The translations under genes were made by a program, and so were the position numbers. The notes beneath the pieces were generated by a model. The model worked only from the letters and a program-made list of their open reading frames with translations. It did not search any database and was not told where the DNA came from. Below are positions 1-64,000 of a stretch of 64,000 bases of DNA, piece by piece. How positions within the stretch are numbered: position 1 is the stretch's first letter; every line of letters starts with the position of its first letter. This DNA comes from Klebsormidium nitens (lineage: Eukaryota > Plantae > Klebsormidiophyceae), in assembly GCA_000708835.1 (NCBI GenBank), contig DF237140.1:62001-126000 (forward strand), written 5' to 3'.

Positions 1-35
1 GCGGAGAGGGGGGGAACATCAGTGAAGAAAGGGCA

Positions 36-6090
<6,055 letters not shown>

Positions 6091-7603
6091 TGGTTAGTCT
6101 CTGAGTTGTGTCCATTCACGTCATGCGAAGCTGTGCGCTCATTGTCCTGTCAACTACGGTGACAATTTAATTTGCCGTTGCCATGTAAAAAGGTTCTGTT
6201 GGTACGTCGTGTTTGGTCTCGATCAGTCCGTGATGTTGTGGGCTGATGTACGTGGCCTATGCCCTGTTGCAGCCCGTTCGTCGATTTCTTAGTGGATCTT
6301 AGCGAGCAAGGTACAAGTCAAGGCGGGTCGCGTTGAGCTAGGTCGACATGCGTGGTGCACAATGAAAACTTAACTTAAGATTCTCAGAGGGAATTAGGCT
6401 GGTCTGATCTGCCTGGCCCATGCGTTTATATTTGAGCTACTAAGTAATTAAGCCGCCCTGCTGCAGAATCTTGCGACCGCCAGCATACGCTGCTGCAAGC
6501 ACAGGCGATCAATGTGAGACGATATTGGCCGGAGATCTGCAAAGCGATGGCCCGCTGGCGGCTTGAGTATGCCGTCAAATACAGTAGAATGGCCCGTTGG
6601 CCTTACATATGGAACAATCATGATCAACAATACGCACGTATGTCATGAGCGTCCACATGTGCATGCATGCATGCAGGGGCGTTGGTGCACAGGAGTATAC
6701 GGTAGTCATGCATTAATGTTGGATTATAACGACATTCGCGATGCGCGCCGGCTGTCAGGTGCCAGGCCACTGCCAGGCCGGCCGGCCATGGACGGTCTAG
6801 GTTCGTATATAGGCCGTGATCCGATATGTGTCCGACCACGGATCTGTAACTTACGGCACGCAATTAATGAACGGATCACAGTCACTCGACCGTCGGTCGA
6901 ACTCGGATTCAGATGTACCCCGGGCTGAACGGTCGCAATAAAACTAAGACATAATTCGTATAAAATGATGGCTGCGAGCCCATCCAATCATGGTGAGTGA
7001 TATATATACATTGGATGACAAGCTTCGTCCCGATCCTCGGTGTTGGCTGGGTTGATTCTTTGAACATGCAACTAGACTCATCAACAGCACAAGGACATAG
7101 ACCTAGATCGACTGCGTGCGAAGTTGAGTTGTGCATGCTTCGTTGACAGAGAAGCCTGCAGTTTTAAGGCCTATAGGATACGTTCTACACTTACCTAGTG
7201 TGCTACTTCTTCAGGTGCATCATAAGCTGGTTCTCCACCGACGCTGACTCGAGCATAAAATTGGAATTTCTGAAATTTTGGCAACTCTGCATCCGAGATT
7301 ATCTGCAAGGAACCCCCTCTCCATTCAAAGTCCGTTACAGCTTACGATCCTGACAGCGGCTGATCCCCCTCTACGTTTTACCCATCTTCGCGTCCAGGAT
7401 CGTTGACTGCACTCCTTTTCCAGATCCAGTCTCGTAAGAAAAAAGCCCGGCCAAACGATGCACTTCACGCCGTGCGTCTCAGCCTTCCGCTCCAAGTCTC
7501 CGCGTGTTCCTTCATCAAAGCAACTATGCAGATAGTCCTCAAAAATTTGCGCCGCCGGAACTCCCTGCCAGAACTTTTCGACCAAATTGCTTTTGCCCGC
7601 GCA

Positions 7604-10600
7604 TCAAACGTCCGCCGCAAAGTCCCCGCGCCTTTCGAGGGACGACATCTGCGCGTGCGCGCTGTCCCGCCGTTGGTACGCGAGCGCGCCCCCGGCCGAC
7701 CGGCGCCGCCTCACGAGGAGCAAAACCGCGCCCACGAGGACGACGCCAGCGAGTGCGGCCACGACGGCGACCACGATGACCCACACCTGGAGTGAAGAGG
7801 ACGCCGATAAGCGAAGCTTTGCCGGCTTTTACAATTCTCGACTATCAGAGGGGCTTTGTAAAGATAAGCGCTATAGCTTCACGAAGAGCAAAAATACGCC
7901 CACGAGGACGACGCCCGCGAGCGCGGCGGCGACGGCGACCACAATGACCCACACCTGGATTGGAGTGGTCGCCGATAATCAAGGCTTTGACGGCTTAGTA
8001 ATTCTCAAAGTCAGAGGTCTTGTGTGAAAATCGACGGTAAAACCTCACGAGGAGCAAAGCCACGCCCACGAGAGCAGCGCCCGCTAGTGCGGCCGCGCCG
8101 GCGACCACGACAACCCACACCTCGAGTGGGGAGGTCGCCGTTTGTCGAAGCCTCCAGGGCTTTCATATGTTCGAAGCTCAGGTAAGCTGTGTGAAATTTC
8201 ACGCAAAAATCAAAGGAAGAGCAAAACGGCGCCCACGAGGACGACGCCCGAGAGCGCGGCCGCGACAACGACCACGATGACACACACATGGAGTGGGGAG
8301 GTCGCCGTTTGTAAACCTCCTGAGCCTTACATCGTCCAATTTCAGGTGGACTGTGTGAAATTGAATGCAAAAAGTAGAAGCAAACGGGCGCCCGTATTCA
8401 CGTTTCCCGAGAGCCCGGCCACAACGGCGACCTCGATGATCCACTGGCAGCTGAAGTGAAGTCGCCGAATGTCAAAGCTTTCCGAGCTTTTTAAGGTTTG
8501 CAAGCTTCAGATGGGCTGTGTGAAAGTGAACTCAAGAGATCATTCAAAAGCAAAGATGCGCCCGCGAGCACGACGCCCACGAGGCGACCACGATGATCCA
8601 CATCTGGAGAGGAGAATTTCGCCATTATCACACCAGAGTTCTGGCAACAACTTTCCACAGTCCGCGGAGCGACTCAAAATGCTTCGACCGGGCGTCAGAT
8701 CTGGGCTTACTCAAGCTGCAAATGTGATGGATCACTTCAAGTCAAGTCGGCCATTGCTTCGTGGCCGCCAAGACCCAAAGCGCCAGCACACAAGGACTCG
8801 GTAGCTCCGTTCTAAACTGTCCAGCCTGTCGGAACGTGCATCAATAACACGATCTCCAGGGTCCATCACTTTTTGAATGAGCTCTGAGACGTGGCAGTGA
8901 GCTTGATATACCCACAAGGCTGTGAGCTCCTCCCTTCTATCAACGGGCAGTGACGCACGACTGGCGATGTCAGATCTAGGCCCCGGAACGGTTCACGCTA
9001 ACTAATCCTTGACCGGCTGTTATGCTCACCTTGACCCCTTTTAACAGTTTAAGCTTGACTCAGTTCCTAACCAGCTTCTCCTCTCACCTTGACCCCGCCA
9101 CCGCCGCTGCTTGCTCCAGGCGTCGACGACGTCGCAGTCGGCCCGCCACGCCGCAGAACTTTAGGATTACAACCCCAGTTGATTCACGTTAACCCCATTT
9201 TTAAGCAGCGGGTTTGCTCACCTTGACCCCGCCACCGCCGCTGCTTGCTCTGCGGATGGACGACGTCGCAGTTGGTGTGATAACCGGCGCCACGCCGTTG
9301 GTAGCCTGGGTGGTAGTACTCCCGCGGTTCTGACCTGCAGGTTTTGAAGCCAAGACCAAGTTGGACTCTGGATTACTTGGAGTAGAGTATGCTGGCTTTG
9401 CTGGTGTGTGCGGTTATTTCTTTCTGAGTATCAGACGAGAGTTGCCCCGTTCGACGGAACAAAGAACTAAGGAGTCGGGAAGGTGAAAAGGGAAAAGTTG
9501 AGGAGGGCATAAGTGCGACAAGGAGAAAGACGCGCGTTTTAAAACTGGTGAGGAAGGAAGGGGGTCGCCTCTGCTCGAAGGCTGACCTTATGTAACGAAA
9601 CATTCAGGAAGTTTCTCAACAACGAACTTCTTGAATCTTAGCCTAAGCAGAGGCCCGGCGTCGAAAAGGTAGACCCAAGAAGTGTGGGTCGTTGACTCCG
9701 CTGATGAACCAGCAAATCATTGACACATTTCGCGACTGCAGTGTCCGCTTCCGCTTCAAACGAGTATCTGTTCAAGCCGCCTAGTAGGTTGTTCAAACGA
9801 GGTAGGACGTCCTATTTCCCACCGACGATTTGGCTATCACGCAAACCCTCGATTACGCGCCCCATATTAACGTATCCCCCAAAAAGACCGCACTCTCACC
9901 CGTGCTGTCGACGCTGCAATCTAGTCCCGTGAACCCATCCAGGCACGCACAGAATCCGGTGTCCCCTTCTTGCGCCCCAGGAGTCTGGTTACACACCCCT
10001 CCGTGCTGGCAAACTAGGCTCGGGCCGCAGGCTTGCGTGGCAGTGGGAACGGGCCCCGGGTTAACGACTGGATTAGAGGCGGGTTGAGTGGTAACCGGGG
10101 AGGGGGTTACTGGCGCGGAGGTCGGTGTGGAGGTGGTTGGAAGCGGCGCGGCGGTGGGGCCACTGCTGCTGGCTGCGAGGACGAAAATCGGGTTATCAAA
10201 AGTGTGCGGGTTAGCAAGACCCGGATTCGTAAACAGAAAGATGGACATGCCTCTCCTACAAAGTCTGGCGTTCTAGGTTTTAGGGTAGCAAAACCTCATC
10301 ATTTTCTAAGAGAAGGCGTTTTGGTAGGACGTGCGTCCAATGTATTTCAGGCTGGCAAAGATCGATCCGAAAGGAGACCCCCAAATCAGCCGCTACAGAG
10401 GCCCCGTTGACGATTTCAAAAATGTCTTCCACAGACAAGGGTAGCAGTAATAGCAATTTCCAACGACAGGCTGCGTAGTACGCTTACCCGTGCTAGCTGG
10501 ACTGCAGGGTGCCTGTGACACTCCCCCACATGGAGTCCCGCAGTCTTGCCCGTTGAACCCGTTCGGACAGGCGCACAAGTAAGCCCCTCCCCCTCCTGCC

Positions 10601-11884
10601 TCTGCTCCGGGGGTCTCGTTGCAAACCCCACCGTTTAAGCACAAGAGATTTGGTCCGCATGTCGTAGATCCTGTATCATCAAAATCGAAGTCCCAAGTCA
10701 TCGTCCCTTCTTAGAAAGACGGAGAATTCGAACGCGCACGTCTGGATGATAAAACTTGGCGGCCAGCAGATTGCGAAGTCCAGACATGAGAACAAAATGC
10801 TAGGCTAGTGCTGGGCAACCGAGACAAACACTGAGGCATATGTCCCTGCAAAGAGAAAGGGGCCGAAGGTTTGCCTGACATTCTCAGCCAGAAGCTAACT
10901 CTGGCATGTGCCGTGCAAACGAGGAAAGGTAAACGGAACCGCTGGCACGGAGGAGAAGCTCGCAAAGCCGGGCGGTGATGTGTGTGGAAAAAGGATGAGA
11001 CTGGGTAGCGAGGAAATTTTGCATCTCATAACGGCCAACAGTGCCAGGTCTTTGTACTTGAAGAGTCATCATACTCAGCCCAGCATTACCAAACACGTAC
11101 GTTCAGAAACTGTGGAGCTTTGAAATTATACTTTGCTTCAGAGAAGATTTAGGGAAGATTTAGGCCATTGAAAATCGATCAAGCGATCGCTAGGACGATT
11201 AGCGAGCGCCCATCAGGACAGGGAGATAAGGGGCGCCATGGAGAAAGGAGCGCTGGGCTTGGTGGTGTTGAACATAAATTGCAGAGAGTTTACGGACCCT
11301 GTCTGCATCTAGTGAAGCGTTGCATAAACCAATCTGTGCCTATCGGTAGAAGATGCTGAGTGACCCTCGCTTAGTTGCCAACTTCCTTGACGAGAAACCC
11401 TCTGAAAGGCAACTAATTTCAGAAGTTCAATCCAGCAGATTTATTGGTAGAAAACGTTCCGTACCACCTTGTTTGCTTTGCTTATCTACAAGCTCACACC
11501 ATTAAAGCTCTGTTCTCTTATCAAGTGGCCATGAGTGGTATGACTGGCTCCACCAAGATTGCACCTGCATCAAGCCCAGGTTGGCCACCTTAAGTTGGGT
11601 TGCAAACCAAGACGCTCACCTGTACCAGATGCTGTAACCTTCGTTTCACAGTTCGGCCCCGAGAACCCGTTCAGGCAGGCGCACAGGTAAGCCACGCCCC
11701 CCGTTGCAGACTCGGGCGTTTCGTTGCACAAGGCCCCATTGACACAGTTCAGAGAAGGGCCGCAAGGTGTAGACTGAGCTGTCGCTGGATTCAGAAGCGA
11801 GCTCAGAGTAACTAGTATGAGGAGCCCCGCTGGCCGCCAGCCAAGCTGCTTGTTCTGACGGCATTGCCAGCTGCTTCTATCCAT
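7604..11884 (-). CDS. Type-I membrane protein (~351 aa): signal peptide, three EGF-like repeats, S/T/P-rich stalk, single TM, short tail; exons 11884-11620, 10709-10488, 10172-9900, 9334-9222, 7786-7604
   Basis: Three six-Cys modules C-x5-C-x5-C-xn-C-x-C-x2-GF-x-G-x2-C (e.g. CGPNLLCLNGGVC...CACPNGFNGQDC); hydrophobic N-terminus; TM VWVIVVAVVAALAGVVLVGAVLLLV followed by RRRR; intron phases 1,1,1,0 are consistent. Confidence 0.87.
7880..8610 (-). repeat. About five degenerate ~165-bp tandem copies of the acceptor and TM-exon start in the last intron of the EGF gene
   Basis: Plus-strand units of the form CGCCCACGAGGACGACGCCC...GACCACGATGACCCACACCTGG ending near 7958, 8126, 8292, 8450 and 8605, decaying with distance from the exon. 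Confidence 0.88.
9024..9160 (-). repeat. Copies of the exon 4 end and donor in the EGF gene intron
   Basis: CTCACCTTGACCCCGCCACCGCCGCTGCTTGCTC at ~9084 is identical to the true junction at ~9218; partial copy at ~9025. Confidence 0.85.
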
Positions 11885-12790
11885 GTCTAGCTTCTATTTA
11901 AACAGAGAGACTACAATTGTAATCAGGGGTTTTCAAATTTACGTCATCGGCTGGGATGACAGCAGTATATGGCAGGGCGGCGTTCCCAACTGCAGAGGAG
12001 AGGACGAGAGGAGGCTCAACCAGGTATCAAGCATCTTCTACTTGGTACCTTGAGGATCTTTAACCAGCTCAATCTGGAGAGTCTTCAATGGCGGTATTGT
12101 CTTAACAAGGCTGTTAGGAAACTCGTTGGAGAGCTGACAGGAGCTGTGAAGAGTGTGCAATGCCAGGCTAACCTCTTGAACCACAATCCAGGCCGTCAGA
12201 CAGCCAGCTGTGGTGGTAGTTGCCTTTAAACCTGGATGTCAAATTGACCCTATATAAGTGGAGAAGGGGCATACTTTATATTCTGTGGAGGCGAATGTGG
12301 GCTAGTATTTCCACAGCATTGACTCGGACAATCATTCTTGACGACAGGCATATCAGAAGCTCTTACGCCAGCTTTGAAGCTTGGCGATCATCTGCCGCAC
12401 AATATGACCAGCCCAGGAAGAGGAGGGGATTATGACATCACTCGTCAGAGTTCGAGGAAAATGCACACCTACCTGCATTCACCTGCAGTGTACACTCATG
12501 AAGTCGAGACTCCACAGATAGGACATGGATTCAGCAAAGTTCTCGCTTCTTGGCAGAAGCGAGAAAACTTCAATGCCTTGCTTTCCAAATTCCAGCTGGA
12601 AGCTGGACTCAGCTGGACTGTGGACCTTCCAAATTCAATGAACAAATTTTCTGTGTGCTTTGTTCACTCTGCAGACCGGTGCAGACTCCAGAGTCAGAGT
12701 CTGCACACAGACTCGGGTAGGCAACATGCACCGACTCACAAATTACAACACCAGAGGCCGTTCAATAGAGAAGGCACATGCCCGTGGCCG

Positions 12791-13187
12791 GTACCGACCG
12801 TATCGGCCATCAATGATCATAGGTACATATTCGGACGCTTGGAAATGGATAGCGCGTCCGTTTTCGGAGTTCGGACCCTCGGTTCGGACAAGATCTCTAC
12901 CGGTACTACAGTGTATTACTGGTAATAAGGAAGTACATACTACCAGTACAACCGACTATAGCTGGTACCGGGAAGCAGGGTACCAGTAGATTGACTAGCA
13001 GATTGTATCTTACCGGTAGAGATTATCACCGGGGACTCTGATCAGGGAACCGGCGGTACCTTTTTCCGATGTGTACATAATAATTAGTGAGAAATTCAGG
13101 TACCGCCTGGTGCACATATGCAGCAGCGTGCCTGTGCACAGGTACCGCTACTTACTTTGCGCTTGGCCGATACCTATGCACATGTAC
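12791..13187. promoter_or_regulatory. Dense GTAC-core cluster (12 copies); candidate CuRE/SBP-box binding array upstream of the beta-propeller gene
   Basis: GTAC at 12791, 12823, 12903, 12933, 12946, 12965, 12980, 13056, 13073, 13100, 13142 and 13184; about 1.6 expected by chance in 397 bp. The function is inferred. Confidence 0.6.
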
Positions 13188-13426
13188 CTAGACCGCTTCC
13201 GCTTCGTGCTGCATTTGCAGCCAAGCTGGGTGCATTCACTTCGAACTTCTAGGTCGCTTCGGTTCAGAAATACACAAGCATTCGTCGCCTCAGCAGCTAC
13301 TATGATCTAGCCACCTTCATTGAACCTCCGTTACGACTTTCCGCAGCTGTCGTCTTACTCATTCCTATTGCCTCCGGAGCTATCAACAACTCTCCTTTGT
13401 AAACAGCTGACGACGTCGCTGGCGCT

Positions 13427-16400
13427 ATGGCGCGGGGCGCTGCAATCGTGCTCGCTCTGGTGAGCTGCCTCTTGGTGGCGTCTCAGCTGGCAGACGCACA
13501 GTCCACGTCAGTCACAGTCAGCACCACCAGGAAGAAGGGCCTGTTCTATGTCTTTGCTGATGGAGAGGTGAGCTTAATGAGGGAGTACTTGTCTCACATC
13601 AGTCACCCTCATTATATCAGATGGATGAAGACCTGTGAAAGTTCTTGAGGCGAGAGTCTTTGGTTGATAATAGCTCGTACACTTGGTGGAAAAACCTTCT
13701 TGAAGAGTTTCGCTAAAGCACTCGAGACAAGTTCTGTGCAGTCTAAAATTGAACAGGATTCAATTCACATAGACATTCAGCCAGGCTGAGCAATGAAACA
13801 CAGTTGCCAGCCGGACTAAGAATCCGGAGGCATTCCGCACAGACAATAGATCAGCTGCTGAACGTATCAATCTTAGCTAAACATATTTTTGTTGGGGTGC
13901 CCTGCTTGAAATTCCACATCCACTTTTGTTCTGCCTACGTTCGATTCACAGAAGATTTTGCTCTGCGACCCAGTTCTTAGCCTGGTCTGAACTTGGCTCT
14001 GAGCTTGCCCTGACCACGAATGTTTGATGAGAAGCTTACCCTCCAATTTGGAGGTATTCACAATGTAAAGGTCTGACTTGAGATTGGATGCTCTAATATG
14101 TTGCCAATAACCTTTGAGCTACCTGACAGGCTAGAAAAGGACCGATGTGACCAGGGAATCTTGTATCTCATCACCACTCTGATTGAAGGCCATTGCATCC
14201 CAAAGCGGCAGTTGCACTCTCAATAGATTCCAGAACTGATGGAGTGATAGCGCCAGCTATGCACCTGATTGGCAACGCTAGCTGAGACAGTCAGCGATGT
14301 CTGGTTCAAGTGGGAGTTCATCAGATGGTACTGGATAGCAACAGTCTCGAGGAGGCACTTCAGCCGCCTGCTTTATCAATCCACTTACAGCCTCTCCAAA
14401 TAGAATTCATTTTCTCCTCAACACTTCCCTTCCCAGGCCTCTGTAGAACCCCCCTCTCAACTCCCCAAACTTTACCCCTGTCTCAGCACCAACTATTATG
14501 GTACCCCCCTCTGGTGCAAGAATCTGCAGCTCTGGTCCCAACCCGCCTCTGATCTTAATCCACCTCTGGTCCTAACCCGCCTCTGGTCTTAACCCGCCTC
14601 TGGTCTTAACCCTTCCCTTCCCTGCGCAGATTGTGGTCGTAGACGCCATTGCGGGTGCCATCGTCAAGTCCATTTCCAACCCGACAATGCCCTTCCCCAA
14701 CAACTGCACTGGCACCCCCTTCGCTGGCTCTTGGTCCGACTCCGCGTATGCCAACGGCCATCTTTTCGCGGGATCCTACTACAGAAACTCGACCATTGGA
14801 CCACAGGATGGCGTTTACGTCATCGACACCAAGACCCAGACCCTGGTGCAGAGAATCCCCGTCGAGACCCGGCCTGTTCACACCTACTATGTGCCGTTCC
14901 TGGTGAGTGGAGTGTGAATTGGCTCTGTAGAAAGCAGCCCTGAGCTGAGTGCACTGACTGTAAGCCCTTTACAGTGAACATGCATCGAGGGTAGCTTGTT
15001 GGTGATCTGTTGGCGCTGATTGAAAGCTCAATGTTGCCTTCTGCTTTAACAAAGATTCCTTCCCATGCTGTGTCTACCTGGGTGTCGTCAAGATTCTAGA
15101 AACATCTACAATCAGTCAGTTCGATTGACTCTCCTGTCAGCCTCCACGATAATGGTTATCACCCATTGAAACGAGCTTTCTGTCAGCTTCCAGATCGCAC
15201 TGTCCGTTTCAGTGGCGGTATCAAAAGAAACAAGCTGCAGTTACTCCTGCCTAAGGCATTTGCATCTGGGGTTTCTCCAGGTAGAATCGTGCAGGCCTGG
15301 AAGCGACTTGTTTTGCAGATTTTATCAAAGCAAGCCGTTTGTTGCTGAAGCGTGCTTTTTCTGATGATCCTTTCGCTACTTTGCAGAGCCTTGTGGTCGA
15401 AACTTACAAAAGCTATCTGATGCCAAACCGACCTTGCAGAATCTGATTGCTCTCATCTTGCATCACCACTCCCACTTAAGCCACTACGGCTTCATCACCC
15501 GTTGAACGAGAAGCAACATTCAACCTAAAAGAAACGGCTTTTTCCGCTTGCGAATACCCCCTCTGACAAGCAGGGTTGCTCTTACGTTATATCTCACTCG
15601 GCAACGTGACTCTCACGTTTGCCCGTACATTCACGCCTCGGACTTGTCCCTCTATTCAAGATATTTTGGCAAGACAGTGTCTTCCAAACTCTGAACGCTT
15701 TCGAGTGCCAAAATATCTGAGTCTGACGTCACTTTGACTTCTTTGCAGGGCGAGGTGTGGAGCCACTCCGACGGCACCGGCAACTTCGACGTCATCGACG
15801 CGCGCAACTACTCGGCAGTGCACGAGAACGTCATTGCTCACGTCAACATCAGCGGTCACGGGAAGCTGCTCTTTGACGATGGTGAGTACCTGTCGACTTC
15901 GTTCTTCGCCTGACTTCGTTGTTCGCTTCGTCTTTCTTCCTTCGTTCTTGTTGAAGTAGTGCAGCTATTATGGTGACATTTCCCTTTCAGGTCATGATTC
16001 TCAAGCTGTGCTTCGTACAGGTGGTGATATCTAAGAAGTTTTCGTCGCTCTTCTGTTTTGACATGATGCACCATAGCAGACTCCAGCTATTTCGACACCA
16101 CTCTTTCCTGCTCGTCAAAAAGGGTCACATTCCCAGGAACACTCGCGCATCTGAGTCCTGAAATTTTCCCATCCGACGGACCAGATTATATATCAAGAAT
16201 TGTCCCGAGCGACTACTTTGGCTCTAAGGGCACTCTGCTGGCAGCCGAAGGGGAACCGGTCCCCACAAAGCCCCGCTTGACGAGGTTTTTCACACCACTG
16301 TTGCAGACCTCGACAGCAAGGGCTACTCGTCGAATGTGAACGAGCCTGGCGCGTACATCTTGGATCTCGACGCTCAGGGAACCGACGGGACCCTGGCCTT

Positions 16401-19400
16401 CGTGAACTTCACCGGGCAGACCCTTCCCGGCGGCGTCGTCACGACATGCCCAGGAACGCACTCCCTTACGTACTCTAAGGTGGGGTTTTTTTTTGGACTT
16501 TTGGATTTACGGGTTTGTGGTATATGAGTCGTTGGTTTATTGGGTTCTCAGCTTGACTCTGCGTTAACAAGATCTATTGGGCAGTCCCTTCTGGGCGGCG
16601 TTACTCGCGACGTTCACTGGAACCCCGTCCCTTACGAACTCTCAGGCAAAGAACTCTGCTCCTAGGACATTTGGAATTCGGGCACCTCTTTGATCTATCT
16701 TGATAGCGGGGTTCTCAACGTGACTCTATTCGATTCTATTATCGACTATGCCCGGTATTCTGTTCGTCCGGATAGGCCCTTCCTGACGGCGGTGTCACGG
16801 CTTGCCCGGCGAGTTACTCCCTGGCTCACTCCTACGTAAAGACCTTTTCTACTTGTTTTGAGTTCGACTCCACTCAGTGATGAGATGGTCTCGTTCCGGG
16901 CTGCGCCGCTACAACGAGACCGGTGTTTCGCTGCCCGGCCTGTTTTCGAAAAAGACTTTAGAACTCATTCTCACCTCGGCTGTGCCCGGTGATGGAATCT
17001 GCCGGGAAGGCGGTCCCGAGATCCGTTGGGAACCACTCCGTTACCTGATTTGCAAAAGGATGATCCCAAGTATGTCATCTCTTTCCCTTTCTTGGTGATG
17101 ATTACCCGCGACTCGCGTCTTGCACGGTTGTGCTTTTTGGAAATATAGCTCCTAAAAAGAATCGCGCCTTTCTTCTGGCTCCTGTCCTACATACGGAGGA
17201 GGAAGTGAGGAGCACGAAGACTCGTATTTCCTTTTGTGGAGAGAAGTTGCGGCGCCTGCCACATTTTGCTGTGCATACGAATTATGATCGACCGAATGTC
17301 TTTTCTCACTTTTTCTCAGCACCGTCCCCCACAAAATCACGCGTTTTTCATTCGACCCATGTCTTTCCCAGGTGATAGCCTTTCCAACTCGACGGGCTGC
17401 TCAGGCACCAACCGTTGATGCTTCTGCTCTCCTTTCGCGCCCAGAGCAGATCCCAAAATTGAGGGCGTTATAATCCGTGCTTCTTGACAGCTGACCACGA
17501 AAGGAACAATACCGATCCATTATACGTATATCGTACGTCTCACATAGCGATTTGTTCCTTCCCGCAGATCAACCGTCACGCGTATTTCGAGTGCACGGCC
17601 GTGAAAGACCCCAAAAACGCGTCCATCACTCTGTTCTACCCGGGAGCCATCGAACTTGACACCGACAACGACACCGTGGTCTCACAGCTGCCGTTCCATG
17701 TAAGCCGCGTTCCCCTCGGTCTCGTTCACCTCCGTGTTTCATTGTAACCCCGCGGGGATCGACGGGTTGAAAAGCAAGCCCATCTTGTCTCGTCGGTCGG
17801 TCTAGTCTCCGTTTCGTTAGAACCTCTGGGGTCTCTCGACCAGTTCTGAGAAACATACCATCTTGTTTCGTCGGTCGGTCCAGATTTCCGTTTTGTCAAG
17901 ATCCCTTGTGGTCTTTTGGCCTCAAAGAAAACCCTTTAATCTCATCTTATACGCCGCTTCAGTTGGTTAGCTCTGCCCGGCAACATCGCCGACGTTTAAA
18001 GCAGACTCCATTTGAGTGCCTATCTGTAACTCTTCTGCGGCAGGAGCTGACTTCATAAGTCTTTTGCAATCAGCGGCCATCATGGAAACAGTCTTACCCA
18101 GTCTCTTCTGCATCTTGTTGAATCCCTGCCCATCTCCGTAGAATTGTACGAGACCTTCTCGGCCTCTTGCCTTCTCCGCGCCTTCTCCCACTCGGAACTG
18201 AACTGAACGAAAACTCACCCGTAGAGCACCTCGGTTTGACCCGAAATCCTGTACGTTTCAGAAATGGGTTTTGAGCTTTTCGTAGAGATAAAAACTCTGC
18301 TAGCTACTGCAATTTTTCAACTTCTCAAAAGTTCGTCTTTCCCTCTGGATAGCTACAATCTTTCGAATCCTGATAATGTTGTTCTCTTTTACAGGGTCAC
18401 TTGGCAATTACGCCTGACGAGCAGTTTTTGACGGTCATCGACTCTCCGGACCGGATTGTGAACATCGTCCAGATTACGCCCATCGGCCAAGAGGACCTCT
18501 ACTTCTCGGTCCCCCTGAATGACACCCCCGGCGAAGGCACCCCGGCCTTCTACCCGAAAGTGAGCCCAAAAGCGTTCCGTCTGCTTTGCTCTCAAAGAGT
18601 TGCTGACTGGTGCAAACTCCGCCTCCCTCTCTACGTGACCCTTGTTTCAACTTCCAGCCTTGTTCTCCTATTTCAACGTTTCCTCTGGAAAGGCTGCTTC
18701 TTTTGGAGGGTTGGTCATTCCTTATCGGCTTGCTGTTCCCAAGGTATCGAACTTTTCAAATGAAGGGTAAAGCCCAGAGCAAACGCTCAAAACTTGTCTT
18801 TCTCTCGCCCATCCCTTCGCTGTTTGAACCTGGATTTCAAAAACTGCATCTACGCATTTTGAGATGGATCTTCTGAATGATACGAAGACAAGCAAACAAG
18901 ACCCTTCCTTACGTTTCTATTCCGTCGGTCAGATTTTCCGCTCATTAAGCATCTACCGCTTTCCTTGGCACTCGTTAGGCAAGAGTGATTCCCCTGTTCC
19001 ATGGCAGTCATTTATTGTTGGCACTCCCTACGTTGGAGTTGCTCACTGGAATGTGGGGTGAAATGCCCCAAAACCCGAAGTCCTCGACCCCACAATCTTC
19101 AGGGTGTAGTACCATGAACTCAACCTGAACTTAACCCCAACTTAATTCTGCAGGGCTCTTTCTTCATCATGGCGATCCCCATACTCAACTCCCCCAAGAT
19201 GGCCATCATCGACTTTAACCTCGTCATTAAATGCGGCGACAACTGCACTGACCCGGGGCAAACCATCAAGTACGTTGACGTGGGTAACCAAAACCCGCCG
19301 GGCCAACCCAACGCGCTAACCACCTCCCGGAGCGTCGACGCCGGTTACGCTTACATCTGCACTCCGGCGAACTATGACCAGGGTATTGGCTGCTATAACC

Positions 19401-19615
19401 CGATCAACGACACCACGATTTTCATCGGTGGTGCCCGTAACCCGATTCGTAACCCTGCCCGGGTCTACTTCGCCCCGGGCGTGTTGGCGGGCGCCCCGGA
19501 CTCGAACGTGAACGCGTACTTTAACTGCTCGAGCGCCCCGACCACGCTCGGGAACTATCCCAAGTCGATCGCGCCGGTGGTTAACCAGACCTTGGTCAAG
19601 AGCGCTCAGCCTTAA
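13427..19615 (+). CDS. Secreted YVTN/WD40-like beta-propeller protein with His motifs; exons 13427-13567, 14630-14902, 15749-15881, 16307-16479, 17568-17699, 18395-18559, 19154-19615
   Basis: Signal peptide MARGAAIVLALVSCLLVASQLADA; propeller-type strands (VYVIDTKTQTLVQRIPV, FDVIDA, AYILDLD, LAITPDEQFLTVID); many N-x-S/T sequons; all phases consistent. The exact family is not recognised. Confidence 0.85.
14531..14611 (+). repeat. 17-bp minisatellite (AACCCGCCTCTGGTCTT), about 4.5 copies, just upstream of an acceptor
   Basis: Directly visible tandem array before the exon 2 acceptor at 14629. Confidence 0.9.
16575..16840 (+). repeat. Two degenerate copies of the exon 4 3' end in beta-propeller intron 4
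   Basis: GGGCAGTCCCTTCTGGGCGGCGTTACTCGCGACG...CCCTTACGAACTCTCAGGC and AGGCCCTTCCTGACGGCGGTGTCACGGCTTGCCCGG...CTCCTACGTAAAG versus the exon end GGGCAGACCCTTCCCGGCGGCGTCGTCACGACATGCCCAGG...CCCTTACGTACTCTAAG. Confidence 0.75.
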
Positions 19616-20898
19616 GCGAAGCTAAGGGACGGTTAACGAGACCTTAGTTAAGAGCGCTTAACTGTAGCATATGCAAAAGCCACTGAGATTCCATAAAGTA
19701 TCTCTTACGTCTAGAGTCGTCAACTAACTAGTGTTGATTTACGGGAAGAGACCAGCACCATGATACGCGGGTTTCAATCGCATAGGTGCAGTCTTAAGTT
19801 TGCTGCATCGGACTGAAGAGAAGCCAACTTAGTCGCTGGCCGGCACGCCTTCTTGGACGTTTGGATCGTTAGAGTTGCCTCTGGCTTGAAGGCTTTGTGC
19901 AAGTTGAGCTGCTTATTTTTCTAATTACCGCAAAGATTTTTGTTCGACTCGCAAGCTTGATGATCGACTTCCCAAATCCTGAGCTGTTCGAAGACTGAGT
20001 CCGGGATTGCATGGCTCCCCATGCACGCATATTTAGTGATTGCCTGTCAGTGTCTAGCATGACGACGCAGCGACATGCTCCGGCAGTGACAGACGCACAG
20101 CCCGCGAAAAGTAGCACGCGGCAATTAATGAACGGTACGCTTACTTAAATGATCGGAGGTATGTTCAACTTTAGAGAATTTTCTCACTTCGAAATTGACC
20201 GCGGGACGGCCTTTCCTCGAAGACGGGTGTTGTGCACAACGCAAGAATCGAACATGGTATGCGTTATGTTGAATGACGGATGCATAAATATGCTGACTAG
20301 CCCGCTCAGTGTACCGTGACGTCTGCAAACTTGAAACAATGCTGCTGTACCGTAAGTTGGTCGCTGCCAACATGACGCACCAGATTTGGGCCCCTGCATG
20401 CAATTCGAAACGGGGATCACTGGCCGCGGCCGGGTGTCGCAAAATTGAACCATGTTCGTGCCAGTGGTTCCAGAGTTTCTGAAACCATTTAGTCAAGTAA
20501 GAGTGACAGCTAGGGGATGAATACCCCGCAACTCCACAATCGTAAATGCGAACTTTCTAGTAGATGATTATCCTCTAAGGCAATGATGCCTCGTTCAACC
20601 TTACGAACATGTACGATTTGTTGTGTCCCTGCAATTGATCCAATGGCAGTCTCCGACTTCGAATGGAATCTGACATTGGGTACTAATCTACTAGCTCTTA
20701 TGTGCATGGAGGTCGAACTGTGGGCTGCACCTGATCCAAGTGTGCGGAATCTGCGTCCTAGGCCCTGCTGAGGAATGTTGATGATCTTTTCCATTGACCA
20801 GACCCTATCTCGTTGGAGGGCACCCATGACTAATGAGTCCGGCCGCGATGCCAGAGCCCATGCCAATTATCGGCTACCCGTAAGGAACTAGGATGTGC

Positions 20899-23800
20899 TT
20901 ATTTAAAAAGCGATTCGAGTACGACGGGCAGCCCGTGTTTCGGTTTCATAGTGATGTACATGACCGGGAAGTGGCGATAGCCTGGGGCAAGCTTGAGGGA
21001 GAAGGTACGGAGGAGCTTGACTAGCACGATCTTCGCCTCCGTCATGGCGAAGTTCTGCAGGAGCAAAAGAAACATTCCTGGAGATGTCAGAAGAGGTGGT
21101 GCTTGAGCTCTCCAATATTTTTGGTGGTTGAGCGGATTGTCTAAGGAGGCGTCGAAATCGTTTGGATGACTAGCATGTAGTGATGCCAAGACAATACGGA
21201 TCGGCCTTTGCTGCGCCATAGAACGGTTCTTCAACGAAGGCGAGTAACGGTGCTGAAAGAATCATTCTGAAGAGGTTTGCTCGCTCTCGGAAAGTCGTGA
21301 CTTGCAGGCGGGAAATTCCATAGGAGTCAGCTTGGAGGCTCGACAACGCGACACGTGTTCTTCGCAGACGAGATACGTGGCTTGCGTCCACGTTGCAGCG
21401 CTGAACGAAGACCTTTCATTGATACATCGACCTCAATAAGAAAGCATGTCGTCCAAACAAAGTCCCGACTCTTGGACGGGCCGATGCAGCTATTTCTTTT
21501 TGATACTCAATTGCACAACCAGATTGTCGAGGCACAATCTGCCCGTTTGATACGTGGAGATGATATCAACGGGCGGGAAGCTTGCCTGCCCGATGCACGT
21601 CCGGGGACCGGCGGAGAAAGGGAGGAACGCGCCCGGCTGCTTCACGGCGCCGCTGATACCGTTGGCAAACCTGCAACGGAACGGAACGAACTAACTGAAT
21701 CTATACTGCAGTTCCTAGTTGTCTAATCAATCTGCTGCCTAATAACTTTCTTGCCGGTTCGATTCGCTGAAGAGTATCCCGACGGATTAATCCGTGGACC
21801 ACCTTCTGAACGGTGGGGTTCGGAAGCAATGGCACGTCAAGTCAATTCCCTTCTGGGCAACTCATCTGCTGCCCCGAACGCTTAACTCTCCTTCCAAAAG
21901 GCCGTCAAGAGGCACCAGATGCTGGAATGACAATCCCTGCGGCAAATTACAGCTTTCTGCGTCAAACCTGCCATCGGATTTCGAGTGCCCCAAGCACGGT
22001 TCCTGATCTTGGACCGTCCGATCAATAAGGGCAATGCATCGGACGGCTCAAGATCAGGAACCATGCTCGAAAACTGCGGAATCCGACCGCAAGTTTGACG
22101 CAAACAGCTGTACAAAGCTGCCCCCACACGCTTACCTCTCCGGTCGAAACTCCATCACGTCGTTCCCCCACAGGGCCTCCCTCACGTGCATGGGATAACT
22201 TACGATCGTCACCTCCGTCCCCTTCTGCAGCCTGATCCCGGCGATCTGCCACGTGGCGAGACGACACGTCAGCTTTCGTCATCTTTGCCCCCCGCACCTT
22301 GGTCTTCTGGTCAACTTACTTAATGATTCGCTCAAATTTGTCATGGGCAAAAAGCTGACGCCATATGTCGGCAACCAGAAGCACGCAGACTCCGCTGTCG
22401 AGGTCGCCTTGGAGCGTATGACGGACTGAATTTAGGCATGATATTAGAGCTTGGTATAATAAGCTCCAGCTAGGACTAAAACCCTAACACGACGATCTAC
22501 CTGTTCCGCACCCGTACCCACCCTAGCCCCCAAGCTAACCCCACCCGTCCCAGGCTGGCGAGCTTATTATACAACCCTAAAACCCTAAAACCCTGAAACC
22601 CTAAACCCTAAAATGCCGCTTATTGTTCCGAAATTAGTGGAGCGTACGTACCTCTGTATCGCGAACGACTGTCCGGCCCATCATCGGCACCGGCGGGTAG
22701 AGGCGCAGGCTCTCGTACAGGATCCCTTGCAGCAGCTTGAGTCGGGGCAGGTCTTCGAACGAGATGTCGGCCCTGCCTCCGAGAACGTCATTTATCTGCA
22801 CAAAGAGAAGGGTACATTCTCAGTTCAAGGAGCTACAGAAGTTTTGAAGTAGTGCTGCCCTTGCAAATGTACCAGACGCCTTGCAGCACCTTGAGTCGGA
22901 GAAGGTCTTCGAGAGGAATGGCGGGCCTGTCAGGGAGAACGTCGATTAACGGCACAGGAACAAAATCGGGGTTTTGAGTCCCGGATTTTTTGAAGGATAT
23001 GCAGACTCTATACTGATACAAATTGGCTTGCAGTCGCTTCAGTCGGGGACGGCCCTCGATTGGGAGGTTGAGAGTCTGGCTCGGAGAATGTCAATTATCT
23101 GCACGAGACATGTTTAGCTGTTTCAAATCGTGAGATTTCGGGGTCTCAGGATTTTGTGGCTCCTGCAATGGCACAAGATGCCTGGCAGCAGTTTGGGCCA
23201 GGGCAGGTCCTAAATGAGATGTCGCAAAACGTGCGGTGTCTGCATTGCGCAGAGACTTGAACATTGGCTACGGTCAGAACTGGAAGGGTTTGGGCTCGAG
23301 GGTATACGAGTAGCCTTAGTCGACGAGGCTACAAACAGCGAACTAAAGGCCTACGGATAGCCTACGTCAAGGCGAGTCCTCGGACTGAAATGGGCCCTGC
23401 CAGCAGTGAGGGCGTGGAGTATCTGGAAGCATTGTTTGGATTGATTTGACGAGAATTAAGCTTAACGAAGGCGTTGTATAGAAGCATACAGAAAGTCTCG
23501 CACCGGCTTGGCTGAGAACAAACTCGGATCGATGCAGTGACGAGTTTTCAGTTCTGCCCAGCCAGCAGAGACTAGGAAGGAGCGACAAACTGCAATCAGA
23601 AAAGAGAAAGGCTACAAACAAAGACGAGCCGTCCGTCCAGAACACCGACCCGAGTTCAGAAAAGCAAGACAGTCCAGATTGAACGTCCGGCTGACTCACC
23701 TCTGCGCGCGCTTTCTCAACGTATTCCGGGTGTGACGTCAGCAAGTAGACCGTCCACGTCAGCAGGACGGCCGTCGTCTCGTGCCCGGCCAGAAGGAACG

Positions 23801-26800
23801 TCATGCACTCGTCCAGCTGCAGAAGCGAAGAAAGCCAACGTTCTGAGGAGCTCTGGCATTGACTCCTTTTGCCACAAAGGCATAATCGAACACCTGGAAG
23901 CGGTGCATTCCTCTCAGGTTTTGGATGATGTCTTTTACTTTTGAATCTAAGTGGAGTGCCGAGCAGGTAAAGTATGAAGTCATGTTTTACCGCGTTCTGG
24001 TGAATCATCGGTCCTAGAGCCGCAGAAGCCAAGAAAGCCACCGTTCTGAGGAAGCCAAGAAGGCCAGCGTTCTGAGGAGCTCTAGGGTGAACCTCAACCT
24101 TCAGCTCCCCCCGCCACAAAGAAAAAAAACGGACAAGCCTAGACGCGGTGCATTGTTCTCAGATTTTGGATTCCAGGAATTTTGATTTCGACGATAAGTA
24201 GACAGCTGATGGGTAACGTACGAGATCAGCATTCCCGCTCTGTGGCAGAATGTCAGTCGTAGAGGGCCACTTTCTATCTTCGAAATGCGATTTTGCGAAT
24301 CAGAAGACCGACCCCGCTGCGGCCGACGCAAAGCCAGCAGAGACGAGAAACCAGTGTCACGGATCACGAGCAACTGAGATCAGTGAAGACCAGCATTCAA
24401 GGTCACCAGAATCAAAAAGTGACGTCATCAGGGGCGAGAGAGTGACGTCATCAGCTGCTCGTCGCTCTGGCGGCCTCTCCCGGCCAATCTTGTCACCAAA
24501 CGCAAGTAAGCGACATCACTCGAAATCAGCAATTGATTCCAACAGAAGTCAGAAAGAGACGTCATTGAAGACGAGAAAGTGACGTCACCAGCTGCTCATC
24601 GCTCATGACGGACTCCCCCTGCTCGTCCTGCCCCACCAGCATCATTCCCAGGAGGTCACGTGGCTTCTCGGCGGCCCTGCCACGTGTCTCCCGCCGCGAC
24701 TTGATCAGCCGCATGCCGAGAGCCCGCAGCTCCTTCTCACGTCTCTTGGCTTTCCGGTTTTCGGAGGTAGGGAGCAGCCTGCAATGCGTATTGGGAACTG
24801 TGTGAGTGATGAGCCAGAAGACTGGTGTGTGAACGCGACAGTGGTACAGGATTGTCGTACTTGGAGTGCCCGCAGATCCTTTCGCGTCCTTTGGCTTTCC
24901 AGTTATCGGCTGTTAGGAATACGCTGCAAGAAGGCAATTTTACGTACGTGTTCTGAAACGATGTGTTTCTTGATGCTCTACTGCGGCGAGGTAGGGAGGA
25001 GGCTGTGTAACAGTGTGCGATTTGCATCGTGAAAGAGAAAAGCGGTGTGACTCCGTTCGCGCCTTTTGACGCTCTTGTTAACACGGGCTTGGAGCACCCT
25101 GCAATGCGACGGGAACCTGCGTAATCAAGGAGTCACAAGGCTGCTGTATGGTCGAGAGACAGGTACGGATGGTCACAAGTCGAGTGCGCTGCTCCCTCTC
25201 GCGTCCCTTGACGCTCAAATTTTTCCATGTAGACACCCGGCTGCAGTGCATATAAAGAAGCTGCGTAAATGAAACGACGAAAAGCTGTTGTTCGCTCGTT
25301 CTATCGGCAGGTTTTTTATCCTTTCCTTTGACCAGCCAGCACAGCATTCTAGATGCTTTTTAGGTTCACTGTTCCCCTTCAGTATCCCGTCACTGAGGAG
25401 TCCCTTCCTATCGAAGTACCTCTTCGTCAGAAACATGGGCTCTCGTTTCGGCCACGACCTCCCATCTAATGCTTCACGACAGTACCAAAACACAAAAGCA
25501 TATATTGTCGAGTTGGAGGAGAGTGGACAACAATATCCAGGGCGCATGAAGGTGTGGCCAGCCTTTTGACTGCTCTCAAAACTCAAATGAAGAAAATGTG
25601 GGAGCCTCGGTCGAAATTACGAGAACGATACAGGCCTTTGTAATGAAGAACCTCCTCTCACCGAACTGCAGGTTGCGGAAAAGTGCCCGATAAAAACAAG
25701 AAGAGGGAACAGTCCCGTTGAGAAAAGAGAAGCATCTGGCATCACTTACTCGTATCCTGGAATAAGAGACCAGCCCTCCATGATCCCCGCAACCTTGTCT
25801 TCAATCAGCTTGCTCAGTCCACCATACAGTTCGTCGGCAGCTTTCCCAGATGCCACATCTTCGGACCCAAAGGCGGCTCTCCCAATGACGTCTAGTGTCA
25901 ATTTCGAAAACTCCAGAAGCATTTCTAGCTCCTGGGTGCCCCCCTGAATCGTTTGACACCAACGATCGGCGGCCTCATTGGTGCACTTGATCATGATTTC
26001 GCTCATGGCCTGCAGAGCGAAAGTGGTATCATTGAATGGTATCATTGAAAAGTGATGCTGAGCTTTGATAGGCGCAAGGAGACTTTCCGCGAAAGTCCTG
26101 TGCTTGTTCTACGTACAGATTGACATGCCTCTTGAAGGTGGTGCTAAAATAGAAATCAATCAAACTGAATCTGCTCTCCTGGGCTTTCAGATTCAAAGTC
26201 CCAGCTTGCTTTCACAGTATCGCATACCCAGTAAACTACTTAAGCTAAGTGTCTGCTGGGGCAGACACTCGGGGGCTGAAGACCGCTCGTTCAGAGGGTG
26301 TCGGAATCCTTGACCAGGGGCACACAAAGAAGAAAAGATCCAAAGCAGAACTTTATTCACATCTTGCTAGCAACAAGCTTTATGTCATTCATGACACTTC
26401 TTCGCTATTGTCAATACGAATCAAGGATTTCTACCGCCCCCAAAAGCTTTGGTCATTCCCTATTTTCTGTGGCTTCTCAGAAGTGTATTACCGGTGTGGA
26501 CAGAAGAGGCAGTCACCAAAAAGTCAATTCAACAGGATTGCCTCGCTGGTGCTCACACAGGATCAGGCAGGCACGACACGCGCATACCTTGATTGCTGTG
26601 CTCGGACGCAGAGGGTTTAACGTCTTTCCAGGTTCAAAACGATAGGCCTTGACAGGGGCAAGCTATCACTAACTTTTGTAAGGACTACAAAAGAGGTGAT
26701 GCTCGATGCACCATGGTGTCCTTGCCTTGATTTCCTTGTGATTGAACGCGGGGTTGATCATCCTCCTCTGCCGCTCCCACAGCGGCCCCTCCGCAAACAC

Positions 26801-27271
26801 GAGCCCGTTCCCCATCAAAGACAGCAGATTCTTAACATAAGCCGGCTTTTCAAAACACCCCGCTTTCGTGACCAGCACTTCTTTGATGGCGTCCGGGCTC
26901 GTTAACACCAGGTCTATATTTGGGCCCATTTGGGAGATGTGAATATCGCCATACTGTTTGATCTGCTCACGCGACTGGACGAAAAGAACCGCAGCGTATT
27001 GGGGGTCGCTTTCCTTTCGTCGCATGTGTTCCCTTATCTCAGGGAGTTGGCCGATGAACGGGCGGAAGGGCGCGCCCTTCACCCCTTGTCGTTTCAGGTT
27101 CAAGTAGATAAGATACGGTTGGAGCAGTGTCTTATTCAGACACCAAATAATAAGCGCGACGGAGAGAATGGCCAGGATAAGCCTGGCTGAGAAAGGGTGG
27201 TGTGCAAAAAGTTGAAAGCTGTGGCCAGCCCACATCGTTTCTGCGTAGTCCTCCGAGGAGTGAAACATCAT
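20899..27271 (-). CDS. Cytochrome P450, CYP72 clan (CYP72/709/714/734/735-like), ~523-535 aa; exons 27271(or 27235)-26726, 26009-25750, 24778-24589, 23816-23700, 22795-22652, 22245-22136, 21670-21586, 21054-20899; introns 1 and 7 are GC-AG
   Basis: N-terminal anchor then GVKGAPFRPFIG; WERQRRMINPAF; I-helix AGHETT; ESLR (ExxR); PERF; heme motif FSAGPRTCIGQNFAMTEAK. Confidence 0.95.
21949..22111. repeat. Fold-back inverted repeat with 74-bp arms (21949-22022, 22038-22111) and a 15-nt loop, in P450 intron 6
   Basis: The arms align without gaps at about 57/74 positions, including GGTTCCTGATCTTG / CAAGATCAGGAACC. Confidence 0.9.
22573..22613. repeat. Interstitial telomere-like array (CCCTAAAA / CCCTAAA, about 5 units)
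   Basis: AACCCTAAAACCCTAAAACCCTGAAACCCTAAACCCTAAAA in P450 intron 5. Confidence 0.9.
22860..23260 (-). repeat. Three degenerate copies of the acceptor and start of P450 exon 5, in intron 4
   Basis: Units resembling CAGCAGCTTGAGTCGGGGCAGGTCTTCGAACGAGATG...GAGAACGTCATTTATCTGCAC at ~22880-22950, ~23030-23105 and ~23185-23250. Confidence 0.75.
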
Positions 27272-28989
27272 TTCGGTGCTTGTCAGGTGAACAGCCCCTC
27301 CGTGCTGTCGGTCTAGAAACCTGGGGGCACTAAGAGATTCAATAGAATCGCAGCGCAGAAGTCCAGCGAGAATGATTTGAGGAGATGCCACTAAGAAAGG
27401 CGTCTGTATTTCCCAGTTGCCTGGACAGCTGCTTTAGAAGTTAGAACTGACGTCTAAGAATTGCTCGAATTTCTTGGAGACAGTATTGCAATTGTTGAGG
27501 GCCCTTTTAGCATAGCTGCAGGCTAGCGCGGGCAGTAGGGTTTACCTTGAGCTGCTGCATTCCTTATTGAAATTAGGGTTTTCGAAAGGCCTCAGAGTCG
27601 ACTGGCCCGCGGGGCCATGCATGTCAAGTTCAACGCTTGGCAGCCATGTGGTCATGCAGGCCGCGTGCACCGCTGAGTCTGACGGTCAATCCTATAGCAG
27701 ATCGTCATGTGCAACATGCATGGCTTTGACAGGCAATCATTGGAGTACACGTTGGGGGCTGGAAGGATGGGCCGCGACGGTCACGTTGGCCAGAATACTC
27801 CAGTCTCCGGTGAAACTCAATGTTCTTATAACATCATTGTGATTGACCAAGTAGTCTTAGTTTGGATCTCGAAACCCGGTGCGTCGTTAATTGGAAGTCA
27901 TTATAGGAGCTTACATCATTATATTGTAATGCCCTAGCTGCGTACATGGCCCATAGATGACTTGAATGATTTCAGCACCGCGTGGTCACTGCACTAGATA
28001 AGACGGCGTGTCACCCAATACGTACATGGCTTGTAACAAGCGTGTCTCATTAGCAACAAGGTATCGAAACAACGAACTCGGGTCCTTGAGTCAATTGCAA
28101 CTTAGGTTGATTGAATTAACCGCCAATATTTATGGAAGCACTTATAAGTCCTATTTGATGCTTACAGAGTCAGCGGAGATCGCCGTCAAGGTTAAGAAGC
28201 TACTTGGTATGCCGTTGCACATAGATTCTCGACTCGCTTTTGACTACCCCCTGGCTTTCCGTCGACGTTGCTAACAGCAAACGGACAATAATTGTGGCCT
28301 GATTAGTCTGCACATACCTCCTTCCTTTGGTGGTGGGCCGCAATTGCGGCAGTGCTTAGGCTTGTCCGGTGGGGGTCACGTTAATGATCGTCTAGCAGTA
28401 GTGCGAAAAATCCACCCACTCCGTTACAAAGCACACACCGCAACAACTTTAGCTGCTAAGACGAGGAGTCAGGACACATAAATACCGCCCCCTGATAATT
28501 GTCCCATACTATCATAAATTTATATTATTGATTACTAATAATTGATTATTAATCTATTAAATATTAGTTCTTAAGCGCCGACATGAGGAGAGTCCGCCAC
28601 CAAATCAAAACGGACAAACGTGCGGTCTACAAGGGCCCTATTTCTGATGCTGGCCGTCAACCGTCGATATAATGCAAGCCTCTCGCAAACGGTGCCCGCT
28701 TGGCAGCAATAAATTAGCTTTCCCGAAGAATTACCATCCCCTGGGGACGCCCCTGGGCTTTGAAAGCCAGTCGAGGCGCACGCTGTGTTTGCATTGTGTC
28801 AACCAGCCCCTTACGTTTTTCAGGAGATCAGCTGCCCGGTTCAGATCCTCCTTCGCCCTTCGTGCAAAAGTGCTCTGGAGGGAACTGTGCCGGTCAAGGA
28901 CTGTCCCATTCACCTTTCCGACTGCCCCCGTCCCAAGCCGTCAGCCCGTTCGCAGCTCGTTTGACAAGCACCGGTTGCATGGCCGACGA

Positions 28990-31900
28990 TCAAAGCTCCT
29001 CAGTTTCCCCCCCGGGCGGCATTATGCAGGGCGGTCTTGATGCAGGGTACTCGGAAAGAAGGTAGTCCCGCTTTTCGAAGTCGGAGCTCTCAACGCGGAT
29101 GCTCGCCTCGGTCACGATTTTCAGGTCGGGGTGCAGACCTGGAACGAAGTCCTGCGAATGGAGGATCGGTAGTGTGTTACAACTTTTCCGCCCTTGAGAG
29201 AAGTCGCAGTGACTCCCATGATCTCTTTAAAAAGGCGTTTGATGGGAGTAAAGACGAGAACAAGATCCGGAGTGAAGTTGTGGGTCAAAATCAGGCCATC
29301 TGATAGCTAGTAATTTTCCCGACCGTTCGCAAACGACCGTTCTTGCTTGCCTTACGGACAGTATCCTTTCCGGACGGCACGATTCGGCGGACGAAAAGTG
29401 CACAAAGGTCTCCGTGCTGAGGCTTACTTGCAACGACGCGTACGCTTTCAGCAGGTGCAGCATGTAAGAGTAGACGTTGTGCATGTCGAGGTCTTCAAGC
29501 GCAAACTTGGCGCCCGCCTCGCCGATCCCCCCCGCTAGCTCAGGGTTGTCATTTCCCCACCTAACCTGGACATTGAGTCCACAGAAATGACGTCAGCTGA
29601 AGTTCACTCTGGCCTAAAGAACCTGGATGTACCGGGCTGGGAGACCTACTCAGGAGTAGAGTAGTAGAGGAGTAGAGATTGTCATAATTCGTACTCATGA
29701 AGTACTTTTAAAACTCAGGCTCAATCACGCACCGTGTGATGGCACTTGCGAATCTAGACTTTCATACAAGGCAGCTTTTCGAGATCCGGACGACGTGGCT
29801 CAGCACATGCTTGTTGAGAGGAATTCGGTAAGTCTGATCTCGCTGGTATGCAATGGACCCCGAATGAAGGCACACATTTGATTCCAACAGGTTGCTTATA
29901 TGAGGTTGTTGGAAACAAAAAGGAAGGAACTAACCTTGTCTCTCATGTTCTCGCAAAGCGCCGGGTGCTTCGGAACCACGAGACAGTTCTCGCCGTCTCG
30001 CAGGCCGTGGTCGTAGAACGCCTTAAACACTGGCTCGACCAGGAGCATCGTTGACCCGCACGCTAACCCGTACTTTATACTAACCGACCATGCAGACCCC
30101 TCTGCATATATCCGATACCTGCATACAGAAATTCGTGATAATTGGTGCCCTATGCACACCCGTTGGGCGTGCTCTCGAAGGATATTGCAAGGAACGACAC
30201 AGGAAAGCTTGTCAAACGAAAGCGACGTGTTTCCACAAGCACTGTAATGGTCTCACCAACAGGACGTTCGAATGGACTCCGAGAACAGGGACTGGAGCGG
30301 ACTATCTTCGTACAAGCGTACAGTACTCGCTTCCAGGACAAGAGCACCAAAGGGCAGCTTACAAGCGTTGTTAGCCCCTGCAAATGGAACTCCAGAAGGG
30401 GAAGGGGGGCATTTCATTGTCCACTGGCAAGGCACTTAAACCAGCTTGAAGATTTTCTAGTACGGCCTTGAATGCAGAGTTTCTGACTCCTTATTCTACC
30501 AGGGCGCAAGAAATCCATTGGAAGAGAAGTTCCTGACTGTCTTGACAGGAGCATTGACGAGGAAGAAAGCGTATTAGCACCCGAGTACGAAGGAGGCTTG
30601 CTTACCTATAACCGCACTGGTCCTCTAACCTAGCGTCCGTAAAGTTGGTCTCGTGCGCGGCCACGTTGCCCCAGCTCTTGTCGTATGCTGAAAGCAGAAA
30701 CGAAGGGTCCTCCGCTGTGCACCGCACGAGCGCTTTCCGCGCCTCGTTCAACCAGGCCGCCCCTTTCCAGAACGCCTGCCGGTGAGGAGAGCTTTCTTTA
30801 GAGAGAACTCAGATAACGACGTTCTTTGTGAACACGAGATGTCAATATCAACGAACAACGAATATGGGCTTCCAAGCCCTGGGTTTAGCCGGGCCAGGAT
30901 GATTCAAATTACGACGCAAGGCGAACCTGCTGCTAATTGAATCGACGGATCTTCTGATAGGTTAACTGGGTGCAAGTACACAGGACTCTGGTTCGGTGCG
31001 TTCGACCAAGCATTTTAAGGGTAGACTTTCTGCCGCATCACAATAAAATCAGCAGCCCGCTCATGAAGTTGGCTGCTTGTCATCACATGGTTCACGAATC
31101 CTCAGCCCAACTCACCGTCTTTTCTCTGTCGATCCACTTTAGCCCCGCCCTCGCGGCCCGGTCGATCCTGTGGCTTTGATCGCGCCACCTGGCGATCTCC
31201 AGGTCCGGCCACCCCCAGAACGTCCAGTCAGGGAACGGCACATCAATTTTGCCCTCCCTATTGTCGTAGTTCAGCAGAACCGGAGTTGGATCGGCTGGGT
31301 TTTTTGGTCTGACCATTTGGGGGTAGTCGTTGCATTCAAACACGAAGTCGACGTCGGGTACTTGGCCAGGGAAGTAACGAAGGAGCTGTAGGAGGCCCCA
31401 GGTTGAGTAGCGCGCACGGTTCTGCAGGTGTGATAGAATAGAAAGTGTGAAAATGTATCCAAAACAAGGCCTCCCGAGGAACAAACGGCATCCTGAAGCA
31501 GGGACGATTGGATTGAGCAAATCCATGAGTGAGAGGAATCACCTACAACTTCTCAACCAAGAGTGAAGTACAGTCTTGCCATGTCTATGTCGAAGAAGTT
31601 GGAAGCAATGAAACAATCTTAGGATCAGAGAGCAGGGCTACAGGAAGTGGCTACGAAGAGGAACAAGTTTGCTTGCGTAGTAAAATCCTGTAGCGGTCGG
31701 GTCAAGATCCTTCATCTTGAGCTTCATTGACATCCCTCCTGTCCTATGGTTTCTCCAACCAGTTTCGTGACAGCTTAGCTAGGCTGCCTCTCCTATCGCC
31801 CACCGCAGAAGAGACTAAGGACTTCCTTCTAGAAGAACTCGAGATGAGGTTGTGTACTTACTGGAAAACAGGGCTTTATCTCCTTTGCATACAGTTTGCC

Positions 31901-32621
31901 GCCAATGATTGTGAAGTGAATCGCTGCGCCCGGCAGAGCAGCCTCGATGTCCTGGGCACTGATGCTGCCTTTCTCCTGCAAGAAAGGAGCTTTTTAGTTC
32001 GTCTCGCACGATTCCATCAGAAGAGCAAGGTACTTGTAAGTGAGCCAAGCTCATGATCTAAGGATATGCCACGGCACATGTACCAAATCCAGCAAGATCA
32101 GCAGTCACTTTCCATGCGGTTTCTTGAGCCAACCAGGTCCAAAAATGGACTACAAAGAGTTGACCAGAGTAAGTTTACAATGGTGGTGAACTTTGAGTGT
32201 CAGAATCTGATCATCGTTTGATCACACTTCTCGCTGGTTGTGTGTCGGCATCTAACCATCATCATATGGTGCTTCATTGAAGAGGAAGGCAAAACTTTCA
32301 GCCGGCTTCAAGGGAGTACGTTTTCTCTTGTAATGGGAATCAGCTCACCTTCCATGGCGCCAGATCCTCATACATCCCTGAAAACCAGGCGGGACATTCT
32401 TGCTCGTGTGGTTGAAATGTCGTCCTGATTCTGACCGCTGCCGCTACGAGAAAAGCCCTTTGTTGCACGAATGCGACGTCTTCCCACGAGGTGCCAACCA
32501 GTACATTGATGAGGCCAACGCAGACGAGCCCCAGGATGAGCAAAGGGCGTCGGATGCAGAGGTCAACGGCAGCCTTCAAGCCTATTGCGCCCGCACTTTT
32601 GGCAGATTCACTGATGTCCAT
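28990..32621 (-). CDS. Glycosyltransferase family 90 (CAP10/DUF821, O-glucosyltransferase Rumi/POGLUT homologue), ~448 aa; exons 32621-32349, 31975-31862, 31421-31116, 30775-30606, 30118-29935, 29565-29428, 29151-28990
   Basis: CPAWFSGMYEDLAPW, WGLLQLLRYFPGQVPDVDFVFECND, FPDWTFWGWPD, AFWKG, YRIYAEGSAWSVSIKY, VYSYMLHLLKAYASL, RPPCIMPP; N-terminal TM; ends in TEEL. Confidence 0.92.
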
Positions 32622-34394
32622 TGTCAAAGTCAAGTGTTAACTTGGTGGTGCAGAAATTTGAAGACTGCAGGTGCTCTCAAAGAATTGATCTTTTGAGCCA
32701 GTTGATAGGTTGGAAACATCCGGTTCAATGGGTCCTTGTCTCACGTTCACTCCTTTGTCAAAAGAACCTCCAAATACAAGGACCTAATACAAGGTTACAT
32801 GAACTTAAACCTATGTTATGGTAGATACGATATAAGGTTACTTTTATGTTACAAGATTGCACCTCTCTCTGGAGATTCTTCTTGAAAGAACAAGTTTGGC
32901 CCCGAAATGCCACTTTTACGGTCTATGTAGTTCAGTCTGTCAGAAAACTACAAACAATTGTCTTGCGGCTTTTGCCAGCTGGGAATCAAGCACAGCCTCC
33001 CTTCTACGACAACAAGGTCAGAGTTTGGCGGCCCAATCGCCTGTTTCTCCATCTCAAGAAGATCTATGTCTTGTTGATATACCAGCAAGGAGTACAACTG
33101 CTTTGCTTCCCTCCAGGATTCAGGAGGACAGCATGCAGTTTGCAATGCAGAGGGCGTCAAACCACCTGGTTCAATGTGACTGAACGTTTGTGGGAGATAG
33201 AACCATGCCCCCTGAAAGACTGCCCTGCTTCAGGGTGGGGCTCTTCATGCCCGTTTTCTGCCCCCGGTAGCTTCGTAAAAATTCTCGCTTGGTTTACACG
33301 CAATGAAACCTTGGTCCTGGGGGGGTTGCGCAGATGAGCTCTGGCGACTTTGGCAAAATGATCATGCCATTGCCAGCTGCCATACTACTGGACCAATGGC
33401 CACATACCTTAAACTGAAGCTGCTCCCAATTTAAACGTTGCGCCCCTACTTGGATTTGAAGCTGCCCCAAACCTCACGCGATCACTGGCACAGATCAATC
33501 TGATCACAGCGGCTCCGGGCAATCACATTCACGGGAGTATCCTGACTGACATAACCCAAAGGTTAAAGCAGAACTGCTATGTATGTGCTAGTTGTGAATG
33601 CAGGGTAACTCGAACAATGTAACTAACCGCACATAACTGGCTTAACTTGTTGTACGCCGGCCAGGCGTATCCATGCTGCAGTAACCGGAGCTTCAATTCA
33701 GACTGTTCATTATAAAGCATGTCTAGCATGATGGTATGCAAAACTGTGCCAGTGTCATATTTCAAAACAGTGTGGCAGAATGGCACAGGTATTCAAAAGC
33801 ATGTATCCATCATGGAAACAGAAGTGATAAGATTTGAGGTGTGGCCAGTGCAATCAGCTGAAAACAACAGCTGCACCTTCAATGGGCATTGAATTTGATC
33901 AGATTGACCAGCAAGCGCCAGATCTGGGAGAGGTCTGCAAGTCAAGTGAGCAAATGCCCCATGTGGTGATCCCGCTGCAGCAGGAAACCGGCCCTCCAAA
34001 CCTTCTTCAAGTTCAAACCTCAAAAAAATGCACACTCGCGTCAAGAAGAGTTCGATCCCCCGGGCAGTCACTTTCCCCTCAACATGCATGGCATGCTGCC
34101 TGGTCAAAGTCGCTTCTTCCTTGGTCAAACCGGTTTCTTCTTCTTCAGGGTTCTTAAGTGTTAGTTGAACCTGGCGATAACCCAGATTGCTGCTCTCACA
34201 ACCATGGCAGTGGTTTGCAGTCCTGAACGCCAATGCCGATGGTTTCTTTTCATCTATAAATATATGTAATAAGCCAGTTGCAAACTGTTCGCCCAACAGT
34301 TTTTACAACCAGAACTTGAAGCGATTTCTCCATGCAGGCGAAGTCCTAGCCCCATTGCACCTGCTACAAAGGGCCACCTTGATTGCGTGCAACC

Positions 34395-37300
34395 ATGCAG
34401 ACCGCCTCATGGCGTCCCACTGCCAACCACAGTGCACGGATACGGGCAGGGGTTTCAGCGGGCATTGATGCTGAGGGGACGAACGGGCGCAGATTGGCCC
34501 CAGCAATAGTTGCCCAATGCAGTAAGCACGAGCTGACACCAGGGCCAATTCCGGCGAAGCAATCAAGCCTGCAGCGGGGGGCCTTGTGTCAACGATTGCT
34601 ATGGGGAGTAGACAAACGGTCAGGGCATATCTCTTGCTTCCCAGCTCACTCTCAAGCCAGAGCATTCTCCACAGAAATTTCTCAGGAGTGTATAGAACAA
34701 TCAGGTGAGCTGAGGTCATCAAATGATCATGCTGATGTCAGCGGGCGTCGGTGGCTTCGATGGCGCCAGGTGGCGCTGGTGTTGGCGGCTCTCCTGCTGT
34801 TGGTTTGGAGGAGACCCTCGCCGGCTTTCGCCGCGGCCGTGGCGGGAGACCAGGGCGCTGGGGCGGGGGGGGCAGCGTTCAAGTTTGGGGCGTTTGGGCT
34901 GCGGGGCAGCTTGACGGATCGGACACCTGGGTGAGGAGTCGTGACATGCGATGCTGCTTTGTGAAGGAGCCTTTTCGTGTGATCAAACCGACCTGCATTC
35001 GGAACCAACTTTGGGGCATTTGGGTTGTGGGCCAGCTTAATGGACCGGACACCTGGGTGAGGAGTCATGACGTTTGGAGGTGATTTGTGAAGGAGCCCTT
35101 CATGTGATCAAAACCAACCAGCCATCGAAAGCAACTTTGGGCCAAGTGCGGGGCAATTTGTCGGATCGAACACCTGGCATAAAAGGTGTCGCAGCTTTGC
35201 GAGGGGGCTTTTGGGCGATTGGAACGACCAGGGGCTCAAAGTGTTCAAAGGAATGTTGAGGTGGTGCTGATTGGGTCGAGCACAGTGTTTTGCTGGTGTA
35301 GTGTATACCACCTTCATCCGCTAATTCTGCTATCTACGTACTTGAAAAATTCTTCAGACGGCAGATTAGTACTGGCACACACCATGAAAGTCAAGAGACC
35401 ACGATGACGTGACATTTGAAGAATTTCCGTGACAATGACTTAAATCTCTCCCCAACTCCCTCCCTGACACTGCAGGCTGGCCTACTTTGCCCTTCTGATG
35501 GCTGCCGGGTGCGGCCTATTCGTGAGCGAGGAAGCGTTGAATGTATGGGTGGGGGGATCCCTCGGGCGGTGCCTGGTGCTGGACGGCACTCGGGAGGCAC
35601 TGATGCAGTCGCTACGGGCGAACTGGGGCTACATCGCGTCTGTCATTTTCTGGGTTTACTGGTAAGCACGGACGAGGATGTCTTGGTTTACCGGTGAGCA
35701 CGAACCAGGAACTTCCCGGGTGTATTCACGAGCGTAAACTAGAATTCCCCAGGTCTACGGCTCAGCATTAAGCAGGATTTCTGGGTTCATTGGTCAGCAC
35801 GGATATGGGCAGAGTTGCTAATCTGATTAGGGACACTGTCGAGGGCCATTCTTTAGCCTACGGACTCCTCTCGTTTTGCATCTTGTTTCAATCGATTCCT
35901 GTTTTTCTTTTCGTCATCCTTTCTCAGTGCGCGCTTTCCAAGACGAGCCAGGAGCCCCGAAAAAGCTCGAAAGGCGTTATCGCTGCTTCAAGCGAAACTG
36001 TCTCTGAGTCGTCCACTTAGTCGTCCTAGTCTCGACCTGATATCGTTTCACTGTACAGGCTCACCAATCGCACCTCTTGCTTTGTACAAAGAACCGTTCA
36101 TCAAAAAATGTTCCAAAGTGGGTCGGCTATAATTGCTGCCTCTAACGGCGGTGTTCCGCTGCAGGGGCGTGTGCCTGAGCGACCTCATCCCGTTCTATGC
36201 GGGCAAGTGGGCAGCCCAGCGAGGGGAGAGCGTCACAGAAAAGGTCGGTAAAACTCCAGAAGTACCAGCATGATCATTTTATGGTGATCGAACTTAGCCT
36301 CCGGTTGACCCAGGGCTCGGGAAGAACGACAATCTTGTGAAGTCTTGGAGAGCGTCACAGAGAACGTCGGCGAAACACAAGTGATAGCAGCTTTCAAGAA
36401 TGTTTGGTCCTCGAAACTAATATTTTGAGGGACCTAGGTTTCAGGGGGAACGACCACCTTATGAAAGCGTGACTCACTCCCGGTCAGGTGTCGTCACTAA
36501 CAATCATCTTTCTTCGGTTGCATTTGGTCAATGAAGTGCCCACTTGATTCTGCTTCGGTGGCAATTGCCTCCCAGCCAAGCCGAATCTGTGAATGAGTGG
36601 GCTTTCGTATTGTAGCATTACATCCTCGTCTTCGAGATCCTCACTGGGTGCTACGTATCTTGTACATCGCGCAGCTTGGGGGAACGAATCAAGCAACTCT
36701 GGCTCGAGTCACGTCAGCGGTCCGCAAGTATGGTGCTTACATCGGGCTCGGTGAGCTATCAACCAGATGAACGATCCGGAATTGTGAATCCGTCGTACTT
36801 ATGCTGGAGCTGTTCTGGAACGTTGGTGACCTTCTCTAATGAAAGCCTGTTTGAGGCGATCACTCCGGTTGCTCCTTCCTTAAGTCCCAACAAAATCTGT
36901 CCTCTTTTCCTATCCTCCGACCGTCAACGTCTGTCCGATAAGACGCCTAGCATCTACCTTTTTGAAAAGCTTTTCCTTTTCAGGATGCTTATCTCCGCAA
37001 CATCTCCGTGATCTTGTGACTAAGATCCGCTGCGGTCCGGTTCCGCTTAGTTGATGCTTCCTGGTTGCGCGTCCTTAACATTCTTACTTCGCTTACAGTC
37101 GAGCGCTTCTCCCTCGGGGTGCGGAACCCGACCGCCTTCCTGGCGGGCTTCTCGGTGAGCGCCTCCTGTGAGATTGACTTCAACCTAGGATTAAATGGTC
37201 TCAAAATCGATTGGACACTATCGAGACGAACCGCCAGACGTGATATTTGACAGGACGCGTATCTCCTTCTCATGGCACTCCTTTGACTTCATTTCGTGTG

Positions 37301-38236
37301 GCAAAGGTCTCCCAGAGCATAGTCTGCACGACTCAGCCTGGCCGTTCCCTTCTTCGGCTCTCCCGACCATGTACAGCAATGGTTTGTATGTGGTCTGAAA
37401 GCTAAGGAATAGAATGGGAAGTAGCGAAAGGCAGTGCTCTGCCAAACCGCTGCTACTTGAATCCACCCGGAAGAGCCTGCATACATCGACAAACGAGAAC
37501 ACATAAACACTCAAGATTGACCTGAATCCGCATTCTCACAGGGCGTGTCTACTTCGACCTTCTTCATTGGGGTGTGCGCCGGCGGTCTCTTTACGCTACC
37601 CCTCCAGGTACGTATTTCGCCCAAAAACTGCTCCGCTGCTGCTTCTGCTAAATTTCCAGTTGGATGCTTCCCTCTTCCTCACGAGGTGTTACTTCATGAC
37701 GCATAGTCTCGAGTTCGGCCGTGCTTCGACTCAACTTCTCTCTCCTCGTCTCTTCAGATGGGCCTCGGCTTTGTGTTGCGGGATCGGCCGGTCGCTGCGC
37801 TTGCAACCGTAGCCGCAGTTGTCGTAAGCCCTGCCGTTGTAACGTCTCGCTTCTTTCTGGAAATGCATTCGTAAAGTGTCATCTTAGCAATGGTCAATCA
37901 GAGCCAATGCTTGCTGTACTGCATTGCTTTTGCTTTTTGTATTGCATCGTGATTCCACCAGTATGAGGCGGACGCCTTAGTTCGTTGCCGTCTTCTTTTC
38001 TTGCGGATCGAAATGAGGGTAATCCTTGGCATCACTCGTCCTTCTGCATTAGAGGAAACACGCTAGCTTTACGGAATGCGTTTCTGCCTGATACTTGTAC
38101 TTCTCGGCCTCATCATTCTTTCCCATTGCAGGGGACTTGGACGGTGGTTCCTTACGCATCGGCGGCTCTTGCGGCCGCGTGGTTCTTTGTCAAGCAGCGG
38201 CTAGACAAGAAGGGGGACGCGGAAGTCGAAAGTTGA
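34395..38236 (+). CDS. DedA/SNARE-associated (VTT domain) membrane protein, probably organelle-targeted, ~389 aa; exons 34395-34930, 35476-35661, 36165-36243, 36675-36750, 37099-37154, 37542-37607, 37758-37823, 38132-38236
   Basis: GCGLFVSEEAL, GVCLSDLIPFYAGK and VERFSLGVRNPTAFLAG match DedA-family motifs; S/R/A-rich N-terminal extension; phases consistent. The start codon is not certain. Confidence 0.86.
35005..36375 (+). repeat. Donor-side junction copies in DedA introns 1, 2 and 3
   Basis: GGACCGGACACCTGGGTGAGGAGTC at ~35042 copies the junction at 34930; TTTACCGGTGAGCACG (~35686) and TTCATTGGTCAGCACG (~35786) copy the junction at 35661; GGAGAGCGTCACAGAGAACGTCGG (~36347) copies the junction at 36243. 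Confidence 0.8.
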
Positions 38237-39385
38237 CGCACATCTGAGAGCTCTGCGAATTGCTCATGAGTAGTCTGAAGTTCAAACTATGCAGCGACGG
38301 TGGAGCACGTTCAGCTGCCGCTTGTACATGCATGCTCTGTATCTCGTGCTGTTGTAAAGGCGGCTGTAAGAAGCTATGCGTGAAGTTTGGTTCGTACGTA
38401 GCATTGTATACATATGACGGTGTTTTGCAGTCACCTTATCGCCGGGTACGTAGCAATTGTCGTAATTGCAAGCGAAAGTCCTGGAGCAGCGGTTGAGTCG
38501 ATTCATTTAAGCTCAGCGAGCAGGCTGGCGGCATGCAAGCCTGTGATTCGCGGAGTTTCATATATATGTAATGTATGCATATGAAGCAATTGAATGCCCA
38601 GATTGCATACATGTAAGTTTCATGCTTTCTTTCTTCATGGGTACTTGCAAGGAGTGCGCGGCAGCCGCGCCACGCACCCGGGGGGCCATGCATTTATAGT
38701 AGTGTACGTGTGGCTCCTAGCTATGCATACCGCCGCCTGGTGCAAGTCTTAATCCTACACATTGTCCGGCTGATTGATGCGTACTGTGCATGCATGAGGT
38801 GCGATTGCCCGGCCCAGGAGTGCGGTCACCATGCCTTGAAGCAGATTGTCAATTGTGAAGGAGACCATGCGTTTTTGCGTCAAGAAGCCCATGCATTTGT
38901 GCCCTGGAACCAAAATAGACTTCGCCTAACTTTGAAGCTAAGTTGTGACTTCAGGGCTTTACTCGATCGGGAGATTGACTGCAGATCTGCGTCTACTTAC
39001 ATCAGCCTATGCTATGGTGGCGTTGCCCCATAACATACGCGACGCTCTTCATCTGAATCGTAGATTGTGGGATCTCTTTCAGCAAAGACAGTATGTCAAT
39101 ATGCAAAAAAGTTGTCTGGTTTCACCTCGTCTGAGTATGGGCGTTCATACAGACGTCTAGACGTTGATATTTATATGACTGGTAAGCTAGACTCTTGTTA
39201 TTCTGACAAAAATAGAATCCAACTACTTGGACCAGAAATGAGCATCTGCATCGCTCAATCCACGTTCTTGTTTGGCATCGGATTGCGATGCTGGAATTGA
39301 GGCTTGCCAGATGCCCCAATGCAACTGACGCCTCTCACCTTATTTGAAGCTTCACTAGCTACTACTGGGACAACTCTGTCGACGC

Positions 39386-42235
39386 TCAAGCCGAATAGGC
39401 TGAGGCAAAGACGAACGCGGATGCGAGGCTGAGTGCCAACAGTGGAGCAGCAGGGAAGGCCTTCTTGGTAGCAAACAGGCGGATTCCTACACAAAGGCAG
39501 AAACACTGGTGTTGGAAGGAACAAGCCGTGCCTTTGGAGGTGTTCTCAGGGGGCTCACGAGAGCCCACTTTGGAAGACTTCTCCTTTCAAAAAACGCATA
39601 AAGGTTGTTCTTTCCGGGGGGCTTCCGGAAACTATGCCAAGGTTTGGGAGTACCGCTTCCAGGCAACTAGGAACATCCAGCGGTCGATTCTAAAAAAAGG
39701 AACAGGATCTACTTGCCAGACGCATTGCTAATCCCAACAATACTCAAGAGGGGTGAAAGAGCCTGAGGATTGAGATCATGGACTTTGACTCCCTGATTTT
39801 GAACCTACAGCCATTCCGATGGACCATCGGAAGTAGAGCTCGATGCAATCCACCTTCACGTGGGGGGCTGATAGCGAGCATGGAGAAACAGTGACAAAAG
39901 CCCGTGTTCTTATAACACTGTGACAGCGACCTGACCTTTCATCGCTCTTCGCTCTGAGTTGCTGAGATTCTGCAGAGTGATAATCAGTTAAAATTGCGCT
40001 GGCAGAGGAGATGCTAGAGCATCATTGGACCATATATATTGAAGAATGATTACAAGCTGCTCACCGAAAACGGAGGCGAAGAGGATGGAATAGCCAAACG
40101 CGACCGCCAACCCCGTCTGGTGAGTGCTCTCTTGACTTTCGAGGTAGTACGCCTGCAACGGCGACAATTTTGGAACAGAATTTCCGAGCGAGTTGCCGTG
40201 ACTAGATTGTGACTGTCTCCACAAAATGGTCAAACTCGTGTCCGACAGCAAGTTGTGTGCTCGAATGTCCCTCTGAAACTGAAGGGTAGAGAGAACCTTG
40301 TCCAAGTGTTCTTCCGGAACGACTCTTTTGAATCCTGCCTGGCCAGTGAATAAGTGCGTGGTTCCTGGGAGGCACAAGACGCGCCAATCATTGTCGTACA
40401 CTTTAGGTGTAAATTCACCACTAACGTATCACAGACGAATCTAGTTGGTTGGCGCCATGACAAAACTCGTGCCTTTTGTAAGCGGGTGCGACGCATCAAA
40501 CCAGATGATGTATGCAGGCAACAGCATGAAGAACATACACATGGAGGATGCATGATCCGTTATCAATGGTCTTCGAGAACATACATCATTTGGGGAAGCT
40601 GGGAATCTAGTGGTTCCACAATCAAGTTTCTTTGTCTGGAAGTGTGCATGAAATGAGAATTTTTCTACTACACCAGGTTTGGAAAGTGTTGTGCGTATGT
40701 GTAGGGTCCTCACCATTGCTGAAAGAGCTGCCCCCAAAGCGCCACTGATCACAGACTGCTTGCTCCCGCTTTTCAGGTCTGCAGGGCAACCAGAGGTGTC
40801 ATTGAAGGTTCTTCGAGTTCCATGCAACCAGGGGGAGACACTTCTGCACAAAGATCAACGATTGGACCCTGCACTATGTTTCACAGCGTCTTACAAGGCC
40901 TTGTATATCGCTTTGAGACCACACGTTCTATACATTGTGGTTTGGCAGATTTGCCCTGTTAAAAGATGCAATGAACCTGAGAAACCAAAAAGCTACTTTA
41001 AAGCTGACAATTCCTGACTGGGCCTGTTTCATGAAAAGTGGCCCACTTCAATGAATCCTTTCACATGTTCAAAGTGTCCCTGTTTGATATAAATTTCTTC
41101 AAAAAGCAGCGATTCCCCACACTGATCTGCCTGGTGCAAGAATCCTCCTAGAACTCTTTACGTTGAAGCTAGTGTCAGACGGTAGACCAAAGAGAAGAGA
41201 TCAAGTTCCTGATGCACGGAACACTTCCTTCTTACAAGAGCTTTGTGTCAGGATTCTCTGCTGAAAGAAGAGCCAGGGCTAAGTGTAGAGCAACAGGAGC
41301 AAAAAACTCCCTGACATGCTTGAATCAGATTTATTGGTGTACCTTCAAGCAGTAGGTATGCCTTTGACCAACAAGAAAACAAGCAACTGTACAGTCAAGT
41401 GCCAAGAAATCGGCTTCTACTCCCCTCCTCAGAGACAACAATTCTCTGGTAGAGCAAAGAGCAATGGTGCATTTGGTTACCCAGAGTGCTTGCAATCGCC
41501 GAAGGACTAACCAAGCAAACAGAAGATTGATTCAGAAATATTGTTAGTACAATCATGACGGTGTACTCACATGCAGAGGTCCCCCCTCCCAGGAGCAGGA
41601 GGCCATACACAGCTGTCCAGATAGACGCAGTTTCCTGCATTCTCACAGTGTGTACTTTAGTGAATGAAGTCAATGTTGCGCTGCAGGACGCAGTTTCATC
41701 ATATTGCGATTAGATAAGCTCTCCCAAAGTTCAGAGATGCTTGTAACAGGATCAGATTTCTGCATGCCACCATCGACGATGGATTTGCAGAAATCAGCAA
41801 GTGTCTTGCTTCTGCAGTCCAGGGTTCCTAGTATTCTGAGTAGGACTATACTTACCACCACCATGCTAAACGACAATTACAAATCCAAGCTTCACACTAG
41901 GTGCAATCTTTTCACAATTATGAATGTCCTACCTGTGACACAGCTTGAGCTTGAAGAGCACCACCACTGGCACCAGACTGCCTTTTCCTCAGGCTAGCTC
42001 CCTTGCCCGTCTCTTTGCAAAATGGACTAGATCTTGACGCGGCGCGTTGGCCCCAAAGGCTGCTGCTCAGCGCACGACTTGCCTGCCTTCTGGTGATCCT
42101 TGCGCTCTTTGGGGATCCAAAGCTGAATGCAGCCACGCAGGAACTCCTCGCCGAGACGTCGGCATTTGAAGAGCTGGCAAGGCATGCAACTGGGGCCCGG
42201 CACAGAGGAGCTCTAACGAACGTTGCGGCCGCCAT
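39386..42235 (-). CDS. FAX4: FAX4-like plastid fatty-acid export protein (Tmemb_14 family), ~206 aa; exons 42235-41933, 41634-41571, 40778-40714, 40152-40065, 39486-39386
   Basis: Transit-peptide-like N-terminus (MAAATFVRAPLCR...), then VYGLLLLGGGTSAYLKSGSKQSVISG, YYLESQESTHQTGLAVAFG and FGIRLFATKKAFPAAPLL, collinear with my recollection of Arabidopsis FAX4. Confidence 0.87.
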
Positions 42236-43715
42236 GACTGATGAGATGTTGCTTGCAATGCAGAGAGAAAGGTGAATAATTCTTGAAAGCTCAAGAGATC
42301 TGAGAAGGCGCAAGCTGATCTCGAGAAGGTTGGCCGACCAGCTCGCGCGCATGTTCGCGGCCAAGCCGGCCGCGGCCCAGCCCATGCCGCGCGCGTGCGC
42401 GGGCCGGCGGCCGCCCCGCCGCGTCCGCGCGGGTTCGGATGGTTCAAGTTCTCATGGTCCGGCAATCCCATGATTGCTGTGGTCAGCATGACAAGCAATC
42501 GAACGCTGATTCAAAGTTACAGTCCTGCACGATTGTCTCATAGTTTACGGTTTGCGGCGGCCGCTTTCTCACAATGAAACAAGCCGCCAAACATGTTCGA
42601 GCTGCACGGTCCGGGTCGACCATGCCGATTGGAGAGGTCGAGACATGCATATGATGGATCAGTCGCATAGAAGAACACAAATAATCTCCTGAGTCGTAAA
42701 ACGAACGTCGCATACAGCTGCACAGCTCCAAGAACCTAGGAAGACTTGCATACGTCCGAACGGATCGGACAACACGACCGAAGCTTGACCACGGATATCG
42801 ATCCATAATATGATAACGACAATCGCCGCCAAGAAATTGTGTAAATCCAAAACAATTTTTGGAGTGCCCTCAATCCAATTTTCTCCAGTCAAGAGCTATA
42901 CGGTCAAGAATCGAGATTCAGGTCGAACTCGGACGCAGATTAACATACCAAGGCATCCCAACCACTTGCAAACTGTCGTGACGTGTAGGCGCCTTGATGC
43001 AAGATGAAAGGTCGTTAGACTTACTGTGAAAGGCAATGATTGTTGAGGACTTTTAGTAAATCTGACACTTCCAAGAATCTCTCACCAAAGTCACCCAAGA
43101 AAACGCTTCGACAAACCTTCGACAAGAAAGACAAGCTTCCCCGCAAACATTCCTCTGAAACCCTCAACCTTCTAGGATGCTGGTCGCTTCTCTCACCGGC
43201 TTCATTACCCCGTCTTCCAAGTACCCACACCTTCCACCTTTACCTATTGGGCCGTATTCTACCGGTCGTCTCATCCTACGTCGCTTCGCCCCTCCCTTTT
43301 CTATGAGCTTTCTGCGATTCTTTTTCTCTCTACATCCCTGTCCATTCCGTTCCCCTCGCTTCACCTCAGTCTGCGCCGTTCCGCACACCGGAACACCGTT
43401 GTCAAGTATGTATACCTCGTATCACCATTAGCATTTGCCTTTTTTTCGCTCCGTCCAAATCCGGGCTCGCCTATTCTCTATGCACAGGCTATTCTCTATC
43501 TCATCCCCTATTCTCTTTGCACTTTCGTACTCACACCCGTCGCCCCTTTCCCGTAATGTTTTGGCCCTCCCCTTCTACTTCGGCCCCTTTTACTTCGACT
43601 CCAAGAAGACTCATCCTGAGAATCGTTTTTCAGAATCCTCTTATTTCGACCCTCAGAATCCTCTTTGACATTCTCACCCCACTCCTACATTCCCCACCCC
43701 GCCTCGATCAAATGC

Positions 43716-46700
43716 CTATAGCTCTTTCTCTAGGACCCTTTTCGGAGCGCCTAAGGTCTTCATAACCTCCTCCTTCACCCCGCCAGCCAAGCCCTCTCTT
43801 ATCTCCTCCACAATCGTCTCCACTTTCTCGCGGAACCACCCCTTCTCCCTCCCGGCGATAACGGTCGCCGGCTGATTGCTCACGCACTGCTGAATTTTGG
43901 CCTTGTCTACTTGTGTCGCGGCGGCCAGAACGGAGTTGGGGACCGCCCGGTAGATCGAGTTCTTCCCCGCCAGGAAGACGGTCCCGCTCTGTAAGTACGC
44001 CGATGAGACGAAGCCGATGCCCTCCAGCTTCTTGTCGCCCACACTCTGCATACGTCATGGCTGACGTGAGCAACGCTCGCACACCTCGACGGGATTGACG
44101 TCAAGACTCGTATTCGACGACGTCACGCTTGTGACTGGGACAGAAGCGATGGCAGAAGCAAAAACAAAGTGGCGACTTGAAGCACCTGGCACATTTTGCA
44201 AGAAGATACGGTTTCTTGACGTTGCAACGCGTGTATTTACCTACTTCGTGCAGCCCCGCTCGCCTGTTTTGGTTCGAAAGATGACCAAGAGTGGAAACGC
44301 TGTCCCAGAAGAATGCCACGTGAAGGCTCGTACCAGAGCTCGATAGTCTTCAAGCTTACACCAGTACTCAGCCCTCAGCACAAGAGGAGAGCTTAATCTT
44401 TACTTTACGAGAGCGTTGATTCGGACCCAGAATTAGCATGTTGGATTCATATCCGGGGACGCTTGTCGAAGCTTGAATGATGAAAGTCTTACCTTTTGCG
44501 TTGACGGGAAGAAGCGCGGCACCACGAAGGCCTCCCCCGGTCCCAGCTCCGCGTCAGCCCCGGTCGAGCCGTCCGGCTGGGCCACCTGGTAAAAGCGACC
44601 GGGAAAAGTCACCGGTAACTCCCATTCCACCTAACAGGCGATTGACCTAAAATTGTAGTTCGAGGTGGGCAGCGGCTTAGCTTTAAAGGCTTATTCCGCT
44701 CTTGTTCCGAGCGGAACGGCTGCTCCGCCGGACTTCCGACCAAGTGACGATGCTGGCGGTGGAATTGGGGGAAGCAGAAAGATTATCTCCTTGGACAATG
44801 TTTGTTACCTGACCCAGAAGCTTAGCCGAGTCGCCCACCAAATACAAGTGCTGGCTGAACGGTGCCGCGCTTTCCTGCCGCGATCTCGAAGTGGGGACTA
44901 AACTTCTGTTCTTCTTCTTCTGAAGGGCCGTTACACTGACACATGCGTTTCACTCATCAAGCATCAATCTTTCGACGTACTGACATGAGGAACCGTGATC
45001 GGCAGACCAAGCGCGACTGCATGGTTGCTTTCGGGGCCCGAAAGGAAGCAGGACGGTCCCTGGATCCCAATACGCAGTGTAAGGTGTGATTATGAACCGA
45101 AATCCATGAGAGTGCACCTTAGCGCGAACGCGCATACCTGGACTCTGGCGCGGCCTGCAGTGATGAAGCCGAACATTGTGGCCGTGGTTTTGTAACGCGG
45201 CAGCAGCATTGCACCCTGCAAGGACGTGCGCCATTGTCAGTGCGCAATTGCCGTCAACTGCACAAGAAGAGTTTAGCTGCTAACAGGCTGGGTTAACCAA
45301 ACGTGGCTCTGGTGCTTTAACCAGTAACCAGGCTGTCATCATGTAAAGAGGGTACTTACTGCTTGAATCTGGTCATTGAATATTTAGCCGCACCTCAACC
45401 AAACATGATTAAGCGCCGACGACCCTGTGCTGTACTTCTCGCGCTCCCTTCCAGCCACTTAATAAGGACGATGTCTGAGGGATCCCCTTACTTGAAAGAT
45501 CCTCCTCCTCTGCGGAAATCCAACCGACTTTGCCCTCTGGAGAATTCTTTAGTCGAACCTTGTCATTATGAATTTTGGCCGCGATATTACTCGGTATCCC
45601 AAGAACACGCCGGGCTTATTCGCTCGCTGTAGCGCGCTTTGCCACATACTTACCGGCTTGAGACTAACTTTGACGGCCCCCAGGCTCAGGTTCTTCAGGA
45701 TCGAGAGCCGCTCGCAGTCCAGAAGGGTCACCTGCATGAGGTAGAGTGGATGATTCGAAGATGTGCAAGACGGGCTTGGGTTCCAGTTTCCAATCCTTCA
45801 AAGGTTCGAACGATCCTTGAAGTTATGTGCTTATAAAGGCGCAAAAACGCAGGTGCGGGGCACGTCATCTCTAAGATCCTTCCGAATGATGGCGCTACAG
45901 ATTAGGAGTTCACAGCCCCTCGCAAAACTTTCTATCTGGATGAAAAGTTCACCCTTTCTGAAGCCATTCTTGTTTTGATCGGGGGAACAAATATGTTTCT
46001 CAAAAGCAAAGGTATCACTGAGAAAAGGCTTCACTCGCTTCCAAGGAGCGCCGTTCTCGAATTCTCGCAGATCCTATAGCTTATTAAGCTACTTTAATCC
46101 GAAGCGCGCACCTGGCCGAAGTCGGAGGTGAAGTCCGGGTCCGCTTCGTCGACGTTGTACATAAGCCCCGAGTCGTCGTGCGCGCTGCGTTGCTTGAGCT
46201 CTTCGTCCATTGCCATCAGCTCCGCAGAGCCCAGCTTCACCAGCCCACTGCGAGAAAAAGCACTTTGACACTGGACCTATTAGATGGTGCCACGTGTACA
46301 TTCTGATTGCTTAGCATTTTAAGTTTCTCGTCCATTGCCATCAGCTCCGCAGAGCCCAGCTTCACCGGCCCACTGCGAGAAAAAGCACATTAAAATTGGA
46401 CCGATTAGATGGTGCCACGTGTACACTCTGATTGCTCCAGCATTTTAAGTTTCTCGTCCATTGCCATCAGCTCCGCAGAGCCCAGCTTCGCCAGCCCACT
46501 GCGAGAAAAAGCACATTAAAGTTGGACCGATTAGATGGTGCCACGTGTACACTCTGATTGCTCCAGCAATTTGAGTTTCTCGTCCATTGCCATCAGCTCC
46601 GCGGAGCCCAGCTTCACCAGCCCACTGCAGAGTGTAACATCGAAGGATGGAGTATCTTGTTCCGGAGCAGCATAGCATGTGCGATTGCTGCCACGTACTT

Positions 46701-49601
46701 TGGGTGTTGCTCGCGCGCGTGCCGGAAGTGGTTTACTAAGCTTATACAACATTCCTGGAATACGAATGGTCTAATAAGATCAACAAAATCTGTGTTCGCT
46801 ACTAGCACGGAGATAAAGCTTTACGTTCGTTTCTGCACATGCTCAAAATGTACTTCGAACCACGACTCAGATTTGATGGCCATCAGCCCCAGGAGAAGCC
46901 TTTGCAGATAGCCCACGCCAAAGAGACGGAGCTGGCTTTGCTCTCAGTCATTAGCGGTCGAAATTAGTCTGCGCACCTGTCGGGGGTCTTTGTCTGGATT
47001 TGCTCCACCAGGTCTTCGTCCGTGTTGAACGCCTCCGCCAAAATGTCCTTCGTGAAGCCGTGCAGAAGGCTGCTCTGTCCCGTGACCTCGCCTGCCATCA
47101 GAGGGAACACCTGAAAAAAAAGGGTTTAAGACCTAACCCACTAGTGGGGGAAACACCTGAAACAGGATATCAGACCAAAGCCACTAGTATGGGGAACACT
47201 GCAGAAAAGAAAGGTTTATGACCAAACCCACTGGCTAGTGGTTCGAAGGGTGATCAAACCGCGATGTTCCCAAAAACAGCCCGGGCAATAGGATCCGGTC
47301 AACGATTCAACCCCGAACGTAGATAACGCCTCGGACAAAAAAGAAAGTTTGTGGGTGGGTACATATGAATAGCTTGAATAGAGGTTGAAGCTTAACAACA
47401 GAACACACCCACTAGCTGACGCGGCGACTCTGTTGGCGGGGGAGCCGTTCTTTCAAGCACAAGTTCCGAGAGTGTCTAAAGATGCCATACAGCCGAAGGC
47501 CGACAACGGAACAAACGTTGTCGAAGGAGATAATCTTTCTGCTTCCCCCAATTCCACCGCCAGCATCTTCACTTGGTCGGAAGTCCGGCGGAGCAGCCGT
47601 TCCGCTCGGAACGCGAGCGGAATAAGCCGTCAAAGCGGAACCGAACGCCCACCTCGAATTTGGACAGCTCCCCGGGCACGTCCACCGGGCGAGCTGCCGC
47701 TAGCAGGGTGAACTTCTGCTCCGTGTCGTTGTTGAGGATCCACGTGGCCCAGCCAGCTGGCAGCGCGATGACGTCACCGCGGCGGAAGCGGCGGACCCCC
47801 GTCTCCTCGCCCTTGTCGTTGATGATGCCCGCGTGCGCGGTCCCTGGGCGGGTTAAGGAAGCGGTTAGAAGGGTCTGGTTTTGGCACGGGTCGGCATCGA
47901 AAAGATGGTTCAGGATGAGGTTAGTTCTGTGAGGCGGTGATGAAAACATCGAGATGGTTAGGGATTAAGAAGGGTGGTCGGACATTAACCGCCCCGCTTA
48001 TAAGCACAATCACGAAACGGATGAGTCTTATCCGATCTCGAGGAGGTGGAACATGGTGGGGCGTAGGTGAAACGAAGAGGTAGGATTCCGGCAAAGATCG
48101 AGATGCGATCGAGATGCGACAGAATGTTTTACTTCGACATAGACTTCGAAAAGTCAATATCAAGCTTCAAGGAAAGCCGGGTGATCACCGCGCAAGTGTC
48201 ATGCATTTGTGAGAAAGCCCAACATGAAGTTGCCCGCCCTAGAATCGACGTACAACTGTAGGAATCTTGGAGATGAAGCCTCCAAGACAGCAACGCGCTG
48301 GCGACTGCAAAGCTCAAGAATCAGCTTCGTGGTCGCTTGCTCCGAAAGCCACATCATAAGGTTCGCGGCGACCGTAGGTTCAAACCTGTGACCTCGAGAT
48401 CGCCGGAGAATGCTCAACTCGACGAAAGGCGAGGGACCGGTGAACAAAGAGGCGGCACGTATGCTGTCCAGTCGCCGAAGCGGTGTGTTCCAGAACGCCC
48501 CTTCACCGAACAGAATAATAACCTTCAAGATAGTAGAGCTAAGAAAAGCTGACCAACCGGAGAACCCTCCAAACCCCGTACCTTGCAGCACGGCCATGAG
48601 AAGGTCCGCGTCGGCGTAGTGCGGCGGGCGCAGCGTGCCCGGCTCCATAACTAGAATGAAGGCGGCCAAGTTTTCGTCCCTGAGCGTCTTTGTGTCCGGG
48701 CCCCATGCCGATTCGAAGCCGGCGTCCGACTTCAGGTGCTCCGCCGGGGGGCCTGGAAGGGGATTCGATGCTGAAAACGTTTAGATTCTCCGTTTAAATC
48801 CTGATTGCATGGATGTGCAATTAAATGCATTTTGGAACATAACGCTCATTTGTGTTCAAGAAAGTGCTCATTTTTTAACGTGCTGGCCTAGAAGATTTAC
48901 CGATGCTCGTCCGAATATGTCGGAAGGTAACTTGATCGACGTCAGGTACGTGGCCACATGGAACGAAGTTTGATCGAGAATTTCAACAGGAATTTAGAAA
49001 CTATCGCGCGCCCCGCCCAAATCGTGTCACTTGGAGAAGCTGCCAATAAAAAAGCGACAGAAAGAGCTGCAGCCGCACAGATTCTCCGTCTTCATATCCT
49101 TCAGGAATAAGTGTTGGTCGTTAGAGCCGCAAGGCCTTGATCTCTGGTCTTTGCAGGTGATTCTAAGCAACGCAATCCGTCTACTTCACATTCTTGTTTG
49201 ATCTGGCTTGATTAGTTTAATCTTTGTCCCGCTATACAATTTGTAGCACAATTTTGAATTGAACACAAGCAACTGCCCGGTCATGCACCGCTGTTTGAGA
49301 ATAAGTTTTGACTTTGCTGATGGGTACTCTCAACAAAAGCTCGGGTTGATTTAACTTGCATAGGGACAATGAGGCTCTGATTTGGTCGAAGTTAATATCT
49401 TGTAGAAGGTCCTGATGCTGTGAGCTTGAGCATGATTCAGAAAGGGTTTTGTCCAACAAAGTATTATAGCTGAGAACCGAGCAGATTAGAGTCACCTGGA
49501 ATGAAATCTCCAGACGTGTAGTCATACGCGCCCGCTGCAATCAAGCTTGCTAGAAGATAGCACGCCAAGAGGACATGCGCGAAGCCCCGTTTCCTCGCCA
49601 T
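43716..49601 (-). CDS. Vicilin/7S-globulin-like bicupin B (At2g28490-like) with signal peptide, ~444 aa; exons 49601-49496, 48770-48582, 47843-47653, 47110-46977, 46247-46112, 45731-45654, 45215-45138, 44585-44493, 44045-43716
   Basis: MEPGTLRPPHY, GDVIALPAG, LLHGFTKDILAEAFN, YNVDEADPDF, GAMLLP, GEAFVVPRFFP, FLAGKNSIY; 1335 nt in frame. Confidence 0.93.
44659..44806 (+). repeat. ~150-bp element in cupin B intron 7; inverted copy of 47511-47658
   Basis: GGCTTATTCCGCTC...TTCCGAGCGGAACGGCTGCTCCGCCGGACTTCCGACCAAGTGA.GATGCTGGCGGTGGAATTGGGGGAAGCAGAAAGATTATCTCCTT is shared with the reverse complement of 47511-47658. Confidence 0.92.
46205..46629 (-). repeat. Near-identical 125-126 bp tandem repeats (about 3.4 units) spanning the intron 4/exon 5 junction of cupin B
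   Basis: GTCCATTGCCATCAGCTCCGCAGAGCCCAGCTTCACC.GCCCACTGCGAGAAAAAGCAC... units start at 46205, 46330, 46456 and 46582. Confidence 0.95.
47511..47658 (-). repeat. ~150-bp element starting at the cupin B exon 3 donor; inverted partner of 44659-44806
   Basis: Begins TTCGAG|GTGGGC at the exon 3 donor; see the partner copy. Confidence 0.92.
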
Positions 49602-50648
49602 CCCTAGTTTCTAAGCTTTCCTTCTTGCAGAGGTCGTTTGACAGCACACGGTTGAGCTTTGTTTACTTTCCAAACACTGACCCGTGTCAAGCTTGAGCTG
49701 CTTTACGCAATCCTCTTCGTTTTGGTTTGTAGACTGTTCGCTCCAGGACCAATCCGAAAAGCGCCTGCTAGGCTTGTACAACAAACAGAAAGCTTCAATT
49801 CTCTGGCGGACTTCAGATTCTGGAACCGCGCCTGGCGCTTGTGTTCTGAAAGCAAGAGCTCTCGTATGAATGCAGGTGTTCAATCAAGATATTCAAGCTT
49901 CTCTTCGTCTCTTCCATTTGGAGAAGACGCAATCTGATAGCCTTGCGCCTGCACTGGTTCAGTTTATGTTTCGAGCCGACCGACCGGCCTCGAGCGAATG
50001 TCAAAGTGCCTACAGCAGCTTGTGCAGTGTATTCTTGCGCTGCCATGCGCTGGGCAGAAGGGCGGCCGCGCGTGCGCGTCAGATATTTTGCGTGCCACGT
50101 ACTCGCATGCATCGTACACGTATATGTACTGAAGAGATATTCACTTTCTATCGGCCGCTGCATGACGCATGTAAGCCCCTCTAGCGATCAAAATGTTTTC
50201 TTCGCATCCGAATGCTGAGCCAAAGCATTCGAATGCTGAGCCAAAGATAATTTAAGATCAATGGAAGTTAACCGTTCTTTCCTTCAGACAGTGCCTCTTT
50301 CTTCAACGAACTGTTCTCGAAAAGACACCGCCCAGAGGATATCGCAGAGAGACGCTCTGCCCCGCCGCCGCTCAAGTTTGCCCACAATTGAAAGCAAGCT
50401 CGCTGCCGAAAAACCTTGGAACTCAGGCTACTTCTCAGGGGCCTCTCTTGTCAGAGCTGGGCGCGGTGCACTTTTAAGATTGCTGTGCAAGCAATCCTTT
50501 GATAGTAGTTTTCTGCGGGCTTTCCTCTTCCGTTTCAAGGGGGCTTCGACACAATAATTTGGCTCAGCATCCTCTTTTAGAGCTTTACAGACCTAAGTCG
50601 AGCGCCCAAGTAAAAAGCAAGTGAATAGAGACCCGCTGAAAAGTAAAG
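49602..50648. promoter_or_regulatory. Putative bidirectional promoter between the two cupin genes, with an ABRE (GTACGTGGC on the minus strand, 50094-50102), an RY element (CATGCAT, 50106-50112) and CE3-like CGCGTG (~50069-50074)
   Basis: Divergent ATGs at 49601 and 50649; the motifs are read directly; their function is inferred. Confidence 0.6.
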
Positions 50649-53600
50649 ATGGCGTCCACAAGGTTGACCTTCGAGCATGTGCTGTTGGCGTGCTCTCTTC
50701 TGGTTTGCTTGGTGTCCGTGGTGGCGTATCATGGGTACACATCCGGGGACTTCGTTCCAGGTAAGGTTTGGCATGTTCGAAACGGGTTTGGTTGCTGGGC
50801 TTCTTTCCTCAGGCGCTTACGCAGTTTTGCATGGAGATCTTGAAGCAAGTCAGACAAAGTTGAGAAACTGAAAGGCATATTTCGAAAAGCTAGCAGCATT
50901 TTTGCGTGATCTGAAACCAGAAGTGTAGCTTTTTATTTGTATCTGATAAGGCATGCGATTCATAAGCATGCCAAAGAGATCTAATTGCTTGATTCCTTTC
51001 TTTCGAAGCTCTCAGAAGTGAGGCTGATGATTTTCAAACAAAGCTTCGAGCAGGTCCGGAACCTCTGCCCTTTCCTTGATGACTCAGGATATGTGTTTGT
51101 GCCAATCTGTCCCTATCATCTGAGCCCTTGATCCTGCAAGCAACATGAAAAAGCCTTTAGCAAAGTTTAATCTTAACCTATGAAAAAGAAACCTTCAGAA
51201 ACTTTGTCGAAGTGACAGCAAACACCTACTTCTGCAGGCCAGCCGTCCGAATATATGAAGTCGGACGGCGGCTTCGAGTCCAACTGGGGCTCGGACACGG
51301 ACACCAAGCCGCTCATCGACGAGGACTTCGGCACGTGGATCCTGGTCATGGAGCCGTCCACGCTGCGCCCGCCGCACTTCGTCGACGCGCACATGCTCAT
51401 GGCCGTGCTGCAAGGTGCCCATTCTACGTTCTGATTTCGGCCTGCCTTTAGACTTTTGCTGTTTCTTGTTGTAGTGGTTTACACGTCTGCCCCACTTCCC
51501 AAATATTTTCCTTTCTAAGGTCTGCAGTTTTCGTCACCAGAAGTCTCTTGAAGGAGATAACGTTGACAATTGGGGCCATCAGAAAATCTGGGATCTCCCG
51601 CCCTGCATTCCATTCGCTTTACATCCCCTCTCGTCATTGCTAACAGATTACGTCACCCTTACGCAGGCACCGACCACGGTGGCTTTCATCAACGATCAGA
51701 GCGAGGAAACCGATTCGATACCCCTTTCCAGCAGCGCATCTCGCCGTTTATCATGCCCTGTTTGCTTCTCGTCTGCTTCGTTCTTCAAGCATCTCAGTCC
51801 AATTCATTCTTTCTTTAAAACACTTTAACCTCTTTGACTAACCCTCAGGCACCGCGCGCGCGGGCATCCTCAACGACAAGGGCGAGGAGACGGGCGTCCG
51901 CAGCTTCCGTCGCGGTGACGTCATCGCGCTGCCAGCTGGGCACGCCGTGTGGATCCTCAACAACGACACGCAGCAGAAGTTCTCCATGCTTGGGGGAGTG
52001 CGCCCGGTGACAGTCCCCCGGGAGCCGTCCAAGTGGGAGGTGGGTCACTAAAAATACTTGGTTATCCTGTTTTAAGTTGCCCGGTGATTCGGTTGGGATC
52101 TGCGAGCCGTCCAAGTGGGAGGAGGGTCACTGCGAAAGCTTAAATCTTGGGCTTTTCGAACGCTTGGTGCTTGTGTCCTGCGACCAGGCCACGTGGGTAG
52201 GACTTTGCTTTTTGTTTCATCAACGTTTGCCTGTTTACAACTCCGCAGGAGTTGTTGAGATTGGGTCGGTGATCTGAGTCAGTATTAAAAACGCATCAGT
52301 TCCTGGTTTTCTTTGTTAGGGATTCGCCAGATTGCTGCTCCGATAATGTGCGCACCTTTCTTCCAAAGGTCTCCGCATCAGCTTCGGGAATCACACATTT
52401 CCCTGGAAATATTGTTCTGGCGAATCGTGGAGCAGATACTGCCCAAGATATCTCGAACAGCGTCCTCGGATCTTCTCTCCTACTGGAGCCATCCAATGGC
52501 GAAAATGTAATGAAAATTCGCGAGGTGGCCCGGACAAACCTGAACTTCGCTTCACCTGTTGCAGTCTCGTTGTCGACAACCAGCTGACATCGAAGTCCGT
52601 GACACACGGTGCCTAGCGAATATCCTGATGAGCCCATTCACTCGACCTCTGAGGGCACGCATTTTTATAAGCAGCCCACTTATTAAAACCCTAGAATTCG
52701 AAGAACCAAAATTGAAACATCCTTTTGCAGGCTTTTCCGCTGGTGGCCGGTGAGGTGAGCGGAAAGAAGAGCATCCTGCACGGCTTCACCAAGGACGTTC
52801 TGGCGGAGGCGTTCAACGTGGACGAGGGCCTCGTGGAAGACGTCCGCTCCAAGGCGCCGGAAACGTGAGCCAGCCGGAGCTAGAACAATCTAAGATCACT
52901 TGGTCATTCAATTGGTCCCTAGCCAGCCATTTCAAAGTTGAGATGCTTGGAGTTGATCACGTGCGCGAGCTGCGAGCGATTAATAAAGATTGAGGACGTG
53001 CGCAAACTTTCAACGCGGTGTCCGGTGAGGATCTGGAACGGGATCCGAAAGGATGGGCGCAGCGAATCTGATGGCGAACCCTTCAGTAAACTAGCGCAAG
53101 CAAGCAGTTGGTTTGTACGTGCATTTAACCTCTGTCCGCTTCGATCCCAATCCCTCTCGAGTTCCGTTTCCGTTTCCGCTTCCGCTTCCGATCCGGTACT
53201 AAGACTGGATAAGCTGAGCGCGGCGAGCTGCTGGGAAATGGTCAAGCCTGCGCGAGCAGTAAGACCATCGTCTGACCCGTGATAACTCCCGCTCTCATTA
53301 GATTTCCGATTCTACGTTCTCCTGCAGCGTATTGATAGAGCTGGGCACGGCGGAGATGCTAGCAAAGGAGCACGAGCTGAGCATACGCAAGCAACCAGAC
53401 ACTCCTATAAACGAAGTCCAGTCTCATTTCCTTCCTGTTCCGTTCCGCAGCGGACTATCAAGCTGGGCGCGGCGGAGCTGCTGGCGATGGAGCACGAGCT
53501 GAGCCTGCGCGAGCAGCAGAGCCCGCACAAGGACGACGGCTACATCTACAACATCGACAAAGCGGATCCCGACTACGAAGCCGAAGGCGGCCAGGTGCGA

Positions 53601-56436
53601 TCCGGTGATTCTGCATCACACTAGTTGCAGTCCGTTTGAGTTGTCGGTGGCAGGAAAGCCAAGGGGGCAGGATGATGGGCGTCGAGGAAGGGGAAAGCGA
53701 CGAGTGGACTGTTTAATACAGCCTGGTAATTATGCTTACGACAAGCAAGGGAGCTTCGTCACATCCCACTCGCTCCCAGCCGACTTTATTGTGCAAGCTA
53801 TTGATGCCGATTTTGCAGAAGCAAATTTGATCGCGAAGCGTGATAAAATGAAGTCACATCTCGGGCTTTCGACCTAGAGTGTACCAGGCTATGGCCTCGA
53901 ATCTCCTGGTTGAAGTCGCGATTTGGCTCCTCTGTGCAGGTGACGCTTCTCGATAGCAAAGACTTCCCGATCCTCAAGAACCTGACCCTAGGGGCCGTCA
54001 AGACTAGCCTCAAGCCGGTAAGATCCTGTCATTTCCTGCTTCAGCGCTTCTATCATGCTTGCAGACGCGTTTGAGGATGTTTTTGTAGCTTTTATCCGTT
54101 TCCGTGAGATTCAGAGTTTCTTCATACGGAACTAGAGCACCGATCCTAGCTGCTCTCTGACTCCTGAGATCGGACTTCAAGTGATCTCCGCCTGTTCTTG
54201 CAACAGCACGTTCATGAATTGAGAGTCAGATATTCTTATTTGTCCAGGGCGCCATGGTGCTGCCACATTACGACCCCACATCGTCACTCCTTGGCTTCAT
54301 CACCGCCGGACGTGCCAGGATCCAGGTGGGTGCTTAATCACACGGCTGCACCGTATAAGCGACATTCTACGTTTCGCTAGCCTTCTTCGAGCTCGAACCT
54401 AAAGATGAATAGAAACACAAGTGGGCTTGACATGAACGTGGATCTGACAACAGGAAACGGCTGTCCCAACTTGCTGGCTCCATAGAATATATGATTTTCT
54501 TTGGCTTTTGGAGATTGTTTTTGATCCGTCTGTGATTTAGATAGGGCCCAACCAGTTACATGGCGGGCTCATGAGGAGATAATCAAATCTCTCACTTGAC
54601 ATGTCAGATCAGCAAACGGCGGCTGCCATCTAACGACGGTGATCTCTTGACTGGTTCAATATTGCGTGTGGCTATCATGCTTTGGAATTGAAAACTTTCG
54701 TCCGCCAGATTTGGGCTCCGATTTTTCTTCATTGGCCCTCCAATTTCTTCTAACGTGTTCTCCTGCAGTAAAGCTGGTTTCGTTAAACATCCCGTCCTCA
54801 GTGTGTTAGCATGATTGACCGAACATACAGTCTTCTGCGGATGGTGTGAACGGCACAGCTCGTCCACGGTTGACGTCACGCACTGACGCGGCTTTCCCGG
54901 TCTTTTTCTGCAGGTGGCCCAGCCGGACGGCTCGACCGGAACTGACGAGGAGCTGGGCCCGGGAGAGGTCTTCGTGGTGCCGCGCTTCTTCCCGCTCGTG
55001 CAGAAGGTGAGCCCCTTTTGTATCTTGACGGCAAACCATCTTTTGCTAGTAACACTTTTCATAGAGAAATCTATTTCGATTCAGTGTCTTCTGGTGGCCT
55101 TGCTGTGGTATGAGTTTTGAGTCGCAGAATCTGTTCATTTGGTCGCCCACTGCCTTTGACTTCCACGTGTCGTCTTAAGGAGCTCACTGCGAAATCTCGG
55201 TCGACTCGTGCCTCTCAGAACCTTGCGCAAATTGCGGTGTATCTGCTGACCTCATCGCAGATGCTGCAATTGACACCTGGGCGACTCGTTTGATGGTCAC
55301 TTGACGCGGGCACTCCAAATGCGCTGGCTGATTTAGGAGCGGAGTTTCTGGCGTGAGAACTTCAAATCAGTTGAACATTTTGGTGACGTTGTGAGCCTTC
55401 GACGCATTTGCCTGCGTGAAGAAAGCTCCGAAATATCTTCTGCTAAAAGTCAGCCAGGATAGCGGAAAACTCCGTCGATGTCGCCAGGTTTGCAGAGCGT
55501 GCACGTGGGCGTAGTTGATTCGCTTCACATCGAACCCCAGCTTTCTCGAGTATGAGATCCTTCTTCCCACAAACTGGGCACCACCTATTCTGCTCACGTC
55601 ATCTTATTTATACAGCACAGGCCGGCTCTGACGTCACCTTGCCGCGTGTGCAGAGTGTAGGCGACCACAACCTGGCGTGGTTCTTCTTCAGAACGACCGC
55701 CTACTCGAGGATGAAGACAGTTTTTCTAATCTGCTTACGTTAGCTTTTCGACATGAAAGCTCCTTCTGACGTCACTCTGCCACGTGTGAAGAGCGTGGGA
55801 GACCACAATCTGGAGTAGATTGGCTTCACCACGACCGCCTGCTCCAGGATGAAAACCATTGTCCAACGGAACCACGTATCCTGCTGACGTCACGTACAGT
55901 TTCAGCTCAAGTTCTGACGTCATCTTGCCACTTGCGCAGAGCGCGTGCGACCACAACCTGGAGTGGATAATTGGCTTCGCTACCTGCGGCCGCCTGATTG
56001 AGGATCGCAACCGTCACTTGCTTCTTTGTTTCCTGACGTCAGCCGATGTTTCTAGCTTGTTTCTGACGTCATCTTGCCACGTGTGCAGAGCGTGGGCGAC
56101 CACAACCTGGAGTGGATCGGTTTCACCACGACCGCCTGCTCCAGGATGAAGACCGTCTTCCTGGCGGGGAAGAAGTCCGTCTACAAGTCGGTCCCGAACA
56201 CGATTCTCGCCGCCGCGACCGATTTGGATAAGACCAAGATCAAGCAATGGCTGGAGAATCAGCCGGAAGAGTGCATCGCCCAGAGGGAGAAAAGTGACGG
56301 AGAGGAGTTAGGGGAAGTGGAGATCGTGATTGAAGAGATTGTCGATGGACTGGGGAGGGTGAAGGGGGCAGTCATCGAGATCCTAGAGGAGGTTTACTCG
56401 GGAGGGGCTGAGAGTGAGGAATCTCAGGAGGTTTGA
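50649..56436 (+). CDS. Vicilin/7S-globulin-like bicupin A with signal peptide; exons 50649-50760, 51238-51414, 51849-52039, 52731-52864, 53451-53594, 53940-54017, 54248-54325, 54914-55006, 56089-56436; apparent 1-nt frame break at the exon 4/5 junction (possible pseudogene or sequence error)
   Basis: Same nine-exon structure as cupin B; MEPSTLRPPHF, GDVIALPAG, ILHGFTKDVLAEAFN, YNIDKADPDY, GAMVLPHY, GEVFVVPRFFP, FLAGKKSVY. The exons sum to 1355 nt, one short of a multiple of 3. Confidence 0.87.
55625..56088 (+). repeat. Three ~145-bp copies of the acceptor and start of the last exon of cupin A, in intron 8
   Basis: CTGACGTCA.CTTGCC.CGTGTGCAGAG.GT.GGCGACCACAACCTGG units near 55628, 55767 and 55915; true copy near 56063. 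Confidence 0.9.
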
Positions 56437-59400
56437 TAAGCGGGGCTAGAAGTGAGGACGTGCAACGGGATTCATTGGGAGTAAGGGATGAAGTCAGATT
56501 GTCCGAGATTAGCTTCTCAAAAGAACGCCTTCCGAAAGTGGATTGCGCAAGAAAGATAGCAAGAGGCCACGGGATTGGTACAGGCTACACGCATGTATAT
56601 GGGGTGTGTAAAAGCGATGAAGATAGAGGGGTACGATCATGCGGAGGCCCTTTAGACGCTCGAGTATTCAAAATCTGGGCCTTGTAAAACAATGATGTAC
56701 ATACGAAAAGCAAAGTACACGTTAGGCTGAAAACGGTAGTACCCCTTGACAGAGAATTTGACTTCTTGTACGCGTAGATGCCATGTAAATACAGAGTGGC
56801 GTTTTTTGAACACCTGTGGCCATGAACGCAGTTCATCATTTGATTGGGCTCTTATGAATTCCATGGACCTTTTCGGAAAGATGCATGCTTCGGTGTAAGA
56901 TTGGTTCGTTTCTGAGGAGGGACAAGCGCATAGTAGTCGGAGTGCCGGAATCTGTATTTAATACAATAATCCCGCTTACGAGTTTTTGCCTTTATCATGC
57001 ATTGAGCCAACCCTCAAAATTAAAAGTCAAATTACCGCACGCTATCATGAGATCCAAAACGCCAGGGCCGCTTTTCTTCGTTACTAGGTGATGCATGCTG
57101 GATTCGATGACGTTACTGTACGTATGTCTTAGCGTGCTGATAACAAGCACTGCCGCGAATAACGCACGCCTCAAAGATATGTGTCGAGGGACGGAAACAT
57201 GCTTCAGATTAGAGTAGGGAAACAAATAGTCGCCCGACAAAAGGTAGTGATGCCCATTCCAGATTCTGCAAATTAATTCTTTCGCCTTTCTTGTTCTGCG
57301 GTTCGACGTACATGAGGGCCGTTTAATCATGACTACGCGCTTCTAACTTCCTATGTAGTCAAAATGGCCGACCCTCGCGAAATAGTAAGTCTTACTCAAG
57401 CGAAAAGCACAACGTCAACTGCAGATTGTTATGGTCTTATCTATCTTATGAATTTTGTGATTACCCAATGCGCATACTCGCCCACCAACTAGTAAGCAGG
57501 ATCAAGGGCTTCGAAAAATTTGTACCATCCAGCAAAGCCTCAATATTTACAATTTGGCTCTTTTGATACTACAATTGCAGTTGTAACTCATTCATTCACT
57601 CGTACTTCTAATATAAGGACCGTAGCGTGCGCCATGGGCCCGAAGGGGTGTCAACACAGGATTTATCGAGTTATGTCACTTCCGCCGTTCCGCCGTTCCG
57701 CTGTTCCGCTGCTCCGCCATTCCGCATATTGTTTGCCCCCCCGTCACGTCCCCTGCCCTTTGATTCCTTCTCTGGTCTCCTCTCAAGTTCCTGCACAAAG
57801 AAAGAACATGAAATTGCTAAGCACTGAAACTTAGCCATCCCCCGTGGATACACCAAGCGGCACATAAGCTCCGTCGAACACAGAACCAGAGCGCTTGTGC
57901 GACGGACAGAAAGCCTCTGAGGCATACGGGAAGCTAAGACCGCACAGCGCGTTGGATTCGGGACTGGAGCGCCGGCACGACGAAGTGCGTCGAAATTGCT
58001 CATTCGGTAGCTGAACGAGCTTTACCCCAAAGGGCCTAAGCGAGGGTTTCATTGGAAATGTAATTCTTTGGCTTTCAGACGTCGGCTTTGTCGTTCCCAG
58101 CGTCACTAACTACATGCGCATTCAATCACGGCCAAAACTCTACGTGAACGGAGAAACTATCCTCGCCCTAGCGAGACATGGGCGCTTTGGCAAAAACGTG
58201 CAGACATTTTTGTCGACCTGCTTGCAGAAAGTGCTTTTCGAGAAACGAATCGTGAAGCTTTCTGCGTCAAGCGCTTGTTTTAAGCAGCACCAATAATGTC
58301 AACAGCCCACCAGACTGCCGAATCGAGCGGGAGGCAAAGGAGGACAGCACAGGGACGTACTGAGTCCCTGATATTGACCGTCAAATTTTCTAGACGCATT
58401 TCCATCAATAGCTTGCTGTACTGGCGTCATAACCGCTTTCAAACAGTCAGACCTTGCGGCGCTAGACCGCAGCTGACAGCCGATGTGGATGTACGTATCC
58501 TGGCCGTTCACGGCAACTGAATGGAAAAGATACACAGGTTACGTTTCTAGGGTTTTGCCTGCTCCGTGCGGGCCGAAGCATACGTATTGCGCCACTTCGA
58601 CACCGCATCAAGTGGACTAGACAGACGGAAAATTTATAAAGGCATCCCGATTGGTCCAGCAAAGGGTACAAGAATGAACTTACAGTCCAGAGAAAAGTCG
58701 TCCTTGCCTAACCCGTTCTTTCAGAAAATTGATCTGGAGGTTCCGCATCAGAGGGACGAGGAAGCTCAGTGACATGTCGCTTGCCGCATGCTTATGAACG
58801 AACATCAGAGCCATAAAACCGTCCGTAAGCGAGGGGGTGGCACAGATCAAAGCGTCAGGCAAAGAGAGCCGGTTCTGCAGTAGATGGAAGCGCAAGAAGA
58901 AGCGTCAAAAGTAGCTGAAAAGGCGTCGGTCTCAACGGAATCTTCGACTTCGTGACCGAGCCGAACGGGACCGAACGGAAGCACCGTTTCTCGTGGACCT
59001 GTGTGTTATTAAATCGATTGGAGCTCGAAATAGTCGGCCACGCTTGATCCGCAGGCGATTATGTTCCGTTCCGCTTCGGCTCCGAAAACCACGGCGCCCT
59101 GTGCGCGCGCTAGAAGAGTGCGCCTGAGGAGGTGCTGAAAGGCGCTCGGAAGCAGGTGCACTGCCGCCTCGCGGAAACGGTGTCACGATGGACAAATATT
59201 CAACCTCGTTGACTGACGTCGGAGAGGAACATTTGTTTGGTTTCGGTGTGAACTTGAAGTTTGTGACTGAACGGTGAAACGGAAATAGAATAAACCAAGA
59301 TATCAGAGGGATTCACAAGTGACTCAGACCCTTCTTGGACAACTTGCCAAGAAATTGCGTTGATCTGAACACTTTCGACAGCATCTGGAAAACGTCTAGC

Positions 59401-62400
59401 CATCCTCAACCTTTGCTCAAACAGGATTTGATGCCTGATCGGAACCATCGGAAACAATGGCAGAAAGGATCTTGTTTCTGTAAAATGCTTTGTCATTATA
59501 TGACTGTCCATGTCTTACAGACTTCCTGAGTCTCATCCCTGGTGCCACTGATATTGAGAGAAATATCTCAGGACTGGGCTGGAAGCGTCATCGATATCAA
59601 CCCAAAATCTAATGCGTGCCGTACTACATATATGGCCGTATAGTAATTTTGTTGCGCCAGAGTCATCACGTCGCTAAGGAGCAGTTGGGCCAGCGCAACC
59701 TAGACGTAGCTTGCTGAAAAGATTTTGACGCGCAGTGTATGGAACAGTAGAATCATTCAAGCAACCCTTCAAAGTCTCTCTGACCTCGGCTCTTTCCTGG
59801 CCGCGGCTTCGGCTCATGACGCAAACAGTTGCTCTCTGACAACTTTGCCAACTCTAGCTTGCACGGAATGTTAGCCATCTGATTCTTGAATAAAGGGGCC
59901 GCTAGGGGTTGTGCCGCGCGTGACGAGATATGAGACGGTCAACAGAAAGACAAGGGAATGGCCGTTCGGCCGCGAAGCCCGAGGCTGTACGTACGCGAGG
60001 TCGCCGATCCTCTGCAGCGCCGCAACAGAAACGCGGACCACATATATTGTACGAGGACAGGCTTAAGCTTTGAGGAGTGGGAAGCTTTTAAAAGACCCTC
60101 TACGTCATCTCCGCAGCCACTGAGAAGTTAAAGAAGTAGCGCCCAAGGAGGGCCGAGCGCAGGGATACCCAATTGATGGCGTCAGAAATGCTATTCATTC
60201 GAGATTGCCACGATGCCATGCGAGATGCAGATGGTCATTGCCACTTTCCAATGGTACGATGATCACTATAATAGTTGGCAGGTAGAGGCTGACATGTAAC
60301 GTTGATCAACAATCAGGGACGCCATTCCTTGCTTGCGCGCGCGTCGCGTGCCGTCGCGGGGTGGGAAACAAGGTACGACGAAGCCGCGAAGCAAAGAGCC
60401 TGAAAATACATTCTGACAAGTTTTCTAATAGATGTCTCCGGATGTATTGATCGAAGTCAGCGGTAAGTTACCGGAGAAGACTCAGAAGCTAACATGGGTC
60501 TTGGGCTTCCGTTCTTTCGCGAATGTTTCTCGGCAGAGTTAACAGCAGCCGCAGGACGCTCAGGCTGCCTTCATCGCCTTCGCCAAATGTTGACGGAGCT
60601 TGCCATTCGTCGTCACAAGAACCATATTATGGCCCAGCGGGGGGACATTCAATAGCTGGCGTCACGTTCTAATGCTTTGAGCGAGCGTCATGGGCTGGCA
60701 TCCCAGGTGCAAACAATCCATTCGACGAAAGTTTGCTCACCAAACTATTGGCGGGTGGGGGGCTAGGCTGACACAGGAATTTCTGGGGCGCTCAGTGAAA
60801 GAAAAGCTGATTACGTGCGCGGCGCACGGAGGAATGCCCAGTAACTGGCGTATGAGGGATGGTGGGATGGAATTCCAGCTGCAAACGATCCTTGCCACTT
60901 TCGACCACACTCTACTGACTGCACTAATTGGCGGGTGCAGGCTGACACAAAGTTTTAGGGCCGCCCATTGAGAGAAAAGGGCATGCCAGTTCGCCGTGAC
61001 GCACGCGTGAAGATTCAAGGCCCAAATATGAAGGGCCCACGGAGCGAAGGCGCGGAGTCGTATTCACGCAAGGTGATCCAAGGTGTTCCTGTGACGACTT
61101 CTTCTCATTGCAGGGACGCGAGCGAACAACATGCAGATCAGCAACAGCTACAGACTTTGTCAACGCCCACCTTGAATAGCTTGGAGTCTACTTCAGTAGC
61201 AGGGAAAATGTTTACGTTGCCCAAAAAGCTTGTGATTTTGTTGCATTCAAGACCTGCCACATGTGTCTTGTGCGCGAACAACGCGTCGACTTTGTCGGCT
61301 TCGGCTAAGAACAAGAATCTGCTTGCCGCCTACGTGCTCTTACATGCCAAGGCTTCACAACCTTTTCACTGAAGCTTCTCGGAAAAATGGGCTTTTCTCC
61401 GATGCAAAACAAATATTGATCCTCGCCTGATGTGGGCTTATTGCCTGCGTACGCTTATATGGATGAGGCGGGAACGGTAAGAACTTGTTCTCCGCTTGCT
61501 TTCATTTGTCCCAATATCCGGAATATCTCAGATTTGATCCAAATATCGCTTTTGGCGCGCTTGCAGTGAGTCGAACATCAACTAGAGCACGTCGCAACAC
61601 TTTCTCAGTAGATCCGTCCAACAAGTAGGAGTCCTTCCCCCGTCCTACCGGTACTGATTCAAGTGAAACGCTTGAGACCACGCCAGTTTTACATTGCTTT
61701 GAGGCGGCTGTTTCCAAATGCGGTCTGTCTGGCTGTGAATTGACCATCTTCCGCTTTCCGCGGGATATTCAGCGTAGGAGATCACGCAGAACTCGCGACT
61801 AGTGGAAACAAAGAAGAGAGGTATGATTCGTGCACGCGTTCGACTGTACGGGCGGAAGCGCGGCGGCACTCCGCTCCCTCTGAGCACTCGAAGACGTCCG
61901 ACTTATTGAAGTCAGTTGACCGTTTCGAAATGACTTCAGAGTGTAGTGATCATGGAGGGCTTCAAGATCGCCAAGCTTATCGGGACGCTAGGACTTGCAC
62001 CGCGTGTCGTATACTAGACTAGTGATCTGTTAAACATGTTGTGTTGTCCTGATTAGTTTTGACGCATTTCAAGCGGGTGTCCTGTAGCGGCATCATGAAC
62101 GCTTGAAAGCTTAGAACGCCGCTTGCCGCGCTAGAGCGCAGCTCAAAGCGCCTGAACCTATATGCATTCTTGCCGTTCACAGCGTCTTAAAGAGAGCAGA
62201 TTTGAAGTAGCTTTCTAAGGGGCTAGAAAGACGGACTGATCACAGAGGCATCGGGATTGCTTCGACAGCGGATTCATATGGACTTGTTTGCCAGAGGCTG
62301 ATTATCCTTGCCCCTATCGACGGCTTTGCAGAATTTCTACGTGGATTTTGAATCAGAGAAACTCGCAAGCTTCTAAATGCTGCGGAGGGCACGCTCACTA

Positions 62401-63104
62401 AGGAAAAACCTGGATCGCCCAGAAGCGAGGGAGGGTACAAATGAAAGGTCGAGCGGAGAAAAGCCGGAATCTTTAGAGCGACAGAAGCGCAAAGGAAGAC
62501 ATTGTAAAGAGACCGGTACCGCGTTGACTCTCCAAGGACCCTTTGACGTCGGGTCTGAGCCGAATCGGAGCTGACCAGAAGCAACACCCTCTCCGAATAC
62601 TGTCAGTCCGTCGTACGGATGAGACGCCGAAAGAATCAACGACCTTAACGGTCTTTTGTTTGCAAGGCTTCTCAGTCGTTCGGCTTTTGACTCAATGCTC
62701 CCGACTCGGACGCAAAGTCATGCCCGAGCAACTTAAGTCTGGACATGATGTTTGAATTTGTCCGAATTTTTCCGGACCAGTTTAATTCAGTCGTTTTCGG
62801 CTACGTTAAAAGAGTATTTTGAGCAATCGCGTCTAAACCAGTCAACTCTCAGATTGAGCTCCATCTTACCGTAGGACAGACTTCAGATCAAGCTTAGCCA
62901 CAAGCGGGTGAATGACGCAAGGGATCCGCGACCGTGAAGCGGTTTACCTCTAAGTGGGCGTAGCAGCGCGCTTGCAATGTCGATTGGAAGGCTAGATTTG
63001 TTGCTATACAAGACGATTAGTGCCGTCCCGGACTTTGATTGGATGAAAGAGCGACGTCGGTGATGCCGTCCGTCAGGTCCTGAATGTGAAGGACGGCATC
63101 AGAT

Positions 63105-63136
63105 AGATACGCCCACTTTAAGATACGCCCACTTTA
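63105..63136 (+). repeat. Perfect 16-bp tandem duplication (AGATACGCCCACTTTA x2) next to an 11-bp inverted repeat (63061-63071 / 63091-63101)
   Basis: Read directly from the sequence. Confidence 0.85.
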
Positions 63137-64000
63137 AGGTGCGGTACTTCAGCAGCCTCTTCCGCTTTTTTAGCCCCTCCCGCGCGCTCTGCATCTAGTG
63201 CGCGCGCGGGGCGCCTGCGGACCCAAGTGGAGAGCAACAAGAGCTTATCGCCGGAAGAGCGGCGGCGGCGAATAGGAGCTAGGCCCCGATCATAAAGAAC
63301 AGGAAGCACCGGCCCATGCGCAGCGGTGCGAGACTGGAACTCAAGAATAGGGACGTGCCAAGCTATAAATCCTAAACAGCCAGGACTTCGAAGGCCATTT
63401 GGTGGATTTTGTTGCGCCAGAGCATTTTCTGGCTAGAACCCAGGTATTGTAGCAGAGTTTAGGTGTTGCTTTAAGTCAGTCACAAATAGGTGCTTACCAT
63501 TATCTGAAGGATACGTAGGTCCAAAAAACAAGCTTAATTAGATTTCGTAATCACCACGTCGATCTCTTTCCTGGCGGCGTCAGGTCAACCCCGCAACGAA
63601 GTCTGACTGATCATGCCAGTTGCGTGCATAATTCATAGCCTATGAGTCCCCTAATACTGGTGGCGCGCGCACGAACGAGCTAGCGTACGACCGAGTAAGA
63701 CATTCTCAACACAGCGCATCAAAGCACCACAAACCCTTCCCGAAAGAACGAAGCGAGTACAGAGGGCATTCGATAGGCCGAGCGGCGATGGGAACGGCAC
63801 GGCAAAACAAAGGGCATTTGGAGAAGGCTGCAAAGCACGCGCTGCTAGTTTCCATCTGGACCGGGCGGTACGACCTTTGCAGCGGCACAAATTGCCTTCT
63901 CTGAAGCCAAAGAAATATCTAACTAGAAGACCGCACTTTACATCATTGTATGAAAACAGGACCTACTTGAGCTTCGAGGAGTTATCAAAAACTCTTTTGA

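What the first reader, a model, noticed from the sequence alone, without database searches (positions are those of the whole stretch)
12791..13187. Twelve GTAC cores upstream of a secreted His-bearing beta-propeller: candidate copper-response module
Twelve GTAC sites occur in 397 bp (about 1.6 expected), 240-640 bp upstream of the ATG at 13427. Clustered GTAC cores are the established copper-response elements bound by the SBP-domain factors CRR1 (Chlamydomonas) and SPL7 (Arabidopsis). The downstream gene is an unrecognised secreted protein with a possible metal site. Inference: a Cu-deficiency-induced extracellular metal-scavenging or metal-sparing protein. Caveat: six of the twelve are GGTACC and could derive from a decayed repeat. 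The divergent EGF gene could also be the target.
Basis: partly seen in the sequence, partly recalled or inferred. Interest (0 to 1): 0.8.

Follow-up and report, generated by a model that had tools for sequence, protein, structure and literature searches.

The report
Motif-packed bidirectional promoter in Klebsormidium
The GTAC pile-up is real and fills the untranscribed core of a promoter shared by two secreted-protein genes of the alga Klebsormidium nitens. It is built from two longer motif types, one matching the known binding site of algal LEAFY, and nothing yet links it to copper.

Summary
The count is right. There are 12 GTAC in 12791-13187, against about 1.2 expected at the window's own rate. 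No other 400-bp stretch has more than 6, and no simulation reaches 12.

The DNA is Klebsormidium nitens (DF237140.1). RNA contigs from four studies place the stretch in the untranscribed core of a bidirectional promoter. On one side lies an EGF-repeat gene (5' exon reaching at least 12643). On the other lies KFL_001910120 (transcript from about 13259), a secreted, probably YncE-like beta-propeller protein.

It is not a repeat remnant. The GTACs belong to two longer motifs:
- TACCR-type palindromes: GGTACC x6, and TACCRGTA x5 within 121 bp.
- GTACATA x3 plus one ATGTACC.

None has the canonical SBP flank CGTAC, which 49% of GTACs elsewhere in the window have.

The TACCGGT cluster, TGTACATA and CATGTAC recur in the same order and at similar distances in the promoter of the 73%-identical paralog. 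That promoter is otherwise unalignable and lacks GGTACC. These elements therefore look selected.

TACCGGT is the core of the published 'type III' site of Klebsormidium LEAFY; GTAC is the SBP core. Copper control is untested and has no specific support here.

Earlier notes of this scan (unchecked) list at least six other GTAC islands in this genome on other DNA, several of them between divergent genes.

The parts
12791..13187 (.). GTAC-dense island (12 GTAC). No RNA contig of four runs covers 12776-13169, so it is the untranscribed core of the bidirectional promoter.
12893..13023 (.). Central sub-cluster. It holds five TACYRGTA sites (12898, 12917, 12941, 12981, 13011), four of them CTACYRGTA. 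It is bounded by a perfect 13-nt inverted repeat, ATCTCTACCGGTA (12893-12905 / 13011-13023). The two outer sites are perfect TACCGGTA and contain CTACCGGT, the centre of the published LFY type III DNA.
12790..13146 (.). Six GGTACC palindromes (starts 12790, 12964, 12979, 13055, 13099, 13141), mostly extended to GGTACCG. They include the 10-nt direct repeat CAGGTACCGC (13097, 13139) and its inverted partner GGCGGTACCT (13052).
12823..13189 (.). Second GTAC class: GTACATA at 12823, 12933 and 13073, and ATGTACCT at 13182-13189. TGTACATA and CATGTAC recur at similar offsets in the paralog's promoter.
12830..12889 (+). Three TTCGGAC (12830, 12870, 12883) plus TTCGGAG (12864), lying in the GTAC-free gap of the island. 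The window holds 10 copies of this 7-mer on both strands.
13259..19615 (+). KFL_001910120 (492 aa; signal peptide; YncE/YVTN-like propeller candidate plus Cys-rich C-terminal part). RNA contigs begin at 13259; the ATG is at 13427. RNA joints give introns 13568-14629, 14903-15748 and 15882-16306, and an intron after 16479 with the next exon starting at 17568. The stop codon ends at 19615.
7604..12643 (-). Divergent EGF-repeat gene (338 aa annotated; CDS 7604-11884). First coding exon 11619-11989, 5'-UTR intron 11990-12472, and a 5' non-coding exon from 12473 to at least 12643. RNA depth continues into bin 12579-12775.

Best explanation
The island is a compound cis-regulatory module that fills the non-transcribed space (about 500-600 bp) between the start sites of two head-to-head genes of Klebsormidium nitens. 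It is a dense cluster of short palindromic binding-site-like words set in otherwise unrelated sequence.

There are two classes of word:
- Class 1 is built on the half-site TACC(G/A). It appears as TACCRGTA (x5, centre of the island) and as GGTACC(G) (x6, mostly on the flanks).
- Class 2 is GTACATA / ATGTACC (x4).

Shown here: the position between the two transcripts, the statistical excess, the absence of repeat structure, and the collinear recurrence in the paralog's promoter of the TACCGGT cluster, TGTACATA and CATGTAC.

Inferred: sequence-specific factors bind these words cooperatively and set the condition-dependent output of one or both genes. The best documented match for the TACCGGT palindromes is the dimeric 'type III' site of Klebsormidium LEAFY. 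The GTAC cores of class 2, and possibly of GGTACC, are candidate sites of one of the two SBP/SPL factors. Which signal is read out, copper or another, is unknown.
For: Statistics: 12 GTAC against about 1.2 expected, and no simulation reaches it. CTACYRGTA occurs 4 times in 123 bp against 0.004 expected. TACCG/CGGTA occurs 10 times in 400 bp, reached by 0 of 5000 random placements.

Position: RNA contigs of four studies end at 12643 or beyond on the minus-strand gene and start at 13259 on the plus-strand gene, with zero depth in 12776-13169.

Not a repeat.

Paralog KFL_001230150: its real ATG is at L002 13763, with a homologous signal peptide. The densest ACYRGT cluster of that 31-kb locus lies at -483 to -403 (4 sites, 3 of the locus's 5 ACCGGT; reached by 68 of 20000 random placements). 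In the window the corresponding cluster lies at -528 to -415 (5 sites; 1 of 20000). The only TGTACATA of L002 is at -264 (here -355), and a CATGTAC is at -226 (here -246). The two promoters do not otherwise align.

Factors: the type III LFY DNA 5'-TTGCTACCGGTCGCTG-3' has central C1G1 and half-site A3C2C1, and Klebsormidium LFY binds it as a dimer (bioRxiv 10.64898/2026.04.13.717636). LFY is present in K. nitens (PMC5737466). K. nitens has two SPL genes (PMC10796333).
Against: - No binding or expression experiment is available.
- Only two of the five central sites have the perfect ACCGGT core; the other three have CA/TG at the centre, which the LFY structures show to be contacted.
- I know the type III motif only from one 16-mer and the numbering given in a preprint, not from the SELEX matrix.
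- GGTACC, half of the GTACs, is absent from the paralog's promoter and from the Closterium orthologue's promoter, so its function has no comparative support.
- GGTACC and TACCGGTA are the two phases of a (GGTACC)n repeat, so a very old microsatellite origin of the vocabulary cannot be excluded.
- The paralog comparison rests on two promoters only.
Confidence: 0.65

Rival explanations
1. Copper-response module. The GTAC cores are CuREs bound by the K. nitens CRR1/SPL7-type SBP factor, which switches the beta-propeller gene (and/or the EGF gene) on under Cu deficiency.
For: - GTAC is the essential SBP core, and clustered GTACs mark Cu-responsive promoters; for example, the Arabidopsis FSD1 ChIP peak holds eight (PMC9516184).
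- K. nitens has two SPL genes.
- The island is promoter-proximal.
- Three sites fit WGTACW and one fits GTACTRC.
- Two WGTAC-type sites are positionally conserved in the paralog's promoter.
- The + gene's contig depth varies 70-fold between runs (17.6 to 1236), while the EGF gene's varies about 3-fold. This is a weak measure.
Against: - 0 of 12 sites have CGTAC/GTACG, against 85 of 175 elsewhere in the window.
- Eight of the 12 GTACs are embedded in TACCR/GGTACC words.
- GGTACC is not a described SBP preference in the papers read.
- No Cu-dependent expression data exist.
- The protein has no recognised Cu-related family.
- Earlier unchecked notes of this scan place similar islands between unrelated genes (PrmA/ARM, NADAR/DnaJ), which does not look like a small Cu regulon.
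Confidence: 0.15
2. LEAFY target module. The central TACCRGTA cluster is a set of type III LFY sites, making this gene family a direct target of algal LFY. The GGTACC words offer extra TACC(G) half-sites. This can coexist with SBP input.
For: - CTACCGGT (12897 on +, 13012 on -) is identical to the centre of the crystallised type III DNA.
- All five perfect ACCGGT sites in the two paralogous promoters read TACCGGTN on at least one strand; two of the paralog's are TACCGGTC, as in that DNA.
- These clusters are the densest ACYRGT clusters in 64 kb and in 31 kb, and they lie at matching offsets.
- LFY is present in K. nitens.
- Klebsormidium LFY binds such sites as a dimer with a 0-bp spacer.
Against: - Three of the five sites here carry a central CA/TG.
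- The motif knowledge comes from one oligonucleotide.
- ACCGGT is a short palindrome that other factors could read.
- The Closterium orthologue's promoter has no such cluster.
- No in vivo LFY data exist for any alga in what I read.
Confidence: 0.28
3. Neutral remnant. The island is the decayed trace of a (GGTACC)n-like microsatellite or of a small foldback/MITE insertion (13-nt terminal inverted repeats, 131 bp) and has no regulatory role of its own.
For: - GGTACC and TACCGGTA are two registers of one hexamer repeat.
- Several instances run 8-11 nt in that register.
- A perfect 13-nt inverted repeat brackets 105 bp.
- The GGTACC class is absent from the paralog.
Against: - The words are scattered over 400 bp, separated by 13-80 bp of unrelated sequence with no periodicity.
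- There is no arm-to-arm similarity beyond the 13-mer.
- There is no other copy in 95 kb of K. nitens DNA.
- No target-site duplication is visible beside the 13-mers.
- The TACCGGT cluster recurs at the same offset in a paralogous promoter that has otherwise diverged completely.
Confidence: 0.1

Closest known systems
Copper-response elements (CuRE): GTAC cores bound by SBP-domain factors CRR1 (Chlamydomonas) and SPL7 (Arabidopsis), e.g. the FSD1 promoter with eight GTAC
   Same: Many GTAC cores lie in a few hundred bp just upstream of a transcription start, and the species has SBP-domain genes.
   Different: No CGTAC flanks, and only 4 of 12 sites fit described SPL7 preferences. Half are GGTACC. 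The density is higher than in the cited example (12 in 397 bp). There are no copper data. The island serves two divergent genes.
LEAFY type III binding site (Klebsormidium subtile, Interfilum paradoxum, Nothoceros LFY; palindrome without spacer, ...TACC|GGT...)
   Same: TACCGGTA/TACCGGTC palindromes have the same 8-9-mer as the crystallised DNA, they are clustered, and they recur in a paralogous promoter of the same genus in which type III binding was defined.
   Different: No natural genomic target of an algal LFY is described in what I read. Here three of the five sites have a degenerate centre. Binding is not tested.
Arabidopsis AP1 / Antirrhinum SQUAMOSA promoter, where LFY and SBP (SPL) sites lie side by side (from my own knowledge, not checked here)
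   Same: LFY-type and GTAC-type words are juxtaposed and partly overlap (for example ACCGGTAC at 12899-12906).
   Different: Different LFY site type (III, not I), a different organism and different target genes. The analogy is purely formal.
Homotypic clusters of transcription-factor sites in bidirectional promoters
   Same: Short words are repeated in both orientations between two divergent start sites, with no extended sequence similarity.
   Different: The words are unusually dense and palindromic. Earlier scan notes suggest a recurrent genome feature in K. nitens that the literature I searched does not describe.

Membership tests
SBP/CuRE copper-response cluster | Several GTAC cores in the proximal promoter | tested here: met
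   12 GTAC lie 72-468 bp upstream of the + gene's furthest RNA 5' end, and 16-150 bp from the region where the minus gene's transcript begins.
SBP/CuRE copper-response cluster | SBP-domain factor encoded by the species | tested here: met
   From the literature only: two SPL proteins in K. nitens, in Groups 2 and 4 (PMC10796333).
SBP/CuRE copper-response cluster | Flanks like characterised sites (TNCGTACAA/CGTAC; GTACTRC; A/TGTACT/A) | tested here: not met
   0 of 12 are CGTAC/GTACG (49% in the rest of the window); 1 is GTACTRC; 3 are WGTACW; 6 are GGTACC. The preferences of the K. nitens proteins are unknown.
SBP/CuRE copper-response cluster | Copper-dependent transcription of the linked gene | not testable with these tools
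   No Cu-deficiency data for Klebsormidium were found. Run metadata are coded.
SBP/CuRE copper-response cluster | Binding by the SBP domain, lost on GTAC mutation | not testable with these tools
   Needs EMSA or DAP-seq.
LFY type III site cluster | Palindrome with central CG, half-site ..TACC, no spacer | tested here: met
   TACCGGTA at 12898 and 13011, and CTACCGGT equals the centre of the published DNA. Three further sites have a central CA/TG.
LFY type III site cluster | LFY gene present in the species | tested here: met
   From the literature only: LFY is 'present already in K. nitens' (PMC5737466).
LFY type III site cluster | Sites kept in related promoters | tested here: met
   The paralog's promoter has 3 ACCGGT plus 1 ACTGGT within 85 bp at -483 to -403, the densest cluster of L002. 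It is not seen upstream of the Closterium orthologue.
LFY type III site cluster | Dimeric LFY binding in vitro or in vivo | not testable with these tools
   Needs EMSA, DAP-seq or ChIP.
Transposon fragment / decayed tandem repeat | Other copies, periodic units, or long terminal repeats with target-site duplication | tested here: not met
   No TRF array. No second copy in the window or in L002. Arm-to-arm alignment score equals that of shuffles apart from one 13-mer. The whole genome could not be searched.
YncE/YVTN-type 7-bladed beta-propeller (the + gene's product) | Family HMM above its cut-off, or a confident fold | tested here: inconclusive
   Only sub-threshold hits: TIGR02276 E=0.002, NF052280 E=0.05, DUF5074 E=0.027. 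Atlas feature hits score 0.93 with about 180 shared features to YncE/lactonase clusters. The AF2 model has pLDDT 40.7 and is all-beta but unusable.

The most novel reading that the evidence does not exclude
The island, together with the matching cluster in the paralog's promoter, is a natural genomic target of LEAFY in a streptophyte alga. It would combine type III LFY palindromes with SBP-type GTAC cores, an algal counterpart of the LFY-plus-SPL promoter logic of land plants. It would also belong to a wider, undescribed class of GTAC/GGTACC-packed promoter islands in K. nitens.
Probability: 0.2. Interest if true: 0.75.

Novelty: new variant of a known kind. Interest (0 to 1): 0.45.

Why it matters
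What LEAFY and the SBP factors regulate in algae that have no flowers, and at most two SPL genes, is an open question. A compact 400-bp fragment carries perfect type III LFY palindromes and a dozen GTAC cores, lies between two expressed genes, and has a paralogous promoter as an internal control. That makes it a ready-made probe for EMSA, DAP-seq and reporter tests in K. nitens.

If the copper reading were right, it would extend the CRR1/SPL7 circuit to the base of the streptophytes. If the islands noted elsewhere in this genome are of the same make, they define a promoter class that has not been described.

Tried and rejected
- **Tandem and dispersed repeat**: rejected.
- **Rfam and bacterial-type promoter/terminator scans of the region**: nothing relevant.
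- **Exon-by-exon Pfam, PDB and Atlas searches of the + gene**: nothing. Exact look-up of the last-exon ORF: not on record.
- **Protein identification.** The big HMMER search with the last exon returned the annotated protein P0001 and two zygnematophyte relatives. From then on I used the database protein.
- **Structure.** AF2 on the four-sequence alignment gave pLDDT 40.7, so I ran no fold search on it.
- **Global alignment of the two paralogous promoters** and blastn: no real similarity. This is itself informative.
- **EIN3/TEIL consensus AYGWAYCT.** By eye, only the site at 13182 fits, so I did not pursue it as the main factor.
- **Sayou et al. 2014 and Kropat et al. 2005** could not be read. 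The LFY matrix and the Chlamydomonas CuRE flanks were therefore not available.
- **Search of papers for the gene ids**: none found.
- **Closterium GGTACC triplet** (L003 23203-23280): turned out to be a minisatellite.
- **Genome-wide frequency of such islands, and the promoters of Cu-economy genes of K. nitens,** could not be sampled: no tool reaches the rest of this genome without an exact protein.

Full report
**1. Observation.** The twelve GTAC sites are at 12791, 12823, 12903, 12933, 12946, 12965, 12980, 13056, 13073, 13100, 13142 and 13184. The window has 187 GTAC, against 116 +/- 12 in dinucleotide-preserving shuffles. About 1.2 are therefore expected in 397 bp. The next densest 400-bp stretches hold six. 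None of 5000 random placements reaches 12. In 60 third-order Markov simulations the maximum was 8 GTAC and 2 GGTACC per 400 bp. Six of the window's nine GGTACC lie here.

**2. Organism and genes.** The last exon of the downstream gene, searched by reference, returned a 492-aa database protein identical over its length (P0001). It is KFL_001910120 of Klebsormidium nitens, on DF237140.1 of GCA_000708835.1. The annotation around it lists:
- a kinase gene;
- a 338-aa EGF gene on the minus strand (window 7604-11884);
- the 492-aa gene (13427-19615);
- a P450 gene and a GT90 gene.

After I used the database protein.

**3. Where the island lies.** I laid contigs of four RNA-like runs from four studies on 11200-17100.

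For the + gene, the contigs begin at 13259 (two runs), 13279 and 13375. They are spliced at 13568-14629, 14903-15748 and 15882-16306, and after 16479. The next exon starts at 17568.

For the minus-strand EGF gene, the contigs show:
- the exon 11619-11989;
- a 5'-UTR intron 11990-12472 (CT..AC on the + strand);
- a 5' exon from 12473 to at least 12643, with depth continuing into bin 12579-12775.

All four runs have zero depth in 12776-13169. The island is therefore the non-transcribed core of a bidirectional promoter. It lies as close to the EGF gene's start as to the + gene's start. Contigs cannot fix start sites exactly.

**4. Not a repeat.**
- TRF finds no array.
- The 600 bp around the island has no other copy in the window.
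- Aligning the left part against the reverse complement of the right part, or against the right part directly, gives scores like those of shuffles and of control regions. The one exception is a perfect 13-nt inverted repeat, ATCTCTACCGGTA, at 12893-12905 / 13011-13023.
- Spacings between GTACs (13 to 80 bp) show no period.

**5. Anatomy.** The GTACs are not generic. None is CGTAC/GTACG, although 85 of the 175 GTACs elsewhere in the window are. GGTACC, the rarest class elsewhere (3 of 175), makes up 6 of 12 here. Two longer words account for the sites.

Class 1 is built on TACC(G/A):
- GGTACC x6, mostly GGTACCG.
- Five TACYRGTA within 121 bp (12898, 12917, 12941, 12981, 13011). Four of them are CTACYRGTA, of which the window has five in all, with 0.004 expected in 130 bp.
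- TACCG/CGGTA reaches 10 in 400 bp, matched by 0 of 5000 random placements.

Class 2 is GTACATA x3 plus ATGTACCT.

Eight of the twelve GTACs belong to class 1 and four to class 2. A further small cluster, TTCGGAC x3, lies in the GTAC-free gap at 12830-12889.

GGTACC and TACCGGTA are the two registers of a (GGTACC)n repeat. The vocabulary could therefore have a microsatellite origin. The instances are nevertheless dispersed in unrelated sequence.

**6. Comparative test.** The protein family is tiny: a K. nitens paralog KFL_001230150 (P0006, 73% identity), one protein of Mesotaenium endlicherianum and one of Closterium.

The paralog's annotated N-terminus seems wrongly joined. The exon homologous to exon 1 lies at L002 13825-13911. 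It is preceded by an ATG at 13763 that encodes a signal peptide like that of P0001.

Measured from the respective ATGs, the two promoters share three elements in the same order:

| Element | This gene | Paralog |
|---|---|---|
| ACYRGT cluster | five sites, -528 to -415 | four sites, -483 to -403 |
| TGTACATA | -355 | -264 (the only copy in the 31-kb locus) |
| CATGTAC | -246 | -226 |

.

In the paralog, three of the locus's five ACCGGT lie within 85 bp. In each sequence this is the densest ACYRGT cluster. It is reached by 1 of 20000 random placements in the window and by 68 of 20000 in L002. Otherwise the two promoters do not align.

Shared words at shared positions in diverged sequence argue for selection, that is, for function. 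GGTACC is absent from the paralog's promoter, and no 400-bp stretch of L002 or of the Closterium locus has more than 4 GTAC. That half of the island therefore has no comparative support.

**7. Candidate factors.**

(a) SBP. GTAC is the essential SBP core, with TNCGTACAA as the consensus (PMC10796333). SPL7-activated genes show GTACTRC, and A/TGTACT/A binds best in vitro. The FSD1 ChIP peak holds eight GTAC (PMC9516184). K. nitens has two SPL genes, in Groups 2 and 4. In the island, one site fits GTACTRC and three fit WGTACW. The two class-2 sites kept in the paralog are of the TGTAC type.

(b) LEAFY. Klebsormidium LFY binds, as a dimer, a palindromic 'type III' site without spacer. The DNA given in a 2026 preprint is 5'-TTGCTACCGGTCGCTG-3', with central C1G1 and half-site A3C2C1 (bioRxiv 10.64898/2026.04.13.717636). 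LFY is present in K. nitens (PMC5737466). CTACCGGT occurs at 12897 (+) and 13012 (-). The paralog has TACCGGTC twice (once on each strand) and TACCGGTT once. The other three central sites here have CA/TG at the contacted centre. This is what CpG decay would produce, so they may be weak or dead sites.

I could not read the original SELEX paper. This match therefore rests on a single oligonucleotide.

**8. Copper.** Nothing I could test bears on copper specifically.
- No Cu-deficiency transcriptome of Klebsormidium is in the library.
- The gene ids occur in no paper.
- The + gene's contig depth ranges from 17.6 to 1236 across the four runs, while the EGF gene's ranges from 73 to 247. This hints at condition-dependent expression of the + gene, but contig depth is a poor measure and the conditions are coded.
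- Earlier notes of this scan (unchecked leads) list at least six further GTAC islands on other pieces of this genome. Several lie between divergent, functionally unrelated genes (PrmA/ARM, NADAR/DnaJ, Cys-rich pairs, a Cache-like gene). If real, this fits a general promoter class, or a broad SBP regulon, better than a small copper regulon.
- In the 95 kb of K. nitens DNA that I could read, there is one island.

**9. The protein.** P0001 has a signal peptide and many N-X-S/T sites. In the four-sequence alignment, H144, D146, H234 and seven Cys are invariant. HMM hits are sub-threshold but consistent: YVTN repeat, YncE, DUF5074. Language-model features point to bacterial YncE/lactonase-type propellers, with a score of 0.93 and about 180 shared features. 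The AF2 model is all-beta but has pLDDT 40.7, so I ran no fold search. 'Secreted beta-propeller' is plausible. A metal site is not shown.

**10. Verdict.** The feature is real and strongly non-random. It is best read as a compound cis-regulatory module of a bidirectional promoter. Part of it, the TACCGGT cluster and two TGTAC-type sites, is backed by conservation in a paralogous promoter. The copper interpretation is one possibility without specific support. A LEAFY type III reading of the central palindromes fits the sequence at least as well and is the more novel possibility.

Noticed in passing
window 49601-50649 (centre 50095-50130): The 1-kb divergent promoter of the head-to-head bicupin (vicilin-like) pair carries ACGT-core boxes and an RY-like GCATGCAT next to three CGTAC-type GTACs. 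This is the classic seed-storage-protein promoter grammar (B3/ABI3 plus bZIP), here in a streptophyte alga.
   Followed up: partly
L002 10001-13911 (K. nitens DF237072.1): The annotated KFL_001230150 (559 aa) seems to have a wrongly joined N-terminus. An ATG at L002 13763 encodes a signal peptide homologous to that of KFL_001910120. The first 89 annotated residues come from exons 2.6-3.8 kb upstream and may belong to another gene.
   Followed up: partly
window 12830-12889: Three TTCGGAC plus one TTCGGAG lie within 60 bp in the GTAC-free gap of the island. This is a third small homotypic cluster of unknown meaning.
   Followed up: no
window 11989-12473: The EGF gene has a 483-bp intron in its 5' UTR. 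One run shows an alternative joint 11989>12173, and low-depth unspliced contigs cover the intron.
   Followed up: no
whole window: GTAC is over-represented window-wide (187 against 116 +/- 12 in dinucleotide shuffles), even without the island. About half of the sites outside the island are CGTAC.
   Followed up: no
L003 23195-23275 (Closterium sp. CANJKZ010000272.1): A short purine-rich minisatellite (unit about 24 bp) contains GGTACC three times, inside or near the 5' part of an exostosin-like gene. It is unrelated to the Klebsormidium island.
   Followed up: partly
window 13427-19615 and relatives: The KFL_001910120 family was found only in streptophyte algae (two Klebsormidium paralogs, Mesotaenium, Closterium) among 1.84 billion representatives when searched with the last exon. 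Its C-terminal 150 residues carry conserved Cys and have no recognised domain.
   Followed up: partly
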